NCBI RefSeq assembly: GCF_020852195.1
Contig: NZ_JADZBI010000137.1
Span: 3,433 to 67,432, forward strand
Length of the DNA: 64,000 nt
Direction of reading: 5' to 3'
Source: Hyphomicrobium sp.
GTDB taxonomy: Bacteria; Pseudomonadota; Alphaproteobacteria; Rhizobiales; Hyphomicrobiaceae
Shown here one piece after another: positions 1 through 64,000 of the stretch; within the stretch, counting starts at the first letter, position 1; each line of letters opens with the position of its first letter. The notes beneath the pieces were generated by a model. It had not been told where the DNA came from. It was given only the letters and a program-made list of their open reading frames with translations, and did not search any database. A program made the position numbers and the translations under genes.

Positions 1-2
1 TG

Positions 3-938
3 TCCGAGGGGCAGTACCGAAACTTCCGCGTGCTGCAGACGCGCGGCTGGATCATGACGACGCTCACGGAGACGCGCAACCGCGCCGACTTCTTCATCGT
101 CGTCGGCAGCGACATCCAGAAGCTGCATCCGCGCTTCTTCGAGCGCATCGTCACCGTCGAGCAGTCGCTGCTGTCTGAGACGCCGCCGAAGCGGACGGTC
201 GTGTTCATCGGCCGCGGGCTCGACCAGTCGGCCGTCACGGGACCACGCATCGGAGACGTGATCACCCTTCCCTGCGATGTCGACCGCGTGGGCGAGGTCG
301 TGGCGGCGCTCGCGGCCGAGATCCGGGGCGCGCCACTCGCGCAGGAGACCGTGGCCGGCGTGCCGCTTGCCGATATCAAGGCGCTCGCGGAGCGGTGCCG
401 GGCGGCATCCTATCCCGTGTTCGTATGGGCGCCGCCGAGCCTCGCCTTCCCGAACGCGGACCTGGTCGTCAGCACCGTGTCCGACCTCGTCAAGGATCTC
501 AACGTCAGCGGCCGTGCGGCCGGACTCGCGCTCGGCGGCAACGAGGGGGCGATCTCGGCTGGCGCAGTCTCGTCCTGGCAGAGCGGCTATCCGCTGCGCG
601 TCTCCTTCGCCAGCGGCAAGCCCGACTACGATTTCCTGCGCTACGCCATCCCGCGCATGCTGGCCAACGGCGAGGGCGACCTGCTTCTCTGGCTCGCCTC
701 GTTCACGCCGGATCTCGGACCGCCAGCGACGAAGATCCCGACCATCGTGCTCGGCACGCCCGGCCTCAAGCTCGCGAGCCCGCCGGCGGTGTTCATCCCC
801 ATCGGCACGCCGGGCGCGGACCACGCGGGGCGCATCATCCGCGTCGACAACGTGGTGTCGCTGCCGCTCAAGAATCTCGGGCGCTCCAACCTGCCGAAGG
901 CATCCGACGTTCTCGGCGCCATCGAACTCGCCCTTTAA
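3..938 (+). CDS. fhcB: Formyltransferase/hydrolase complex subunit B (FwdB-like), 5'-truncated by the window edge
   Basis: Frame is open from base 3. RNRADFFIVVG, ALGGNEG and SWQSGYPLRVSF are FwdB/FhcB motifs. First gene of fhcBADC. Confidence 0.9.
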   Translation, partial: SEGQYRNFRVLQTRGWIMTTLTETRNRADFFIVVGSDIQKLHPRFFERIVTVEQSLLSETPPKRTVVFIGRGLDQSAVTGPRIGDVITLPCDVDRVGEVVAALAAEIRGAPLAQETVAGVPLADIKALAERCRAASYPVFVWAPPSLAFPNADLVVSTVSDLVKDLNVSGRAAGLALGGNEGAISAGAVSSWQSGYPLRVSFASGKPDYDFLRYAIPRMLANGEGDLLLWLASFTPDLGPPATKIPTIVLGTPGLKLASPPAVFIPIGTPGADHAGRIIRVDNVVSLPLKNLGRSNLPKASDVLGAIELAL

Positions 939-961
939 GCTCCGCCTCGAGGATCCAAGAG

Positions 962-2650
962 ATGCTGATCAAGTTCACCGGCGGAACCGTTTACGACCCC
1001 TTGAACGGGGTCAACGGCGAGGTGCGGGACATCTATGCCAAGGACGGGCGCATCGTGGCGACGCCGGCGCCCGGCACGCGTATCGACGCCGAGTATGCGC
1101 TCAACGGCCGCGTGGTGATGGCGGGCGCCATCGACCCGCACAGCCACATCGGCGGCGGCAAGGTTACGATCGGGCGCATGCTGCTGCCGGAGGACCACCA
1201 GGGCCACGAGGTGGCGCGCACCGAGCTTCTGCGCTCGGGCTGCGGGCACGCCGTGCCCTCCACCATGACCACGGGCTACCGCTACGCGGAGATGGGCTAC
1301 ACGGCGGCGTTCGAGCCCGCCATGCTGCCGGCCAACGCGCGCCAGGCGCACCTCGAGATGGGCGACACGCCCATGATCGACAAGGGCGCGTTCGTGATGC
1401 TCGGCAACGACGACTTTTTCCTGCGTGCGCTCTCGCAAAAGAAAGACTTCTCGTTCATCAAGGACTACATCGCCTGGACCATGCACGCGGCGCAGGCGCT
1501 GGCGGTCAAGATCGTGAACCCGGGCGGCATCAGCGCCTTCAAGTTCAACCAGCGCCAGCTCGATCTCGACGAGAGGCACGAGTTCTACGGACTTACGCCC
1601 CGCGACATCATCCTCACGCTCGCGCGCGGCATGAAGGAGCTCGGCGTTCCGCACCCGATCCATATCCACGGCTGCAACCTCGGCGTTCCGGGCAGCATGT
1701 ATTCGACGCTGGCGACGATCAGGGCCGCGGAAGGGTTGCCGCTCCATCTCACACACATCCAGTTCCATAGCTACGGCACGGAAGGGGACATGAAGTTCTC
1801 GTCCGGCGCGCCGCAGATCGCGGAGCTTCTGAACCAGACCCCCAACGTGTCGATCGACATCGGCCAGATCATGTTCGGGCAGACCTGCACCGCTTCCGGC
1901 GACAGCATGCGCCAGTACGGCAACACGAAGTCCGCCAACCCCAAGAAGTGGGTGGTGATGGACATCGAGTGCGACAACGGCTGCGGCGTGGTGCCGATGA
2001 AGTATCGCGACAAGAGCTACGTCAACGCGCTGCAGTGGGCGATCGGGCTCGAGCTGTTCCTGCTGGTGCGCGACCCGTGGCGGATCTTCCTCACCACGGA
2101 CCATCCGAACGGAGCGCCGTTCTACTTCTATCCGCACCTCATCCGGCTGCTCATGGACCGCACGTTCCGCAACGAGATGCTGGAGAAGCTGCATCCGGCG
2201 GCGCAGGCAGCGACCATCCTCAAGTCGCTCGACCGCGAGTACACGCTCTACGACATCGCCATCATGACGCGCGCGGGCCCGGCGAAGAGCCTGGGGCTTC
2301 GCGACCGCGGGCATCTCGGCACGGGCGCCATCGCCGATATCACGGTCTACGAGGACAACGCCGACCGGGAGGCGATGTTCAAGACGCCGCTGTTCGTGTT
2401 CAAGAGTGGCGAGATGATCGTCAAGAACGGCCGCGTGGTGAAGGTGGTCGCGGGCGCGACGCACGTGGCCCGGCCCGACTACGATCCGGGCATCGAGAAG
2501 TCGCTGCGCGAGTATTTCGACCGCTACCACACGGTGAAGCTCGACAACTTTCGCGTCTCCGACCAGGAGATCGTGGACAGCAACTGCGGCCATACCGGCG
2601 GAGAATGCGGCTGCGTGATCGTGCAGCCGTGCGGACCGAGGACCTCCTGA
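962..2650 (+). CDS. fhcA: Formyltransferase/hydrolase complex subunit A (amidohydrolase fold)
   Basis: ATG at 962 gives MLIKFTGGTVYDP. Contains AGAIDPHSHIGGG, HLTHIQFHSYG, LTTDHPNG and ALQWAIGLE. The ORF-track extension to 395 is spurious. Confidence 0.95.
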   Translation: MLIKFTGGTVYDPLNGVNGEVRDIYAKDGRIVATPAPGTRIDAEYALNGRVVMAGAIDPHSHIGGGKVTIGRMLLPEDHQGHEVARTELLRSGCGHAVPSTMTTGYRYAEMGYTAAFEPAMLPANARQAHLEMGDTPMIDKGAFVMLGNDDFFLRALSQKKDFSFIKDYIAWTMHAAQALAVKIVNPGGISAFKFNQRQLDLDERHEFYGLTPRDIILTLARGMKELGVPHPIHIHGCNLGVPGSMYSTLATIRAAEGLPLHLTHIQFHSYGTEGDMKFSSGAPQIAELLNQTPNVSIDIGQIMFGQTCTASGDSMRQYGNTKSANPKKWVVMDIECDNGCGVVPMKYRDKSYVNALQWAIGLELFLLVRDPWRIFLTTDHPNGAPFYFYPHLIRLLMDRTFRNEMLEKLHPAAQAATILKSLDREYTLYDIAIMTRAGPAKSLGLRDRGHLGTGAIADITVYEDNADREAMFKTPLFVFKSGEMIVKNGRVVKVVAGATHVARPDYDPGIEKSLREYFDRYHTVKLDNFRVSDQEIVDSNCGHTGGECGCVIVQPCGPRTS

Positions 2651-2652
2651 CC

Positions 2653-3561
2653 ATGAGCGCCACGACCATCAACGGCGTCGTCATAGACGACACTTTCGCC
2701 GAGGCGTTCGGCATGAGCGGGCTCGGCCTCGTGATCACCGCCGACACGCTCAAGTGGGCGCGTATCTCGGCCGAGGTCATGACCGGGTTCGGCACGTCAG
2801 TCATCGGCTGCGGCGCCGAGTGCGGCATCGACCGCGAGCTCAAGCCCGACGAGACGCCCGACGGGCGGCCCGGCGTGCGCGTGCTCATCTTCGGCTTCTC
2901 GCCGGATGCGCTGAAGCCGCAGCTCGTCAACCGCGTCGGCCAGTGCGTGCTGACCAGCCCGGGATCGGCATGCTACAATGGCCTCGACAGCCCAACCACG
3001 CTGGCGCTCGCGGCCGGTCCGCGCTTCTTCGGCGACGGCTGGCAGACGGCGAAGAAGCTCGGCAAGCGGCGCTTCTGGCGCGTCCCCGTGATGGACGGCG
3101 AGTTCGTCATCGAGGACACGTGCGGCGTCACCACGGATGCGGTCGGCGGCGGCAACCTGCTCGTGCTCGGGCGTGACCGTGCCGGGCTGCTCGAGGCGAC
3201 GGAGGCCGCGGTCGACGCCATCGCCAAGATTGACGACGTAATCACGCCGTTTCCCGGCGGCATCGTGCGCTCTGGATCGAAGGTCGGCTCCAAGTACAAG
3301 GGCGCCATCGCCTCCACCAACGACGCTTTCTGCCCGACGCTCAAGGGTGCAGTGAAAACCGAGTGCAGCCCGGATACAATCGCCGTGCTCGAGATCGTCA
3401 TCGACGGTCTCACCTCCAAGTCCGTTGCCGACGCCATGCGCGTCGGACTCAAGACGCTGATCGAGACCGGCGCAGCGAAGGGCGTGACGCGGGTCTCCGC
3501 CGGCAACTACGGCGGCAAGCTCGGCCAGCACCACTATTACCTCAAGGATCTGCTGCCATGA
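2653..3561 (+). CDS. fhcD: Formylmethanofuran-tetrahydromethanopterin formyltransferase
   Basis: Contains INGVVIDDTFAEAF, TSVIGCGAECGID, TPDGRPG and VSAGNYGGKLG, typical of Ftr/FhcD. Confidence 0.95.
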   Translation: MSATTINGVVIDDTFAEAFGMSGLGLVITADTLKWARISAEVMTGFGTSVIGCGAECGIDRELKPDETPDGRPGVRVLIFGFSPDALKPQLVNRVGQCVLTSPGSACYNGLDSPTTLALAAGPRFFGDGWQTAKKLGKRRFWRVPVMDGEFVIEDTCGVTTDAVGGGNLLVLGRDRAGLLEATEAAVDAIAKIDDVITPFPGGIVRSGSKVGSKYKGAIASTNDAFCPTLKGAVKTECSPDTIAVLEIVIDGLTSKSVADAMRVGLKTLIETGAAKGVTRVSAGNYGGKLGQHHYYLKDLLP

Positions 3562-4367
3562 GCACGCTGAGCTTCACCCTGCGCGCCGCGCCGACCCAGG
3601 TGCTCGACCTCTCCGCACTGATCCCGAGCAAGCTCGCGGGGCTTTCGACAGGCGGCATCGAAAGACTGCCGCTCGGCGCTGATCCGCACGTGCCGCACGT
3701 GGGCGACGTGTTCGCGGTCAGCGGGGCGCCGGGCGAGGCCGTCGCCATATTGGGCGGCTCGCCGTTGCTCGATTACGTGGGCGCCGGGCTCGATGCCGGC
3801 TCGATCACGGTCGAGGGGCCGGTCGGCGCCTATGCCGGGCGCGGCATGAGAGGCGGCGAGATCACGATCGGTGGCGACGCCGGCGCCTACCTCGCCTCGA
3901 CGGCGAAGGGCGGCCTCATTCACGTCAAGGGCTCGGCCGGCGATTTCCTCGGCGGCGCGCGGCCCGGCGACAAGTTCGGCCAGCTCGGCGGCACGGTGCT
4001 GGTCGACGGCAGCGTCGGCGAGCGGGCGGGCGAACGCATGCGGCGCGGCATCGTGGTGGCAAAGGGCAAGTTCGGCGCGGCGGCGGGCTCGCGCATGGTG
4101 GGCGGACCGCTCTGGACCGAAGCCGGCTTCGGGCCGCGGCCCGGTCCCCTGCTCCGGCGCGGCACGCTGATCGGGCCGTCCGTCGACGAGCTGCTGCCGA
4201 CGTTCGCCGACTGCGGGCGCATCGATCCCGTGATCCTGCGCATCCTCTCGCGCTATATTGCGGACGTGCTGGGGCCGCTCGCGCCCAAGGCGCTGCCGGG
4301 GGCCGTGCGCAAGCTCGCCGGCGACCAGGCCACCATCGGCAAGGGCGAGATTCTGCTGACGGCATAG
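3558..4367 (+). CDS. fhcC: Formyltransferase/hydrolase complex subunit C (FwdC-like)
   Basis: ATGA overlap with the fhcD stop. Gly-rich beta-helix repeats (GAYAGRGMRGG, GERMRRG). Confidence 0.93.
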   Translation: MSTLSFTLRAAPTQVLDLSALIPSKLAGLSTGGIERLPLGADPHVPHVGDVFAVSGAPGEAVAILGGSPLLDYVGAGLDAGSITVEGPVGAYAGRGMRGGEITIGGDAGAYLASTAKGGLIHVKGSAGDFLGGARPGDKFGQLGGTVLVDGSVGERAGERMRRGIVVAKGKFGAAAGSRMVGGPLWTEAGFGPRPGPLLRRGTLIGPSVDELLPTFADCGRIDPVILRILSRYIADVLGPLAPKALPGAVRKLAGDQATIGKGEILLTA

Positions 4368-4455
4368 CGAGGATCTCTGCCTAAACCGGCGAGGGGTCTG
4401 GTGCGTATCTGTTGCGACCGGCTGAACACACACCGGCATCAGGAGGCGCCTTTTC

Positions 4456-4656
4456 ATGCTCAGCATCATCCTTTCGGCCTGTCTCATCGCCGATCCGAAG
4501 CAATGCCGTGACTTCAAGATTCCGCTCGATGTGAGCATGGACGTCATGCATTGCACGATGGCCGCGCCGCCCTATTTCGCGCAGTGGGCCGAGGAGCATC
4601 CGCAATGGCGGATCCGGCGCTGGAAGTGCCAGTCGTCCACCTTCAACGATACGTAA
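4456..4656 (+). CDS. Small conserved alphaproteobacterial hypothetical protein, 66 aa, 4 Cys
   Basis: AGGAGG RBS. Pattern LSACL...C...C...AQWAEEHPQWRIRRWKC resembles a recurrent small Rhizobiales family (recalled, not searched). Confidence 0.7.
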   Translation: MLSIILSACLIADPKQCRDFKIPLDVSMDVMHCTMAAPPYFAQWAEEHPQWRIRRWKCQSSTFNDT

Positions 4657-4784
4657 GACGAGGCGCGGCTCTGCGCGGCGACGCTAGAGCGCGATCAGCT
4701 TTGATTGAATCGGTATCGCAATCTAACCTCTGATGAGACCGATGATTCACGCTTCGGACCGATAGGGTCCGAAGCGATTATGGT

Positions 4785-5582
4785 CTATTGCGTCGCCGCT
4801 TCGGGCGGGATGGCACGCGAGGAGCCGTGCTCCTTCACGACCTGCCGCGCTTCCTTGACGGGCGGAAGCTTGCCGCTGATCTCGATCATGAACTTCTGGC
4901 GGATGGCGCGGCCGAAATCGTTGAAGCCATGTGCGGGAAGGATGAAGCTGCCAGGTCCACCCATCACGTTGTCGCGGTACCACTGCTCGAGTGCCGGTCC
5001 CTCATCGCCCTCGAGAATCGGCAGGCCGTTGATGGTCACGCCGGCGGCCGCGAGTTCGTCGCGCACGACGGCGGTCGCCTCCTCGGGGTTGCAGTTCTCG
5101 CGGCCGTCACCCGAGACGTCGACGACGATACGCAGCGCCCTAGCCGGGATCTGCGGCACCACCTTGTCCGAGATCGAGCGCATCATGCCCGAGACGCACG
5201 TGAACTCTCCCGTTTGCCGCGGCAGAGCGCGCACCTTGGACGCCAGGTACGCCGCGTCGGAAGGGTTTGCAATGCGCTGCCACGGCAGCGCGAGGCGTGG
5301 CTTGTCGGCCCAGGTCACCATGGCCACGAGGATGCTGCCGTTGGGACCGTTCAGGATCGCCTTCAAGACCTCCGGATCCTCCAGCGCCTTGGCGATGCCC
5401 TCCATCTGCAGCCGGTAGCGGTGCTCGTCGACGGAGTTCGAGACGTCCACCGAAACGATGAGCGCCGTGTCGACATCCCCCTGCTGCTCCTGCGCATGGG
5501 TGATGCCGGCCAGCGCCAGGACTGCTGCCATCGCCGCGGCCACAACCCGGCTCCATACGCCGCCCGAATGGCATGACCTCAT
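4785..5582 (-). CDS. DUF1194 (vWA-like) secreted protein; start may be 5531
   Basis: Signal peptide followed by LIVSVDVSNSVD (MIDAS-like DxSxS), VVDVSGDG, VTINGLPI and VMGGPGSF. Confidence 0.85.
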   Translation of the reverse strand: MRSCHSGGVWSRVVAAAMAAVLALAGITHAQEQQGDVDTALIVSVDVSNSVDEHRYRLQMEGIAKALEDPEVLKAILNGPNGSILVAMVTWADKPRLALPWQRIANPSDAAYLASKVRALPRQTGEFTCVSGMMRSISDKVVPQIPARALRIVVDVSGDGRENCNPEEATAVVRDELAAAGVTINGLPILEGDEGPALEQWYRDNVMGGPGSFILPAHGFNDFGRAIRQKFMIEISGKLPPVKEARQVVKEHGSSRAIPPEAATQ

Positions 5583-5767
5583 GTTCTTTGTTCTCTTCTG
5601 CTCAGATCACCGTCGCGCAATCTTAACCCTGCATCGCGTCCTGCCGCCAGTGGACTGTGGCCCAACGGGCACGAAGCCCGCCCCATGCTTTTGCGTCACG
5701 GCTTGCCAACGCGGCCGGCGGCGCTTACCGTCGCCGCGCCCGATGTCGGGGACCGAGGACTTTGCCC

Positions 5768-6151
5768 TTGCCAACGCGTGCCGCCGTCAACCTGATCCTG
5801 CTCGCCGTGCTGGCTCTGCGCAGCCTGCTGCCGGCTGGCTATATGGTGCAGGCGGCGGATGCGTCCAAGGGCTCGTTCGAGATCGTGATCTGTACGAGCA
5901 CGGGCCAGAAGCTCGTGAGCCTCGACGGTGATGGGACCGCGCCGGCCTCCAAGCCACAGCACGTCGAGAGCGGGCTTTGCCCGTTCGCCGCCGCCGGAGC
6001 GGCAGCGCTCGCCGCTGCGGCGCCGGAAAGCCTCGCCACCGCGGCCGAGTATGCCGCCGTCACCTACCCGCGGGCGGTCGCGCTCTTTGCCGAGACACCG
6101 AAACCCGGGGCCCAATCGGCCCGTGGTCCACCAACCTCCGCGTTGATCTGA
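5768..6151 (+). CDS. DUF2946 family protein
   Basis: TTG start after GAGGAC. Contains LLPAGYM, IVICT, CPF and the C-terminal ARGPP motif. Lies directly upstream of a TonB receptor. Confidence 0.75.
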   Translation: MPTRAAVNLILLAVLALRSLLPAGYMVQAADASKGSFEIVICTSTGQKLVSLDGDGTAPASKPQHVESGLCPFAAAGAAALAAAAPESLATAAEYAAVTYPRAVALFAETPKPGAQSARGPPTSALI

Positions 6152-6241
6152 GTCCGCTCGTCATCAGTGGCCGTGCGTCGCGTTCCGTCGATGGAAGCGC
6201 ACGCCTGCCGCCCGCTTCAGATTCAATACGGATCCTCCGCC

Positions 6242-8530
6242 ATGTCATCTTGCTTGCGGCCGCAGGGCTCGACCCGGCCAACGCTTATCCGCCAGTACGG
6301 CGTTCCTTCCGCGCTCTCAGTCGCCATCCTCTCCGTTGCGCTCGGCGCGCCCTCATCGGCGCAGGAGGCCGTCACCGAGCTTCCCGAGGTGACCGTCACG
6401 ACGACGGCGCCAACGGGCAAGCCGAAGGCCAAGGCGGCAAAGTCCGCTCCGGCCGCGATCGCCCAGCAGCCGAGCAGCGCCGAAGCCGAGGCGCCGTCGG
6501 ACGGCAGCGACCACCCGCAATTCGGCGCCCGCTCGGGCAGCCTCGGCGTGCCGACGGTCGCCGAGGCGACGGTCGAAATTGAGCGCACGCCGGGCGGCGT
6601 CGATCTCGTTCCGGCCGAGGAGTACAAGACTTCCACGCCGGCCGTCACCCTGAAGGACGCGCTCGACTATGTGCCGGGCGTGCTCGTGCAGCCCAAGTGG
6701 GGCGAGGATTCCCGGCTCTCCATCCGCGGGTCGGGGCTCTCGCGCAACTTCCACGGCCGCGGCGTCCTGCTCCTGATCGACGGCATCATCCCGCTCTCGA
6801 CGGCCGATGGCGCAAGCGACTTCCAGGAGATCGACCCGACAGCGTTCCGCTACATCGAGGTCTACAAGGGTGGCAACGCGCTTCGCTACGGCGCCAACAC
6901 GCTCGGCGGCGCGCTCAACTTCGTCATGCCGACCGGCTACGATTCCGACCTGTTCGGAGCGCGAGTCGATGTGGGCAGCTTCGGCTTCCACAAGCTCTCG
7001 GCCAGCTCGGGCGGCGTCTTCGGCGCGGCGGACTACTTCATCACCGGCACCTGGCAGGAGCAGGACGGGTTCAGGGATCACTCCGAAGGCGAGAGCACGC
7101 GCGGGGCCATGAACGTCGGCTACCGGCTGACACCCGATGTCGAGACGCGCTTCTACCTCAGCGCCGCGCACATCCGCCAGGACATCCCGGGCGCCGTGAC
7201 GAAGCAGCAGGCGCTTTCGAACCCGGAGGGCGCATTCGTGCTGCCGGGAGAGCCGTCGCTCCCGTTCTTCCCGTTCAGCACGGGCAACGATAACGTCGAC
7301 CGCGACTTCGAGCGCAACATCGATGCGGTACGCGTCGCCAACAGGACGACCGTCCGCCTCGCGCCGGGGACCGTCGCGGAGTTCGGGGCATTCTACCGGG
7401 ACAAGCAGCTCGACCATCCGATCCTGTTCGTGCTCGACAACGACACGCAGGAAAAGGGCGGCTTCGCCCGGATCGTCGACGACAGCAGGATCGGCGGCTT
7501 CCGCAACACGCTGGTCGCCGGCGTCAGCATCCACAACGGCGAGACGCGGTCGCGGTTCTATCGTAACATCCTCGGCGAGCGCGGCGCGCTCATGTCGGAT
7601 TCCGACCAGAAGTCCGACAATACGATCGTCTACGCCGAGAACTCGTTCTTCGTGCAGCCGACGGTGGCGCTGGTTGCCGGGCTGCAGTACGTCGACGCGG
7701 AACGCGCGGTCTCCGACAACTTCCTTTCCGACGGGAACTCCTCGGGCAAGGCGAGCTTCGATTTCTGGAACCCCAAGGCCGGCATCGCGTGGGACGTGAC
7801 GCCGTTCGCGCAGGTCTTCGCCAACGTGTCGCGCAGCGGCGAGGCGCCGACGTTCAGCGAAATCACGGTCACGCCGGCTCTCACCACCAGCCTCGACCCG
7901 CAGCGGGCGACGACCTACGAGATCGGAACGCGCGGATCCACACCTGACTTCAAGTGGGATCTCGCGCTCTATCGCTCCAACATCGACAACGAGTTCCAGT
8001 GCCTCACGGTCGGGTCGTCGCTCTGCAACCAGGTCAACGCGGACAAGACGATCCACCAGGGCGTCGAGCTCGGCGTGGGCGCGGCGCTCTGGTCGGGCAT
8101 CATCGAGACGGCGGGGCGGCTCGATCAGCTCTGGCTGAACGCGGCGTATACGTTCAGCGATTTCCGCTTCGACGATGATGCCGACTACGGGGACAACGAG
8201 CTGCCGGGCGCGCCCCGGCACTATCTGCGCGCCGAGCTCGTCTACAAGCATCCGTCCGGCGTTTTCTTCGGCCCCAACATCGAGTGGGTTCCGGAGGCGT
8301 ACTTCGTGGACAACGAGAACACGTTCAAGACGGACGCGTACGCGATATGGGGAGCCAGGATCGGCTACGAGGGCGAGACGTTCTCGGCCTACCTCGAAGG
8401 GCGCAACCTTTCCGACGAAGCCTACATCGCGTCGGCGAGCGTGTCGGGCGATCTCGGTGGCGCGGACGGCGCCGTGTTCGAGCCCGGCACCGGGCGCGCC
8501 ATCTACGGCGGCTTCCAGGTGAAATGGTGA
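6242..8530 (+). CDS. TonB-dependent receptor, probably for copper uptake; start 6167 or 6242
   Basis: Signal peptide, LPEVTVT TonB-box region, plug motifs (LSIRGSG, LLIDGI, IEVYKG) and a C-terminal aromatic end (YGGFQVKW). Confidence 0.9.
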   Translation: MSSCLRPQGSTRPTLIRQYGVPSALSVAILSVALGAPSSAQEAVTELPEVTVTTTAPTGKPKAKAAKSAPAAIAQQPSSAEAEAPSDGSDHPQFGARSGSLGVPTVAEATVEIERTPGGVDLVPAEEYKTSTPAVTLKDALDYVPGVLVQPKWGEDSRLSIRGSGLSRNFHGRGVLLLIDGIIPLSTADGASDFQEIDPTAFRYIEVYKGGNALRYGANTLGGALNFVMPTGYDSDLFGARVDVGSFGFHKLSASSGGVFGAADYFITGTWQEQDGFRDHSEGESTRGAMNVGYRLTPDVETRFYLSAAHIRQDIPGAVTKQQALSNPEGAFVLPGEPSLPFFPFSTGNDNVDRDFERNIDAVRVANRTTVRLAPGTVAEFGAFYRDKQLDHPILFVLDNDTQEKGGFARIVDDSRIGGFRNTLVAGVSIHNGETRSRFYRNILGERGALMSDSDQKSDNTIVYAENSFFVQPTVALVAGLQYVDAERAVSDNFLSDGNSSGKASFDFWNPKAGIAWDVTPFAQVFANVSRSGEAPTFSEITVTPALTTSLDPQRATTYEIGTRGSTPDFKWDLALYRSNIDNEFQCLTVGSSLCNQVNADKTIHQGVELGVGAALWSGIIETAGRLDQLWLNAAYTFSDFRFDDDADYGDNELPGAPRHYLRAELVYKHPSGVFFGPNIEWVPEAYFVDNENTFKTDAYAIWGARIGYEGETFSAYLEGRNLSDEAYIASASVSGDLGGADGAVFEPGTGRAIYGGFQVKW

Positions 8531-9036
8531 GCACCATGCGCATTCGGCCTCTCGCGCCTGGCTCCCGACGTGTCGCGACGCTGATTGCGTGTGCGTGGAT
8601 GGCGCTTTGCGGCGCCATCCACTCTCCCCTGCCCGCCCTGGCGGTCGACGATGCCCGAGCGATCCGTGCGCTCATCGGCGCCACCTGGGACAGGCCCGAA
8701 AGCAAGGTCGAGACGGACCCAGTCGTCATTTCGGGAGACTATGCCGTTGCAAGCTGGACGCAGGGCCAGCATGGCGGCCGTGCCCTTTTGCGGCGGGACG
8801 CGAAGGGCTGGGTCGTCGTACTGTGCAGCGGCGATCCGCTCCGCGAGGCCGGCTGGCTCGCGGAGGCCGGCGTGCCCGCGGAAAATGCCGACCGGATCGC
8901 GGCGGACCTCAAGGCCGCCGAGGCCGTGCTCCCTGCCGAGCGGCGGGCCATGTTTTCCCTGTTCGAGGGCGTCGTCTCGGGAGATGCCGCCGGACACCAT
9001 GCCCCGTTGGACCACGATCATCATTCGCATCACTAA
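8527..9036 (+). CDS. Copper uptake system-associated periplasmic protein with His-rich tail
   Basis: Overlaps the receptor stop. Contains DPVVISGDYAVASWTQG, GGRALLRR and LCSGD; ends HDHHSHH. Confidence 0.75.
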   Translation: MSTMRIRPLAPGSRRVATLIACAWMALCGAIHSPLPALAVDDARAIRALIGATWDRPESKVETDPVVISGDYAVASWTQGQHGGRALLRRDAKGWVVVLCSGDPLREAGWLAEAGVPAENADRIAADLKAAEAVLPAERRAMFSLFEGVVSGDAAGHHAPLDHDHHSHH

Positions 9037-9059
9037 GCGGACAAACTCGGAAGCGTGTC

Positions 9060-10052
9060 ATGACATTCAATTGGAAGCTCTCGATCTGGGCAGCGCTGGC
9101 GCTCTCCGCGCTGCCCGCATACGCGCATGTCACCCTCGAGCGAGCAGAAACCCAGCGCGGCAAGTCCTACAAGGCCGTGCTCAAGATCCCGCACGGATGC
9201 GACGGGCAGGCGACGCACACGGTGCGCGTCGAGATTCCGGAGGGCTTCATCGGCGTCAAGCCGATGCCGAAGCCGGGTTGGACGATCAAGACCGTGCGCG
9301 GGGCCTACGCGAAGAGCTACGGCTTCTATCACGGCCCCCTCAGCGAGGGCGTGAAGCAGATCGAGTGGTCGGGCGGCGAGCTGCCTGACGACTACTACGA
9401 CGAGTTCGTGGCCTCGGGCTTCATCGCCCGGGAGCTGACCGAGAGCGCGCTCTACTTCAAGGTCGTGCAGGTGTGCGCAAACGGCGAGGAACGCTGGGTC
9501 GACGTGCCGGCGGAGGGGCAGGATCCGCATGACCTCGCGGCGCCGGCGGCCGTACTGCGGCTCGCGGCCGGCGGCGAGCCTGCGCACGAGCACCGACACG
9601 GCCACAAGCACGGCGATGCGAAGGCGGCGGCAGGCGACGGCGCGACGACCATCGGAACGCTCGCCATCGCGGGCGCCTGGACGCGCGCCACGGCCGAGGG
9701 CGCCAAGGTCGCCGCCGGCTATCTCACGATCCACAACACGGGGAGCACAGCCGACACGCTGGTCTCCGTCCAGACACCCGTAGCGGGGCGCGGCGAGATC
9801 CACGACATGACCACGGACGACGCGGGCGTGATGCGCATGCGCCGTCTGGCGGATGGCCTCGAAATCCCGGCTGGCGGCAGCGTGGAGCTGAAGCCGGGGG
9901 GCAAGCACCTCATGTTCCTGGATCTCAAGCAGCCGCTCGTCGAGGGCTCGCAGGTGTCCGTGAAGCTCGCGTTCAAGAGCGGGGCCGTGGGAGAGGTGGT
10001 TCTGCCTGTGCGCGCGCTTGGTGCGAGCGGCGGCGGCCACAGCCACCATTGA
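9060..10052 (+). CDS. YcnI (DUF1775)-PCuAC copper chaperone fusion
   Basis: AHVTLE, KIPHGC, KPMPKPGW and IEWSGG (YcnI), then a His-rich linker, then GEIHDM...MRM...LKPGGKHLM (PCuAC H/M copper motif). Confidence 0.88.
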   Translation: MTFNWKLSIWAALALSALPAYAHVTLERAETQRGKSYKAVLKIPHGCDGQATHTVRVEIPEGFIGVKPMPKPGWTIKTVRGAYAKSYGFYHGPLSEGVKQIEWSGGELPDDYYDEFVASGFIARELTESALYFKVVQVCANGEERWVDVPAEGQDPHDLAAPAAVLRLAAGGEPAHEHRHGHKHGDAKAAAGDGATTIGTLAIAGAWTRATAEGAKVAAGYLTIHNTGSTADTLVSVQTPVAGRGEIHDMTTDDAGVMRMRRLADGLEIPAGGSVELKPGGKHLMFLDLKQPLVEGSQVSVKLAFKSGAVGEVVLPVRALGASGGGHSHH

Positions 10053-10123
10053 GGCGGCTGCGGCGGGCGCGTTGGTGAGTGTCGCTGATTCTGCGGGCCG
10101 AAGACTCGGAGTCGACGCGATGG

Positions 10124-10318
10124 CTACTCGCGCATCATCGTCTCTTTGAGGCCGGAGTCGTTTCCTCTCCAGCGGGCGACGGCCTTGCGACGGCGCTCGA
10201 GCTCCTCCGTCCAGGGATAGCGGATCGGCGGCAGCTCGGCCGTACGGTCTCTCAGGTGAAGGTAGGTGACAGTCGACCCTGTCTTCGTATGGTTGGAAGG
10301 AGCGGCTGAGTTGTTCAT
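10124..10318 (-). CDS. Possible small hypothetical protein, 64 aa
   Basis: Intergenic ORF with GGAG about 11 nt upstream. No family recognised. Confidence 0.3.
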   Translation of the reverse strand: MNNSAAPSNHTKTGSTVTYLHLRDRTAELPPIRYPWTEELERRRKAVARWRGNDSGLKETMMRE

Positions 10319-10600
10319 GAGGCGAATACTCCGTAACGCTTCATTGGCTCAGTTGCCCGGCGTCAACGCTGCGGCCGGTCGCCGGTTCCCCCCTCGTCTC
10401 TCTTCAAATGCTCTGCGGTTTTCACCTTCCGGTGCATACCCTCGTGCGATGGAGTAAATACCGGCTCACGCGCGCGGCAAAGTGAAAATCGATGATATAT
10501 TCTTCACATCGATGACGCGCTGCGAAAGGAATGCGGCGCTCGCCACGGAATTGCCGCAGTTCCATTCGGAAAACCTCACGCCGCCTCGGGGAAGACCACG

Positions 10601-11350
10601 ATGACCGGGTTCGTACGCCTCTCAGCCGCTGGATCGGGCGTGCTCGAGGACTGGGGGCCGATGCCCAAGGACGATCTCATCGCCGGAACGGGGCAGCAGT
10701 ACGGCCATCTGTGGCTCGATGACACGGCCTCGGGGCTGATGGTGGGCGTCTGGGCGTGCTCGCCGATGACCGGGCGCATGGGGCCGTGGTCGACGAACGA
10801 GGTGATGATCCTGCTCGAAGGGGCCGTGACGATCGACCACGCCGACGGCAGCCGGCTCGACGTGACGGCCGGGGAGGCCTTCTTCATTCCGAAAGGTACC
10901 GTCTGCTCCTGGCGCCAGGAGGGCGATCTTAGGAAGTTCTTTGTCATACACAGCGACAGCTCGGGATACGTGCCGGAGAACACCGGAGCGCTGCGGGCGC
11001 GCAAGATCGACCCGGCCGCGCCGCTCATGCCGGCCGAGGGTCCGGACGCGGCTCTCCTGCAAGGCCCGCCGCCCACCTGCCGCGAGGCGATCGCGTTCAC
11101 ATACCTCACGGGCCAGCTCACGGCCGGAGTCTGGTCGGCCACGCCCTATCGGCGCACGGCGCAACCCTTTTCGCGCCACGAGCTGATGCACATTCTCGAA
11201 GGAACGGTGACGCTCGACGACGGCGCGGGGCGCACGGAGACGTTCGCTCAGGGGGAAACGTGCTTCGTGCCCAAGGGGGCCTCGGTCGGCTGGAGCAGCG
11301 CCACGCCGGTCAAGAAGCTCTTCTGCAGCTTCACGCCCAAAGAAGCGTAG
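10601..11350 (+). CDS. Tandem cupin (EutQ/DUF861-like) protein
   Basis: Two copies of GVWxxxP...E.M.ILEG.VT.....G......GE..F.PKG....W. Confidence 0.85.
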   Translation: MTGFVRLSAAGSGVLEDWGPMPKDDLIAGTGQQYGHLWLDDTASGLMVGVWACSPMTGRMGPWSTNEVMILLEGAVTIDHADGSRLDVTAGEAFFIPKGTVCSWRQEGDLRKFFVIHSDSSGYVPENTGALRARKIDPAAPLMPAEGPDAALLQGPPPTCREAIAFTYLTGQLTAGVWSATPYRRTAQPFSRHELMHILEGTVTLDDGAGRTETFAQGETCFVPKGASVGWSSATPVKKLFCSFTPKEA

Positions 11351-11360
11351 GGGGCTCCTC

Positions 11361-11394
11361 AAAAACAAAGCGGCGGCCGCTTCGCGACCGCCGC
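11361..11394 (-). terminator. Rho-independent terminator downstream of pqqA
   Basis: GCGGCGGTC/GGCCGCCGC stem followed by TTTGTTTTT on the minus strand. Confidence 0.7.
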
Positions 11395-11421
11395 ACGATC
11401 TATGCAGAGTGTGATCGCGCC

Positions 11422-11511
11422 TTAGATCAGGTCGATCTCAGCCGGCAGATACGAGGTTACCTCGAGGCCGACTTCCTGCTCGCGAACCGAGGGCTTCATC
11501 CAGGTCTTCAT
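11422..11511 (-). CDS. pqqA: PQQ precursor peptide PqqA (MKTWMKPSVREQEVGLEVTSYLPAEIDLI)
   Basis: 29 aa with the invariant E-x-x-x-Y core (GLEVTSY) and an AAGGAG RBS. Confidence 0.92.
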   Translation of the reverse strand: MKTWMKPSVREQEVGLEVTSYLPAEIDLI

Positions 11512-11691
11512 GGTCTTCTCCTTGGGTTGTAGCGGATTTATGCGATCCGCCCGACTTATAGCGAAACCATACCCTGACCCGCACCCGTCCGGCCAATCGT
11601 ATTTTCCGAGAGGCCTCATAAGTGGCACTGATGCTATGGTGTAACACTTGCGGCCTGGACGACACGCCGTTCGCTCCGCGCCGGCCGTAGA

Positions 11692-12165
11692 TCAGGCCAG
11701 AGGCGCCGGACGGCGCGGGACCACAAGGCGCGCGGTCATGATCTGCAGCACCTCGCCCGCCTGATTCCGAGTCTCGCTGCGCACGGTGACCATGCCGCGG
11801 TTCAGGCGCGAGGTGGAGGGCTTGGCCGCAATCACCTCCGAAACGACGGTCAGCTCATCACCGGGGCGCGTGGGACGCGGCCACTGCACCTCGCCACCGG
11901 CGCCGATCACGCCGCCGGCAATCGGCAGCCCGCTCGTCACGAGGAGGCGCATGGTTAGCGCGGCCGTGTGCCAGCCGCTCGCCACGAGCTCCCCGAAAAA
12001 GGTGTTCGCTGCCGCGGCCTCGTCGAGGTGGAAAGGTTGCGGATCGAAGCGTGCTGCGAATTCCTTGATCGCGGCCGCATCGATGACGAGCGATCCTGTC
12101 GTCACGCGCCGGCCGACGGGCAGGTCCTCGAAATATAGCGGTTGGACGGTTTGATCGCCGCTCAT
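11692..12165 (-). CDS. MaoC family dehydratase (hotdog fold)
   Basis: YFEDL, FDPQPFHLD, ASGWHTAA and RPGD motifs. Confidence 0.88.
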   Translation of the reverse strand: MSGDQTVQPLYFEDLPVGRRVTTGSLVIDAAAIKEFAARFDPQPFHLDEAAAANTFFGELVASGWHTAALTMRLLVTSGLPIAGGVIGAGGEVQWPRPTRPGDELTVVSEVIAAKPSTSRLNRGMVTVRSETRNQAGEVLQIMTARLVVPRRPAPLA

Positions 12166-12255
12166 GGCGTTGCGCGCTCCCGGCTGGTGGCGGTGGCGCG
12201 GAGTTCAAACGCGGCGCGCGGCATTGGATAGGGGACATAGCGCCGCGCAAGGCTG

Positions 12256-13530
12256 CTATCGCTGGTAGCCGGGCGGCAGCTTGCGCCACGCATAGCCGGC
12301 CTTGCCCTTGCGGTAGCCGTACTCGAACAGGGTGTTCATGTAGATGCGGTCGAACGGACCCTTGTAGGGCTCGGTGAACTCATCCTCGAGGTAGGCGAGA
12401 TTGAAATCCACGCCGTCGCGCTGCGCCGTCAGATAGATGCGGTAGAGATCGTTGACCGCGTTGGCCGCCGTCATTGTGGAGATGGCCTGGCCGGCGATGG
12501 CGAGCGTCTGCCGCTTCACCGATGCCTCGGCGCGGAACAGGCGGCCGTTGCGTATGATGTAGGCGATGTCCTTATGGTGCGGGCGCATGCGGTCGACGGT
12601 TTTCAGCTTCAGCGACGGCGGATAGAGGAAAACCTGGGCCATGGCGCCGCCGTCCACGTGCATCTCCTCGTAGCGTTTGCCGTCGACGGTGACGTCGAGC
12701 ATGACGGGCGGGAAGGCGCCCGGGATCGAGGCCGAGGCGCGCAACACCTCGATGATCAGCTCGCGCGCCCGCGGATCGGTGCTCTTGGCGATGGCGCCGA
12801 TGTTCCAGATGATGGAGCGGGCCTGGTCGAGGTTCGTGGTGGCGATCAGGAGCAGGCGCCCCTTGTCGTATTCCTCGGCGATGCGCCGGACCATCTCCTG
12901 ATCGACGTAGCTCGCGATCAGGCGCTTGAGCGGGGCCGTATCGACCGCGGAGTCGCTCGACAGGATGGCAAGCAATGGCTCCGTGTTGAAGATGTCCCCG
13001 GCGCTGGTCTCGGGGTAGACGCGCTTCAGCTGCTCGTCGTAGTCGGAGCCCAGGAACGCGAACGGAGCCGACAACGCACCCGTGCTGATACCGGTCACGA
13101 CCGCAAACTGCGGGCGGTCGCCGCGCGCCGTCCATCCGACCAGGAGGCCTGCTCCGTATGCGCCGTCGTCTCCGCCGCCCGAGATGGCGAGGAAGTGCGT
13201 CGGCGGCACCTGCTTGATACCTTGCGCCGCGCGGTATGCGTGCGCCTTCGAGACCATCTCGTAGGCGAGCGCCCTGAAGACCGCAGGGTCGCCGTCGGCG
13301 TAGAAGCGTGCGTAGGGGATATCGAGCGGCTTGATCTCAGAGGCAAGCGCGAGGGGCACGGCCGGCAGCCTGTCCAGGCTCGCGCAGGCGGATAGGATGA
13401 CCGCGACAAGCAGGCCAGGAGCGACAGCCCATAGGGGGGTGAAGCTAGGCGCGCCGTCCCGTCCGGCGCACAGCCTCCCCTCCTTCCGGCCCTTTGCTAC
13501 GCAAGACATCCGAACGCCGGTATTCTCCAC
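12256..13530 (-). CDS. Patatin-like phospholipase lipoprotein; true start probably downstream of 13530
   Basis: Lipobox LSAC, oxyanion motif SGGGDDGAYG, nucleophile GISTG and catalytic DGG. Confidence 0.88.
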   Translation of the reverse strand: MENTGVRMSCVAKGRKEGRLCAGRDGAPSFTPLWAVAPGLLVAVILSACASLDRLPAVPLALASEIKPLDIPYARFYADGDPAVFRALAYEMVSKAHAYRAAQGIKQVPPTHFLAISGGGDDGAYGAGLLVGWTARGDRPQFAVVTGISTGALSAPFAFLGSDYDEQLKRVYPETSAGDIFNTEPLLAILSSDSAVDTAPLKRLIASYVDQEMVRRIAEEYDKGRLLLIATTNLDQARSIIWNIGAIAKSTDPRARELIIEVLRASASIPGAFPPVMLDVTVDGKRYEEMHVDGGAMAQVFLYPPSLKLKTVDRMRPHHKDIAYIIRNGRLFRAEASVKRQTLAIAGQAISTMTAANAVNDLYRIYLTAQRDGVDFNLAYLEDEFTEPYKGPFDRIYMNTLFEYGYRKGKAGYAWRKLPPGYQR

Positions 13531-13647
13531 TCCGCATGGTGAGGCAATCTGCCGGCCTTATGTCATTGTTATGGCTTAAGCGAGCTTATGGTTAGCCGCA
13601 GCGGAGCGCGGGGGCCGGCCGGGCCAGCTTTCAATGGGGAACTGCCG

Positions 13648-14379
13648 ATGTGGTCGCACGGCGAAACACGGGTGCTTGCGGCTACGGGCGTGGATCTCAA
13701 TGTGACCGACGGCGGGTGGGCGTTCGCCGACCGGAGCCGGGAGGAGATCGACCAGCACTGGGAACTGCGGACACACGAGAAACCGGGATTTTTCAACGGT
13801 GTCGTGCATCTCATGACGGAGTGCGCCCTTTCCGCGGGCGGCATGTTCTCGGCGCGCTTCGTGCGCACCGACTTCAAGAGCTTCCTCTACTGGCGCGAGA
13901 CGGGGTGGTGCGATCAGAGCGTCATGGACGCGTTCGGCTCGGCGCTCATTCTTTCTGCAGACGGACAGGTGCTGCTGGGGCGCCAGAGCGCCGGGCACCT
14001 CAACAGCGGCCTCTGCTACCCGCCAAGCGGCTTCATCGACGTGCGCGACATCGGGCCTGACGGGCGCATCGACATCGACGGCAGCGTCGCGCGCGAGATC
14101 GCCGAGGAAACGGGGCTCGCCGCGCCCGCGATTGCGCGGACCGGCGGCTACGTGCTGACCTTCGCAGGCCCCGTGCTTTCGATCGCCGTCCCCTACCGCT
14201 CGCCGCTCCCTGGCGCGGCGCTGCTAAAGGATGCTGCGCGGCACATCTCGGCGGAGGCGGACAGCGAGCTTGCCGACCTTGTGCTCGCCGCGCCGGGCGA
14301 CGCGGCGGCCGGGCTTCCCATGCCGGACTACGCGCGGGTGCTGCTCGGCCACCTCCCCGGCCTGAAATCCCTGGCCTGA
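13648..14379 (+). CDS. NUDIX hydrolase; start 13588 or 13648
   Basis: Nudix-like box SGFID...VAREIAEETGL. Confidence 0.8.
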   Translation: MWSHGETRVLAATGVDLNVTDGGWAFADRSREEIDQHWELRTHEKPGFFNGVVHLMTECALSAGGMFSARFVRTDFKSFLYWRETGWCDQSVMDAFGSALILSADGQVLLGRQSAGHLNSGLCYPPSGFIDVRDIGPDGRIDIDGSVAREIAEETGLAAPAIARTGGYVLTFAGPVLSIAVPYRSPLPGAALLKDAARHISAEADSELADLVLAAPGDAAAGLPMPDYARVLLGHLPGLKSLA

Positions 14380-14449
14380 GGCGCCGCCCCGCTTGGAGCG
14401 AGGAGGCGGATAGGGCAGAGTGCGCGCGCTTCAACGCGGGGGAGACTAC

Positions 14450-15361
14450 ATGGCGCTCAAGTTCCATACGCTCGACGTGTTCACCGACCGGCGCTTCGGC
14501 GGCAACCCGCTGGCGGTCGTGCTCGATGCCGATGGGGTCAGCGAAGCCGAGATGCAGAAGATCGCGCGGGAGTTCAACCTCTCCGAGACGGTCTTCGTGC
14601 AGACGCCGACGCGCCCGGCGCATTCGGCCAAGATGCGCATCTTCACGCCCAGGAGCGAGATCCCGTTCGCGGGCCATCCGACCGTCGGTACGGCGGTGCT
14701 GCTCGCGGAGCTCAATGCGCCGGTACACAACGGCGAGCAGGACGCGCTGATCGTGCTCGAGCAGAACATCGGTACGGTGCGCGTTGGGGCCCGTTTGCGG
14801 GCGGGTGCCGCCGCGTTCGCCGAGTTCGACGCACCAAAGCTTCCGGCCGAGGCCGGCGCGCTGCCGCCAGACGACATCCTGGCGGCGGGGCTCGGCCTCA
14901 TCCCGAGCGAGGTCGGGTTCGAGAACCACGTGCCGCTCTGCTATGCGGCGGGCACCACGTTCGCCTTCGTGCCCGTGGTCTCGCTGGAGGCGATCGGACG
15001 AGCGCGCGTCAACGGCGCGCACTGGGAGCGGGCCTTCGAGCAGCAAGGTGTCTCCGGCGTCTACGTCTATACGCGCCAGTGCACGCACACGAGCAGCGCC
15101 TTCCATGTGCGCATGTTCGCGCCGCAGGTCGGCATCGCGGAGGACCCGGCCACGGGATCGGCAGCCGTGGGCCTCGCCGGCATCGTGCACCAGTTCGACG
15201 GCCTGCCGGACGGTACGCACCGCCGCATCGTCGAGCAGGGCTACGAGATGGGCCGTCCGAGCCAGATCGTGCTGACGCTCGTGGTGGCCGGCGGCAAGCT
15301 CACGACGGTCAGGATCGGCGGCTCGGCCGTACGCGTGTCGGAAGGGACGATCGAGGTCTGA
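14450..15361 (+). CDS. PhzF family epimerase/isomerase
   Basis: DVFTDRRFGGNPLAV, NLSETVF, EIPFAGHPTVG and EDPATGSA motifs. Confidence 0.93.
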   Translation: MALKFHTLDVFTDRRFGGNPLAVVLDADGVSEAEMQKIAREFNLSETVFVQTPTRPAHSAKMRIFTPRSEIPFAGHPTVGTAVLLAELNAPVHNGEQDALIVLEQNIGTVRVGARLRAGAAAFAEFDAPKLPAEAGALPPDDILAAGLGLIPSEVGFENHVPLCYAAGTTFAFVPVVSLEAIGRARVNGAHWERAFEQQGVSGVYVYTRQCTHTSSAFHVRMFAPQVGIAEDPATGSAAVGLAGIVHQFDGLPDGTHRRIVEQGYEMGRPSQIVLTLVVAGGKLTTVRIGGSAVRVSEGTIEV

Positions 15362-15365
15362 GCCG

Positions 15366-16169
15366 CTATTCCGCCGCGCGATCCTCGTCCTCGGCGGATG
15401 ACGTCCAACCTGCGTTTCTCAAGCCGGCATACATCGGGGTACGGATCTCGCGGATGAGCTTGCGTCGCACCGCCTCAGTGTAGCTCTCGATGGCGGTGAC
15501 CGGCTCGACGAAGGCGTAGGGGCCGCCGATCACAGCCTGCTCGAAGTATTCGATCAAGACCCGCGGATCCGTCTCTCGCTCCGGCCCTGCGACAACGCCG
15601 TCGAGGAGCCCCTTGTAGACGATGGGCAGGCCGTTGATGGTTACGCCGGCCGAGAGCAGTTCGGAGCGGACAAGCGCGAGGTCGGGACCCTTGTTTTGTA
15701 CACCGTCGCCCGAGATATTGATCACGCGCCGCGTCGCGGAATAGCCGCTTGCCAGCAGAAGATCGTATGACCGCAACAGCGCGCTGCTGATCGACGTGCC
15801 CCGGTTGAAGCGCGCCGGTCTATTTTTCTCCAGGCGCCGCGCGAAGCGGTGTGCACTCTCGGCGTCCTCGATCAGCGACCAGGGCACAACGACCCTGTGC
15901 CGGCCTGCTCCGCCCCACTCGATATAGGCAACGGCAATGCGCCCGACGGGTCCGCTTTGGATCGCGCTCAGGATATCCGGATGGCGGAACGCATGGACAA
16001 AGCCCTCCTGCTGCAGGCGCGTCTCCTCGCGATCCATCGATACGGAGACATCGGCGGCGATGACGATCTCGACATCGACCAGGGTCTGCGCGCGACTTTC
16101 CGCGGGCAGCAGCACCATGCAAAGAAGCATCGCTGCGGTGCATATGCCGTTTGCGGATCTTTCTCTCAT
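15366..16169 (-). CDS. Second DUF1194 (vWA-like) secreted protein
   Basis: IVIAADVSVSMD, VINISGDG, VTINGLPI and VIGGPYAF motifs after a signal peptide. Start chosen at ATG 16169. Confidence 0.85.
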   Translation of the reverse strand: MRERSANGICTAAMLLCMVLLPAESRAQTLVDVEIVIAADVSVSMDREETRLQQEGFVHAFRHPDILSAIQSGPVGRIAVAYIEWGGAGRHRVVVPWSLIEDAESAHRFARRLEKNRPARFNRGTSISSALLRSYDLLLASGYSATRRVINISGDGVQNKGPDLALVRSELLSAGVTINGLPIVYKGLLDGVVAGPERETDPRVLIEYFEQAVIGGPYAFVEPVTAIESYTEAVRRKLIREIRTPMYAGLRNAGWTSSAEDEDRAAE

Positions 16170-16324
16170 TAACCTTTTCCCCGACGTAGAAGGATCGACG
16201 TTTTCGGACCGACTTCTCAGCAGGCGGAGTTTGGAAAACGATTGTTGTTTGAATATTTGAAACATGGGGCCGAATATGTGCCCGCCCGGTGCGTCGGGAG
16301 CCGGTACAAAAAGTACGGGGGGAC

Positions 16325-17866
16325 ATGGAGCAGCGGCGCTATGGCGATCTGGTCTTTGACAAGACCCTCCTCTTCGCCGAACGCGGCAAGAGCGAGCAGC
16401 TGCGCTTCACGCGCTATGAGCGCGCGCTTCTCAAGCTCTTCATGCAGAACCCCAACAGGCCTCTCAGTCGGGCACACATCCTCGACGCGATCACACACAC
16501 AGGCTCCGACATCTCCGACCGCAACGTCGATTTTCTCGTCAACCGCCTGAGGGCGAAGCTCGGCGACAGTGCGCGGGCGCCCCGCTTCATCGCAACGCAG
16601 TACGGCGAAGGCTATGTCTGGATCGCCAAACAGGAGGAGAGCGTCAGTGCTTTCGTGGTCATCGGCCCGTGCTACGGCATGCGGCACGAGCCCACGGCCG
16701 CGAGGGCCGGTCCGATGCTCGCCGGACTGGCCAAGGCGCTCGACGCCGTCACGGGGCAAAAGCACGGCATCGTCATCAAGCCGGACTGGTCATCCGATGC
16801 GAATACTTCGGGCTCGGTCTCCTACTCGCTCGACGCGAGCCTGCATGAGGACATCGGCCGGCTGCACGGTGCCTTCGTGCTTCGCGACGGGCGGTCGGGG
16901 CAGATCCTGCAGGCGTTCCGGATGGCCTTAGCGAGCGCGCCTCAGGACAACGAGATCCGCGCGCTTGCAACGTGCATCAAGGACGCAATCTGGGCGCATC
17001 GCGCGCTCCCTTCGCCGTCCCCGCTCGCGCCGGTCGACAGGCCGCTGGAATTGCGCATGCACGATGCTGCCCTGCTCCTCTCCCGCGCGCCCGAGAGCTG
17101 GCAGGAAGCCGGCGCGCAGATCGAGAGAGCGCGTGCGGCCAATCCCGACGATCCTGCGCTCGCCATCATGCGTGGGCTCGCCCTCTACGCCAGCCTGATC
17201 CAGGTTCCCCGCCCGGCCGAGGAGTGGGAGGCAATCGAAGCCGAGATCGAGGATCTCGTGCTCGGCTCGCTCTCCGCCATCCAAGACAATCCCCTGCTCG
17301 TGCTCGGCGCGGCGAAGCTGCTGTTCTTCATCGACCGCGGTCACTTCGAGCTGGCCGATCGACTTGCCGAAGAGGCCTTCGAGAGAAGCACCGCGTTTGC
17401 CGCCGCCTTTGCCACGCGCGCGCAGATACGCATGTACCAGGGCGATTTCGTCGAGGCGCGTCTGCTCTACGACAAGGCCATCGAGCTCGCCGAGCCCGGC
17501 TCGGAGTTTCTGGTCTATTTGAAAGTGCTCAAGACAACGCTGGCATTGGCCGCTAACGACCGCGCCATGGTCGATGTGCTCGGTGCCGAACTCTACGCCA
17601 TCAATCCGGCAATCCTTGCCAAGATCGGGCTGTTCATTGTGGACCCCGAGGCACAGAAGCTGCCCGACCATCTCGAAGCGCTGCTCGCATCTTTCGGCGA
17701 GGCGCGCGCGCATCAGATCATCCTCTTTCTCTACAATGTTTCGGCGCGCCACTTCCATGCCGCCAAACACCGCGAGAACGTCATGCGCGGCCTCATCACA
17801 CACATGATACGCCACTATGGCGAGGGCATCGTACCGGATCTCGTCGGGCGTGGGCTTCGCGGTTGA
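16325..17866 (+). CDS. OmpR/PhoB-type winged-helix plus TPR transcriptional regulator, no receiver domain
   Basis: N-terminal LSRAHILD...DRNVDFLVNRLRAKLGD...FIATQYGEGY, followed by helical TPR-like repeats. Confidence 0.8.
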   Translation: MEQRRYGDLVFDKTLLFAERGKSEQLRFTRYERALLKLFMQNPNRPLSRAHILDAITHTGSDISDRNVDFLVNRLRAKLGDSARAPRFIATQYGEGYVWIAKQEESVSAFVVIGPCYGMRHEPTAARAGPMLAGLAKALDAVTGQKHGIVIKPDWSSDANTSGSVSYSLDASLHEDIGRLHGAFVLRDGRSGQILQAFRMALASAPQDNEIRALATCIKDAIWAHRALPSPSPLAPVDRPLELRMHDAALLLSRAPESWQEAGAQIERARAANPDDPALAIMRGLALYASLIQVPRPAEEWEAIEAEIEDLVLGSLSAIQDNPLLVLGAAKLLFFIDRGHFELADRLAEEAFERSTAFAAAFATRAQIRMYQGDFVEARLLYDKAIELAEPGSEFLVYLKVLKTTLALAANDRAMVDVLGAELYAINPAILAKIGLFIVDPEAQKLPDHLEALLASFGEARAHQIILFLYNVSARHFHAAKHRENVMRGLITHMIRHYGEGIVPDLVGRGLRG

Positions 17867-17969
17867 GCCAAGGTCCGGGCGAGCTTGGCCCTTGGCGATC
17901 CCGCTCGCCCGCAACCGGCGCACTTGTCTTTCCGGCCGATGCGCCCTTATCAGCGAAAGGCCGCCGTTT

Positions 17970-18515
17970 CTATTTCGGTTCTCCGGATCCGCACTCGGAC
18001 ATGGCAGGCATGGCAGCCTTGATCTCCTCGACCGTCATGTCCTTGACGTGGGTCGCCACCGACCACCTGTGCCCGAACGGATCCTCGATCTGGCCATAGC
18101 GATCGCCCCAGAACGCGTCGCCCACCGGCATCACCACCGTCGCGCCCGCCTTCACCGCCCGCTCGACGAAGGCGTCGACGTCGGGGACGTTGAGATGGAT
18201 GGTAACCGGCGTGCCCTTGAGCGCCTTGGGCCCGAGCGAGCCCATGCCGGGGAACTCGTCGACGAGCATGACGGGAGACCCGCCGATGGTGATGGACGCG
18301 TGCCACAAGCTGCCATCCGGCCCCTCGAGGCGCATGATCTCCTCCGCCGCGAATGCCTTCTTGTAAAAGTCGATGGCCTTGGCCGCGCCGGCGCAGACGA
18401 GATGCGGCGTCACGGTCGGCATCTTGCGGGAATCCCATTTCCCCTTCGCGGTTTTGCCGCTTTCGGCCGAGCTTGCTTTCTCTGCCGGACGTGCCTTGGT
18501 TGCTGCTTTCGCCAT
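17970..18515 (-). CDS. VOC/PhnB-like glyoxalase family protein
   Basis: VTPHL, AIDFYKKAF, DAFWGDRYGQIEDPFGHRWSVATH. Confidence 0.92.
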   Translation of the reverse strand: MAKAATKARPAEKASSAESGKTAKGKWDSRKMPTVTPHLVCAGAAKAIDFYKKAFAAEEIMRLEGPDGSLWHASITIGGSPVMLVDEFPGMGSLGPKALKGTPVTIHLNVPDVDAFVERAVKAGATVVMPVGDAFWGDRYGQIEDPFGHRWSVATHVKDMTVEEIKAAMPAMSECGSGEPK

Positions 18516-18768
18516 GGCGTACTCCTTCCCTGAGTTGTCTAACCCATTGATCCAAGAGGCGACGCCGTCGGGCGCGCGGCTCCCGTGCCTGGAAGACGAA
18601 CGAGCGGAACCGCATCCGACATCGGAAGCCGGCCGGAATGAAGGCGGGAGGCTGGATGGGCGTTTACCGCTCAGTGACCCTTCGACCCGCCCCCCTTGCG
18701 CTCCGGGGGTGGATTCGCGTAAGTGTCAACGGCATAGACGAGTTTTATGGCCCGAGACCTGCTCGCCC

Positions 18769-18879
18769 ATGAGCCCGATGTTTGGCAGCCCCGACACAAA
18801 CCCGACCGGCGCTTCTGCGCCCGGCCGCGTCGGCGCGCCCGCGTCCGGCCTCCTGACCCTCCTCCTTATCAGCCCCTGA
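18769..18879 (+). CDS. Leu-rich leader peptide of leuA (36 aa, ends GLLTLLLISP)
   Basis: Short ORF ending 118 nt before leuA, with 5 Leu codons in 6 positions near its stop. Confidence 0.7.
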   Translation: MSPMFGSPDTNPTGASAPGRVGAPASGLLTLLLISP

Positions 18880-18920
18880 GAACCGGGGGCCCGGCAATGC
18901 GCCGGGCAGGTGCTCAGGGG
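18873..18920 (+). promoter_or_regulatory. leuA attenuator-like nested hairpin
   Basis: Outer stem CCCCTGAG/CTCAGGGG encloses inner stem GCCCGGC/GCCGGGC and overlaps the leader stop. No U-tract. Confidence 0.65.
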
Positions 18921-18996
18921 ACCCGAGACGCACGCTGATAGGATCTCCGCCAGCAACCGCTATGACGGGCTGGTCACTGAGGAAGGACCACGTTTC

Positions 18997-20553
18997 ATGA
19001 CCACCACCGGCAACGACGGCGACCGCGTCGTCATCTTCGACACCACCTTGCGCGACGGCGAGCAGTGCCCCGGCGCCACCATGACCTTCGAGGAGAAGCT
19101 CGAGGTCGCCGACTGCCTCGACCAGATGGGCGTCGACATCATCGAGGCGGGCTTCCCGATCGCCTCCGAGGGCGACTTCGAGGCCGTGTCCGCCATCGCC
19201 AAGCGCGTCAAGCGGGCGACGGTCGCCGGCCTCGCACGCGCCATCAACGCCGACATCGACCGGGCCGGCGAGGCCGTGCGCCATGCTCAGCGCGGCCGCA
19301 TCCATACCTTCGTCTCGACCTCGCCCATCCACCTCGCGCATCAGATGCGCAAGAGCGAGGCCGAGGTGCTCGAGATCATCACGGCGACGGTGACGCGGGC
19401 GCGTAACCTGGTCGAGGACGTCGAGTGGAGCGCGATGGACGCGACGCGCACCGGCATCGACTACCTCTGCCAGTGCGTGGAGGCGGCCATCCGCGCCGGT
19501 GCCACCACCATCAATCTGCCGGACACCGTGGGCTATGCGACGCCCGAGGAATACTACGAGATGTTCCGGGCCGTGCGGGAACGCGTGCCGGACGCGGACA
19601 AGGCAGTGTTCTCGACGCACTGCCACAACGACCTGGGGCTCGCGGTCGCGAACTCGCTCGCGGCGCTGAAGGCAGGCGCGCGGCAGATCGAGTGCACGAT
19701 CAACGGCATCGGCGAGCGGGCGGGCAACGCGGCGCTGGAAGAGGTCGTGATGGCCGTGCGCACGCGCGGCGACGTGCTCCCCTACCGCACGGGCATCGAG
19801 ACGACGATGCTGGCGCGCGCCTCCAAGCTCGTCTCGGCGGTGACGAACTTCCCGGTGCAGTACAACAAGGCCATCGTCGGGCGGAACGCGTTCGCGCACG
19901 AGAGCGGCATCCACCAGGACGGCATCCTCAAGCACCAGCAGACCTACGAGATCATGACGCCGGAATCGGTCGGCGTCGGCAAGACATCGCTGGTCATGGG
20001 CAAGCACTCGGGGCGCAACGCGTTCCGCACCAAGCTCAAGGAGCTCGGCTACGACCTCGGCGAGAACGCGTTCGAGGACGCGTTCAACCGCTTCAAGGCG
20101 CTGGCCGACCGCAAGAAGCACGTTTACGACGAGGACATCGAGGCGCTCGTGGACGAGGGGATCGCGCACGCGCACGACCGCATGAAGGTGATGGCGCTGC
20201 AGGTGATCGCCGGGACCAGCGGGCCGCAGTCGGCGACGCTGACGCTCGACATCGACGGGGCGCAGCAGACGGTGCATGCCAACGGCAACGGTCCGGTGGA
20301 TGCCATCTTCGCCGCGATCCATCGGCTGGTGCCGCATACGGCCAAGCTCGAGCTCTATCAGGTGCACGCCGTCACCGAGGGCACCGACGCGCAGGCCGAG
20401 GTCTCTGTCCGCCTTGCCGAGGACGGGCGCGTGGTGACCGGCCGCGGCGCCGATACGGACACCATGGTGGCCTCCGCGCGGGCTTACGTGGCGGCCCTCA
20501 ACAAGCTGATGCTCAAGCGGCAGAAGACGGCGAAGGCCGAGCAGATCGGCTGA
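18997..20553 (+). CDS. leuA: 2-isopropylmalate synthase
   Basis: [31 protein letters not shown] and [11 protein letters not shown], plus the C-terminal regulatory domain (GNGPVDA). Confidence 0.97.
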
Positions 20554-20697
20554 GCGGCCGCCTGTCCCCAGCGGCCGACAGCCCTGTCCCTATTCCGGGT
20601 CATATCCGACTGGACAAGGGGGTTGGCTGGTGTTAGACGAACCGGCGTTGGGGCCCTAGAGCACTCGTTCGGGGCCCCTTCGCCGTCTTCCGGCAGC

Positions 20698-20773
<76 letters not shown>

Positions 20774-20859
20774 ATTTCAATGGTTTAGCCGCTCGTCGTC
20801 TCGCGCTCCGACCCGTCTCGTCGTGCCTAGGGGTGCGCTTGTTTTTTTGCGATACCCCG

Positions 20860-21825
20860 TCACGTTTTAGGGCAACTGACCGAGGTGCCCTTGCTGATGT
20901 CGTCGACTGCGCGCGCAACTGCAGCCGACCATGCGGCGACGTTGAATCCTTGCGGGTCGTCGCGACGCAAGGCGCCGTCAATATGAGCGTGGAAGGCCGG
21001 AATGAGCCAGCGCCCGGCCCATACGCTGGAAACGATGTAAAGCAGCGCGGAGCGCTGCATCTGCGCATCGGTGTAGGCAGGGGTTGGCGTAACGGGGAAG
21101 TATGAATCGTTCGGCTTTTTGGCCGGCGTCGAGCGGGGCATTACATGCTCGACATGGATGAAAAGCGGCTTGACCTCGGGGAAGCAAACCTCGAGCCGCA
21201 TGGCATCCTTGGGCCTTGCGTCGTTCAACGGCACGAAGGGTGTCGACGATCCCGCCCTGTTGACCATGAAGCTGATCTTGTCCTCGAAATAGCTCCACTT
21301 GGGCCTCGCATTGTATGGCCAGACCGCGGAGTTGATCGTGTCCATATCGAAGCTCGTCGGCGTCTTGCCGCGAAACAGCGCTAACGCCGTGTCGTGGAGA
21401 ACGAAATAGCGCGCCGCCGGTGCATCCGCGGCCCGCGCCTCCGTCTTGTAGGCGCTGCCGAGCTCTGCAGCGGGAATTCGGCAGCGTTCTGCGTAGGCGG
21501 CGACCTCGGCGGGACGTACGGTCGTCGGAGTGCCGATCAACTTATCGAGCGGCGCCGGCAGTTGCGTCATGGGCCTTCCCACCGTGCCCCCGACCTTAAG
21601 CTCACGGAGCAGGCACCGGGCCTGCTGAGCAGGCGTACCCTCGAAGGCCCGATTGTCGCGGCTGAACTTGCACGGGCCTCCCTGCCGTGCAACCACACAC
21701 TTGTCCTCTGCCTGAGCCGGAGCAGGCTGAGTAGCGATACCCGCCAGGATATTGCTTGCAACACCAACGGCGGCAACGAAAGTCTGCGCCTGGGCAATCG
21801 GAAAAAATATGAACCGGCGGATCAT
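20860..21825 (-). CDS. Secreted protein with a putative zinc amidase (Amidase_2-like) domain
   Basis: Signal peptide and Cys-containing N-terminal region, then YFVLHDT, HVE and AFH-x9-DDP, spaced like AmpD/T7-lysozyme zinc ligands. GGAGG RBS before ATG 21825. Confidence 0.55.
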   Translation of the reverse strand: MIRRFIFFPIAQAQTFVAAVGVASNILAGIATQPAPAQAEDKCVVARQGGPCKFSRDNRAFEGTPAQQARCLLRELKVGGTVGRPMTQLPAPLDKLIGTPTTVRPAEVAAYAERCRIPAAELGSAYKTEARAADAPAARYFVLHDTALALFRGKTPTSFDMDTINSAVWPYNARPKWSYFEDKISFMVNRAGSSTPFVPLNDARPKDAMRLEVCFPEVKPLFIHVEHVMPRSTPAKKPNDSYFPVTPTPAYTDAQMQRSALLYIVSSVWAGRWLIPAFHAHIDGALRRDDPQGFNVAAWSAAVARAVDDISKGTSVSCPKT

Positions 21826-21933
21826 GGCCGCCTCCGGAAAATGGACGCTCAATCTCGTTCGAGGATGTCACGCCGTCAGGACGCGAGCAAGCGCGGCAAC
21901 GCTCGAAAGAATTGGCGACTGAATTGAGGGCTT

Positions 21934-22785
21934 TCAGCGGACACGGGCCGCGGCCTGCCCGCCCTCGACGGCGTCGCGCGTGATCGGGAGCACGAACGGT
22001 GTGTTCGCCGGGGTCGTGTTGGCGTCGATCTCGCATCCGAAGGTGCGCGACAAGAGATCGTTGCGGACGATCTCTGCGGGCGGACCGCACGCGATCAGGC
22101 GGCCGTCGCGCAGGAGCGCCAGAAGATCGCAATAGCCGGCCGCGAGATTGATATCGTGCAGGACGGCGAGCACAGCCGCGCCCTCTGCTGCGATCTCGCG
22201 TATGGCGCTCAGCACCAGTCGCTGGTGGCCGATGTCGAGGTTCGAGGTCGGCTCATCCACCAGCAGAAGAGGAGTCTCGCCGGGGCGGCGGGGCGCGGTC
22301 TCGATCTGGCAGATGGCGCGAGCGATGTGGACGCGCTGGCGCTCGCCACCGGAGAGCTCCGTGTATCTCCGCTCCGCAAGCTCGATCAGCCCGACGCGCT
22401 TCAAGGCACGCTCCGCTGCCGCCACGGCGTCGCGCGCGTGACCGAATCCCGGAACGGAGGCCCCGAGAAGCACGACCTCGAGTGCGGTGAAGGGGAAGGT
22501 GAGCTGGGACGACTGAGGTACGACGGCGCGACGCCGCGCAAGAAGTGCGGGCTCGGCGCGCGCGATCGGCACACCGTCGAAGAGAATGCGTCCCGATGTC
22601 GGCTCGAGCTCGCCGGACACGAGCTTCAGAAACGTGGATTTGCCCGCGCCGTTGGGGCCGAGAATGCCCATCACCTGGCCGGCACGGACCGCAAGGTGCA
22701 CGCCCTCGACGAGGCGCGCACCGCCGACCTCGAAACTCACGCCATCAGCTTCGATTGCCGGTGCCGGCGCGCTAGCCATGGACAC
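21934..22785 (-). CDS. hmuV: Heme ABC transporter ATP-binding protein
   Basis: GPNGAGKST, LSGGERQRV, DEPT, VLHDINLA; RAVVPQSSQLTFPFT is HmuV-typical. Confidence 0.9.
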   Translation of the reverse strand: MSMASAPAPAIEADGVSFEVGGARLVEGVHLAVRAGQVMGILGPNGAGKSTFLKLVSGELEPTSGRILFDGVPIARAEPALLARRRAVVPQSSQLTFPFTALEVVLLGASVPGFGHARDAVAAAERALKRVGLIELAERRYTELSGGERQRVHIARAICQIETAPRRPGETPLLLVDEPTSNLDIGHQRLVLSAIREIAAEGAAVLAVLHDINLAAGYCDLLALLRDGRLIACGPPAEIVRNDLLSRTFGCEIDANTTPANTPFVLPITRDAVEGGQAAARVR

Positions 22786-23857
22786 CTCGGCGCAAGACGA
22801 GATGCAGGAAGAACGGCGCGCCGATCAAGGCCGTGACGATCCCGAGCGGCAGCTCCGCCGGCGCCACGGCCATGCGAGCGACGATGTCGGCCGCGAGCCC
22901 GAGCGTTGCGCCAAGCATGGCGCTCGCCGGTAGCAGAAAGCGATGGTCCGGCCCTGCGGCCAAGCGCACGATATGCGGCGTCACGATGCCGACGAAGCCC
23001 ACGATGCCGGCGACGGCGACCGCGGCGCCAACCGCCGCGGCGGTGGCCAGCATGATCAGAAGTTTGGCGCGCCGTACATCGATACCGAGATGAAAGGCCT
23101 CGGCCTCGCCCAGCAGCAGGCCGTTCAGGTCCCGCACCAGGCGCGGCAGCAGGATCAGAAGCAGCGCCATGAACGGCAGCGCGCCGATGACCTTGGTCCA
23201 GCTCGCGCCGGCAAGGCTTCCAAGAGTCCACAGCGTCAGGTCGCGCAGGGCGCGGTCGTCGGAGAGATAGGCGGCGACGCCCATCAACGCCTGCGTCAGC
23301 GCGGCGATGGCAACGCCGGCCAGCAGCAACGTGGCGGTCGATACGCCTCGCTTGCCACTCGTCATGCCGATCAGTACCGCGGTCGCCGCCAGTCCGCCGA
23401 CGAACGCGGCTATAGGCACCGCGTGCACGCCGAGAGCCTCCTTCAAGGCCGGAGCGTGCGTCTCGCCGAAGGCAATCAGCGCGACGGCCGCCAGTGCCGC
23501 GCCTGACGACACACCGATCAACCCGGGGTCCGCGAGAGGATTGCGGAACAGACCCTGCATCATAGCGCCCGCGATCGCCAATGACGCGCCGACATAGATC
23601 GCAAGCAGCGTCCTGGGCAGGCGAATGTCGAGCAGCACGAGCGCCTCATGGCCGTCCGTCTTGGCGGAATAGCCCACGAGCTCCGCGAGCACGCGCGGCA
23701 AGGCCAGCAGCGTCGTGCCGCTCGGTCCGACGGAGAGCGACAACAGGGCCGCAAGTGCGAGTATCAACGCAAGTACGAGGAGCTGACGCGAGGTGCGAAC
23801 GCGGCGGCGCATCGTGGCGTCCGCGGCGGTCTCCCCGGCCGGCGCAACCTTCAGCAT
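22772..23857 (-). CDS. hmuU: Heme ABC transporter permease (FecCD family)
   Basis: IRLPR, FRNPLADPGLIGVSSGA, GIVGFVGIVTPH and ELPLGIVTALIGAPFF. Confidence 0.9.
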   Translation of the reverse strand: MLKVAPAGETAADATMRRRVRTSRQLLVLALILALAALLSLSVGPSGTTLLALPRVLAELVGYSAKTDGHEALVLLDIRLPRTLLAIYVGASLAIAGAMMQGLFRNPLADPGLIGVSSGAALAAVALIAFGETHAPALKEALGVHAVPIAAFVGGLAATAVLIGMTSGKRGVSTATLLLAGVAIAALTQALMGVAAYLSDDRALRDLTLWTLGSLAGASWTKVIGALPFMALLLILLPRLVRDLNGLLLGEAEAFHLGIDVRRAKLLIMLATAAAVGAAVAVAGIVGFVGIVTPHIVRLAAGPDHRFLLPASAMLGATLGLAADIVARMAVAPAELPLGIVTALIGAPFFLHLVLRRGVHG

Positions 23858-23861
23858 GGGC

Positions 23862-24794
23862 CTAGTTGATCCGGCGTGCGTTGGCGGTCTCTGGATAGAA
23901 GATCTGCATCAGCTCGCGTGCGGCCTTGGGAGCGCGTGGACCGAACTGGAGCATCAGGCTGCCGTCGAACTCGACGATGCGGCCGTTCTTGGCGGCCGGC
24001 GTGGCAGCAAGCCCCTCGATGGCGGCGATCTCGGCGGCCACGGAGCCGCTCGCGTCCGCAGTGCGATGCCCGCCCCCCCTTTGCATGACGACGATCACGT
24101 CCGGAGCGAGCGTCAGCGCCGCTTCCCCGGAAAGCGGCTTATAGCCCTCGAACCCGCTCATGATGTTCTCGGCGCCAGCAAGGCCAAGCATCGCGTCGGC
24201 TGCGGTGTTCCGACCTCCGGCGAGCGCGCGACCGCTCTGCACGGAAAGCAGGAACAGAGCTTTCACGGGTTTCGTGATTTGAGCGCGCGTCTGGGCGGCA
24301 GCCTCAAAGTCCTTGCGGATCCGCGCCGCCAGAGCTTCCCCCGCCGCCTCCTTGCCGACCAGCTTCGCCACCTGATGCACCTTCTGCGCAACGCCTTCGG
24401 GCGTGTCCGGCGCCTCGACCGTGACGAATGGCGCCGATGACGCCTTGAGCGCCGCGACGACCTCCGGCGGCCCGGACTTGTCGGTGGCGAGGATCAATGT
24501 GGGTCCGATCGACAGCACGCCTTCCGACGAGAGCGCGCGCATGTAGCCGACGCTCTTCTTCTGAGAGACGCCCGGCTGGGGAAACACGCTCGTCGTATCG
24601 ACCGCGACCACGTTGTCGCCGAGACCGAGCTCGTAGAGGATCTCCGTCACGTCACCGCCGACCGAAACGATGCGCGACGTGTCGTAGGTCTTGCCCTCTC
24701 CGGCATGCCCTGCCGTCGCCATGGCGCCCGCGAGGGCGATCAGGACCAACGCGCGCGCAATTGAACGCGCGCGTGCCTTCGAGCTGACGAACAT
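23862..24794 (-). CDS. hmuT: Heme ABC transporter periplasmic binding protein
   Basis: RIVSVGGDVTEI, VGYMRALSSEG (Tyr heme ligand) and FGPR. AAGGAG RBS before ATG 24794. Confidence 0.9.
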   Translation of the reverse strand: MFVSSKARARSIARALVLIALAGAMATAGHAGEGKTYDTSRIVSVGGDVTEILYELGLGDNVVAVDTTSVFPQPGVSQKKSVGYMRALSSEGVLSIGPTLILATDKSGPPEVVAALKASSAPFVTVEAPDTPEGVAQKVHQVAKLVGKEAAGEALAARIRKDFEAAAQTRAQITKPVKALFLLSVQSGRALAGGRNTAADAMLGLAGAENIMSGFEGYKPLSGEAALTLAPDVIVVMQRGGGHRTADASGSVAAEIAAIEGLAATPAAKNGRIVEFDGSLMLQFGPRAPKAARELMQIFYPETANARRIN

Positions 24795-24922
24795 CGCACA
24801 TCTCCTTGCCTTGTGGACCCGCCCGAGCCTGGCGTGGGGGCCGGCGCCAACGGCCATTTGCCGGGCATCTGCACAAAGCCCTCCGGCTTGCGGACAGATG
24901 CGTTCCATCGGCAAAACTCTGG

Positions 24923-24960
24923 ATTGCAATTGAATCGCATTATTGACGTTCACAATCAAT
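24923..24960. promoter_or_regulatory. Putative iron-regulator operators in the hmuT/hmuQ divergent promoter
   Basis: ATTGA-N9-TCAAT (24942-24960) matches the TGA-N9-TCA IRO pattern. The adjacent TGCAA-N5-TCGCA (24925-24939) is an imperfect palindrome. The region is AT-rich. Confidence 0.55.
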
Positions 24961-25237
24961 ATTTATATTTCTGCCGCATCCGGATACGCGATGGCAAGCT
25001 CGGCAGAAGGCCAGCGTCTTTCGGCATCGACAGCCATGACGCGCTTCGCGAACTCCGGCATTGTCGCCCAATTCAACGTTCACAATTGCCGGCATACGCT
25101 CAGCGGCACGCTCCGGAGCCCAACCAACCCGCTGATCGATTTCAATAGAAGGATCGTTGAAGCCTGTCGGTGGCGGCCTCAGAATTGAGGTGCGGTCGTT
25201 CGTCTGGCCACGAGGCCCAAGAAAGGAGATTGCGTCC

Positions 25238-25576
25238 ATGTTCATCGCCATGAACCGCTTCAAGGTCATCAAAGGCGCCGAGAAGGACTTCGAGCACGTG
25301 TGGCTGTCTCGCGAGACGCATCTCGATGAGGTACCCGGGTTCGTCGAGTTCCACCTTCTGAAAGGACCCGAGCGCGACGATCACGTGCTCTACTCCTCGC
25401 ATACGGTGTGGCGCTCGGTTGCCGATTTCGAGGCGTGGACGAAGTCCGAGCAGTTCCGGAAGGCACACGCGGGCGCCGGCGGACACAAGCCGCTCTATCT
25501 CGGGCATCCCGAGTTCGAAGGCTTCCATGTGCTGCAGACGGTGACCTCCGACGGCCGGCGCACCGCAGCGGAGTGA
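25238..25576 (+). CDS. IsdG/HmuQ-type heme-degrading monooxygenase (ABM family)
   Basis: MFIAMNRFKV, PGFVEFHLLKGP, FEAWTKSEQFRKAH. AAGGAG RBS. Divergent from hmuTUV. Confidence 0.88.
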   Translation: MFIAMNRFKVIKGAEKDFEHVWLSRETHLDEVPGFVEFHLLKGPERDDHVLYSSHTVWRSVADFEAWTKSEQFRKAHAGAGGHKPLYLGHPEFEGFHVLQTVTSDGRRTAAE

Positions 25577-25581
25577 TCGCC

Positions 25582-25686
25582 ATGACGGTCCCCGCCGACA
25601 ACGCGGCCACGCGCCCCGCGCTCGCCAAGAACGCGGACGGCAGCGTCGGCATGCTGGATGCCGTGCGCGACAACTGCGTTTCTTGA
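25582..25686 (+). pseudogene. Possible truncated N-terminal stub of a HutX-like heme carrier
   Basis: 34-codon ORF starting 5 nt after the monooxygenase stop. RPALAKNADG resembles recalled rhizobial HutX N-termini, and hutX often sits at this position. Confidence 0.35.
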
Positions 25687-25856
25687 CGACGTTCTATTTC
25701 CGGTGACTGCCGCAGCTTGCATATTTTTATCTGGTCAGCCTCAGTCCGCGCCGGCTAACTGATGTGCGCGGTCGCGCCTCGTCTCGTTGCGAGACGGTGA
25801 GGCGGCCGTCCTCTGCTTCATGAGTTTCAGCATTTTTCATCCCGCAGGATCTTTCC

Positions 25857-26420
25857 ATGGCCAAGCACAGCGTAAAATTCGATGTCCCCATTCCCTTCTC
25901 CAATATCCCGCCGATCTTCGGCGCCGCCATCAACCACTGGGTCGGAAACATTCAGAACGGAACGTCCGCATTCGCCAAGGGTCTGATCGACGGCCAGGCC
26001 GGGGCGCACTACCAAAGCGGCCGGACGTTCGCTGCCGCCTTGGGTCCGGCGATGGCCAAGACCCAGGGCGTGCGCCATCCGACCGCGACCAGCGCGCGCG
26101 TGCAGATCCCGGCCAGCTCCACGACCTACGGGGGCGAGATGGTGGTCAATGCCAAGGCAGGTGCCGCGGACAAGACGACCATCACCATCGATGGCCAGAC
26201 GCAGGGCTGGTTCGGCAGCACGGTGCGCGAGAACGTCGAGTCGCTCGCCAGTTTTCTGCAGTCGGCATTGCCCGAGATCGACCAGCAGAACCGCACCCAC
26301 TCCTCGGCGGGAGCATCGAGGGACGTGGCGGCGGAGCTCGAGCGCCTTGTTGCGCTCCACAAGTCCGGCGCGCTCAGCGACCAGGAGTTCGCGCAGGCCA
26401 AGCAGAAGATCATCGGCTGA
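25857..26420 (+). CDS. SHOCT domain-containing protein
   Basis: C-terminal DVAAELERLVALHKSGALSDQEFAQAKQKII is a canonical SHOCT motif. Confidence 0.8.
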   Translation: MAKHSVKFDVPIPFSNIPPIFGAAINHWVGNIQNGTSAFAKGLIDGQAGAHYQSGRTFAAALGPAMAKTQGVRHPTATSARVQIPASSTTYGGEMVVNAKAGAADKTTITIDGQTQGWFGSTVRENVESLASFLQSALPEIDQQNRTHSSAGASRDVAAELERLVALHKSGALSDQEFAQAKQKIIG

Positions 26421-26474
26421 TGCGGTTCAATGCGCTCGTTCGCTCGGCCGGGCCGGCTCGGGCCGGGCCATGGC

Positions 26475-26723
26475 CTAGGGCGTCTCGGGCTGAGGCGGCG
26501 GCGCGGCCTTGTTTTCGAGATCAAGGTTGCGGCCGGCAGGCGGATAGGCCGGCTCCTCGGTCGGATCGAGCGGGCCGAACGCGAGAAAGTAGCCGATCAG
26601 AAACACGAACAGCGTGATGGCACCCACCGCTGCCAGGCGGAACATCGAACGGCGCTCGTGTCCCGTGTCGGTGCGGGTTGGCCTCGTGCGCGGATCCCGC
26701 GCCTCGGGGTCTTCGATGCTCAT
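26475..26723 (-). CDS. Small single-pass membrane protein
   Basis: One hydrophobic helix (LAAVGAITLFVFLIGYFLAF), a Pro-rich tail, GGAG RBS and an upstream EcfG-like promoter. Confidence 0.55.
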   Translation of the reverse strand: MSIEDPEARDPRTRPTRTDTGHERRSMFRLAAVGAITLFVFLIGYFLAFGPLDPTEEPAYPPAGRNLDLENKAAPPPQPETP

Positions 26724-26812
26724 GCCCATGCACTCCGTGACAAGCCAATGCCTCTAAAGCGGCGCTTCCGCCGCCTGGTTCCCCCACTACGTCCTGCCCG
26801 TGGCCCGGCCGG

Positions 26813-26837
26813 GGAACGCATGGGCCCATCGTGCGTT
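26813..26837 (+). promoter_or_regulatory. EcfG/RpoE2-type general stress promoter
   Basis: Exact GGAAC-N16-CGTT match upstream of the ORF at 26922. Confidence 0.65.
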
Positions 26838-26921
26838 GGTGGCCAGAGCCCGCGACGCCAAGCGTCAGGGGAGCCCGAGGTTTTTGACCGTCTGGCGACA
26901 GGCGCCAGGGAGTGCGAGGCA

Positions 26922-27155
26922 ATGGACGTTTCCGGATACACGACCGACGATCTCGACATCTTCAGGAGGGTCCTCGATCGGGCCATCGCCGAGGCGGGCG
27001 TCGATATTCCCGTCGAGCTGATGGCGCGGCGGCTGTTCGTGGTCGCCCGCTCGGGCGAGCGCGATCCGGACCGTCTGGTCGCGGCCGTGCTGGGACGCAT
27101 CGCTCATCCGTCGACGCCGCGGGCGCGCTTTTCTCCGCCGCCGCTTCAGACCTAA
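26922..27155 (+). CDS. Small hypothetical protein, 77 aa
   Basis: GAGG RBS. The ...RRLFVVARSGERDPDRL pattern resembles small Rhizobiales proteins. Preceded by an EcfG-type promoter. Confidence 0.6.
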   Translation: MDVSGYTTDDLDIFRRVLDRAIAEAGVDIPVELMARRLFVVARSGERDPDRLVAAVLGRIAHPSTPRARFSPPPLQT

Positions 27156-27192
27156 CCTCGCGTCGAATGCCGCGCCGCCCTACTCGGCTGTC

Positions 27193-27879
27193 CTACTCTG
27201 CGCTCGCGCCAAAGCTCGTGTAGATGAGCTCCATCTGGGGGTCGCGGGCAATGCTGGCCGGCGTTACCAGAGTCTGATCGAGGATGAGCGCGTAGCAGTC
27301 CTTGAAGGACTTCGCGCCCTTGGTCCGGCAGAGGGGATGACTCTTCCAACGCTGCGCGATCAGCTTCTGGGCGGCATCGGTGTCGATGTTGAGGTCGCGC
27401 ACATGCTCCTCGCGCCCGACCGAAATGCCCGGCCCCTCCTTGAACGCCGCGTAGACCAGCTCGCTGCACTAGATCTGGTCGCGCGTCTCATAGAAGTAGT
27501 GGTCATACGGACGGCCCAGGTAGCGACGCGCGCCGGCTATGGCCTGCTTGGCATCCGACTCTGCAAGCGCCTTGAGGCGCTTGATGGTGACGCGGCTTCC
27601 GTTGCCCTTCTTGATCCATTTCTCGAGCGGCACAGTCTGCACCGGGCCAACGGCCTCGATCACGATGGGGCGCCCCCCCTTGTCGATCTCCACGATGCCA
27701 CCGTGCGTGTACTCGCTGCCGGATGCGAGCATGATGGCGTCGCTGGCGCTGGTGATGGTTTTCTGAAAGACGATGTCGCCGGTCTTGAGCGGCGGCAGAT
27801 CCTCGGCGGGTGCAAGCGTGAGGCCGAGCCCGAACAGGGCGAGCACGGCGGCAAGGGCTTGAAATGCAAATCTCATCAT
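27193..27879 (-). pseudogene. YiiX/YebB-like permuted papain-like (NlpC/P60) amidase, interrupted by an in-frame TAG at 27469-27471
   Basis: LKTGDIVFQ, YTHGGIV, IEAVGPV and YLGRPYD precede QI-TAG-CSELV. The frame continues for about 90 codons after the stop. Confidence 0.8.
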
Positions 27880-28046
27880 CGGATCCCGTGTGCGGTCGGA
27901 AGGCGGCGGCATCGTGGCGAACGCGCGGTCGCGAACGTCCTCATTCCTGCGTATCATGCCGGAAGTGATTCAGCGATGCGTTCGTCGGCGCGGTGGGCTG
28001 GAGCGAAGTTTATCCAAAAACCACATGTATTTGGAGCGGCGCTCGC

Positions 28047-29561
28047 ATGCCAAGCGGGGTCTATGATCTGGCGGTCGTCGGCGGTGGAATCAACGGTGCC
28101 GGCATTGCGGCCGATGCCGCCGGGCGCGGACTCAAGGTCGTGCTGTTCGAGAAGGGCGATCTCGCGAGCGGCACCTCGTCGGCAAGCTCGAAGCTCATCC
28201 ACGGCGGGTTGCGCTATCTCGAGCACTGGGAACTCCGGCTGGTGCGCGAGGCGCTTATCGAGCGCGAGGTTCTGCTCGCTCGGGCGCCGCACCTCATCCG
28301 CCCGCTGAGGTTCGTCATTCCGCATGCGGCCGGCATGCGCCCGCGTTCGCTCATGCGGCTCGGCCTGTTCCTCTACGACCATCTGGCCGCGCGACGGCGC
28401 ATCCCGGCGTCCGGCACCGTCGATCTCGCGCGCGATCCCGCCGGGCGGCCGCTGCGGGCCGCGTTTCAAGCCGGGCTCTCGTACTACGACTGCCTCGTGG
28501 ATGACGCACGCCTGGTCGCCATGGTTGCGATGGACGCGGCGGAGCGTGGGGCCGCGGTTCATACACGCACGCCGGTCACGCGCCTGGCGCGGCAAGGCGG
28601 CGTCTGGGAGATCACCGGTGAAGGGCCGAGCGGGACGATGGCCGTCGCGGCGCGCGTGCTCGTCAACGCGGCCGGGCCGTGGTGTGCGGAGGTGGCCGGT
28701 CTCGTCGGATCTCAAGGGCACGTACCGACTCTGCGGCTGGTGCGGGGCACGCACATCGTGGTGCCGCGTATCGACGGCGCCGAGGATGCCTATCTGCTGC
28801 AGAACCCGGATGGGCGCGTGGTGTTCGCACTGCCGTTCGAGCGTGCGTTCACGCTGATCGGGACGACGGAGGTCGATGTCACGCGGCCCGAGGACGGCTT
28901 TGCCGCCAGCGACGCCGAGGAAGCCTACCTGCTCGCGACGGCCGGGCGCTTCTTCTCGCACGCGCTGGCGAAGGACGACATCGTGTGGCGGTTCGCGGGC
29001 GTCCGTCCGCTGGTCGAGGACGGCGCGTCCCGTGCGTCCGCAGTCTCGCGCGACTATCGGCTCGACCTCGTGGCGTCTGAAGGGCAACCGCCCCTGCTCA
29101 ATGTCATTGGCGGGAAGATCACGACGTTCCGCCGTCTCGCGGAAGCGGCGCTGACGCGGCTCGCGCCTTTCTTTCCGGGCGTGGGAGCGGCCTGGACGGC
29201 GTATGCGCCCTTGCCCGGCGGCGATGTCGGCGCGGACGGGATCGAGGCGTACGGCGCGGATCTCGCGCGCCGGCATCGCGGGCTCTCGGAGGGCATGCTC
29301 AAGCGCCTCGTCTCGCTCTATGGTACGCGCGCCGAGCGCGTGCTCGGCGATGCCAAGAAAGATGCGGACCTCGGGCAGGCGATCGGCGGCGGCCTGACGG
29401 AGCGCGAAGTGATCTACCTGCGCGATCACGAATGGGCGCGTACGGCCGAGGATGTCCTTTGGCGACGCACGAAGGCCGGGCTCCATATCGGGGACGCTGC
29501 ACAGCGGACGCAGGCGGAGGCGATGCTTTCCCGCCTGCTTGCGAGCGCCGACGGGGCTTGA
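28047..29561 (+). CDS. glpD: FAD-dependent glycerol-3-phosphate dehydrogenase
   Basis: DLAVVGGGINGAGIA, GTSSASSKLIHGGLRYLE, GVRPL, GGKITTFR and DVLWRRTK. Confidence 0.95.
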   Translation: MPSGVYDLAVVGGGINGAGIAADAAGRGLKVVLFEKGDLASGTSSASSKLIHGGLRYLEHWELRLVREALIEREVLLARAPHLIRPLRFVIPHAAGMRPRSLMRLGLFLYDHLAARRRIPASGTVDLARDPAGRPLRAAFQAGLSYYDCLVDDARLVAMVAMDAAERGAAVHTRTPVTRLARQGGVWEITGEGPSGTMAVAARVLVNAAGPWCAEVAGLVGSQGHVPTLRLVRGTHIVVPRIDGAEDAYLLQNPDGRVVFALPFERAFTLIGTTEVDVTRPEDGFAASDAEEAYLLATAGRFFSHALAKDDIVWRFAGVRPLVEDGASRASAVSRDYRLDLVASEGQPPLLNVIGGKITTFRRLAEAALTRLAPFFPGVGAAWTAYAPLPGGDVGADGIEAYGADLARRHRGLSEGMLKRLVSLYGTRAERVLGDAKKDADLGQAIGGGLTEREVIYLRDHEWARTAEDVLWRRTKAGLHIGDAAQRTQAEAMLSRLLASADGA

Positions 29562-29563
29562 TC

Positions 29564-31855
29564 TCAGCCGGTGAAGCTGTCGCTCGAGGCGATCTCGAGG
29601 ATGCGCTGCTTCTTTCTGAGCCGGCTGGCGTCGAGCAGCATGCGCCCCGCCCAGCGGTAGACGTTGCGCGAGCTGACATAGGCCCGCATCAGCCGCATGC
29701 GCTCGTGCTGCTCCGCCTCCGGCATGATCAGCGCGCTGTGCAGCGCCTCGCCGGTGGCGTGCGTATCGTACGGATTGATGATCAGCGCCTCGGCCAGCTC
29801 GCGCGAGGCGCCCGCGAAGTGCGACAGCATGAGCACGCCGCGCTCGTCGTCGCGGGCGGCGATGAACTCCTTGGCGACGAGGTTCATACCGTCGTGAAGG
29901 CTCGAGACGATGCAGACATCGGCGGCGCGGAACAGCTCGAACACCTCCGCGGGCTCGTGGTGGCGGATGATCAGCCTTACCGGCGCGGGCGACACGTCGG
30001 CGTACTTGGCGTTGATCTGCTCGGCGAGCTCGGCCGCCTCGTCCTGTAGCCCCTTGTAGGTCGAGAGCTTGCTGCGCGTCGGCGCCGCCGCCTGGATCAG
30101 CACGAAGCGGCCGCGCCATTCGGGATGCGACTCGAGCAGCGTGTCGACGGCACGGGTGCGGTCGAGCACGCCCTTGGTGTAGTCGAAGCGCTCGATGCCG
30201 ACGGCGATCTTGGTGTCGAGCGGCAAGCCGAGCCGCTTGCGCACCGCCACCCGGCACTCCTCGACGCTCTTCTGATGCTCTAACGCCGCCGGCGGCCAAT
30301 CGATGGAGATCGGGTAGGGACGGACGAAGGTCTCATGCCCCTTGAGCGTTACCGATTCCTGCTCACGGTCGATGCGGCTCTCGACGAAACGGTCCACGGT
30401 CTCGAGGAAGTTGTTGCAGTGGAACTGCGTGTGGAAGCCGATGATGGTGGAGCCGAGGAGGCCGTGGATGATCTCCTCCTTCCACGGAAAAATGCCGAAG
30501 GTCTCCGCATTCGGCCACGGGATGTGCCAGAAGGTGATGATGGTCGCATCGGGCAGTCGCTCGCGCACCATGCGCGGCAGGAGGCCGAAGTGGTAGTCCT
30601 GGATCAGCACGATGGGCGAGGAGGTCTTGGCCTCGGCGGCGACGGCCTCGGCGAAGCGCTCGTTCACGGTGCGATAGGTGCGCCAGTCGGATTCGCGGAA
30701 AACGGGCCGGGTGAAGGCGATGTGGCAGAGCGGCCAGAGGCCCTCGTTGGCGAGGCCGTAGTAGTAGCCGTCCTGCTCCTCCTCGGAGACCCAGATGCGG
30801 CGCAGCGTGTACTCGGGATTGCCCGGCGGCACGGCGATGCGATCGTGCTCGTCGACAGTATCGCGGTCGGCCGTACCGCTGCCGTGGGCGATCCACGTGC
30901 CGCCGCAGGCGCGCATCACGGGCTCGACGGCCGAGACGAGGCCGCTCGCCGGCGTCTGCAGCTCGATGCCGTGCTCGCCGCGATTATGAATGTAGGGCTC
31001 GCGGTTCGCCACCACGAGCACCTCGACGCCGGGAAGCTCCGCCATCATGATCTCGCGCAGCGTGGTCTTGCTCCAGTTGGCCTGGTCGCGGTCGATGGCG
31101 GCCTGGCTCATCTCGAGTTGGCGCAGCACCTGGCGCACCTCGCGGTCCAGCGGACCGAAGCTCGCCGGCGCCTCGCTCCCCGGGCCCCGCGCCGTAGTGG
31201 CGCTCGTCACGGCCTGCTTGAACCTCTGCATCCAGTTGCGGATCAGATAGAGCACGAGGCCGATGGCAAGCGCGCCGCTGGCCAGGATGATGCCACCCAG
31301 CATCAGCGTAAGGTAGTTGCGTGCCTCCTGGCCGCGATGCTCGGCGAAGGTGAGATCCTGGACGATGATGAAATGGCTCTGCGGCGTTTCCGTCGAGATC
31401 GGAAACGCGCCGATCAACATGCGCCGTCCCTTGACGATGACGGACGAGAAGCTCTCCGAGTCCGAGCGCGCGATCTCCGCGCACGAGATCGACGGCGGCA
31501 TCAGACGCGTTGCATGGGAGGGCGGACCATCGCCGCCACGGCAGAGCGCGACGGCCACGACGCGGGGGTCGGTGGCAACACGCTCGAAGAGTGCGTTGAT
31601 CTGATCGTCCTGGCCGCCGGCCAACATGGCGGCGAGCGGCCCACCGACGGAGTTGAAGACGAGAGCGGCGCGCATCTCGACATCGCGACGCGACCAGTCC
31701 TCGACCAGCGATGTCACGAGCGGACCTAATAGCGTGATGGCGAGAAGCGCGATGCCGGCTGCGATGAGACCATAGCGCGCAGCGAGTTGCGCGGGCTGAC
31801 CCGCTACCGCCCGGAACGAAGGCCGACGCTCCCAGTAGCGCAGCAGAAAGTCCAT
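29564..31855 (-). CDS. otsA: Trehalose-6-phosphate synthase (GT20) with an N-terminal two-TM/periplasmic extension
   Basis: [41 protein letters not shown] and DGMNLVAKE. About 290 extra N-terminal residues with two hydrophobic helices. Confidence 0.9.
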
Positions 31856-32104
31856 GTTCCGCGATATTTCAGGAGCCTCCCCTGACTGCAGCCCCCTCGC
31901 CCCAGCGAGCGATACCGTGAACGGAATTCCTTCCGTTGCGCGCGCATGCTGCGCGCTCGACCCTGGCAGGTCAACCCTTTGTGCATCCGAAAAGACGCGT
32001 GGTTGACATTGCTGCCGGAGTGATTCCGTCCGGGGCGCGATCTTGACTTGGCGCGTGCGAGGCCGTCTCGGCGTGCAAGGCGGGTGACACCGCGATGGCG
32101 GATC

Positions 32105-32130
32105 AAAAAAGAGCCGCGTTGTCGCGGCCC
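32105..32130 (-). terminator. Rho-independent terminator of the Gln-rich protein gene
   Basis: GGGCCGCG-ACAA-CGCGGCTC followed by TTTTTT on the minus strand. Confidence 0.8.
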
Positions 32131-32175
32131 GAGGTATCGCTGATTTTCTGCGTCTCTTATTCGCGCACAGTCGGT

Positions 32176-32397
32176 CTAGCGCTGCTGATCGCGGCGCTGG
32201 TCCTGGCCCTGGCGCTGCTCACCGCTACGGTTGTCCTCGGGATCGCCTGGCTGCGGCTTGCGATTACGCTGCTGATCCTGGCTCTGTTTGCCGGGTGCGT
32301 TGCGCTGCTGCTGGTCGCGGCGCTGATCCTGTTGATGCTGCTGATCACGCTGGGACTGGCCGCCCTGTTGACCGGGGTTCCGGTTCTCGTTTGCCAT
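32176..32397 (-). CDS. Small Gln/Arg/Asp-rich hydrophilic protein, probably a disordered stress protein
   Basis: AAGGAG RBS, its own EcfG-type promoter and terminator, and QDQRRDQQ repeated twice. Confidence 0.8.
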   Translation of the reverse strand: MANENRNPGQQGGQSQRDQQHQQDQRRDQQQRNAPGKQSQDQQRNRKPQPGDPEDNRSGEQRQGQDQRRDQQR

Positions 32398-32436
32398 AGG
32401 GACGTCTCCTTTGTTCTGGGGGTCGTGCGCCTATTG

Positions 32437-32462
32437 AACGTCCACCGACAAAGAATGGTTCC
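32437..32462 (-). promoter_or_regulatory. EcfG-type general stress promoter
   Basis: Exact GGAAC-N17-CGTT match on the minus strand, about 40 nt upstream of ATG 32397. Confidence 0.7.
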
Positions 32463-32492
32463 ACGGCATTGTTTTTTCAGTATTTTCCGTCG

Positions 32493-33920
32493 TCAGTTGC
32501 GGGGGCCTTTGCCGCCGATATCCTCGGCCAGGGGCTCGGACGGCGCCGTGCCCGTGGCGCGGTTGATGTACACGGTTGCGATCCAGAGCGCGATGCCGAT
32601 GGCGATGAGCGCCCCGGCGACCTGGTACTCGACGGGGTTACGGCCCGTCCAAGGGCCTGCGAGAAACGCGCAACTCGCGGCACCCAGCACGGGAAGCGCT
32701 GTCGGCGTGCGGAAGTGCTCGTGCTCGACGGTATCACGCCTCAGTACGAGAACGGCAACGTTGACGATCGTGAAAACACAAATGAGGAGCAGCGCGGTCG
32801 TGCCGCCGAGCGCCGGCACCTCGCCAACGAAGGCGATCAGCGCGAAAGCAAGAAGCGTCGTAAAGGCGATAGCGATGTACGGCGTGCGCCGCGCCGGGTG
32901 CACCTTGCCGAGCAGCGGCGGGAGCACGTGCTCGCGGCTCATACCGTAGACGAGACGGCTCGCCATCAGCATGTTGATCAGCGCGCTGTTGGCGACGGCG
33001 AACATGGTGATGAAGCCGAAGAGGCCGAGTGGGAAGCCCGGCGCGCCAGCGGCGACCACCTTGAGCAGCGGCGTCTCGCCCTCGCCGAGCTCATCGGGCG
33101 GCACGAGCGTGATGGCCGAGATCGAGACCAGCAGATAGATCGTGCCGGTGATCAGGAGGCCGAGCAGCAGGATCTTCGGGAAGGTGCGCACCGGATCCTT
33201 GGTCTCCTCGGCCATGTTGACGCTGTCCTCGAAGCCGACCATGGCGAAGAAGGCGAGCGTGGTTGCGGCGATAGCCGCCCACACCGCGCCGCCCGCCCCT
33301 TCGCCGGCCTTGAACTCGAGGACGCGCGAGAAATCGCCATGGCCGCCGCCGATGGCCCAGAGCCCGATGACGATGATGATCAGCAGGCCTGTTAGCTCGA
33401 CGCAGGTCAGAAGCACGTTGAGCTTCACACTCTCGCCGACTCCGCGCAGGTTGACCGCGGCGATCGCCGTCATGAAGAGCAGGCCGACCAGCGTGATGCC
33501 GACGCCGCCGGCGAGGCCCAAGCCGAACGCGTCCGAAAGGTTGGCAGCGAAGGCGCGTGAAGCGGTGGACGCCGACGTGATGCCCGACGCCATGACCGCG
33601 AAGGCGACGAGGAAGGTCACGAAGTGGATGCCGAAGGCGCGGTGCGTATAGAGGGCGGCGCCTGCGGCGCGAGGATACTTGGTGACCAGCTCGAGGTAGC
33701 TGAAGGCGGTGAGCAGCGCCACGCCGAAGGCCATCAGAAAGGGAAGCCAGACAGCCCCGCCGACGAGGTTCGCCACCTTGCCGGTGAGCGCATAGATGCC
33801 GGTGCCGAGGATATCGCCGACGATGAAGAGGAGCAGCAGCCAGGGTCCCATGACCCGATGCAGGCTCGGCTCGGCGTGCCCTTCGGGCGTGCCGTGCTCG
33901 CGGTCGTCGGCAGGTTGCAT
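32493..33920 (-). CDS. APC family amino acid permease
   Basis: About 12 TM helices. IVGDILGTGIY, AFSYLELVTKYP, FFAMVGFED and SRLVYGM. Confidence 0.92.
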   Translation of the reverse strand: MQPADDREHGTPEGHAEPSLHRVMGPWLLLLFIVGDILGTGIYALTGKVANLVGGAVWLPFLMAFGVALLTAFSYLELVTKYPRAAGAALYTHRAFGIHFVTFLVAFAVMASGITSASTASRAFAANLSDAFGLGLAGGVGITLVGLLFMTAIAAVNLRGVGESVKLNVLLTCVELTGLLIIIVIGLWAIGGGHGDFSRVLEFKAGEGAGGAVWAAIAATTLAFFAMVGFEDSVNMAEETKDPVRTFPKILLLGLLITGTIYLLVSISAITLVPPDELGEGETPLLKVVAAGAPGFPLGLFGFITMFAVANSALINMLMASRLVYGMSREHVLPPLLGKVHPARRTPYIAIAFTTLLAFALIAFVGEVPALGGTTALLLICVFTIVNVAVLVLRRDTVEHEHFRTPTALPVLGAASCAFLAGPWTGRNPVEYQVAGALIAIGIALWIATVYINRATGTAPSEPLAEDIGGKGPRN

Positions 33921-34051
33921 CAGCTTCTCCCCCGTTCCCTCAAGCGGTTAACGAGCCTCGCAACTCGCTCACCCGGGGTCAACAGCGCTCGACGGCTCTT
34001 TTTTTAGGCGTCCTGCCCAGATCGCATTAACCGCGGTGGCCACAGCCACGA

Positions 34052-34077
34052 AACCCCGCCGCATCATCTTGCGTTCC
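34052..34077 (-). promoter_or_regulatory. EcfG-type promoter variant for the APC permease
   Basis: GGAAC-N17-GGTT on the minus strand. Confidence 0.45.
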
Positions 34078-34138
34078 GTTAGGATCGGGACCACAACATC
34101 TTGGTCCCGTCTTTGTCGCCTCTTGAGAGTGTTGCGTC

Positions 34139-35002
34139 ATGCCCAACGCGGCCCGTGCCTACTGGAAGGGTTTCCTCAGACTGTCGCTCGTCACCATCGG
34201 CGTCGAGATCTACAACGCCGTCGAGTCCAAGGCGGACATCAGCTTCCGCCAGATCCACAAGCCGTCCGGAAAGCGTGTCAACTACGAGAAGGTCGTGCAG
34301 GGGATCGGCAAGATCGACAGCAAGGACATCGTCAAAGGCTACGAGGTCGACAAGGACACCTACGTTACCCTCGATCCCGAGGAGGTCGATGCGGTCAAGC
34401 TCGAGAGCAAGAAGACAATCGACCTCGTGCAGTTCGTCGACGCCCGCGACATCGACTACCGCTACTTCGAGCGTCCCTACTTCATCGCACCGACGGACGA
34501 GCTCTCGGGCGAGGGCTATGTCGTGATCCGCGAGGCGCTGCGCAAAACCGGCAAGGTGGGGCTCGCACAGGTGACCATCTCCGGGCGCGAGTGGCTGGTC
34601 GCCATCGCCCCGCTCGAGGACGGTCTGGTGATGGAGATGCTGCGCTACGCGGACGAGCTTCGGAAGCCCGAGGACTTCTTCGACGAGGTGCCGGGCACCA
34701 AGCCCGACCGGGAAATGGTGGACCTCGCCGTGCAGCTCATCGAGAAGAAGTCGAGCGCGTTCAAGCCAGAGAAGTTCGAGGATCACTATGCGTCCGCCCT
34801 CAAGGCGCTGATCCAGGACAAGCTCAAGGGGCGCAAGATCGTCGCCCACGAGCAGGAGCGGCCGCAGGGCGGCAACATCGTCGACCTCATGGAGGCGCTG
34901 AAGAAGAGCGTCGGGGCGTCGTCCACGAAGACGAGCTCGCCCAAGGGGGGCTCGTCATCGGCCAAGTCCAAACCCGCGCGCGGCAACAAGAAGCGGGCCT
35001 AG
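34139..35002 (+). CDS. ku: NHEJ DNA end-binding protein Ku
   Basis: RAYWKGFLRLSLV, IVKGYEVDKD, YFERPYF and NIVDLMEALKKS, with a basic tail. Confidence 0.95.
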   Translation: MPNAARAYWKGFLRLSLVTIGVEIYNAVESKADISFRQIHKPSGKRVNYEKVVQGIGKIDSKDIVKGYEVDKDTYVTLDPEEVDAVKLESKKTIDLVQFVDARDIDYRYFERPYFIAPTDELSGEGYVVIREALRKTGKVGLAQVTISGREWLVAIAPLEDGLVMEMLRYADELRKPEDFFDEVPGTKPDREMVDLAVQLIEKKSSAFKPEKFEDHYASALKALIQDKLKGRKIVAHEQERPQGGNIVDLMEALKKSVGASSTKTSSPKGGSSSAKSKPARGNKKRA

Positions 35003-35046
35003 CGGTCAGGATTGAAACGCTTCGGCAGTCCGCGGGTTGACGAGAG

Positions 35047-36621
35047 ATGGCAAGGCAAAAGAAAAAGCTCTCCGCGTACCGCGCCAAGCGCGACTTCACG
35101 AAAACCGAGGAGCCGAGCGGCCTCGAGGCCGTCCGCGGCGCCGAATACCCCCGCTTCGTCGTGCAGAAGCACGACGCCACGCGGCTGCACTACGACCTGC
35201 GCCTCGAGATGGACGGCGTATTCAAGTCCTGGGCGGTAACGCGGGGGCCCTCGCGCGATCCGGCCGACAAGCGGCTGGCGGTCGAGGTCGAAGACCATCC
35301 GCTCGACTACGGCGACTTCGAAGGCACCATCCCGAAGGGCGAGTACGGCGGCGGCGCCGTCATGGTGTGGGACCGCGGCTTCTGGCTGCCAGAGGGCGAC
35401 AAGCCCGCGCGCGAAGCGCTCGCCGACGGCGACCTCAAGATCCTGCTCGCCGGCACCAAGCTCAAGGGAAGCTGGGTGCTCGTGCGCATGAAGCACGATC
35501 GCATGGGCGGCAAGCGCACCAACTGGCTGCTGATCAAGCATCGCGACGAATACGCCAAGTCCGGCGACAAGGATGCGCTGCTAAAGGATGATCGGTCCGT
35601 GGCGTCGGGGCGCAGCATGGCGGAGATCGCAGCCGGCAAGGGCAAGAGCCCGCAGCCGTTCATGCTCGGCGGCCGGTCGGCCTTCAAGCCCAATGCGGTC
35701 TGGCACTCGGACGGGGACGACCCCGTGCTCGGCGTGACCATCACCAAACCGGACAAGGTGCTGTGGCCAGCCACCAAGAGCGAGCCGGCCGTGACCAAGG
35801 CCGACCTGGCGCGCTATCTCGCGACGGTGGGGCCGTGGATGCTGCCGCATATCGCGGGCCGGCCCTGCTCCGTGATCCGTGCACCGGACGGGATTACGGG
35901 CGAGACGTTCTTACAGCGCCACGCCATGCGCGGCACGTCCGACCACATCACGCTGGTACGCATCGCCGGCGACCGGGAGCCCTATATCCAGATCGACAAC
36001 GTCAAAGGACTGATCGCCATGGCGCAGGCGGCGGCGCTCGAGTTCCATCCCTGGAACTGCGCCCCGAACGCGCCAACCGTTCCGGGGCGGCTGGTATTCG
36101 ACCTCGATCCTGGGCCGGACGTCGCCTTCGACGGCGTGGTGGTGGCGGCGAACGAGATGCGCGGACGGCTCGAGAAGCTGGGCCTCGTCCCCTTCTGCCG
36201 GACGACCGGCGGCAAGGGATTGCATGTCGTGGTGCCGCTCAAGACGGATCGCAACGACAAGCTCGGCTGGGACGACGCCAAGACGTTTGCGCACGCGGTT
36301 TGCGAGGGCATGGCGCACGACAACCCCAACCTTTACGTGACCACGATGCGCAAGGCGCTGCGGCGCGGAAAGATCTTCCTCGACTATCTGCGCAACGACC
36401 GCATGGCGACGGCGGTGGCGCTGCTCTCGCCGCGGGCGCGGCCCGGGGCGCCGGTGGCGATGCCGCTGACGTGGGCGCAAGTGCGCCGCGGGCTCGACCC
36501 GATGCGGTTCACGATGCGCACGGTGCCGGGCCTCATCAAGACCTCGAAGGCATGGGCCGACTACGACAAGGCGGCGCGCCCGCTCAAGGGCGCCATCCGC
36601 AAGCTCGTGGACGGGAAATGA
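35047..36621 (+). CDS. ligD: LigD phosphoesterase plus polymerase domains, lacking a ligase domain
   Basis: PE domain: [28 protein letters not shown] domain: [33 protein letters not shown]. No KxDG ligase motif. Confidence 0.9.
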
Positions 36622-36631
36622 CGGTTGCCCT

Positions 36632-36910
36632 TCAGCGTCCGCGCCAGAGGAAGATGGTCAGCGCGGCGCCGAGAATGGCCACGACATAAAGAAGAACCGA
36701 GGGAAGGAGGCCCAGGATGACGCCAACGTGGAAGCCCATGAACGAGCCGGCGATGCCGACCAGACTGTAGGTCACGTCGCCCGCGCCGGTCGCATCGGCG
36801 ACCTGGCGTCCGAGCCAGCTTCGTCCCCTGCGATTGAACAGAAGCCCGACGATAATGCCGATGGCGACAAGAATGATGAACGTCAGAATGGCCGTGGTGA
36901 CGATGGGCAT
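36632..36910 (-). CDS. Transglycosylase-associated (GlsB/YeaQ/YmgE-like) small membrane protein
   Basis: Three hydrophobic segments, VGIAGSFMG and AILGAALTIFLWR. Confidence 0.7.
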   Translation of the reverse strand: MPIVTTAILTFIILVAIGIIVGLLFNRRGRSWLGRQVADATGAGDVTYSLVGIAGSFMGFHVGVILGLLPSVLLYVVAILGAALTIFLWRGR

Positions 36911-36953
36911 GGCAGTCCCCTTCCACATGAAGCGCGCACAGGCGCTTATGACG

Positions 36954-36979
36954 AATGCTGACGGGCTTGCATGAGTTCC
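36954..36979 (-). promoter_or_regulatory. EcfG-type promoter variant
   Basis: GGAAC-N17-CATT on the minus strand, upstream of ATG 36910. Confidence 0.45.
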
Positions 36980-38017
36980 GTTGAGAAGGAGACGCGGCGC
37001 AGGCCGAACGCGCCGACGCGCGCTGCGCGAGACAGCGCGACCGCGCTGGCCGGCCGTACGCCCGATCGGATGCCGTCGTTCGTGCCGCCGTGTCTGGCCA
37101 CGCTCACCGACGCGCCGCCCGAGGGCGCGGACTGGGTGCACGAGATCAAGCTCGACGGCTACCGGCTCGAGGCGCGCATCGTGAATGGAGACGTGCGGCT
37201 GCTCACGCGCAGCGGCCTCGATTGGACAGGGCGGTTCCCGTCGATCGCCAAGGCGCTCAAGGGGCTGAAGGTCAAGAACGCGCTCATCGACGGCGAGGCG
37301 GTGGTCGAGGATGCGCGCGGCGTGACAAGCTTCGTCAAGCTGGTCGAGGCGCTCGAGACCGGCCGCTCCCAGGACATGGTGTACGTGGCGTTCGACCTCC
37401 TCTACTACGACGGCGTCGACGTCACGCCGGCGGAGCTGGGCGACCGCAAGCTCCTGCTCGAAGCCGTCATGAAGCGGAGCCGCTCGAAGCACCTGCGCTA
37501 CAGCGCGCACATTGCCGGCGACGGCGGCGTAGTGCTCAAGGAGGCCTGCGTGCTTGGGCTTGAAGGCGTGATCTCAAAGCGCGCCGACCGCCCGTACCGG
37601 TCCGGCCGCAACGGCGACTGGCTCAAGTCGAAGTGCATCCAGACCGACGAGTTTGTCATCGGCGGATACCTCGTCTCGAGTGTCGACGCCAGGGCGGTAG
37701 GAGCGCTGGCGGTCGGCACGTTCGAGCGTGGGCGTCTCGTCTACGCCGGACGCGTCGGCACCGGGTACACGAACGCCACTGCGCGTGCGCTGTGGAAGAC
37801 GCTGCAGCCGCTCAAAACTGCGGCCGCCCCGTTTGCCGGGGCGCTCACGGCTCCTCAGCGGCGTGGCGTCGTGTGGGTTAAGCCGGAGCTCGTGGCGCAG
37901 ATCGAATACCGGGCGCTCACCGGCGACAACCTGCTCCGCCACGCGGCCTTCAAGGGCCTGCGCGAAGACAAGCCTGCCGCCGAGGTCCATCGCCCGTCCG
38001 TACACCCGCGGAAATAG
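36971..38017 (+). CDS. ligD: Stand-alone LigD-type ATP-dependent DNA ligase domain
   Basis: HEIKLDGYR (adenylated Lys), LIDGEAV, AFDLLY, EGVISKR, WLKSKC and OB-fold YAGRVGTG...LRHAAFKGLREDK. Confidence 0.9.
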   Translation: MSSVEKETRRRPNAPTRAARDSATALAGRTPDRMPSFVPPCLATLTDAPPEGADWVHEIKLDGYRLEARIVNGDVRLLTRSGLDWTGRFPSIAKALKGLKVKNALIDGEAVVEDARGVTSFVKLVEALETGRSQDMVYVAFDLLYYDGVDVTPAELGDRKLLLEAVMKRSRSKHLRYSAHIAGDGGVVLKEACVLGLEGVISKRADRPYRSGRNGDWLKSKCIQTDEFVIGGYLVSSVDARAVGALAVGTFERGRLVYAGRVGTGYTNATARALWKTLQPLKTAAAPFAGALTAPQRRGVVWVKPELVAQIEYRALTGDNLLRHAAFKGLREDKPAAEVHRPSVHPRK

Positions 38018-38161
38018 CGCAACTTGGTGCCACACACTGGTGCCGTGCCGGAAACGCAGCGTTTGCCGCAACCCCTTGCTATCGGCGCCGCGTTCCCCAT
38101 TTGGCGGGCTTACACAGACCCCCTGCGCTTCTGCAGGCTCGGTCGGAAAGGAGTGAGCCCC

Positions 38162-39031
38162 ATGAGAAAGATCCTCGGAGTGACCAACAGCCCGCAGGCC
38201 CACTGGGTCGGCGACGGCTTCCCCGTGCGCTCGCTGCTCTCGCCCGAGAGCGGCCTGTCGCCGTTCCTGCTGCTCGACTATGCGGGACCGGCTACATTCG
38301 CGCCGACGGATCGGCCACGCGGGGTGGGGCAGCATCCGCACCGCGGGTTCGAGACCGTCACCATCGTCTACCAGGGCGAGCTCGCGCACCGTGACTCCAC
38401 CGGCAACGGCGGCACGATCGGTCCGGGCGACGTGCAGTGGATGACGGCGGCCTCGGGCATCCTGCACGAGGAGTTCCATTCGGAGGCGTTCACCCGCACG
38501 GGCGGAACGCTCGAGATGGTGCAGCTCTGGGTCAACCTGCCCGCCAAGGACAAGAAGGCGCCTCCGGGCTACCAGACGCTCCTCAACGCCGACATCCCGT
38601 CCGTCGATCTCGCGGACGGGGCGGGGCGCGTGCGGGTGATCGCGGGCGACTACGAGGGCCAGACGGGACCGGCGCGGACGTTCACGCCGATCAACATCTG
38701 GGACCTCCGGCTCGCGCGCGACAAGACCACGACGCTCACGCTGCCCGAGGGACACACGGTCGCCTTGGCGGTGCTCGGCGGAACGGTGCTGGTCAACGGC
38801 GAGGAGGTCGTGCGGAGCGGACAGCTCGTCGCGTTCGAAAGGAGCGGCGGCGCCATCACGCTCGAGGCCAACAACGACGTGACGGTGCTCGTTCTCTCGG
38901 GCGAGCCGATCAACGAGCAGGTGGTGGCGCATGGGCCGTTCGTGATGAACACGGTCGGTGAGATCAAGCAGGCCATGCTCGACTTCGAGCAGGGCCGCTT
39001 CGGCGCCATGACGGCCGAGACGCTGCACTAG
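38162..39031 (+). CDS. Pirin family protein
   Basis: HWVGDGFPVRS, PFLLLDY, HPHRGFETVT, QWMTAASGILHEE and GPFVMN. Confidence 0.95.
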   Translation: MRKILGVTNSPQAHWVGDGFPVRSLLSPESGLSPFLLLDYAGPATFAPTDRPRGVGQHPHRGFETVTIVYQGELAHRDSTGNGGTIGPGDVQWMTAASGILHEEFHSEAFTRTGGTLEMVQLWVNLPAKDKKAPPGYQTLLNADIPSVDLADGAGRVRVIAGDYEGQTGPARTFTPINIWDLRLARDKTTTLTLPEGHTVALAVLGGTVLVNGEEVVRSGQLVAFERSGGAITLEANNDVTVLVLSGEPINEQVVAHGPFVMNTVGEIKQAMLDFEQGRFGAMTAETLH

Positions 39032-39037
39032 GCGTAT

Positions 39038-39076
39038 CCCCCTCTCCCCGTTTTTACGGGAAGAGGGGGCTTTTAT
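39038..39076. terminator. Hairpin between the convergent pirin and ABC genes (terminator or small repeat)
   Basis: CCCCCTCTCCCCG/CGGGAAGAGGGGG stem followed by CTTTTATT. Confidence 0.6.
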
Positions 39077-40875
39077 TACTCCGCGGCGCGGAGGTCGCTC
39101 GTCTGGCGCTCGAACAGGTGCCGGTAGCGGCCGTTCGGGCGGCGGATCAGCTCGCCGTGCGGGCCGTCCTCGACGATTCGGCCCGCCTCGAACACCAGGA
39201 TGCGATCGAGCGCGCGTACCGTCGACAGGCGGTGGGCGATAACGATCGCCGTGCGCCCTTTCAACAGCCGCTCGACTGCTGCCTGGATCGCCTGCTCCGA
39301 CTCCGAGTCGAGGCTCGACGTGGCCTCGTCCAGGATCAGGATCGGCGCATCGGCGAGGAACGCACGCGCGATGGCGATGCGCTGGCGCTCGCCGCCCGAC
39401 AGCTTCACGCCGCGCTCGCCGACGAGCGTCTGATAGCCCTTCGGCAGGCGGGCGATGAAGTCGTGCGCATTGGCCAGACGTGCCGCCCGCTCGATCTCCG
39501 CCTCCGACGCGCCCGGCCGCGCGTAGCCGATGTTCTCGGCCAACGTGCGGTGGAACAGGATCGGCTCCTGCGGGACGATGGCGATCTGCGAGCGCAGCGA
39601 CTGCTGCGTCACGCCGGACACATCCTGTCCGTCGATCAGGACGCGGCCGCCCGTGACGTCGTAGAGCCGCTGGACCAGCTTCACGAACGTCGTCTTGCCC
39701 GAGCCCGAGTGGCCGACGAGGCCCACACGCTCGCCGCCCCGGATCACGACCGAGAGGTCGCTATAGAGCGGCGTCTCGTGCGCGCCGTAGTGGAAGGCCA
39801 CGTCCTCGAACCGCACCTCGCCGGCCGTGATCCGCATGCGTGCCGCGTCCGGGCGATCCGCGATGCCGATGGGCGTGGCATGCAGCTCCACCAGCTCGTC
39901 CATCTCGTTGACGGAACGCTGCAGGTTGTGCACGTGCATGCCCACGTCGCGCAGATAGCCGTGCACGACGAAGTACGTCGTTAGCAGGTACGTCACGTCG
40001 CCGGGCGTAGCGCGGTCTATCCACCAGAGCCAGATACCGGCGCCGGCGAGCAACGAGCGCACGAGCAGCAGCACCACGTGCTGGCCCGTTCCCGCTAGCG
40101 TGTGGCGGAACCACGTGCGCGCGCTGCGCCGGCTCCATTTGGCTAGGACACGGGCAAGCCGCGCATCCTCGCGCGCCTCGGCGCCATACGCCTTGACGAC
40201 GGCGTTGCAACCCAGCGCGTCGGCCAGCGTGCCGCCGATGCGCGTGTCCCAGGCGTTCGAGAGCTTGGAGGCCGGCGCGATGTAGAACACGGCGAGTGAG
40301 ACGGTCATGGCGACGTAGGCCGCAGCACCCAGCGCGACGATCAGGCCCATCAACGGCCACTGCACGGCGAGCAGCACCGTCGTCGCGACGAGCACGAATG
40401 CGGACGGCAACAGCGCGAGGAGCAGCGTATCGTTCAACTGGTCAACCGCCCACATGCCGCGCGTGACCTTGCGCATCACCGAGCCCGAGAAGCTGTTGGC
40501 GTGCCAATCCGTCGAGAAACGCTGCACGCGCGCGAACGTCTCCTGCGCGATGTCCGTCATCATGCCGAGCGACAGCGGGATCACGCCGAGCCAGCCGTAG
40601 TGGCGCAGGCCCACCATGGCGACGCCGAGCGCGATCATGATGCCGAACGCCTCCAGCGCGCGTGCGAGCGCAACCTCGCGCGCCGTGTCGGCGACCAGAA
40701 GCGCGTCGACAAGGCGGCCCGAGAAGAACGGAATGAACACGTCGGCCAGCGTGGCGAGCAGGATGGCGCCGGCGACCCGGGCCACCATCAGCTTGCGCCG
40801 GCGCCAGTGGCCGGCGGCATAGGCGAGCACGGCGCTGATCGCCGCGCGTTCGCCGTTGCGGTTCTCACTTGTCAT
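39076..40875 (-). CDS. Type IV ABC exporter (fused permease and ATPase)
   Basis: Six-TM domain, then GHSGSGKTT, LSGGERQRIAIAR, ILDEATSSLD and AHRLST. Confidence 0.92.
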   Translation of the reverse strand: MTSENRNGERAAISAVLAYAAGHWRRRKLMVARVAGAILLATLADVFIPFFSGRLVDALLVADTAREVALARALEAFGIMIALGVAMVGLRHYGWLGVIPLSLGMMTDIAQETFARVQRFSTDWHANSFSGSVMRKVTRGMWAVDQLNDTLLLALLPSAFVLVATTVLLAVQWPLMGLIVALGAAAYVAMTVSLAVFYIAPASKLSNAWDTRIGGTLADALGCNAVVKAYGAEAREDARLARVLAKWSRRSARTWFRHTLAGTGQHVVLLLVRSLLAGAGIWLWWIDRATPGDVTYLLTTYFVVHGYLRDVGMHVHNLQRSVNEMDELVELHATPIGIADRPDAARMRITAGEVRFEDVAFHYGAHETPLYSDLSVVIRGGERVGLVGHSGSGKTTFVKLVQRLYDVTGGRVLIDGQDVSGVTQQSLRSQIAIVPQEPILFHRTLAENIGYARPGASEAEIERAARLANAHDFIARLPKGYQTLVGERGVKLSGGERQRIAIARAFLADAPILILDEATSSLDSESEQAIQAAVERLLKGRTAIVIAHRLSTVRALDRILVFEAGRIVEDGPHGELIRRPNGRYRHLFERQTSDLRAAE

Positions 40876-41017
40876 CACACATTCGGCGCGGTGCGCCGTC
40901 TCCGAAGGATTGGGGCGCGCAAGACGCACGTCGGGCGGGCGTCTGCGGTCCAGAACAAATTTTGGGAATTGCCTTGTCGGCAAGGGCGATCGCGCGGGCG
41001 ATCCAAGGACGGTGCGG

Positions 41018-41071
41018 CTAACCGTGCCGGACGGTCCAAACCGAGAAGAGGCGCATACGTGTCACAATCAT
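41018..41071 (-). CDS. Putative leader peptide MIVTRMRLFSVWTVRHG upstream of the ABC exporter
   Basis: GGGAGG 5 nt before ATG. Ends about 140 nt before the exporter start and is followed by several hairpins. Below the ORF-track size cutoff. Confidence 0.6.
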   Translation of the reverse strand: MIVTRMRLFSVWTVRHG

Positions 41072-41258
41072 GTCGTCCTCCCCGGTTGCGTTGATGATGG
41101 GCCGGCTATACCAGCCGGCGGTGCCCGTGACAAGCCGAGCGCCGTCACGGCCTCGACTTTCATATGCCTATCCGGCGATTTGATGGCGCCGCAGGGTCCA
41201 GACGGACGAGGCTTCACCGACACGCATGATCCTGCCGACGTCGCGCGCGTGGAAGCTT

Positions 41259-41351
41259 GCGTGGATCCCGGCCTACGCCGGGATGACGTTGAGTGGTGGC
41301 GGGACGGTGCGACCAAAATGACGTCATGCCGGCGAAGTCCGGCACCCACGC
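41259..41351. repeat. Inverted pair of REP-like palindromic elements
   Basis: GCGTGGATCCCGGCCTACGCCGGGATGACG (41259-41288) and CGTCATGCCGGCGAAGTCCGGCACCCACGC (41322-41351) are near reverse complements, each with an internal hairpin. Confidence 0.75.
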
Positions 41352-41404
41352 CAGTCTCAACGCTTGGGCGGGTAGACGTCAGGATTCGACCGTGACGTGT
41401 TGGC

Positions 41405-42193
41405 TCAGACCACGCTGCGCACGAGACCGCCCTCGGCGCGGATCGCGGCGCCGTTGATGGCCGCGGCGCGGTCGGAGCAGACGAAGGCCACCACGTCGCC
41501 GATCTCCTTGGGGTCGATCAGGCGGCCGATCAGCGACGTCGGGCGGTTCTCGGCGATGAACTTGCGCTCGGCGTCGGCGAAACTCAGGCCCGCGTAGATG
41601 CCGCCGATGAACTCCTCGACGCCCGGCGTGCGCGTGGGACCCGGCAGCACCGAGTTCACGGTCACGCGCGTGTTCTTGGTCAGCTCGGCCAGTGAGCGGG
41701 AGATGGCGAGCTGCATGGTCTTGGTGGCGCTGTAGTGGGCCATCTCGGGTGCGGGGTTCACGCCGGATTCACTCGATATGAAAATCACGCGACCGTGACC
41801 GCGGTCGAGCATGCCGCGCAAGTAGTGGCGCGTGAGGCGCACGCCGCTCATGATGTTGACCTCGAACAGGCGCTGCCACGCCTCGTCCGTCTCGTCGAAA
41901 AATCCGACCGCCTCGTAGATGCCGAGGTTGTTGACCAGGATATCGACCGAGGGCAGCGCCGCGATCGTGGCCGCACAGCCTTGTGCCGTGCCGTTGTCGG
42001 CCGCGAGCGGCACGAGGTCGGCGTTCGGGAGCCCTGCGCGTATGTCGGCGATCGCCTTGTCGACGCTCGCCTGCGTGCGGCCGTTGACGACCACGCGCGC
42101 GCCGTCGGCGGCGAGCGCACGGGCTATCTCGAGCCCGATGCCTCCGGACGAGGCCGTGACCAACGCCGTCTTGCCTGCGAGATTGAGATCCAT
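41405..42193 (-). CDS. Short-chain dehydrogenase/reductase (SDR)
   Basis: [14 protein letters not shown], catalytic YSATK and VNSVLPGPT. Confidence 0.93.
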
Positions 42194-42268
42194 CCGTTTG
42201 CCCTCGTTTCTGGTCGGAGTTCGAGTTCTTGCGTGCCGTTACGTGCCGCATGATGCGTCAGATCAGCC

Positions 42269-43180
42269 TCACGGCGTTGCGGCGACAGCAGCACTCCTTT
42301 TCGGCGGGGTTCGGCTCTCGCGGCCCACGGAGGCGAACTCCTCGCGCAGCACCGCGGCCAGCTCGGTCGCCATGTCGTTCTGCGTGTTGCGCGGCAGGTA
42401 GAGATTGACGTGGCAGGTCGGCAATCTGGGAAGGCCGGCGGCGTCGCTCAAGATGGCGAGCCTCTTCGGCGCGGCGCACGAGAGCATCGGCGCCACCGCG
42501 AGATCCGCCTCCAGCGTGGCGATCATGGGCTCGAGGCTGTTGCTCTCGCTGACGGGACGCCATTGGCGATGCCACTTGGCCAGCGCCGCCAGCGCGTAGG
42601 GGCGGAAGGCGCAGGTGTCGGCGCCGAGGGAGACGGGCAGCGGATCCCTGAGATAGGCATCGCCGCCGTCAGCGCCGACCCATACGAGCTGGTCGACGAG
42701 CAGGCTTTCGGCGCGCGCAGGGCGCGCGGCTTCGGTGGTCAGCGTGAGGTCCAGCTCGCCGCGGCTCAGGGCTTCCAGCAGCAGGCGTGAGGTGCTGGTC
42801 ATCAGCGAGACACGTACGTTCGGAAAGCGCTTGTCGAAAAGGCGCAGCACCTTGGGCAGGAAACGGGCAACGAGATCGTACGGCACGCCGAGACGCACCT
42901 CACCGTCGAAGGCGGGTGCCGCCATGGCGCGCCATGTCTCGTCGTTCAACGCAATCAGCTTCTGGGCGTACGGCAAGAGCCGCTCACCGTCCGGGCTCAA
43001 CACCAGCCGGCGTTGCGTGCGCACGAACATGGGCTTGCCGATGAGCTCCTCGAGTCGCTTGATCTGCTGGCTCACCGCGGCCTGCGTGAGGCTCAGCGTG
43101 CCGGCCGCCTCCGTCACCGAGCCGGTCTCGACGACAGCGGTGAAGGCGCGCAGAAGCCCCATGTCGATGTTGCGCACCAT
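42269..43180 (-). CDS. LysR family transcriptional regulator
   Basis: LLRAF...SVTEAA..LSLTQAAVSQQIKRLEE HTH, followed by a substrate-binding domain. Confidence 0.93.
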   Translation of the reverse strand: MVRNIDMGLLRAFTAVVETGSVTEAAGTLSLTQAAVSQQIKRLEELIGKPMFVRTQRRLVLSPDGERLLPYAQKLIALNDETWRAMAAPAFDGEVRLGVPYDLVARFLPKVLRLFDKRFPNVRVSLMTSTSRLLLEALSRGELDLTLTTEAARPARAESLLVDQLVWVGADGGDAYLRDPLPVSLGADTCAFRPYALAALAKWHRQWRPVSESNSLEPMIATLEADLAVAPMLSCAAPKRLAILSDAAGLPRLPTCHVNLYLPRNTQNDMATELAAVLREEFASVGRESRTPPKRSAAVAATP

Positions 43181-43286
43181 GGCCGCACTCCATAACGATC
43201 CGTTATGCGTAATATGAATTACATTTGCTTCACTAATACAAAGATGTGCCCTAAGACACGCCTCCGCGCAAGCCCCGGAATGTCCA

Positions 43287-43505
43287 ATGGACCACACGTC
43301 GTGCATCCCCCACTGCCCCGCGTCACGCCGCAAAACGGCTGCGCGGCTGACGCAGGCCCTCTCCTGGGCCGAGGCCGTCTTCCGCACCGTCCGCGAGCGC
43401 CGTCAACTCATGGCGCTCGACGAGCGGGCGCTTCAGGATATCGGGGTCAGCCGCGCCGATGCGTACGAGGAATGGCGGAGACCGTTCTGGGACCTTCCGC
43501 ACTGA
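43287..43505 (+). CDS. DUF1127 (YjiS-like) small protein
   Basis: RERRQLMALDERALQDIGVSRAD...RPFW motif. Confidence 0.88.
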   Translation: MDHTSCIPHCPASRRKTAARLTQALSWAEAVFRTVRERRQLMALDERALQDIGVSRADAYEEWRRPFWDLPH

Positions 43506-43569
43506 CAGTGAAAGCGCGCGTGCGCACGGCTATGCTGGTTGCGCCATCAGTCATCGAGACGTCCTCCTT

Positions 43570-44190
43570 ATGCCAGCCGATCTCCTGCTTGCGCTCGTCG
43601 GGTACGCGATCGCCTCCTCCATCACCCCCGGCCCCAACAATCTCCTCGTGCTCACCTCCGGGCTCAATCACGGCGTCCCGCGCTCGCTGCCCCTGATCGT
43701 GGGCATCAGCCTCGGCTTTGCCTTCATGGTGATCGTCGTGGGGATCGGCCTCGGCTCGCTCATCCATTCGAACCCGGGCTTTCACGCGGCGGCGAAGGCG
43801 CTCGGCGTCGCCTACATGCTGTGGCTCGCCTGGAAGGTGGCAACGAGTGCGCCGAGCCTCAACGCCGGAGACGATACGCGTGCGGTGCGTCCGCTGTCGG
43901 CCGCAACCGGCGCCGTGTTTCAATGGGTCAATCCCAAGGCCTGGGCGGTCGCGCTGTCAGCAACCGCCGCTTTCTCCGCGCCGGAAGCGGGGTTGTCGGG
44001 TCTCGCCTGGGTCGCGTCCGTGTTTGTCGTCATCGCGCTTGCGTCGCTCAGCGCCTGGGCCGCCTTCGGCAGCTTCATGCGCCGCCTTGTCGACAGCCCA
44101 TCGCACGTCCGTACGTTCAACATCGTCATGGCGCTGTTCCTGGTCGCAAGCGCGCTGCCGGTGGCCTACGACCGTGCCACCTCCTCCTAA
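43570..44190 (+). CDS. LysE family translocator
   Basis: ITPGPNNL, YMLWLAWK and FQWVNPKAW. Confidence 0.92.
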   Translation: MPADLLLALVGYAIASSITPGPNNLLVLTSGLNHGVPRSLPLIVGISLGFAFMVIVVGIGLGSLIHSNPGFHAAAKALGVAYMLWLAWKVATSAPSLNAGDDTRAVRPLSAATGAVFQWVNPKAWAVALSATAAFSAPEAGLSGLAWVASVFVVIALASLSAWAAFGSFMRRLVDSPSHVRTFNIVMALFLVASALPVAYDRATSS

Positions 44191-44204
44191 CGATCGAGCT
44201 CACG

Positions 44205-44825
44205 ATGGCCCAACCGCAACTCGAGTTTTGGTTCGACTTCGGGTCGACCTATTCCTACCCCGCCTCACAGCGCATCCAGGCGCTGGCGCGTGAGGCCGAG
44301 GTGCAGGTCCGATTCCGTCCGTTCATGCTGGGTGCCATCTTCAAGGCGCAGGGCTGGAGCACCTCACCGTTCAACCTCTATCCCGCCAAGGGCCGCTATA
44401 TGTGGCGGGACCTGGCGCGCATCTGCACCGAGCTGAGCTTACCCCTCGTGCGGCCGGAGCCTTTCCCGCAGAACAGTCTGCTCGCGGCACGCGTCGCTGT
44501 CGCGGCGGCCGACGAAGCGTGGTTGGGCGACTACTGCGTGCAGGTGTTCCGCGAGGCGTTCGCGCATGGCCGTCCCATCGCCGACGCGGGCATCATTCAA
44601 TCCGTCGTCGAACGTTTCGCCACGGACGCGCTGCGCTTTCTCGAACTCGCGCAAACGGCCGAGATCAAGGAGCGGCTGCGGGCAGAGACCGAGCGTGCGG
44701 GGGAGATGGGAATTTTCGGCGCACCGACCTTCGTTGCAGCGGACGGCGAGCTGTTCTGGGGCAACGATCGACTCGAAAGCGCACTCGCGTGGGCACGGAG
44801 CACGCATGCTGCCCAGCGCTCGTGA
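44205..44825 (+). CDS. HCCA isomerase / DsbA-like glutathione transferase
   Basis: FWFDFGSTYSY, KGRYMWRDLAR, GIFGAPTF and FWGNDRL. Confidence 0.9.
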   Translation: MAQPQLEFWFDFGSTYSYPASQRIQALAREAEVQVRFRPFMLGAIFKAQGWSTSPFNLYPAKGRYMWRDLARICTELSLPLVRPEPFPQNSLLAARVAVAAADEAWLGDYCVQVFREAFAHGRPIADAGIIQSVVERFATDALRFLELAQTAEIKERLRAETERAGEMGIFGAPTFVAADGELFWGNDRLESALAWARSTHAAQRS

Positions 44826-45133
44826 CCGTTTCCATGGCGCCTTGGCGCCTGCTTAGCAGCAGAAACCGCTTTCTTCCGGCCTTTCGGAGAATCGCTTAGG
44901 TTGTCAACCCAGTTTGCAGTCCGAGGGGACGCGCGCTAGAACTGCTTTGAATTCAACGGAGAAGATGCGACAGAAGCGCACCGTATTCGTCGGGCTCGCG
45001 TCCGGCATGCCACTCTAGAGGTATGTTGGCGGCGCTCGTTTGTTCGTACTTATGGTCTATTTTATCACATCCCCGGGGCGATCCATAAGTTATAGGATTC
45101 TATGAGCTCGCCTCGCCCGCAAAGTGTTTTCTC

Positions 45134-46234
45134 ATGATCTCACTCAGAGACTTGACTGCAAGCCAACGCACCTTGCTGGGGGTTGGAGCGGCTTCCGTCG
45201 TTGCTGCGCTGCTTGTACTTCTCTCGGCTTCCGATCTCGATTTGACCGCCTTCAGGACGCTGCGCGCCGTGCATGTCAACGGAGCGGGCAACGTCGTCGA
45301 AACGCGCTACAATCCCATCGCCATTGTCGGACTCGCGCTGATCGGGGTGGCGATCCTCGGCGCCCTCGGACTTGTCTTTGCGAGCTTTCTGCGTCTCCTG
45401 CCCAAGTTTGCCGGTGGCATTCTCGGCGCACCGAGCGACGCCCTCGCGCAGGCCGGACAAAAGCTCGATCAGGAGCTCGGCAAGGTGCTCGGACACATCC
45501 GCGCCCACATCACCACCAACGAGAGCTACGCCAAATCTCTCGCAAGCGCGCAGTCCCGCCTTTCGGGTCTCTCCGAAGGGGAGCAGGTGCGCGTCATCGT
45601 GAGCCTCCTGGTCGCGGAGAACGAGCGCATGCGCCAGGACAGCGGCCTGCTTCAATCCCGGCTCGAAGATTCTCAAAAGCAGATCCAGTCGCTCCGGTCC
45701 AGCCTCAGCCAAGCAGAGGCGGTGGTGCTCAAGGATCCGCTCACGGGAGCCGGCAACCGGCGCCAGTTCGACGTGACGATGGAGAAGGCGGTTCTCGAGT
45801 GCGAGCGAAACGGGACGACGCTCTCGCTCATCATGTGCGACATCGACCATTTCAAGCGCGTCAACGACGCTTTCGGACATCAGGTCGGCGATGAGCTGAT
45901 CAGGATGTTCGCGCGGGTGATCGAGGGCAGCGTCCGCGACGCGGACACCGTGATCCGATACGGCGGCGAGGAATTCGCCATCGTGCTCCCGCAGACTGAG
46001 CAGGAGGCCGCCCGCAGCATCGCCGAGCGCATCCGCCGCCAGTTCGAAAGCAAGCGGCTGACGATCCGGGAGACCAGCCAGAAGATCGGGCAGCTCACCG
46101 CGTCGTTCGGCGTCGCCGAGTATCGGCCGGGCGACGATGTGGAGACGCTCGTGCAGCGCGCGGACGCGAAGCTCTACGACGCCAAGTCGTCGGGGCGTAA
46201 TCGCGTCGCCTCGTTCGGGCACGGCGACGACTGA
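45134..46234 (+). CDS. Membrane-anchored diguanylate cyclase
   Basis: Two TM helices, a coiled coil, KDPLTG, DIDHFKRVND, RxxD I-site (RDAD) and an intact GGEEF. Confidence 0.92.
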   Translation: MISLRDLTASQRTLLGVGAASVVAALLVLLSASDLDLTAFRTLRAVHVNGAGNVVETRYNPIAIVGLALIGVAILGALGLVFASFLRLLPKFAGGILGAPSDALAQAGQKLDQELGKVLGHIRAHITTNESYAKSLASAQSRLSGLSEGEQVRVIVSLLVAENERMRQDSGLLQSRLEDSQKQIQSLRSSLSQAEAVVLKDPLTGAGNRRQFDVTMEKAVLECERNGTTLSLIMCDIDHFKRVNDAFGHQVGDELIRMFARVIEGSVRDADTVIRYGGEEFAIVLPQTEQEAARSIAERIRRQFESKRLTIRETSQKIGQLTASFGVAEYRPGDDVETLVQRADAKLYDAKSSGRNRVASFGHGDD

Positions 46235-46243
46235 CGGTCCGGC

Positions 46244-48109
46244 TCAGGCGACCGCGGTCGGTATCCCGCTGGCGTCGCCCGATCTGCCTCCCGCGCTCAT
46301 CAAATGAGAATAGTGCTCGATGGGCAGCGGCTTCCCGATCAGGTAGCCCTGCACCTCGTTGCATCCCTGGCTCTGCAGCAGCTCGAGTTGCGCCGCCGTC
46401 TCGACGCCCTCGGCCACGACCAGCCGGCCAATGGCTCTGCCCAGCCCCATGATGGTGTCGACGATGGCGGCAGCGTCCTTGTTGCACACCATGTCCTGAA
46501 TGAAGCTGCGATCGACCTTGATGCGGTCGAACGGAAACGATCTCAGCGTGCTCAGCGACGAATAGCCGGTGCCGAAGTCGTCCATGGCAACGCTGACACC
46601 CAGGGCCTTGAGCTTTTCGAGCGTCTGCAGCGCCGTGTCCGCATCGTAGATGAAGAGGCTCTCGGTCACCTCGATCTCGAGCCGCGAGGCGTCGACCCCG
46701 GTCTCCGCCAACGCGGTCTCGACGAGGTGCGCGAAATCCGCGTGCACGATCTGGGCCGGCGACACATTGACCGCGACGCGCAAGTGTTTCGGCCATTTGG
46801 CGGCCTGCGCCAGCGCCTGGCGCAGGACGAAGGCGCCGATGTCCTCGATGGCGCCGCATGCCTCCGCTGCGGGAATGAACTTTGCCGGCGGGACGAAACC
46901 ATGGATGGGATGGTTCCAGCGCAACAGCGCCTCGAACCCCTTGACCGCGCGCGTCTGGGCATCCGCCTGCGGCTGAAAGACGAGCGAGAGCTGGCCGGCG
47001 ATTGCGGCGACGGAGACATCCCGCTCGAACGCGCGGCGCGCGCGCCGCTCGGCATCGAGGCGGGCCGTGTAAAAGGCGTAACCCGGCCGCCCGGAGCCCT
47101 TGACCTGGCCGAGCGCCGTGTCCGCATGGCCCATCAGCGCGTCGAGATCGACACCGTCGCAGGGGAAGCGGGCAATGCCGATCGATGCCTCGGCCTTGAC
47201 GTCGATATCGGCGTCGAGACGGTATCGCTCGCGCAGCGCCTCGCCGAGCGCAGCCGCCAAGGCATCGAACCCGTGTCCGCCCTCCTCATCCGTCTTCACG
47301 ATCAGGAACTCGTCGGCGCCAAGACGCGCGGTGAGGTCGGCTTCGCCGCATGTCGTCCGGATCCGGTCGGCAACGGCGCACAGCAACCGGTCTCCGATCT
47401 TGTGACCGCGCGCCGCATTGATGCCGCGGAAGCCGTTGAGATCGACGTAGAAGACCGCAACCTCCCTGCCGGACTCGTCTGCGCGCTTGAGAATTCCCGG
47501 GAACTCCTCGGCCAGGAGCGCGCGGTTGCCAAGCCCGGTCAGCGGGTCCGTATAGGCGAGGCGCCGGATGCGGCCCTGGGCATCCCAATGCTCGATGGCG
47601 AGCGCGCACAGATGCACGCAGCGCGCCACGATGCGCTTCTCGAGCGTGCTCGCCCGGCGGGCGCGGCGGAAGTAAAACGCGAACGTGCCCACGACACGGC
47701 CGTCATGCGACTTGATCGGGCTCGACCAACACGCCTTCAGGCCGATGGCGAGGGCGAGATCCTTATAATCGACCCAGCGCGGATCCGTCTTGATGCTCAC
47801 GGCCTCGAAGGCCTTGCCGTAGAACGCAGCGCTGCCGCAGGAGCCGGTCATCGGGCCCACGGGGATTCCATCGATGGCTTGCGAATAGCTGTCGGGCAAG
47901 GACGGCGCGGCGAGCGTCCGCAAGCAGCCGGCGGAGTCGACGCGGAGGACCGAGCAGATGGCGTTCGGGGCCACCTCCTCGGCGCGCCCGCAGAGCAGGC
48001 TCATGACATCGGCCAGAGGCTCGCCCGTGGCAACCGCGACGAGAACCTCGTGCTGGATGTCCTTGAGCCGGTCCTCGATGTGCCGGTCGCGTATGCTCTT
48101 GCCGCTCAC
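46244..48109 (-). CDS. GAF-GGDEF-EAL protein, probably a phosphodiesterase
   Basis: GAF motifs (GSCG, ACWSSPI), degenerate GADEF, intact EAL and DDFGTGYSSL. GTG start after GAGGGA. Confidence 0.9.
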   Translation of the reverse strand: MSGKSIRDRHIEDRLKDIQHEVLVAVATGEPLADVMSLLCGRAEEVAPNAICSVLRVDSAGCLRTLAAPSLPDSYSQAIDGIPVGPMTGSCGSAAFYGKAFEAVSIKTDPRWVDYKDLALAIGLKACWSSPIKSHDGRVVGTFAFYFRRARRASTLEKRIVARCVHLCALAIEHWDAQGRIRRLAYTDPLTGLGNRALLAEEFPGILKRADESGREVAVFYVDLNGFRGINAARGHKIGDRLLCAVADRIRTTCGEADLTARLGADEFLIVKTDEEGGHGFDALAAALGEALRERYRLDADIDVKAEASIGIARFPCDGVDLDALMGHADTALGQVKGSGRPGYAFYTARLDAERRARRAFERDVSVAAIAGQLSLVFQPQADAQTRAVKGFEALLRWNHPIHGFVPPAKFIPAAEACGAIEDIGAFVLRQALAQAAKWPKHLRVAVNVSPAQIVHADFAHLVETALAETGVDASRLEIEVTESLFIYDADTALQTLEKLKALGVSVAMDDFGTGYSSLSTLRSFPFDRIKVDRSFIQDMVCNKDAAAIVDTIMGLGRAIGRLVVAEGVETAAQLELLQSQGCNEVQGYLIGKPLPIEHYSHLMSAGGRSGDASGIPTAVA

Positions 48110-48429
48110 CCGTGTCCCTCTTTTGCAGAATCCGAGGTTCTGGGGAACGCCCTCGGCACAACCGCTGGAGAGATCCCTCGGGCGGTCGCTCCGAGACGTA
48201 GGGCATTTATTCCACGGCAAGTGTTGCCGAAATTATAATACGCTTGGATAAACAGTAGGCAGCGCGCCAGACCTTAAATCTTTTCTTAAGTCGATGCATG
48301 GCGCCGATCGATAACCTGCGGGATTTACACGGCCTTTTTCCCGCGAGACGGCTGCGACGCCAGCACCGCGCCGAGCGATCGTTGCAGGCCCGGCCTCCGC
48401 CGCGCACCGGGCCTGCGCGTCGTTTGCCT

Positions 48430-48675
48430 TTAGAAGCAGCCGAGCCCCGGATAGCCGCAGACGTAGAGGTCCAGCGCGCGGTTGACGCAGCACGCCTGAT
48501 CCGTCCCGCAGCGCCAGGTCTTGAGCTTGCCGGCATTGGTCTTGGCCTTGCAGACCTTGTGGCCCTTGGCCGCCACTGCGGCCGACTGCTCCGGCCCTCG
48601 CAGGGCATCGAACGCCAGCGTACCGGCCACGGCTAGAACGGCGGCAAGACCCACCGATATGATCGCGCGTTTCAT
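48430..48675 (-). CDS. Small secreted six-cysteine protein, 81 aa
   Basis: GGAG RBS, signal peptide MKRAIISVGLAAVLAVAG, and C-x13-C-x5-CC-x9-C-x6-C at the C-terminus. Confidence 0.7.
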   Translation of the reverse strand: MKRAIISVGLAAVLAVAGTLAFDALRGPEQSAAVAAKGHKVCKAKTNAGKLKTWRCGTDQACCVNRALDLYVCGYPGLGCF

Positions 48676-48838
48676 CTTCTCCACTCCCTGTGTGCGGTTG
48701 CCTACACAAGCGGAGGATGCTCCGAAATGATGTCGCATTCCAGCGGCCGATCGCCGAAACGCAGCAGCCCGCCCTCCGAGCGCGGACTTTGCGCAACAAA
48801 GGGCGGGCTGCCGGTCGAACGGTTCTAAAGAGCGGCCG

Positions 48839-49981
<1,143 letters not shown>

Positions 49982-50118
49982 TCAACGGCCAATACGGCCT
50001 TGGACCGATACATATTGGTCTGCACCCGACCGCCGAGGATCGGCATGCGGATTAACATATCCGAAAGGCGCGGCGGCGCACTATGGACCGTTTTCACCGT
50101 TCCGGAAGCGTTCCCTCC

Positions 50119-50637
50119 ATGCCCCCGTTCCCGTCCGCAGCACGCGCCGCCCTGCTCTGCCTCGCTGCCGCGCTCGGTGGCTGCGGCGACGGAACCAACC
50201 CGGCCGGCGCCAGCAAGCCCGCCGATACGCACGGCGTGATCGCGACTGCCGGCGACTGCGTTTCGTTCGGCGTCAACGCCGTCAAGGCGTGCGCCGCAGC
50301 GATCGAGCGTGCGGTCGCCGCCCACGAAGCGTCGTCGGCCTCGTACAACAACGTTCAGGCTTGTGAAAGCGCCATTGGCGAGAACCGGTGTGAGCGCTCG
50401 GCCGCCGGCACGTATCGGGCGCGGCTCTCCGCGTTCATGGTGACGATCGGCGCCAAATCGGCGCGCGCCGAGCCTCTCTATCCGGTCAAGGACGGCGGCA
50501 TCGGCTTCCAGACCGCGGGCAACAGCAAGGTGCTCGCGAGCGACCAGAGCCTCGCCTTCTCGCGGCTCGCGCTTTCGGTCGCCGAAACGCAGGCTGCGCG
50601 GGGCAAGAGCGGAAAGCGCAAGCAGAAAATCTTCTAA
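50119..50637 (+). CDS. DUF1190-like lipoprotein
   Basis: Lipobox ALGGC and the C...C...Y....CE...G...C pattern of YgiB/DUF1190. Confidence 0.65.
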   Translation: MPPFPSAARAALLCLAAALGGCGDGTNPAGASKPADTHGVIATAGDCVSFGVNAVKACAAAIERAVAAHEASSASYNNVQACESAIGENRCERSAAGTYRARLSAFMVTIGAKSARAEPLYPVKDGGIGFQTAGNSKVLASDQSLAFSRLALSVAETQAARGKSGKRKQKIF

Positions 50638-50756
50638 AGCCGGTTGCGCGCAGGCAGAACCGCAGATCCTCTCCCCCTCGTGGGAAAGGACCGACGGCGC
50701 GCAAGACGTACGATACGTCCCTAATACCGGAAAACGCTGTTGGAGTCGGGCGGCCA

Positions 50757-51305
50757 TCACATAGCCGCCGCGCCGCGCCCGATAGCCGCGATGCCGGTGC
50801 GCGAGACCTCGACCAGCCCCAGCTCCGTCATGAGACCGATGAAGGTCTCGATCTTGCCGGGCTTGCCGGTGACCTCGAAGACGAAGTGCTCGATCGACGT
50901 GTCGACGACCTGGGCGCGGAAGATCTCCGCCATGCGCAAGGCTTCGATGCGCTTGTCGCCCTTGCCGGTCACCTTCACGAGGGCGAGCTCGCGCTCGAGA
51001 GAGACGCCCTCGGAGGTCAAGTCGCGCACGCGGTGGACCGGCACCAGGCGCTCGAGCTGATGCTTGATCTGCTCGAGCACGGCCGGCGTGCCGCGCGTGA
51101 TGACGGTGATGCGGGACAGGTGCTTCTCGTGCTCGGTCTCGGTCACCGTCAGGCTGTCGATGTTGTAGCCGCGGCCCGAGAACAGCCCGATCACTCGCGC
51201 GAGCACACCGGGCTCGTTGTCGACGAGCACCGAGAGCGTCCGCGTCTCGACCTCCTGTCTCAGCGCGGGGCCTGCGTAGTGGGTCTGTGGATTGGGATTG
51301 ATCAT
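50757..51305 (-). CDS. ilvH: Acetolactate synthase small subunit
   Basis: LSVLVDNEPGVLARVIGLFSGRGYNIDSL ACT domain; ERELALVKV and VEVSRTG. Confidence 0.96.
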   Translation of the reverse strand: MINPNPQTHYAGPALRQEVETRTLSVLVDNEPGVLARVIGLFSGRGYNIDSLTVTETEHEKHLSRITVITRGTPAVLEQIKHQLERLVPVHRVRDLTSEGVSLERELALVKVTGKGDKRIEALRMAEIFRAQVVDTSIEHFVFEVTGKPGKIETFIGLMTELGLVEVSRTGIAAIGRGAAAM

Positions 51306-51310
51306 CGGAG

Positions 51311-51871
51311 CTAATTCTTCTTTTCTTTCGCTTTCTTGTCCTCGAGCGCGCGCATGGCCTCCGGGAAGACGATGGAGAGGAACACCGGAAGCCCGTGCTC
51401 GTCGACCAGCTTCTTCACGTTGTCGGCGTAGGCCTGCGACTTGCGGTACTGGCTGAAGGCCAGCGAGATGCGCTGGCCCATGCTGTCGGCCAGCATCTGC
51501 GGCGAGGGAACGCCGAGCTTCTCCAACGCCTCGGGCGGCATGCGCGAATAGACCTGAATCAGCGTGCGCGTCTCGAGGTAGTCCTGGGCGATGCAGGCTT
51601 CGAAGCCCTCGCCGTAAGTCGAGGCGAGGCTGTGGGTCTTGTAGCAGTTGTCGATCAGTTCATAGGCCGCCTTCGCGCCCCGCGCGCGATGCAGACGTCC
51701 GAGCCGCTCCGCCGCTCCGCGGATGTTCGCGGCCTGATCCCAGGCTGCGGCCTCCGACGGATCGAACTCCGTCGCACCCCCAGCCGCAAACACGGCTGCG
51801 CCTCCGGTTGCGAGCGCACCGGTTGCGACTGTCACGGCTGCGGCGCGACGCAGACGACCGATCCGGTTCAC
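51311..51871 (-). CDS. Uncharacterised secreted protein between ilvI and ilvH
   Basis: GTG start overlaps the ilvI TGA (GTGA). Signal-peptide-like N-terminus, two Cys, and a stop 5 nt before ilvH. Confidence 0.7.
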   Translation of the reverse strand: MNRIGRLRRAAAVTVATGALATGGAAVFAAGGATEFDPSEAAAWDQAANIRGAAERLGRLHRARGAKAAYELIDNCYKTHSLASTYGEGFEACIAQDYLETRTLIQVYSRMPPEALEKLGVPSPQMLADSMGQRISLAFSQYRKSQAYADNVKKLVDEHGLPVFLSIVFPEAMRALEDKKAKEKKN

Positions 51872-53634
51872 ACGAGCACCTTCCCTTCCTTGCCGATGGC
51901 CTTGGACACCTCCTCGTCGGAGACGTTCTCGCCAAGCAGCATCTCGTTGTGGGCCTTTCCGGACGGGATCATGGGGAAGCAGTTGGCCAGCTTTGCGACG
52001 CGGCAGTCGAAGAGGACCGGGCCCTTGGTGTTGATCATCTCGCTGATGGCGTCGTCGAGGTCGGCCGGGTGGTCGCAGCGCATGCCAGTCCAGCCGTACG
52101 CATCGGCGAGCTTGACGAAGTCCGGCAGGGCCTCGGTGTAGCTCTCCGACAGACGGTTGCCGTGCAGGAGCTGCTGCCACTGACGCACCATGCCCATGTA
52201 CTCGTTGTTCAGGATGAACACCTTGACCGGCAGGCGGTATTGCACCGCCGTCGAGCATTCCTGGATGTTCATCAGGATCGAGGCGTCGCCCGCGACGTCG
52301 ATGACCAGCGACTTCGGATGCGCGAGCTGCACGCCGATGGCGGCGGGCAGGCCGTAGCCCATGGTGCCGAGGCCGCCGGACGTCATCCAGCGGTTCGGCT
52401 CCTCGAAGTTGATGAACTGCGCGGCCCACATCTGATGCTGGCCAACCTCGGTCGTGATGTAGGTGTCGCGATCCTTGGTCAGCTCGTAGAGCCGCTGGCA
52501 GGCGTACTGCGGCATGATGTGGTCGGAGGAGTTCTTGTAGGAGAGCGACTTCCTCGCGCGCCAAGCGTCGATCTCCTTCCACCACGACTTGAGCGCGGCC
52601 TTGTCGAGCTGCGGGGCCTTGGCCTTCCAGACGCGCAGCATCTCCTCGAGCACATAGGCGCAGTCGCCGATGATCGGCAGGTCGACCTGGATGTTCTTGT
52701 TGATCGACGACGGGTCGATGTCGACATGGATCTTCTTCGACCCCGGTGAGAAGGCGTCGATGCGGCCCGTGATACGGTCGTCGAAGCGGGCGCCGATGTT
52801 GATCATCACGTCGCAATCGTGCATGGCCATATTGGCCTCGTACGTGCCGTGCATGCCGAGCATGCCGAGCCACTGCTTGTCGGAGGCCGGATAGGCACCG
52901 AGGCCCATCAGCGTCGACGTGATCGGGAAGCCGGACAGGCGCACGAGCTCGCGCAAGAGCTGGCTCGCCTTGGGGCCGGAGTTGATGACGCCGCCACCGG
53001 TATAGAACACGGGGCGCTTGGCGGAAGCCATCAGCTCCACCGCGTCGCGCACGGCGGCCACCTCCGGCTTCACCCGCGGCTTGTAGGTCTTGTGGGCGAT
53101 GTTCGACGGGCCGACGTAGTTGCCGGGCGCGAACTGCACGTCCTTCGGAATGTCGATGACCACCGGCCCGGGGCGACCGGCCTTGGCGATGTAAAAGGCC
53201 TCGTGGATGATGCGCGCGAGGTCGTTGACGTTCTTCACGAGCCAGTTGTGCTTCGTGCACGGGCGCGTGATGCCGACCGTGTCACACTCCTGGAACGCGT
53301 CGTTGCCGATCAGATGCGTCGGCACCTGGCCGGTGATGCAGACTAGCGGGATCGAGTCCATCAGCGCGTCGGTCAAGCCGGTGACGGCGTTGGTGGCGCC
53401 GGGGCCGGAGGTCACCAGCGCGACGCCGACCTTGCCGGTGGAGCGCGCATAGCCTTCGGCGGCATGCAGCGCGCCGCCCTCCTGGCGCACAAGGATGTGC
53501 TTCACCTTGTCCTGCTGGAACAGCTCGTCGTAGATCGGGAGCACGGCGCCGCCCGGATAGCCGAAAACGTGCTCGACGCCCTGATCCTGGAGCGCCTTGA
53601 TCACCATCTCCGCGCCCGTCATCGTCCGTGCCAT
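51868..53634 (-). CDS. ilvI: Acetolactate synthase large subunit
   Basis: FGYPGGAVLP, TSGPGATN, VGQHQMW, SGGLGTMGYG and ThDP motif GDAS...NN. Confidence 0.96.
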   Translation of the reverse strand: MARTMTGAEMVIKALQDQGVEHVFGYPGGAVLPIYDELFQQDKVKHILVRQEGGALHAAEGYARSTGKVGVALVTSGPGATNAVTGLTDALMDSIPLVCITGQVPTHLIGNDAFQECDTVGITRPCTKHNWLVKNVNDLARIIHEAFYIAKAGRPGPVVIDIPKDVQFAPGNYVGPSNIAHKTYKPRVKPEVAAVRDAVELMASAKRPVFYTGGGVINSGPKASQLLRELVRLSGFPITSTLMGLGAYPASDKQWLGMLGMHGTYEANMAMHDCDVMINIGARFDDRITGRIDAFSPGSKKIHVDIDPSSINKNIQVDLPIIGDCAYVLEEMLRVWKAKAPQLDKAALKSWWKEIDAWRARKSLSYKNSSDHIMPQYACQRLYELTKDRDTYITTEVGQHQMWAAQFINFEEPNRWMTSGGLGTMGYGLPAAIGVQLAHPKSLVIDVAGDASILMNIQECSTAVQYRLPVKVFILNNEYMGMVRQWQQLLHGNRLSESYTEALPDFVKLADAYGWTGMRCDHPADLDDAISEMINTKGPVLFDCRVAKLANCFPMIPSGKAHNEMLLGENVSDEEVSKAIGKEGKVLV

Positions 53635-53746
53635 GTAACTCTCCGCCTGCCGCACAATTGGTTCGCCGCCCCGCGGGTCTCGATCGCGGGCAGCCTCATC
53701 CTCGGGTGTCGTGGAGCTGGCACCCTATGGAGGCCAGGATGCAGGG

Positions 53747-54694
53747 TCAAGCTTTAGATTTAATAAAATCTACTAATTCTGATGTAAAACTTTCTATTTC
53801 TTGCGTATCTAACCATTTCCAAGACATCATATTGCGCCGAAGCCACGTGAGTTGTCTTTTGGCGTACTGGCGCGTCTCGGCTTTTGCCGCCTCGGCCGCC
53901 TCGGCGGCGCTCATGCTGCCCGCGATCAGTCGTGCGAGGGGGGCAACGCCGAGTGCGCGCATCGCCGGCAGTGTGGGACCGAGGCCCTGCTCCAGGAGCG
54001 CCTCCACCTCGTCGAGGGCGCCATGCTCCATCATCAGATCGAAGCGGGCGTCGATGCGCCGGCGCAGCGCGTCGCGCTCGGGAGACACGACGACGGCGCG
54101 CCCCTGCTCAACGGTCACCACCGGCTCGCCCGGCCGCTCCTGCCAGCGCGCGAGTGAGGTGCCGGTCGCCTCCAGCACCTCGAGGGCGCGCACGAGACGC
54201 TGCGGATCGGTGGGCCTGAGGCGTGCTGCCATCTCGGAATCGCGCTCCGCGAGGACGGCGTGCAGCGCCGCGGCGCCCTCCTCGCTTGCGCGGCTGCGCC
54301 AACGGGTGCGAATCTCGTCGGGGATCGGCGGAATGGGTGACAGTCCGTCGGTCAGCGCCTTGAAGTAGAGTCCAGTGCCGCCAACGATGATGGGAATGCT
54401 GTCCGCGCGCGCTGCCGCAGCGATGGCCGCCCGCGCCTCCGCCGCATAACGCGCTGCGGAATACGCGTCCGCCGCGGGCACATGGCCGTAGAGACGATGA
54501 GGCACGCGTTGCTCGTCTGCCTCGCTCGGGCGTGCCGTCAGCACATGCAGCTCGCGGTAGACCTGCATGGCGTCCGCGTTGATCACGGTGCCGCCCATAC
54601 GCTCGGCGAGCGCAATCGCCAGCGCGGACTTGCCCGAGGCCGTCGGGCCTGCGATCAGTATGGGGGCATGCCCAGCCCTGTTCTCGCTCGCCAT
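53747..54694 (-). CDS. miaA: tRNA dimethylallyltransferase
   Basis: IAGPTASGKS, INADAMQVY, VGGTGLY, RALEV and TRQYAKRQLTW. Confidence 0.96.
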   Translation of the reverse strand: MASENRAGHAPILIAGPTASGKSALAIALAERMGGTVINADAMQVYRELHVLTARPSEADEQRVPHRLYGHVPAADAYSAARYAAEARAAIAAAARADSIPIIVGGTGLYFKALTDGLSPIPPIPDEIRTRWRSRASEEGAAALHAVLAERDSEMAARLRPTDPQRLVRALEVLEATGTSLARWQERPGEPVVTVEQGRAVVVSPERDALRRRIDARFDLMMEHGALDEVEALLEQGLGPTLPAMRALGVAPLARLIAGSMSAAEAAEAAKAETRQYAKRQLTWLRRNMMSWKWLDTQEIESFTSELVDFIKSKA

Positions 54695-54714
54695 CAGCGG
54701 ATCGACACCCATCT

Positions 54715-56181
54715 ATGTTCGGCAGCCATCTGCGTCGCAAAAGCCTCGTGATTTCCTATATCGCTTACAAGCGATGGTCGGTGCTCTTGTTTCAGTTTGT
54801 CCTGGGCCTAGTGGTCCTCGGCATTCTCTTCGGCCTAACACACGTGCTCACGAGCGGCGCCAAACCGTGGGCAGGTGTGTTGTACTTTACAGCCTTCTTT
54901 CTTGGAGCTGAGGATCTGGTGCCCGGCGCAATCAACTCGGGCTGGCTGGCACCCGTCGCTGGCCTAGCACGACTGATTACCCATTCGCTGATCCTGGGCG
55001 CCATCGTTTTCAAGATGTTCGTCCCCGACGACGTTCTAGACTTTCGAAAGCGTCTATTGATACGTCCTGGCGTTCATGGGTGGGAGGCGCTTGTTCGTCT
55101 GTACAATGCCACCGATACGGATTTTTTTGACCTGACAGCTACGGCGCTCTTGCGCGCGCCGACAACAAACGGCGTCGTACCATTCGTACGAAGCATTCAA
55201 GTTGATATTGCCCCTGAGCGCGCCAATTGGCCCCTTTCTCTTCCTTTCGTCCCTTACACCCTAAGCATCCCATTACAATCATGCGATATCTACTACGAGG
55301 GAAGCCAGCCCAGGCTGCGGGCGCTAGCGGGTAACCCTGTGTCTCAGGTTTCCAACGACGGGCCTGGTGAATGTTACCTCATCGTTGCGGTGAGGGGGTT
55401 CGCGCCGAGTCTTGCGACCGAATTCGTGCAGACCAAGTGGTACAAGCTGAGTGGCAACGATGCAGACTACGAGTTCGGAGATTTCTACGACGTGCTCGTT
55501 GCACCCGGCTCTACGCCTCGTCATGCGGGCGGCAATGCCAGACACTGGCCGGGCTGGGACAAGTTCGAGCACGCGCGTCCGATCGCGCCACCACGCGCCC
55601 GGCGTCACGTGATCTTCGGCTACGGATCGCTGGTCGACATCGGGCGGCTCAGCGAGTTCCTGCAATCGGAAGGGCTCAAGCTTGGCGCGCACGAATACGC
55701 GACGCTGCGCGGGTTCCGCCGTGCCTGGAGCGTCGCGATGGACAACCGCAAGGACCTGCCCGACTACAAGTATTATCTCGACGCGCAGAGCGATGCGCGG
55801 CCGGACGTATACGTTGCGTTTCTCAATATCGAGCATGCGGGGGAGAGCGAGCTTTCGGCTTACGCGGAGCCGCCGGAGGTAACCGGCGTGCTGTTCGAGA
55901 TCGATGAAGCCGCCCTCGCCATCCTCGACCGGCGCGAGCGCAATTATTGCCGGTGCGACATCAGCCGGTATTTCGCTGAGTTCGATGGACGCATATGGAC
56001 CTACCTCGGGAGCCCCGAGGCCGAGGAGCGGTTCCGGATCGGGCTCATCGAGGGCTCGGTGGTGATCGATGCGGGCTACAAGCGTGAGGTAGAAACGGCG
56101 TTCCGTGACGCGAACATCCGCTACTCGGCCTATCAGGACCCGCATCTCGGAGAGATGCACCTGAGACGCATTGCGACGTAG
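54715..56181 (+). CDS. Putative KirBac-like channel with a non-canonical filter, fused to a gamma-glutamylcyclotransferase (GGCT/ChaC-like) domain
   Basis: TM1, a pore-like segment and TM2, then G..VF.M..P....F.....RP......LVR..NA resembling the Kir cytoplasmic domain. C-terminal IFGYGSL, LRGFRR, VTGVLF, LDRRE and WTY are GGCT motifs. Confidence 0.6.
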   Translation: MFGSHLRRKSLVISYIAYKRWSVLLFQFVLGLVVLGILFGLTHVLTSGAKPWAGVLYFTAFFLGAEDLVPGAINSGWLAPVAGLARLITHSLILGAIVFKMFVPDDVLDFRKRLLIRPGVHGWEALVRLYNATDTDFFDLTATALLRAPTTNGVVPFVRSIQVDIAPERANWPLSLPFVPYTLSIPLQSCDIYYEGSQPRLRALAGNPVSQVSNDGPGECYLIVAVRGFAPSLATEFVQTKWYKLSGNDADYEFGDFYDVLVAPGSTPRHAGGNARHWPGWDKFEHARPIAPPRARRHVIFGYGSLVDIGRLSEFLQSEGLKLGAHEYATLRGFRRAWSVAMDNRKDLPDYKYYLDAQSDARPDVYVAFLNIEHAGESELSAYAEPPEVTGVLFEIDEAALAILDRRERNYCRCDISRYFAEFDGRIWTYLGSPEAEERFRIGLIEGSVVIDAGYKREVETAFRDANIRYSAYQDPHLGEMHLRRIAT

Positions 56182-56222
56182 CTTCCCGCTTACAGACTAG
56201 AAGAAACAGAAAAGACTACGCG

Positions 56223-57155
56223 ATGACCGCATCAACGACTTGCACGCTCCTGCTCACCGCAGCGCCGGGATCCGGCGTGGTCACCGAGTCGGTAACGCAG
56301 GCGGCGCTTGGCGCACTTGCCGGCACGGCGGCGGACGTGCAGTGGCTGTCCCCCGGCGATGCCTGGGAAGCGCGTTTCGACCTCGCGGGTGCAAGCAGCC
56401 TGGCCGCGCAGTGCGACGCCGTCGCCCAGGCCATCGGACCGACGCCGGTCGACGTCAACATCGTTGCCGGAGAGCCTGATGCCCGGCGCAAGCGGCTGCT
56501 CGTCGCGGACATGGAAAGCACGATCATCCAACAGGAGCTGATCGACGAGATCGCGGAGATCGTGGGGTGCCGCGCCGAGATCGCCGCCATCACCGAGTCC
56601 GCCATGCGGGGCGAGATCGACTTCGAAACCTCCCTCGCTCAGCGTGTGGCGCTGCTCGCTGGGATCGAGGCGCACCGGCTCGAGGCGATCCTCGCCGGCG
56701 TGACGCTCATGCCGGGGGCCGAGTCGCTGGTGGCGACCATGCGCGCGAACGGAGGATGGACGGCGCTGGTCTCGGGCGGGTTCACGATCTTCGCCGAGCG
56801 GATCGCCGCGCGGCTTGGCTTCGATGCCGTGGTCGCCAACGTGCTCGAGATCGAGGGCGGGCAGCTCACGGGCCGGGTGCGGGAACCGATCGTCGGGCCG
56901 CAAAGTAAGGCCAATACGCTGAAGCGGCTCGCGGCAGAGGGCGGACTTCCGCTTTCGGAGACACTGGCCGTCGGCGATGGCGCCAACGACGTTGCCATGC
57001 TCGCGGCGGCGGGGCTCGGCGTTGCGTTCCGCGCCAAGCCAATACTCGCGGAGCAGGCGCGCGCGTTGGATACCGGCGCGGTCGTCACGCATGGCGACCT
57101 CACGGCGCTCTTGCACCTGCAGGGCTACGGTCGCAACGATATCGTCGTGTGCTAG
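56223..57155 (+). CDS. serB: Phosphoserine phosphatase
   Basis: LVADMESTII (DxDST variant), AMRGEIDF, LVSGGF and AVGDGANDVAM. Confidence 0.93.
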   Translation: MTASTTCTLLLTAAPGSGVVTESVTQAALGALAGTAADVQWLSPGDAWEARFDLAGASSLAAQCDAVAQAIGPTPVDVNIVAGEPDARRKRLLVADMESTIIQQELIDEIAEIVGCRAEIAAITESAMRGEIDFETSLAQRVALLAGIEAHRLEAILAGVTLMPGAESLVATMRANGGWTALVSGGFTIFAERIAARLGFDAVVANVLEIEGGQLTGRVREPIVGPQSKANTLKRLAAEGGLPLSETLAVGDGANDVAMLAAAGLGVAFRAKPILAEQARALDTGAVVTHGDLTALLHLQGYGRNDIVVC

Positions 57156-57577
57156 ACCTGGACGCGCCAGAACTCCTCCGCTCCATCTGGCAAAGTGGAT
57201 AACACGCGGTCGAATGCAGGCTCGTCGACGTTCCTGCGCAAGGCGATGGCGACGTCACGAATGGCGCTGTCGGGTGCAAAGTTGTGGTCGCGACGCAGCG
57301 CCTGAGCCTCCCTTGTCATAGCAGCACGGTCGTCGAAGGGCCGCTGCGGCTGCTCCACATGCCAGTCATCGATGAAAAGTGCGCGGAGAAGGGGCGGCAG
57401 CGCGTTGGCGAACCGAATGGCGTCTCCCACGCCGAGGCGGCTGCGGAACATCTGAAAGACGCCCTGGACCATCGTGTAAACCTGATTGCGCGTCGCGAGG
57501 CCCGAGGCTTCGAGCGCGTCGTCCAGGAACTGCTCGAAGTCCTTCGCGGCCGTGCGGTACTCCATGGGTATGGTCAC
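57152..57577 (-). CDS. DUF2267 family protein
   Basis: VQGVF..FRSRL, FANALPPLLRALF..DW and VL..LPDGA..FW. Confidence 0.75.
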   Translation of the reverse strand: MTIPMEYRTAAKDFEQFLDDALEASGLATRNQVYTMVQGVFQMFRSRLGVGDAIRFANALPPLLRALFIDDWHVEQPQRPFDDRAAMTREAQALRRDHNFAPDSAIRDVAIALRRNVDEPAFDRVLSTLPDGAEEFWRVQV

Positions 57578-57611
57578 GCGATCGAAGCCTCCCTGGCTGA
57601 TGCCCCTCGCG

Positions 57612-58277
57612 TCACGCGCGTCCGATCAGGCGACCGACGGCCAGCCGAAAACGCGACGCCGTCTCCTCGATGACCGGCCGCCATCGCGCCCACGCCCGCT
57701 TCGCCTCCAGGCGCACGCGCGTCTTCACCATGCGGCCGTAGCGCCAGGGCCACGACGCCCGGATGCTGGCAAACAGCGCCTCCTTCCACGGTATGATGAC
57801 GTTGTAGATGGCGGCGAACCAGCCGATCTGCATGAGCGCGGGCCGGGTCAGCAGGAAGATGCGGGCGATGAGCGCGGTGGAAGCGATCTTCGCGCCGACG
57901 AACAGCATGCCGGCTGCGAGTACCTGTCCTGCCGCGAGCAGATACAGCGCCAGGAACTTCAGCGGAAACAGGACCGAGGTCGGCAGCGCGAGCACGACCA
58001 GGGCGCCATAGGGCGGGAGCCGCGCGATCATCTGCTCGACACGCGCCCAGGGCGCGAAGCGGGCCAGATACGCGAGCGCCTCGACCAGCGGGCGCCAGCC
58101 CCATTCCTCGAACAGTAGGATGAGAGCCGCTACGACTTGCAGCGCAAAGCTCAGCGAGGCGCGGATAAGATGCCACAGCGCGCGCAGACCCAGCAGCGCA
58201 TGCACCACGACCCGGCGAAGGCGTGATCTCCCCTCCCGCCATGCGGCCTTGACGCCTTCGCGGAGCCGTCCCGACAT
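57612..58277 (-). CDS. Hypothetical integral membrane protein
   Basis: LILLFEEWGWRPL, LPPYGALVVLALP..VLFPLK and hydrophobic helices, with normal codon bias. Confidence 0.75.
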   Translation of the reverse strand: MSGRLREGVKAAWREGRSRLRRVVVHALLGLRALWHLIRASLSFALQVVAALILLFEEWGWRPLVEALAYLARFAPWARVEQMIARLPPYGALVVLALPTSVLFPLKFLALYLLAAGQVLAAGMLFVGAKIASTALIARIFLLTRPALMQIGWFAAIYNVIIPWKEALFASIRASWPWRYGRMVKTRVRLEAKRAWARWRPVIEETASRFRLAVGRLIGRA

Positions 58278-58486
58278 CGCCGCTCCCGCGTCCTTCCCGA
58301 CGCTGCACCCGGGTCAACATCTGCACCGGGCGACGCGCCTCTTCAGGTGCGTCGGCCCCTGTCCCCGGCGGGCAAGCCCCATGCGACATCTTTGCCATCT
58401 TACCCCGCGCGGCAGGGGTTTGACAGCTTCGCGTCTATTCTATACTTCAACACTCAAGAATCGTAGAAAACTCTAAAGGAGGAAAC

Positions 58487-58939
58487 ATGATCTCACGTTT
58501 CGGGCTCGCGGCCGTCGCCGCTCTGCTGCTCGCTGCACCGTTCGCCGGCTCCGCCTCGGCCGAGGAGATCGAGGTGAAGATGCTGAACAACAACGGCAAG
58601 GGCAAGTTCATGCTGTTCGAGCCGGAGGTCATCAAGGCGAAGGTCGGCGACACCGTCAAGTTCATTCCGACCAATAAGGGCCACAACGCGGAGATGATCC
58701 CCGACCTGTGGCCCGAGGGCGCAGCCGAGTTCAAGGGCAAGCTCAACGAGGAGATCGTGCTCACGATCGAGAAGCCCGGCGTCTATGGAATCAAGTGCCT
58801 CCCGCATTATCCGATGGGCATGATCGCGCTCGTCGTCGCGGGCGACGAACTGCCCAACAAGGGCCAGCTCGATACCTACAAGCCGTCTGGCACGGCGCAG
58901 AAGCGCTACGATGCGCTCAAGGAGCAGGTCGGCCAGTAA
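58487..58939 (+). CDS. Pseudoazurin (type 1 blue copper protein)
   Basis: Signal peptide, VKMLN, FEP, GDTVKF, GHN (His ligand) and CLPHYPMGM (Cys, His, Met ligands). AAGGAGG RBS. Confidence 0.93.
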   Translation: MISRFGLAAVAALLLAAPFAGSASAEEIEVKMLNNNGKGKFMLFEPEVIKAKVGDTVKFIPTNKGHNAEMIPDLWPEGAAEFKGKLNEEIVLTIEKPGVYGIKCLPHYPMGMIALVVAGDELPNKGQLDTYKPSGTAQKRYDALKEQVGQ

Positions 58940-58970
58940 GCGAACACGCTATGATCGGCCGTGCGGCCGG

Positions 58971-60953
58971 TCAGTAGGCCGGCGGCTCGTCGAACGATGC
59001 GATTGCCCGGGGCTCCGCCTCGGGCAATTCCTGTTTGACGGTACGGTCGGGCGAGGCGCCGGAGCCGGCTTCCAACGCCGCGGCCAGCTCCTCGCGGGCC
59101 TTTTCGGCCTGGCGCTGGCGATTCCAGAGGCTGGCGTAGAGGCCGCCTCTCGAGATCAACTCCGCGTGCGTACCCTGCTCGACGAGGCGGCCCTTGTCGA
59201 GCACGATGATGCTGTCGGCATGCACGATGGTCGACAGGCGATGCGCGATGACCAGAGTCGTGCGGTCGGCGGCGACGCGGTCGAGCGCGTCCTGGATCTC
59301 CTTCTCGGTGTGGCTGTCGAGGGCGCTCGTCGCCTCGTCGAGCATCAGGATCGGCGGTCCCTTGAGCAGCGTGCGCGCGATGGCGACGCGCTGCTTCTCG
59401 CCGCCCGACAGCTTCAATCCGCGCTCGCCGACCATGGTCTTGTAGCCCTGCGGCAGTGCGGCGATGAAGCGGTCGATCTGGGCGAGGCGCGCGGCCTCCT
59501 CAACCTCCGCATCGGTGGCGTCGGGGCGTCCGTAGCGGATGTTGTAGAGGATCGTGTCGTTGAACAGCACGGTGTCCTGCGGGACCACGCCGATGGCGCG
59601 GCGCAGGGACTGCTGGGTGACGTCGCGGATGTCGTGGCCGTCGACGGTCACCGCGCCGTGCTCGATGTCGTAGAAACGAAACAGGATGCGCGAAATGGTG
59701 GATTTGCCCGCGCCCGAGGGGCCGACGATGGCGACCATCTTACCGGCCGGGACCTCGAACGAGATATCGTGTAGGATCGTGCGCTCGGCATCGTAGGAGA
59801 ACGAGACGCGATCGAAGCGCACCGTGCCCTCGCGTACGACGAGCGGCTTCGCACCCGGCTTGTCCTCGACCTCCGGCTTCTCGGCCAGAAGCGCGAACAT
59901 GGTCTCGAGGTCGACAAGGCCCTGCTTGATCTCGCGGTAGACCATGCCCATGAAGTGCAGCGGCTGATAGAGCTGGATCATGACGGCGTTGATCAGCACG
60001 AAATCGCCGACGGTGTGCGTGCCCGCCATCACCCCGCGGGCGGCGAGCCACATCACGAGCGTCATGCCGGCCGTGAAGATCACAGCCTGCCCCGAGTTCA
60101 GCACGCCGAGCGAGTAGTAGGTCTTGACGGCGGCCTTCTCGTAGCGGGCCATCGATGCGTCGTAGCGGCGCGCCTCGGCCTCCTCGTTGCCGAAGTATTT
60201 CACGGTCTCGAAGTTGAGCAGGCTGTCGATGGCCTTGGTGTTGGCCTCGGTGTCGCTCTCGTTCATCTCGCGGCGGATGGCGATGCGCCGCTCCGAGGCC
60301 CAGAACGTGAACCACATGTAGAGGGCGATGGTCGCGACCAGGATCACGACGTAGGTCCAGTCGAAATAGTACACGAGCAACCCCGCGACCAGGACCATCT
60401 CGACCACGGTCGGCGCGAGCTGCATCACACCCATGCGCACGATGAGATCGATGCCGCGCGTGCCGCGCTCGATCACGCGCGAGAGACCGCCCGTGCGGCG
60501 CTCGAGGTGGAAGCGCAAGGATAGCTTGTGCAGATGGCGGAAGGTGCGGTTGTTGAGCTCGCGGATGGCGTGCTGGCCGACGCGCGTGAAAAGCACGTCG
60601 CGGACCTGGTTCAGCACCATCATGACGACGCGGCCCGCGCCGTAGGCAACGATCAGCATGGCGACGCCGAACGCGAGGCTCTTGGCGGCAGCTTCGGGAC
60701 CGGATAGGTCGGACGCGAGCCAATCGGTCGCCCACTTGAAGGCGACCGGCACGACGACGGTGACGCACTTCGCCAGCACGAGCACGACGAAGGCGGCGGC
60801 GACCTCGGCGCGCAGATCGGGGCGACCCGCGGGCCAGATGAGCGGCAACAGGCTCCTCAGCACGGCCCAATGGCTGACCTCGGTCGAGAGGCCGAGCAGA
60901 TCCGGCCGCTCGCTGCGGCTTGCCGAGGAGGTCGCAATGTTCGTCGGTCTCAT
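58971..60953 (-). CDS. Atm1/HMT1-like ABCB exporter
   Basis: LSLRFHLERRTGGLSRVIERG, DSLLNFETVKYF, GPSGAGKST and LSGGEKQRVAIAR. Confidence 0.93.
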   Translation of the reverse strand: MRPTNIATSSASRSERPDLLGLSTEVSHWAVLRSLLPLIWPAGRPDLRAEVAAAFVVLVLAKCVTVVVPVAFKWATDWLASDLSGPEAAAKSLAFGVAMLIVAYGAGRVVMMVLNQVRDVLFTRVGQHAIRELNNRTFRHLHKLSLRFHLERRTGGLSRVIERGTRGIDLIVRMGVMQLAPTVVEMVLVAGLLVYYFDWTYVVILVATIALYMWFTFWASERRIAIRREMNESDTEANTKAIDSLLNFETVKYFGNEEAEARRYDASMARYEKAAVKTYYSLGVLNSGQAVIFTAGMTLVMWLAARGVMAGTHTVGDFVLINAVMIQLYQPLHFMGMVYREIKQGLVDLETMFALLAEKPEVEDKPGAKPLVVREGTVRFDRVSFSYDAERTILHDISFEVPAGKMVAIVGPSGAGKSTISRILFRFYDIEHGAVTVDGHDIRDVTQQSLRRAIGVVPQDTVLFNDTILYNIRYGRPDATDAEVEEAARLAQIDRFIAALPQGYKTMVGERGLKLSGGEKQRVAIARTLLKGPPILMLDEATSALDSHTEKEIQDALDRVAADRTTLVIAHRLSTIVHADSIIVLDKGRLVEQGTHAELISRGGLYASLWNRQRQAEKAREELAAALEAGSGASPDRTVKQELPEAEPRAIASFDEPPAY

Positions 60954-61059
60954 GTCTCGCTAGGAACCCCGTGCGCGTGCTCCGCCATCCAATCGCTACC
61001 GATACGCACGGGATGGCAGGATGGAGCAGGCGGGTGTTTAGCGTGGCCTGCTCGCGACC

Positions 61060-62877
61060 TCAATGGCGGGCATGCGGCACGCGCAACACCTGGCACGGAA
61101 AGATCCGGTCCGGATTGCGGATTTTCTTGCGATTGGCGGCGGAGATCTGCTTGTAGCGCGCACCCTTGCCGAGGTAGCGGCGCGCGATGCCCCATAGCGT
61201 GTCGCCCGGCCTGACGACGTGCACCCGCTTGCCGTGGGCACGTGCGCACGCCTTGCGTTTGCAGTGGACCTTGTCGGCGTGGCGGCGCCATTTGTAGACC
61301 TTGGTCTTCGTCGCCTTGCGCGCGGAGCGGACATGCTTCTTCGGCCGTGCGGACTCGCGCGGCGCCGCGTCCGTCGCCGCGAGCTTGCGGGGCCGGCGTG
61401 TTTCCGCCGCCGGCCGGGTGGCCGTTTCCGAGGCTTTGCGCGTGGCGTCGGACCTCGGCTCGGCACGCGCCTCGGCATCGGCGGACGCGATCTCGGGCGG
61501 TCGTCTCCCGGTCTTCGCGGTTTCCGGCTCAGCCGTCCTAGGCACCTCTGCGGCCTTGGCCTCCGCGGCACGATCCTTCTCGTCGGTCTTGGCCTCGGCC
61601 AGGGGCTGCGCCTCCACCTTCCGCGCTGCCTCTGGCTCGGCCACTTTGCGGGCCTCCTCTGCGGCCTTGGCTTCCGCGACGCGCCGGTCCTCGGCCGCCT
61701 TGGCTTCGGCTACGCGCTGCTCCTCAGCCTTCCGAGCCGCCGCTGCATCGGCTGCTTTGCGAGCCTCCTCCGCGGCTTTAGCCTGCGCGACGCGCCGGTC
61801 CTCGGTCGCCTTGGCTTCGGCCAGGCGCTGCTCCTCGGCCTTCCGAGCCGCCTCTGCGTCGGCTGCTTCGCGGGCCTCCTCTGCGGCCTTGGCCTCCGCG
61901 GCGCGCCGTTCTTCCTCAACCGCTTTGGCTTCTGCCAAGCGTTGCTGCTCGGCCGCCTTGGCATCCGCGCGCCTAGCGGCGGCGGCGCCAGTCACAGCCT
62001 TGAGGGCCGCCCCGGCGCTCTGCGCGGCATCGGCGGCGAGCGCCTTACGCGTCGCCTCCGTCCTCTTCGTCGTGTCGAGCTTCTCCAGCTCCTCGAGCCG
62101 CTTCAGGCCCTCCTCAATGCGCCGGTCCAGCTCCTCCTTGAGTTTCTTCAGCTCCGCCTTGCGCGCCTCGGCACGCCGGCGCTCCGCCTCGGCCGCACTC
62201 GCTTCGGCAGCGCTCTTGCGCTCGGCCTCCGCACGCGCGGCCTCCGCCGCTGCCTCATCGGCGCGCTCGACGGCTTCTTTCCAGTCAGCCTCCGCCTTGC
62301 GGCGCGCATCGACGAACGCCTTTGCGTCGCGCGCCGTCTGGTCGGCCATCAGCGTGACGGACGAGTAAGCGAGATCCAGCGGCGGCAGCCCTGCCATTCG
62401 CGACAACTGCTCGATCCAGTACACAACGTAGATCAGCGCCGCATCCACGGCGGCCCTAAGCGAATCCACGAAGCCAGGCGCGGGCAGCTCGACCGGCTCC
62501 TCCTCTGCCTCGACCGCAACCTCGGCCTCCGCGTAGCGGGGGACCGACAGTTTGCGGGCCACATCAGACTGATAGGTGATTGCGGCCTGCTCCAGCCATT
62601 TCGTCAGCGCGTCGGGAACCGACGCACCTGGATCTGGATCGGGCGCGGACCGGCTTTCGACAGGTGTTTCGTCCTTGCGCGGCGCCGAAGCGTCCGTTTC
62701 CGCCATGACGAGGCTCAACATGCACAGGACGAGGAGCGGCGCAGATGCGCACACCGCGGTCACTGCCTTCAGCAGCCAATCCCACATGGATCCCGTCACG
62801 CCCACCTTACTCGAGCCCCTCGCCGCACTCCGGCGCCCCTGGGTCCCCAGGTTAGATACTTGCGCGCCGCCGGGCAA
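61060..62877 (-). CDS. LysM peptidoglycan-binding protein with a long Ala/Glu/Lys helical repeat stalk; start uncertain (62787-62877)
   Basis: N-terminal hydrophobic anchor, an AEK-rich region and C-terminal HVVRPGDTLWGIARRYLGKG...NPDRIFPCQVL LysM. Confidence 0.85.
   Translation of the reverse strand: MPGGAQVSNLGTQGRRSAARGSSKVGVTGSMWDWLLKAVTAVCASAPLLVLCMLSLVMAETDASAPRKDETPVESRSAPDPDPGASVPDALTKWLEQAAITYQSDVARKLSVPRYAEAEVAVEAEEEPVELPAPGFVDSLRAAVDAALIYVVYWIEQLSRMAGLPPLDLAYSSVTLMADQTARDAKAFVDARRKAEADWKEAVERADEAAAEAARAEAERKSAAEASAAEAERRRAEARKAELKKLKEELDRRIEEGLKRLEELEKLDTTKRTEATRKALAADAAQSAGAALKAVTGAAAARRADAKAAEQQRLAEAKAVEEERRAAEAKAAEEAREAADAEAARKAEEQRLAEAKATEDRRVAQAKAAEEARKAADAAAARKAEEQRVAEAKAAEDRRVAEAKAAEEARKVAEPEAARKVEAQPLAEAKTDEKDRAAEAKAAEVPRTAEPETAKTGRRPPEIASADAEARAEPRSDATRKASETATRPAAETRRPRKLAATDAAPRESARPKKHVRSARKATKTKVYKWRRHADKVHCKRKACARAHGKRVHVVRPGDTLWGIARRYLGKGARYKQISAANRKKIRNPDRIFPCQVLRVPHARH
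61513..61950 (-). repeat. Four in-frame tandem repeats of about 111 bp (37 aa) in the LysM gene
   Basis: Units start at 61950, 61836, 61725 and 61614 (E.QRLAEAKA.EDRRVAEAKAAEEARKAA..EAARKA). Confidence 0.85.
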
Positions 62878-63031
62878 ACGCCTTTGCAGTCTTTCTTAAG
62901 CCGGACAGACGGTTGCCCCCGGCCGTTCACCCCATTTGGAGCCGCGGCATTGGCAGACGCGCCGGGGACCCCCATCTTAAGGCAAAGACCTATGTCATAG
63001 TTTTCACTTCGACCTCGATTAAGGACTTGGC

Positions 63032-63739
63032 TTGAACCGTACGACGTCTACCCCCTCACCGACCTCCAAATCCATGCGCAAAAGCCGTTCACGAGCTACC
63101 GCACCGCAGCATCTCAACGGCGCGCCGCAAGCGCTCGCCCCCGGCGGCTCCGTGCGCAGTATTTGCGTCTACTGCGGCTCGGGCCCGGGCGAAAATCCGG
63201 CCTACGCCCAGGCGGCGCGCACGCTCGGCCGCGCGCTGGCGGAAAACGGCGTGCGGCTCGTCTACGGCGGTGGCGGGTTCGGCCTCATGGGCGAGGTGGC
63301 GCGGGCCACGCTGGAGGCCGGTGGCAAGGTTACCGGCATCATTCCGGAGTTCCTGGTCGAGCGCGAGCACATGCTGCGCGAGGTCACGGACCTGCTCGTG
63401 ACGGCGGACATGCACCAGCGCAAGAAGCTGATGTTCGAGCGCTCGGATGCCTTCGTCGCACTGCCCGGTGGCATCGGCACCCTCGAGGAGCTGGTGGAGC
63501 AGCTTACGTGGGCGCAGCTCGGCCAGCACAGCAAGCCAATCGTGGTGGCCAACATCGCTCATTTCTGGACGCCCTTCCTCAGCCTGCTCGATCATATGCG
63601 CAACGAGGCGTTCATCCGGCGCGGGCTCGAGGTGCCGTTCAGCATGGTCTCGGATGCGAGCCAGATCGTGCCGCGCGTGACGCAGCTTTACGCGGAGCTG
63701 GGCGGAAAGGTCGCGCCGGGGGCACTGGCCAAGTTCTAG
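63032..63739 (+). CDS. LOG family (TIGR00730) nucleotide phosphoribohydrolase
   Basis: ICVYCGS, LVYGGG, GLMG, MHQRK and PGGIGTLEE. Confidence 0.93.
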   Translation: MNRTTSTPSPTSKSMRKSRSRATAPQHLNGAPQALAPGGSVRSICVYCGSGPGENPAYAQAARTLGRALAENGVRLVYGGGGFGLMGEVARATLEAGGKVTGIIPEFLVEREHMLREVTDLLVTADMHQRKKLMFERSDAFVALPGGIGTLEELVEQLTWAQLGQHSKPIVVANIAHFWTPFLSLLDHMRNEAFIRRGLEVPFSMVSDASQIVPRVTQLYAELGGKVAPGALAKF

Positions 63740-63813
63740 CACCTAGGCTGCTTACAAGGCTTTAGATTGTCTGCGTTTTCTTTGAGAGCCGCGGTGCCAG
63801 CCGGTTTCCTGCT

Positions 63814-63838
63814 GGAACCGGCGGCGCGCTTTCTCGTT
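63814..63838 (+). promoter_or_regulatory. EcfG-type general stress promoter
   Basis: Exact GGAAC-N16-CGTT match about 70 nt upstream of ATG 63909. Confidence 0.6.
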
Positions 63839-63908
63839 TGATCCCAGGACTTCCGATGGCCCCAATCGCGGACCATCCTGGCGGGATCGGACAGCCCAGG
63901 AGGCCGCC

Positions 63909-64000
63909 ATGCCGTTTGTCGCTCTCGCCGTTGCCCTGCTCGTTATGTCTAGCGCACCGGATCAGATGTCGACACCGGTGCAGGCCGCGCAGGCGAGCGT
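63909..64000 (+). CDS. Start of a secreted protein, 3'-truncated by the window edge
   Basis: GGAGG RBS and MPFVALAVALLVMSSA signal-peptide-like start. Confidence 0.55.
   Translation, partial: MPFVALAVALLVMSSAPDQMSTPVQAAQAS

Follow-up and report, generated by a model that had tools for sequence, protein, structure and literature searches.

The minus-strand segment 41133-40873 of the Hyphomicrobium DNA analysed here (a stretch of 64,000 nucleotides, henceforth the window) is best explained as the promoter and approximately 225-nt leader of a single-gene ABC exporter transcript. The first feature on this transcript is a short upstream open reading frame (uORF) with efficient initiation, and comparison with orthologous loci indicates that the window copy is one member of a leader family accompanying this exporter through the Alphaproteobacteria. 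To judge from the same comparison, it is the RNA design that is conserved and not the peptide. Since the uORF is kept as a leader throughout the exporter family, it very probably has a regulatory role that depends on ribosomes, and we give about an even chance to a Rho-type, uORF-dependent attenuator that would sense translation status.

The exporter and its leader

The uORF occupies 41071-41018 on the minus strand (ATG, 41071-41069; TAG, 41020-41018), and its 17 codons, as read from the sequence, encode MIVTRMRLFSVWTVRHG. A Shine-Dalgarno (SD) sequence, GGGGAGG (41083-41077), lies 5 nt 5′ of the ATG; the minus-strand GGGAGG (41082-41077), 5-nt spacing, ATG, and 17-codon frame of the original prediction all read back as claimed. 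A gap of 142 nt separates the uORF from the exporter gene (40875-39076, minus strand), which encodes a 599-residue protein matching Pfam ABC_membrane and ABC_tran, with the transmembrane domain fused to the ATPase. The protein is a type IV (ABCB/MsbA-like) half-transporter, the nearest solved half-transporters being Atm1, ABCB6, and Sav1866. None of the NCBIfam models, resistance models included, reaches its cut-off with the exporter; a macrolide-resistance determinant (erm, msr/ABC-F, or mef) was rejected on this ground and because the protein is generically ABCB/MsbA-like. The gene is monocistronic in the window, the next gene being a convergent pirin gene on the opposite strand. No conserved operon partner hinting at a substrate was found, the downstream ORFs varying in size and spacing by clade, and it is a guess that the pump substrate is a translation inhibitor or other toxic compound.

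Upstream of the uORF, a putative promoter (41133-41105, minus strand) comprises TTGTCA (41133-41128), a 17-nt spacer, and TATAGC (41110-41105). A strict sigma-70 scan gave no promoter match at the leader, and the assignment is based on conservation only: CTTGcc-N17-CTATA/TTATAG occurs at equal position and distance in nine congeners. The transcript would accordingly start near 41098, approximately 27 nt 5′ of the uORF ATG.

Conservation of the uORF

When uORFs are defined by an ATG start, an SD score of at least 4, and a length of 9–36 codons, 81 of the 92 distinct upstream regions of orthologues have a strong-SD uORF at the equivalent position, versus 16 in the reverse complements and a mean of 5.1 in shuffled sequences. 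The loci with a leader belong to Hyphomicrobium, Azospirillum, sphingomonads, Methylobacterium, Dongia, Devosia, and Bradyrhizobium, together with some Beta- and Gammaproteobacteria. Among 10 congeners, the SD, ATG, and frame of the uORF are invariant although mean column identity is 63%, and the frame survives a 3-nt indel within the genus; G makes up 69% of positions −12 to −7 across the family. Aligning the upstream regions of orthologous exporters had been proposed as a check on the uORF, which is conserved and so is not refuted on that point.

Across divergence at the level of the class, the uORF keeps its SD, ATG, frame, length range, and position even as its peptide varies freely, which implies that the uORF is needed in cis. 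This retention also bears on the view that the leader is no switch at all, being instead a 5′ UTR that acts constitutively (as a stabiliser or a fixed brake on expression) or the source of a small peptide with its own job. Such a view draws on the window leader being no more stable than shuffles (z = −1.2) and on the lack of effect of ribosome masking (see below); however, it leaves the class-wide conservation of the uORF unaccounted for, peptides this variable are unlikely to act in trans, and the leader design corresponds part for part to a tested attenuator. We give it very little credence.

Rfam searches returned no match in the leader, either at a permissive threshold (E ≤ 10) over 39000-43000 of the window or at gathering thresholds over 12 orthologous loci, and a full-text search of the literature found no published account of this leader or of the regulation of this exporter family. 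The ABC gene described in a survey of uRBS elements in S. meliloti is a different one.

RNA structure of the leader

Taken alone, the 241-nt leader of the window folds no better than shuffled sequences (z = −1.2), and the structural case thus rests on comparison and not on the single sequence. The first helix, P1 (41087-41041, minus strand), pairs the SD region of the uORF (41087-41077) with its own C-rich codons 7–11 (CCTCTTCTCGG, 41051-41041), leaving the AUG in the loop; this pairing can close off both the SD and the AUG. P1 is present in both the minimum-energy fold and the RNAalifold consensus, its outer 10 pairs are approximately 90% kept in the genus, and at least four of its pairs can form in 80 of 81 leaders, versus 47.6 in shuffles. 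Family-wide, uORF nucleotides +18 to +29 (codons 7–10) are 47%–56% C and 16%–23% G. The uORF SD is likewise invariant in the genus alignment.

The second helix, P2 (41037-41007, minus strand), pairs GGACCGTCCGG (41037-41027) with CCGCACCGTCC (41017-41007) and holds the TA of the TAG in its loop. In the genus, 82.5% of the outer helix is paired, and three of its four pairs change on both sides, one subclade having GCGT/ACGC for GGAC/GTCC. The 3′ arm of other clades begins directly after the stop (TAGGTCC...). Across the family, the shuffle test for P2 is weak (73 versus 64.6). The original prediction envisaged a different switch here, with ACGGT (41025-41021) pairing alternatively with ACCGT at 41035-41031 or at 41013-41009. 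All three words are present, but the competition between them relies on CAC GGT codons particular to the window, and relatives lack it; the conserved pairing at that site is GGAC...GTCC, spanning the stop codon. Another predicted word, CGTCCTT, is found at 41011-41005.

The remaining hairpins of the original prediction likewise all exist on the minus strand, with unequal backing from relatives. P3a (GATCGC/GCGATC, 41003-40998/40993-40988) shows compensatory change at five of six pairs in the genus, and P4 (AGACGC/GCGTCT, 40944-40939/40927-40922) is 93.8% paired in the genus with compensatory change at two pairs, whereas P3b (TTGCC/GGCAA, 40983-40979/40973-40969) is only 50% paired in the genus alignment. 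P3a and P3b (41003-40969) are two small, variable hairpins.

The leader peptide

The consensus peptide of the genus is M-[IT]-x-T-R-L-x-L-x-P-V-W-T-V-R-H-S; Pro10 is replaced by Ser in the window copy only and is otherwise invariant in the genus, and P1 still folds in the window copy. Over 22 independent pairs, uORF substitutions at codon positions 1, 2, and 3 number 83, 79, and 81, with no periodicity, and the 37 synonymous and 130 non-synonymous changes stand in a ratio that is equal in all three frames. Since substitutions are even over codon positions and the ratio does not depend on frame, the leader peptide as a whole appears not to be under visible selection, a pattern that fits a device made of RNA and ribosome traffic.

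The original prediction had centred on the R-M-R motif at codons 5–7 (41059-41051). Macrolides and ketolides arrest ribosomes at such +X+ motifs in Erm leaders, e.g., ErmDL (MTHSMRLRF), and the rule is well established (PMC8298421, PMC12583479). In a macrolide sensor of the ErmDL kind, arrest would occur with Met6 in the P site and Arg7 in the A site, and the hairpins would then free the exporter RBS. Three congeners carry RLR, the core of ErmDL, at the equivalent position, and a ribosome arrested at R-M-R would cover codons 2–11 and hence the 3′ arm of P1. However, the motif could not be upheld as a conserved feature: R-x-R is found in only 4 of 10 congeners and is missing from the other six and from whole clades, as exemplified by the Dongia-type peptide MGYMFVPIDPGPSEH, which contains neither Arg nor Lys. 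The +X+ motif does occur in 29 of 70 family peptides versus 18.4 ± 3.2 in shuffles, but this statistic ignores relatedness through shared ancestry, and GC-rich helices favour Arg and Pro codons. Furthermore, the ACCGT/ACGGT switch is not conserved, no opening of the RBS is predicted, and the pump belongs to no known macrolide-resistance family. A macrolide-specific sensor is thus highly improbable.

Two features of the uORF are left unexplained by a Rho-type model. The stop codon is TAG in 51 of 81 leaders, versus a background of 28.5%, and His lies within the last three residues of 27 of 70 peptides, versus nine expected; this His is encoded by CAC or CAT, stands at position −1 or −2, and recurs in at least 10 separate clades. 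In addition, the stop codon always falls within P2, and acidic residues are almost missing from the family peptides. These observations speak for an arrest peptide like TnaC or SpeFL, in which the nascent chain and a small molecule (perhaps the pump substrate) would block RF1-dependent termination at UAG, and the parked ribosome would melt P2 and thereby switch the leader. Against it stand the lack of any codon-position bias or synonymous excess and the behaviour of the C terminus, which in several clades reads ...GIA, ...LPA, or ...CQI with a TGA stop and which within the genus twice has Leu in place of His and, in one copy, is cut off ahead of it. RNA needs can also explain most of the recurring residues, and we consider arrest of this kind quite unlikely. 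On the RNA side, an A/U-rich loop corresponds to Thr, Ile, and Met codons, an anti-SD sequence to Pro, Ser, and Leu, and GC-rich arms to Arg, Gly, and Ala. Also improbable is the related proposal of a new arrest-peptide family, in which a C-terminal ...R-H-(S) beside a UAG codon within P2 would let a small molecule (possibly the pump substrate) influence RF1-dependent termination; if it were true, the cargo would switch the pump on inside the ribosome in many Alphaproteobacteria, with an unusual hairpin-assembled RBS as the readout.

A split ribosome-binding site at the exporter start

The sole SD-like sequence of the exporter, GGAG (40903-40900), lies 24 nt 5′ of the ATG (40875-40873), and no closer in-frame start was found. 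Between the two stands hairpin P5 (CGGCGC, 40898-40893; loop ACC; GCGCCG, 40889-40884), followed by 8 nt, and the whole initiation region spans 40903-40873 on the minus strand. With P5 folded, the GGAG is approximately 9 nt from the AUG. Spacings of 24–33 nt are the rule at most loci. Comparison across 30 diverse sequences reveals that all six pairs of P5 change on both sides, that 93.8% of cells are paired versus 29%–51% in slid controls, and that none of 500 shuffles matches this; the median probability of P5 is 0.88 (70 leaders). When the SD-hairpin-AUG model is run against the genome of the window, the exporter alone scores, the next match lying inside a coding gene. Covariation thus shows the exporter start to be a split RBS in which P5 is predicted to bring GGAG within working distance of the AUG. 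The original remark that the exporter lacks a well-spaced RBS is borne out for linear distance but overlooks P5, which covaries and accounts for the spacing.

Phage T4 genes 38 and 25 offer a precedent, with an SD 22–27 nt from the AUG and a hairpin that restores a working distance (reviewed in PMC3014915). The reduction from 24 nt to approximately 9 nt predicted here is alike, and the hairpin covaries. Unlike the T4 examples, the present start belongs to a cellular gene family, is kept across a bacterial class, and is coupled to an upstream uORF.

Ribosome masking and translational control

Placing a ribosome footprint on any uORF codon shifts the accessibility of the exporter SD and AUG by at most 0.03 on average, with as many increases as decreases (71–81 leaders), and leaves P5 formation unchanged. 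Footprints were placed over every codon in turn, at initiation, at the stop, and as a queue of ribosomes, and in a further variant the 5′ segment was blocked; all are equilibrium foldings, which are noisy for GC-rich RNAs of 250 nt, so that a null result is weak evidence. Folding with and without ribosome masking, as originally suggested, therefore speaks against an opening of the exporter SD or AUG only with that weight. The foldings argue against an ermC-type translational switch, no consistent change having been obtained in SD, AUG, or P5. Since the footprint leaves all three unaltered at equilibrium, a co-transcriptional decision is left.

The same foldings bear on purely translational control, in which translation of the uORF, or a ribosome paused on it, would refold the leader without Rho and so decide whether the split RBS (GGAG, P5, and AUG) is open for use or covered by the UUCCC tract or the leader 5′ end. 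The split RBS would be a natural target. Folding of the window puts the exporter GGA against UCC of the C-run and the AUG against the leader 5′ end; across leaders, the exporter SD is unpaired only 27% of the time and is paired with the 18-nt 5′ segment 23% of the time. Sphingomonads have a 5′ segment, UCCAACGCG, that complements the sequence at the exporter SD, with an apparent compensatory change. P5, however, is predicted to be stable regardless, and the shifts in accessibility are as small as stated. Cognate duplexes between the 5′ segment and the translation initiation region barely beat non-cognate ones (−19.4 versus −17.8 kcal/mol; median rank 26 of 81), and the helix is 42% kept in the genus; a helix joining the leader 5′ end to the exporter start was rejected on these figures, persuasive though it looks among sphingomonads and in individual folds. 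Control at translation alone is possible but unlikely.

Spacer composition and terminators

Of the 114 nt in the spacer of the window, 47 are C and 27 are G. Across the family, spacer C–G skew is +0.17 and positive in 76 of 81 leaders, whereas the coding region of the exporter stands at +0.02 (p = 4e-14), and positions +30 to +60 past the uORF stop are 34%–45% C and 19%–24% G. The window uORF overall has no excess of C over G (14 C, 16 G), the excess being confined to codons 7–11 and the spacer. Within the C-rich spacer, a G-poor, pyrimidine- and A-rich tract, AAUUCCCAAAAUUUGUUCU (40970-40952, minus strand), is a candidate for the second half of a discontinuous rut site. Clustering of G-poor tracts beyond composition was not seen (p ≤ 0.05 in just 4% of leaders), and a distinct G-free 'rut tract' was rejected as no more extreme than composition predicts, significance being limited to the overall C>G bias. 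Pairing between UCC of the tract and the exporter GGA is 93% kept but invariant, hence uninformative. The spacer is predicted to be mostly folded into P2–P4, which is untypical of a rut site and counts against a role for Rho.

A scan of 40500-41700 found no intrinsic terminator, and hairpins resembling terminators are present in 18 of the 81 leaders versus 10 in shuffles. An intrinsic-terminator attenuator of the bmrB-bmrCD or trpL type was rejected, there being no terminator in the window and no family-wide excess.

A candidate attenuation mechanism

Under the Rho-type model, which is drawn by analogy from the experimentally tested duf1127-1 leader of Sinorhizobium meliloti (see below), the pioneering ribosome in an unstressed cell would open P1, translate the uORF, and depart. 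The C-rich codons, briefly bared, would together with the C-rich spacer allow Rho to load, so that transcription would end before the exporter and the pump would stay low. Were the ribosome late or missing, P1 would form and cover those C-rich codons. A stalled or missing ribosome would thus give read-through, and the exporter would be made from its hairpin-assembled RBS. Inhibitors of initiation or early elongation would be expected to induce the pump, including, in the window copy, a macrolide acting at R-M-R. The leader would then signal translation stress and not one particular drug. The most plausible output is that ribosome stalling induces the exporter; to this extent the original prediction is plausible, but its macrolide-specific reading on the ErmDL pattern and the competing hairpins it named are not borne out.

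Comparison with known systems

The closest parallel in design is duf1127-1 of Sinorhizobium meliloti (Kothe et al. 2025), a uORF-dependent, presumed Rho-dependent attenuator in which C-rich codons near the start of the uORF pair with its RBS and a second element is 38% C and 18% G, with no terminator; tetracycline induces, and synonymous recoding shows RNA, rather than peptide, to be what counts (PMC12218461). Both are alphaproteobacterial leaders of 200–280 nt in which the RBS of the uORF pairs with its own C-rich codons, both have a C-rich, G-poor element after the uORF (compare the spacer percentages above), and both lack an intrinsic terminator and depend on RNA over peptide sequence, which for the present family is suggested by comparison. 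The controlled gene here, however, is an ABC exporter and not a DUF1127 protein, and no sequence homology is claimed. The C-rich codons are 7–11 here and 3–10 there, and the present leader places its stop codon in a conserved hairpin and its main gene behind a split SD-hairpin-AUG start. Whereas duf1127-1 has been tested experimentally, the present family is known from sequence alone.

In Bacillus subtilis, bmrB-bmrCD is induced by ribosome-targeting antibiotics (Reilman et al. 2014; PMC4191407) and has a translated leader ORF, directly upstream, that controls a type IV ABC exporter. It differs in using an intrinsic terminator and alternative stem-loops within a longer leader ORF, and BmrCD is a heterodimer, whereas the pump here is encoded by a single half-transporter gene. 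With ErmDL, the present leader shares a short ORF with a strong SD and, in the window and three congeners, R-M/L-R-L near the N terminus. Unlike in Erm leaders, the motif is not family-wide, the downstream gene encodes neither an rRNA methylase nor an ABC-F protein, and ribosome-dependent unmasking of the downstream RBS is not predicted.

Combinations of a uORF with Rho are also described for tnaC-tnaAB and speFL-speF in Gammaproteobacteria and for the bp2923 copper leader of Bordetella, where ribosome occupancy of, or beside, the rut site sets read-through (PMC12218461). The peptides of those leaders carry sensor residues that are strictly conserved, and their ligand is defined, whereas here only a C-terminal His and a TAG bias hint at specificity of the peptide or of termination.

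Implications

Independent of the question of the switch, the covarying SD-hairpin-AUG start provides a clear-cut case of a split RBS in a cellular gene, and one that gene callers and RBS calculators would misjudge. To our knowledge, split ribosome-binding sites are otherwise known mainly from phage T4. Should the Rho-type model be true, an ABC pump that is widespread, though patchy in its distribution, among Alphaproteobacteria associated with soil and plants would be tied to translation status. The pump would then be a candidate for intrinsic defence against natural products that target the ribosome, and fusions of the leader to a reporter would offer a simple handle on its inducers and substrate. 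The attenuation logic recently worked out for one Sinorhizobium gene would then be a general alphaproteobacterial design.

Locus organisation and conservation of the leader

The exporter gene begins with an ATG at 40875 on the minus strand, 142 nt downstream of the uORF, and encodes a 599-aa protein in which an ABC transmembrane domain is joined to an ABC ATPase. It is a generic ABCB/MsbA-like half-transporter, for which no NCBIfam model reaches its cut-off; among solved half-transporters, the nearest are Atm1, ABCB6, and Sav1866. A convergent pirin gene lies at its 3′ end, and thus the exporter is transcribed alone. The uORF, a 17-codon leader mini-gene read from the sequence as ATG, MIVTRMRLFSVWTVRHG-TAG (41071–41018, minus strand), is preceded at a distance of 5 nt by the Shine–Dalgarno (SD) sequence GGGGAGG (41083–41077, minus strand) and further upstream by a promoter-like TTGTCA-17 nt-TATAGC (41133–41105, minus strand); simple scans around the leader found neither a sigma-70 consensus nor a terminator.

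Upstream on the same strand lie a short-chain dehydrogenase gene (41405–42193), whose 3′ end is at 41405, and a LysR-type regulator gene (42269–43387). In two congeners, L001 and L002, the dehydrogenase likewise lies 5′ of the leader, a linkage that was not seen in other clades. Between its stop and the exporter promoter, within 41255–41375, is a palindromic element of approximately 105 nt (...GGCATGACGTCATTTTGG...CAACGTCATCCCGGCGTAGGCCGGGATCCACGC). With 65 matches in the assembly (both strands counted) at 73%–84% identity, it looks like a REP/MITE-like dispersed repeat, and a related copy precedes the orthologous leader at locus L018. Elsewhere in the window, LigD functions are divided between neighbouring plus-strand genes (35047–36621 and 36971–38017), one carrying 3′-phosphoesterase and primase-polymerase domains and the other ATP-dependent ligase domains.

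A search with one genome per species yielded 80 loci with exporters 59%–85% identical, and a further search among 80 relatives added nine congeners. The exporter gene is accessory, as only 10 of 26 Hyphomicrobium genomes carry it. Almost all upstream regions contain an ATG uORF of 13–28 codons with a strong SD, located ~140–260 nt 5′ of the exporter start. The original prediction had proposed conservation upstream of orthologous exporters as its own test, and the uORF is indeed present there: a uniform count finds it in 81 of 92 distinct loci, versus 16 in reverse complements and 5.1 in shuffles. Four loci counted as negatives possess a TTG-started or weaker-SD equivalent, and the leader is absent from three betaproteobacterial copies. 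Two Azospirillum loci (L005 and L007) have no uORF; ~100–250 nt 5′ of the exporter ATG, they instead carry a G-rich/C-rich inverted-repeat element (GGGGAGAGGGTCAGGGTGAGG...CCTCACCCTCCCC...), and a repeat insertion thus appears to have broken up the leader in nature. Among congeners, the uORF keeps an invariant SD, ATG, and frame despite a mean column identity of 63% and a 3-nt indel in one subclade.

The leader peptide and the leader RNA

The genus consensus peptide is M-[IT]-x-T-R-L-x-L-x-P-V-W-T-V-R-H-S, and the window copy is the only member without Pro10. Across 22 phylogenetically disjoint pairs, uORF substitutions fall evenly on codon positions 1, 2, and 3 (83/79/81), and codon differences are synonymous-only in 37 cases versus 130 non-synonymous, similar to the off-frames (34/126 and 30/132). 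On these comparisons, the peptide as a whole does not appear to be the conserved feature of the leader. The ErmDL-like alternative, in which ribosomes arrest at R-M-R in response to macrolides, draws on a +X+ motif (R/K-X-R/K) that is somewhat over-represented (29 of 70 family peptides versus 18.4 ± 3.2 expected), although these sequences are related and GC-rich helices favour Arg and Pro codons. Just 4 of 10 congener peptides contain R-x-R, and peptides of different clades cannot be aligned with each other; macrolide arrest at R-M-R cannot be the conserved principle of the family.

Conservation of the RNA is more apparent. In helix P1, the SD region of the uORF pairs with its C-rich codons 7–11, placing the AUG within an A/U-rich loop. 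P1 occurs in 80 of 81 leaders (47.6 in shuffles) and in the genus consensus, and explains why Pro, Ser, and Leu codons recur. In hairpin P2, the last uORF codons pair with nucleotides directly after the stop; its outer helix changes from GGAC/GTCC to GCGT/ACGC within the genus, and in other clades its 3′ arm directly follows TAG (TAGGUCC...). Every sequence word originally quoted is found in place, but the competing ACCGT/ACGGT/ACCGT pairing exists only because the window copy reads CAC GGT, relatives having CAC TCT, CTC TCT, and so on. Among the spacer hairpins, GATCGC/GCGATC (P3a) and AGACGC/GCGTCT (P4) show compensatory changes, whereas TTGCC/GGCAA (P3b) is weaker. The spacer is C-rich and G-poor, with a skew of +0.17 that is positive in 76 of 81 leaders, versus +0.02 for the coding sequence of the exporter (p = 4e-14). 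Across the leader, high C and low G content are most marked at nt +18 to +29 of the uORF and from +30 to +60 past its stop. The 81 leaders show no enrichment of terminator-like hairpins (18/81 versus 10 in shuffles). A leader without any switch is an alternative to be set beside these features; folded alone, the window leader is no more stable than shuffles (z = −1.2).

The split ribosome-binding site of the exporter

In almost all loci, the exporter start consists of GGAG, a hairpin (P5), 7 to 12 nt, and the AUG, an arrangement shared with T4 genes 38 and 25. All six P5 pairs vary on both sides among 30 diverse sequences, in which 93.8% of P5 cells are paired, versus 29%–51% with slid partners and equalled by 0/500 shuffles. 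The exporter had been said to lack a well-spaced RBS; this is true of the linear gap of 24 nt, but folding of the covarying P5 shortens it to ~9 nt. Across the 4.2-Mb assembly, a covariance model of the module matches the exporter gene only; the second-ranking match falls within a coding region.

A purely translational switch could act on this split site, with a stalled ribosome freeing it as in ermC. Pairing was forbidden under the ribosome footprint in equilibrium folding of 71–81 leaders, for ribosomes at each uORF codon, initiating, at the stop, or queued. In these noisy predictions, accessibility of the exporter SD/AUG shifted by a mean of ≤0.03, falling in as many leaders as it rose; P5 was stable under all settings (median probability 0.88), and pairing of the exporter SD with the uORF was never predicted. 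Translational unmasking thus finds no support in the modelling.

Proposed mechanism

The self-closing uORF RBS, C-rich codons, C-rich spacer, drifting peptide, and lack of an intrinsic terminator together point to a co-transcriptional decision by Rho. The same combination of parts has been dissected in the Sinorhizobium meliloti duf1127-1 attenuator, where C-rich codons early in the uORF pair with its RBS, a further element (38% C, 18% G) downstream of the uORF is needed, and 3′ ends gather beyond that element. Attenuation there depends on uORF translation and is lifted by tetracycline or when no ribosome binds in time; synonymous recoding revealed that the RNA matters and the peptide does not (PMC12218461). 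Because exactly this combination was dissected, the same logic is proposed here: beyond the leader anatomy, we infer that normal uORF translation would expose a discontinuous rut, and the pump would stay low. Macrolide arrest at R-M-R may be a special case in the window copy, since a ribosome there covers codons 2–11. The original prediction is confirmed as an observation and supported only in part as an interpretation.

No Rfam family matches the window leader or 12 orthologous leaders, and a full-text literature search returned no description of the family, which appears undescribed. Its general kind is already known: other attenuators are built on uORFs, and leaders control other ABC exporters, as in bmrB-bmrCD.

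Certain features of the uORF end are explained by none of the steps favoured here. Of 70 peptides, 27 have His among their final three residues (9 expected), encoded by CAC or CAT at position −1 or −2 in at least 10 clades; the stop is TAG in 51 of 81 leaders, versus a background of 28.5% among long ORFs from these loci, and the following base is G in 48 of 81. A termination-arrest leader peptide would account for the TAG and His biases, and is an alternative to the Rho-dependent reading. In one congener genome (L001/L084), one C-to-T substitution (CGG to TGA) ends the peptide after 14 residues (MTITRLFLGPVWTV), so that its R-H-S terminus is lost while the SD, P1, and exporter split RBS stay intact. 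This locus is a natural test case for the importance of the leader peptide C terminus.

Follow-up and report, generated by a model that had tools for sequence, protein, structure and literature searches.

The KirBac channels (KirBac3.1 and KirBac1.1; TC 1.A.2) are built from a cytoplasmic N-terminus, the M1 helix, a pore helix, the M2 helix and a beta-rich domain, and this whole architecture recurs in the protein family described here. Further Kir-domain proteins, NirBac1.1 and NirBac1.2 of Anaeromyxobacter and NirBac2.1, were found by BLAST and are about 35% identical to KirBac1.1; NirBac1.1 and NirBac1.2, which are without TxGYG, still form tetramers and conduct monovalent cations non-selectively, and the P-loops of the NirBacs have no homology to one another (Zubcevic et al. 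2015, PMC4607889). Among enzymes, the GGCT fold is represented by human GGCT (2rbh), ChaC and ChaC2 (5hwi, 6k95) and the GGACT/AIG2-like proteins (2jqv, 2g0q), and it is this fold that is common to the C-terminal module of the present protein. For the two folds joined as a Kir-GGCT architecture, no curated family or paper was found in Pfam, NCBIfam or the literature, in agreement with the original prediction, which had regarded the architecture as undescribed.

The window, that is, the whole stretch of DNA analysed, comprises 64,000 nt of the Hyphomicrobium sp. contig NZ_JADZBI010000137.1, and all coordinates in Table 1 are positions within it. The ORF of 488 aa between the divergent miaA and serB was found exactly as it had been quoted. 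The start of the longest miaA ORF and that of the fusion gene are only 2 nt apart, and the homology of miaA begins at about residue 16. On the other side, no terminator-like site was found on the + strand in the gap between the fusion gene and serB, and the two genes are probably co-transcribed.

Table 1. Features of the fusion gene (P0001) and of its two neighbours, given as positions within the window.
Feature	Positions	Strand	Basis or remark
miaA, divergent upstream neighbour	53747..54712	-	Pfam IPPT, 1e-76
Whole gene P0001	54715..56181	+	488 aa; Kir-fold module and GGCT-fold module
Basic cytoplasmic N-terminus and amphipathic helix at the Kir slide-helix position, aa 1-20	54715..54774	+	AF2 helix 2-18
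M1 transmembrane helix, aa 21-47	54775..54855	+	AF2 helix 21-47; paired with KirBac M1 by hhalign
Pore helix, aa 51-63, PWAGVLYFTAFFL	54865..54903	+	AF2 helix 51-63; aligned to KirBac FFFSVQTLA
Pore loop, aa 64-77, GAEDLVPGAINSGW	54904..54945	+	K+ filter replaced; alignments
M2 helix, aa 78-102	54946..55020	+	AF2 helix 78-102; hhalign; conservation counts
Beta-rich Kir-type cytoplasmic domain, aa 106-260	55030..55494	+	Foldseek matches KirBac3.1, Kir2.2, Kir6.x; hhalign; conservation
W278-x-G-W-x-x-F-[ED] motif	55546..55569	+	alignment of 39 members
GGCT-fold enzyme domain (putative), aa 298-488	55606..56178	+	AF2 pLDDT 95; Foldseek; Pfam; PDB profiles
FGYGSL substrate-pocket motif, aa 301-306	55615..55632	+	aligned to VFVYGS of AIG2-like structures
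E408 codon, putative catalytic Glu in LDRRERNY	55936..55938	+	conservation and PDB alignment
serB, same-strand downstream neighbour	56223..57155	+	HAD; 41 nt past the fusion gene

Three independent lines of sequence and model comparison confirm that the N-terminal part of about 265 aa is a module of the Kir/KirBac fold, to which it is very distantly related. In its template-free, single-chain AF2 model (pLDDT 79, pTM 0.69), the predicted helices bear out the layout of TM1, pore-helix-like segment and TM2 that had been read from the letters, and a beta-rich domain follows them. When this model was searched with Foldseek, the best 50 matches listed were Kir-type channels, one of them labelled merely "a transmembrane protein"; those named include KirBac3.1, a Burkholderia KirBac, Kir2.2, Kir4.1 and Kir6.x, with E down to 8e-12. 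The best structural matches are KirBacs, with alignments of about 273 columns that take in essentially the whole KirBac chain and a target-normalised TM of 0.59-0.63, so that the Kir-type result expected of the structural search was obtained. Profile-profile comparison by hhalign of 39 family members with 20 genuine KirBacs (an alignment seeded by the single KirBac of a class-wide Pfam IRK search, 1 in 301 genomes) gave significant homology (probability 95.6%, E 1.2e-8) over 235 columns that start in M1 and run to where the cytoplasmic domain ends (residue 263 in P0001, residue 296 of 307 in KirBac). In addition, the HMM of the N-terminal module matches a genuine KirBac bearing TIGYG with E 3e-5. 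The earlier alignment to KirBac by eye stands in hhalign for M2, for the linker with RLYNA and for YLIVAVRG...TKWY, and fails for DFYDVL, which falls on a more C-terminal Y..F segment of KirBac.

The distance of this relationship is considerable: identity to Kir proteins is put at 12-16%, with 9-16% across the Foldseek alignments and 14% in hhalign, and Pfam IRK (PF01007) and IRK_C (PF17655), both of which are present in genuine KirBacs, match none of the 39 members even at E<=0.1. Nothing was found for the N-terminal module in a Pfam and NCBIfam scan of P0001, or in phmmer and hmmsearch searches of PDB sequences with P0001 or alignment A1 as the query. That is to say, direct sequence searches are blind to this homology, which is detected only by profile-profile and fold comparison.

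The charges of P0001 obey the positive-inside rule, which predicts from the sequence that both ends of the protein are cytoplasmic. A conserved HPxxRxR motif marks the slide-helix region in alignments of relatives. In M2, G95 is kept in 34 of the 39 members and K/R100 in 37, and P104 lies just past the helix; this G-x4-K-x3-P spacing equals that of KirBac TGLVFAKFSKP. A conserved basic residue (R/K86) also lies inside M2, and it may count against the channel reading. In the cytoplasmic domain, R128-x-Y130-N131, R147, W172-P173 and P180 are near-invariant, and the strand motif R-x-[YA]-N is common to KirBac and the family. The most conserved element of the family is the tail WxGWxxF[ED], in which W281 and F284 are found in 39/39 members; in P0001 it stands on a short linker between the two modules, in the split versions it is situated near the C-terminal end of the N-terminal module, and it may act as the docking site for the GGCT partner.

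Within the same module, conservation is lowest in the pore loop. The signature T-x-G-[YF]-G occurs in 0/39 members, and P0001 has FFLGAEDLVP in its place. GAE[DE]L is kept only in the close subfamily, and family-wide the loop is hypervariable, has a net acidic character and contains no common filter motif, a pattern that a non-conducting scaffold would give as well. The loss of TVGYG claimed in the original prediction is thus real, and its further claim of a shortened filter has little to support it: 14 residues separate the pore helix from M2, close to the 10-13 estimated from one KirBac sequence, and hhalign places the main deletion, of 7 residues, in the turret before the pore helix. From these alignments the filter appears rewritten and not deleted, replaced rather than clearly shortened.

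The evidence supports the assignment of the C-terminal part of about 190 aa to the GGCT fold (AIG2/GGACT/ChaC-like), as a putative enzyme whose catalytic motifs are intact. The top Foldseek matches of the C-domain model were 2i5t, 2rbh, 3cry, 6ky1, 5hwi and 6k95, all with probability 1.0, and E ranged from 5e-6 to 7e-4 for human GGCT (2i5t, 2rbh), ChaC2 (6ky1) and yeast ChaC (5hwi); GGCT-fold matches had been expected here. Profile searches of the PDB gave the AIG2-like 2jqv and 2g0q. At E<=0.1, Pfam GGACT (PF06094) matches 24 members and ChaC (PF04752) matches 6; P0001 itself scores 18.1 bits with GGACT, of which the gathering score is 22.8, and the homologs L025 (28.1 bits for its ORF) and P0040 (25.8 bits) lie above it. 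GGCT, GGACT/AIG2 and ChaC are about equally close to the module. The motifs FGYGSL, VTGVLF and LDRRE, which had been named beforehand, are present and conserved. Among them, FGYGSL is invariant in alignments A1 and A4 and kept in 27-28 of the 29 fused members. E408 is kept in 28/29; its counterpart in the alignment is the Glu of IEGN/VEGN in 2jqv and 2g0q, which we regard as the catalytic residue of AIG2-like proteins. This retention of the putative catalytic Glu argues that catalysis, beyond mere binding, is under selection.

The family is sparse and spread across several phyla, with at least 25 fused cluster representatives. All three of the "standalone" Kir-like genes examined have a separate GGCT-like gene directly downstream of them (L063 with a 4-nt overlap, L066 with a 1-nt gap, and L062), and a further split pair occurs in a Bacillus MAG (L025). 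The search for the same architecture thus yielded both fused homologs and adjacent-gene pairs. Judged from these sequences, the Kir-fold and GGCT modules are shown to be evolutionary partners: many lineages have them fused, and in others they are encoded by separate genes that lie side by side, abut or overlap. This alternation of fusion and adjacency is "Rosetta stone" evidence for the Kir-fold pore protein and the gamma-glutamylcyclotransferase working as one unit. The enzyme module also has many standalone soluble homologs. Outside the alphaproteobacterial miaA-serB slot the gene neighbours are not conserved, so the genomic context offers no pathway clue; clustering of the neighbours of C-module genes found synteny only among distant actinobacterial and Solirubrobacterales standalone enzymes, and nothing on the fusion.

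Within the slot, the comparison of the miaA-serB interval proposed earlier showed the fusion gene to be absent from 9 related genomes, in which miaA directly adjoins serB. The same slot holds the unit in hosts whose MiaA proteins share just 50% identity, a sign of long vertical residence there. As regards composition, the N half of this copy has 56.8% GC (GC3 0.64) and the C half 63.6% (GC3 0.80), windows of 300 nt range from 51.7% to 66.7% GC, and GC3 steps near codon 270 from about 0.52-0.70 to 0.80-0.85. The contrast noticed earlier is therefore genuine and had been overstated, at 53-55% versus 65-72%. Its explanation as a horizontally acquired channel recently joined to a host-like enzyme is rejected, because the modules are partnered family-wide, the slot is shared at 50% MiaA identity and the orthologs are without the N/C contrast. 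Since this copy has the GC3 step and the trees of the N- and C-domains are discordant, replacement of a module within the family fits better than creation of the fusion. On one gain with losses versus several gains, the concatenated MiaA+SerB tree is poorly resolved.

With respect to function, it is tentatively proposed, at somewhat less than an even chance, that the protein is a tetrameric, gated, non-K+-selective channel-enzyme under the control of a cytoplasmic gamma-glutamyl compound. The protein would assemble as a tetramer around a gated pore without K+ selectivity, through which monovalent cations would probably pass in the manner of NirBac, and four GGCT domains would hang below the Kir ring on the cytoplasmic side. 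Gating would be coupled to the enzyme domain as it binds and turns over a cytoplasmic gamma-glutamyl compound, for which the candidates are glutathione itself, one of its conjugates or a gamma-glutamyl peptide. Gating by glutathione or gamma-glutamyl compounds is inferred by analogy, and the fully specified version, a Kir-fold non-selective cation channel that is gated by such a ligand and destroys it with its own GGCT domain, is unlikely to hold in every part.

Several other readings have to be weighed against this channel-enzyme. Conservation is strongest in the cytoplasmic domain, WxGWxxFE and the enzyme, the pore loop is hypervariable with no family-wide filter motif, the catalytic residues are kept and soluble standalone enzymes abound; all of this would also suit a membrane-tethered enzyme, in which a non-conducting Kir-like module serves as a tetramerising anchor or regulatory scaffold (sensing, for example, lipid or ions through the Kir cytoplasmic domain) and the gamma-glutamylcyclotransferase is the sole effector. 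However, M1, the pore helix and M2 with its Gly and Lys have persisted through wide divergence, although a plain anchor would need none of them, and net acidity is a consistent property of the loops, in keeping with a cation vestibule. NirBac channels, moreover, conduct despite unrelated P-loops (PMC4607889). Such a tethered enzyme is on balance rather doubtful. The lost narrow K+ filter and the fact that the pore module is obligately paired with an enzyme that cleaves gamma-glutamyl compounds could also be read as vectorial uptake, a literal "gamma-glutamyl cycle", in which the pore admits a gamma-glutamyl compound, small amine or peptide and GGCT cleavage makes the import irreversible. A RimK-like ATP-grasp ligase immediately downstream of the pair in the Bacillus MAG (L025) and a transglutaminase-like gene adjoining an alphaproteobacterial copy (L039) would agree with it, but each neighbour is seen at one locus only, the gene is not linked to any periplasmic gamma-glutamyltransferase or binding protein, and we know of no tetrameric P-loop pore that passes solutes of 250 Da or more; uptake of this kind is very unlikely.

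Pore-forming effectors are common in defence systems, and the gene is patchy in its genus (a full-length match in 4 of 25 genomes), with the compositional step and discordant domain trees of this copy pointing in the same direction; an anti-phage or stress suicide effector would depolarise the membrane through its pore and deplete glutathione with its enzyme domain on activation. Yet the PADLOC-DB protein models gave no match at E<=1, no plasmid or phage homologs of the fusion protein were found, no mobile-element or defence genes lie nearby, and the gene sits between housekeeping genes, probably co-transcribed with serB, in a slot whose sharing at 50% MiaA identity indicates long vertical residence. 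The defence role suggested in the original prediction is accordingly left without support, the defence or mobile-element reading is set aside, and a suicide effector is rated as highly improbable. An assembly chimera, or two genes misread as one ORF, could be suspected from the GC3 step near the module boundary of this copy and from the real split versions elsewhere. Against it, full-length homologs run collinearly through the junction in nine or more independent assemblies, fused ORFs of this kind are found in many assemblies, among them the single-contig genome G020 and several metagenomes, and the conserved WxGWxxFE at the junction is continuous with both halves; an artefact has a practically negligible chance.

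If the proposed channel-enzyme is correct, a prokaryotic protein would tie thiol and gamma-glutamyl metabolism to membrane potential or cation content, and with destruction of the ligand it would act as a transducer that resets itself and passes the thiol/gamma-glutamyl status of the cytoplasm on to membrane potential. The annotation of ChaC as a "cation transport regulator" is an old one, for which we know of no demonstrated mechanism. Control of cation flux by gamma-glutamyl or glutathione metabolism, if real, may explain this historical link, and the protein would be the first case known to us in which a ChaC-type enzyme is physically linked to cation transport; we know of no further Kir-type channel-enzyme in prokaryotes.

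Compared with KirBac, the family has no T-x-G-Y-G, carries the extra WxGWxxFE tail and has an obligatory GGCT-fold partner, fused or adjacent, and what is new is a deep, formerly unrecognised branch of the Kir superfamily, invisible to Pfam IRK/IRK_C, with a freely varying pore loop. The NirBacs, which likewise combine Kir architecture with a non-canonical, lineage-variable P-loop, are the best functional precedent for the pore module, and the family takes further what they had shown, namely that the filter can be exchanged wholesale on the Kir scaffold. However, it is far more divergent from KirBac than they are (9-16% versus about 35% identity), and they have no enzyme domain or partner. The C-terminal module of P0001 aligns with the YGS(L) pocket motif and Glu of AIG2-like structures, and differs from GGCT-fold enzymes in its family-specific motifs W-x-VAMDN, YKYY and FLNI, in a helical C-terminal extension of about 55 aa and in being tethered to a membrane pore module. 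KefC and KefB are conceptually alike, in that cation flux is controlled by glutathione or its adducts at a cytoplasmic domain, but this is analogy and not homology: Kef has a CPA2 antiporter-type membrane domain with KTN/RCK, folds unrelated to the Kir and GGCT folds of P0001, in which no Pfam or NCBIfam match to CPA2 or KTN/RCK domains was found, and the Kef transporter leaves its ligand intact. The present protein would thus offer glutathione-linked control of cation flux by a route unrelated to Kef. In TRPM2 (NUDT9-H) and TRPM6/7 (kinase), as proposed here, a tetrameric cation channel carries a C-terminal enzyme or enzyme-derived domain that senses metabolites; these are eukaryotic proteins of other channel and enzyme families, and the fused enzyme-derived domain of TRPM2, which is its ligand sensor, is analogous and not homologous to that of P0001.

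The N-terminal module of the window's fusion protein P0001 (N-module, about residues 1-265) is a deep branch of the Kir superfamily with an enzyme partner. It is covered by no Pfam or NCBIfam model: the sole Pfam match of P0001 is to GGACT, below threshold and within the C half, the N half being unmatched, and the NCBIfam, PADLOC and PDB sequence searches with P0001 gave no matches. Homology to Kir/KirBac is supported by three independent lines, namely structure, profile-profile comparison and HMM. In the template-free AF2 model (11 homologs; pLDDT 79, pTM 0.69), an N-terminal helix is followed by M1 (21-47), a short re-entrant helix (51-63), M2 (78-102) and a beta-rich domain. When this model was compared with the PDB by Foldseek, the top 50 entries included KirBac3.1, Burkholderia KirBac, Kir2.2, Kir4.1 and Kir6.x, as well as one labelled just "a transmembrane protein"; E values went down to 8e-12 at probability 1.0, the alignments of about 273 columns took in essentially the whole KirBac chain, and target-normalised TM values were 0.59-0.63. 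For the profile comparison, the relatives of a genome-derived genuine KirBac with TIGYG were gathered and 20 were aligned; hhalign of the 39-member family alignment against these 20 KirBacs gave a probability of 95.6% and E 1.2e-8 over 235 columns, which run from M1 through the whole cytoplasmic domain. In addition, an HMM built on the N-module alone matches a genuine TIGYG KirBac at E 3e-5. The registers drawn by eye in the original prediction for M2, the linker, RLYNA and YLIVAVRG...TKWY recur in the hhalign result, while DFYDVL is placed differently. The positive-inside rule places both ends of P0001 in the cytoplasm.

It had also been proposed that the K+ signature TVGYG is absent, apparently through shortening. 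The absence holds, with T-x-G-Y-G missing from all members of the 39-member alignment, but the shortening does not: 14 residues separate the pore helix from M2 in P0001, near the ~10-13 of KirBac as estimated from one TIGYG KirBac sequence, and the main deletion found by hhalign (7 residues) lies ahead of the pore helix, in the turret. Therefore, the filter has been rewritten rather than shortened. The loop FF[VL]GAE[DE]L is conserved in the close Hyphomicrobium subfamily, and family-wide the loop is hypervariable (LIDAPAPE, MFGM, LINPGDL and others), with G, D or N at position 64 in 34/39 members and more acidic than basic residues in most. In M2, G95 (34/39) and K/R100 (37/39) are conserved, and the P0001 spacing G-x4-K-x3-P is the same as in KirBac; the cytoplasmic domain is strongly conserved at R128-x-Y-N, R147, WP and P180.

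The C-terminal module (C-module, residues 298-488) is, judging from its model and motifs, a GGCT-fold enzyme with conserved putative catalytic residues. The AF2 model made from a C-domain alignment of window and locus DNA has pLDDT 95, and the PDB entries that match it best are human GGCT (2i5t, 2rbh, 3cry), ChaC2 (6ky1, 6k95) and yeast ChaC (5hwi, 5hwk), at E 5e-6 to 2e-3. The profile of that alignment matches the AIG2-like structures 2jqv and 2g0q at E ~1e-3, pairing FGYGSL with VFVYGS and LDxRErnY with the Glu motif IEGN/VEGN. The Pfam GGACT gathering score of 22.8 bits is exceeded by two homologs (28.1 and 25.8), P0001 scoring 18.1; at E<=0.1, 24 family members match GGACT and six match ChaC. 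Of the 29 fused members, 27-28 retain YGSL and E408, so selection appears to act on catalysis.

The two modules are obligate partners, present either fused or as adjacent genes. At E<=1e-3, 1219 proteins matched in an exhaustive HMM search, and the best 150 of these included at least 25 fused representatives, about 10 N-module-only proteins of ~290-330 aa and many standalone enzymes of ~190 aa. One fused protein, P0129 (707 aa), carries two tandem GGCT-like domains after the Kir-like module. Each of the three N-only genes looked up lies directly 5' of a separate same-strand GGACT-like gene. The motif W-x-G-W-x-x-F-[ED] is the most conserved of the family, W281 and F284 being present in 39/39 members, and the split N proteins terminate a few residues past it; this tail may dock the GGCT partner. 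KirBac is not known to have an equivalent.

Coordinates of features in the window and at loci of relatives
Feature	Place	Coordinates	Strand	Remarks
miaA	window	53747-54712	-	upstream of fusion ORF, divergent; Pfam IPPT, E 1e-76
miaA/fusion starts	window	54694-54717		start of longest miaA ORF 2 nt from fusion-gene ATG
Fusion ORF	window	54715-56181	+	488 aa
W-x-G-W-x-x-F-[ED]	window	55546-55569		aa 278-285
serB	window	56223-57155	+	41 nt downstream of fusion ORF; HAD
DUF2267 gene	window	57152-57577	-
Membrane protein gene	window	57612-58277	-	221 aa, predicted; no Pfam match
Cupredoxin-like gene	window	58487-58939	+	label assigned by synteny (Copper-bind genes at L004 and L068)
Split pair	L063	4001-4885 + 4882-5469	same strand	4-nt overlap
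Split pair	L066	4001-4879 + 4881-5510	same strand	adjacent genes
Split pair	L062	3242-4760	same strand	59-nt overlap; could be frameshifted fusion or real overlap
Standalone C-module-like gene	L010 (G009:C466)	1288-1839		183 aa; same-genus genome without fusion; E 7e-24 to C-module HMM
N-module ORFs and the genes that follow	L025 (Bacillus sp. MAG)	5495-7877		N-module in two ORFs, possibly disrupted or frameshifted
Transglutaminase-like gene	L039 (Alphaproteobacteria NORP118)	3286-3963		convergent to fusion gene

At L025, the N-module ORFs are followed by a separate GGACT-like C-module gene; next comes the gene of a RimK-like ATP-grasp ligase, with its start overlapping the stop of the GGACT gene. 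Epsilon-(gamma-glutamyl)lysine, the product of transglutaminases, is degraded by GGACT-type enzymes; the transglutaminase-like neighbour, seen at the one locus L039, may be there by coincidence.

In the window, the ORF lies between divergent miaA and serB exactly as first described. Its co-transcription with serB is plausible, since the + strand of the gap between them has no terminator-like site and a search of 54300-56500 gave no sigma-70-like promoter. MiaA homology starts at about residue 16 of the longest miaA ORF, so that, given the 2-nt gap, either coding sequence contains the divergent promoters or miaA truly starts further downstream. The 221-aa membrane protein gene sits between the DUF2267 and cupredoxin-like genes.

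Full-length matches occur in 4/25 same-genus genomes, the window's own included, and in 0/16 genomes of the order's other families. In nine genomes without the gene, two of them from other families, miaA and serB are immediate, divergent neighbours. Every alphaproteobacterial copy examined occupies the miaA-serB slot. Among these are split versions from hosts as far removed as other families of the order, their MiaA being ~50% identical to that of the window, and for this reason long residence with frequent loss is favoured over recent insertion; the MiaA+SerB tree is poorly resolved on this question.

The GC contrast between the halves exists, but it is smaller than the original prediction estimated: 56.8% GC with GC3 0.64 in the N half versus 63.6% with GC3 0.80 in the C half, neighbouring genes having GC3 of 0.76-0.93. 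GC3 rises near codon 270, from ~0.52-0.70 (54715-55530) to 0.80-0.85 (55531-56178); orthologs have no such N/C contrast. In the domain trees, the window's N-module clusters with that of P0008 (support 97/95), which fits host relatedness given the 75% identity between the hosts' MiaA proteins, and its C-module clusters with P0002-P0006, the P0001+P0008 C-module pairing being supported by zero bootstrap trees. The GC3 step and the discordant trees suggest intragenic recombination between family members, which could explain the composition contrast. The fusion itself did not arise through it.

As to function, a gated channel-enzyme is a tentative reading by analogy, at somewhat less than an even chance: a tetrameric, gated, non-K+-selective pore would bear four GGCT domains, which would bind and turn over a gamma-glutamyl compound of the cytoplasm, and gating would be coupled to this. 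Somewhat less likely is the next reading, in which the Kir-like module is a non-conducting scaffold for a membrane-tethered enzyme. NirBac, which are KirBac homologs with P-loops swapped for unrelated sequences that differ even among 66%-identical paralogs, nevertheless remain tetramers and non-selective conductors of monovalent cations (PMC4607889), so the variable loop is no evidence against conduction. A device for vectorial uptake and cleavage is improbable, and a defence effector, with zero plasmid, phage or PADLOC matches, still more so. An artefact is very unlikely, since fused orthologs are collinear in many independent assemblies, which argues against an assembly chimera. The rest of the probability belongs to something else.

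In PMC and bioRxiv, no paper combining KirBac with gamma-glutamylcyclotransferase was found, and such a fusion is described in none of the papers listed at the top of two looser searches. The nearest precedent there is NirBac, a direct published example of a replaced P-loop on a Kir scaffold, as in the N-module. The gating proposed for the fusion protein would be analogous to that of glutathione-gated Kef, and the proposed channel-enzyme to TRPM2 with its NUDT9-H domain.
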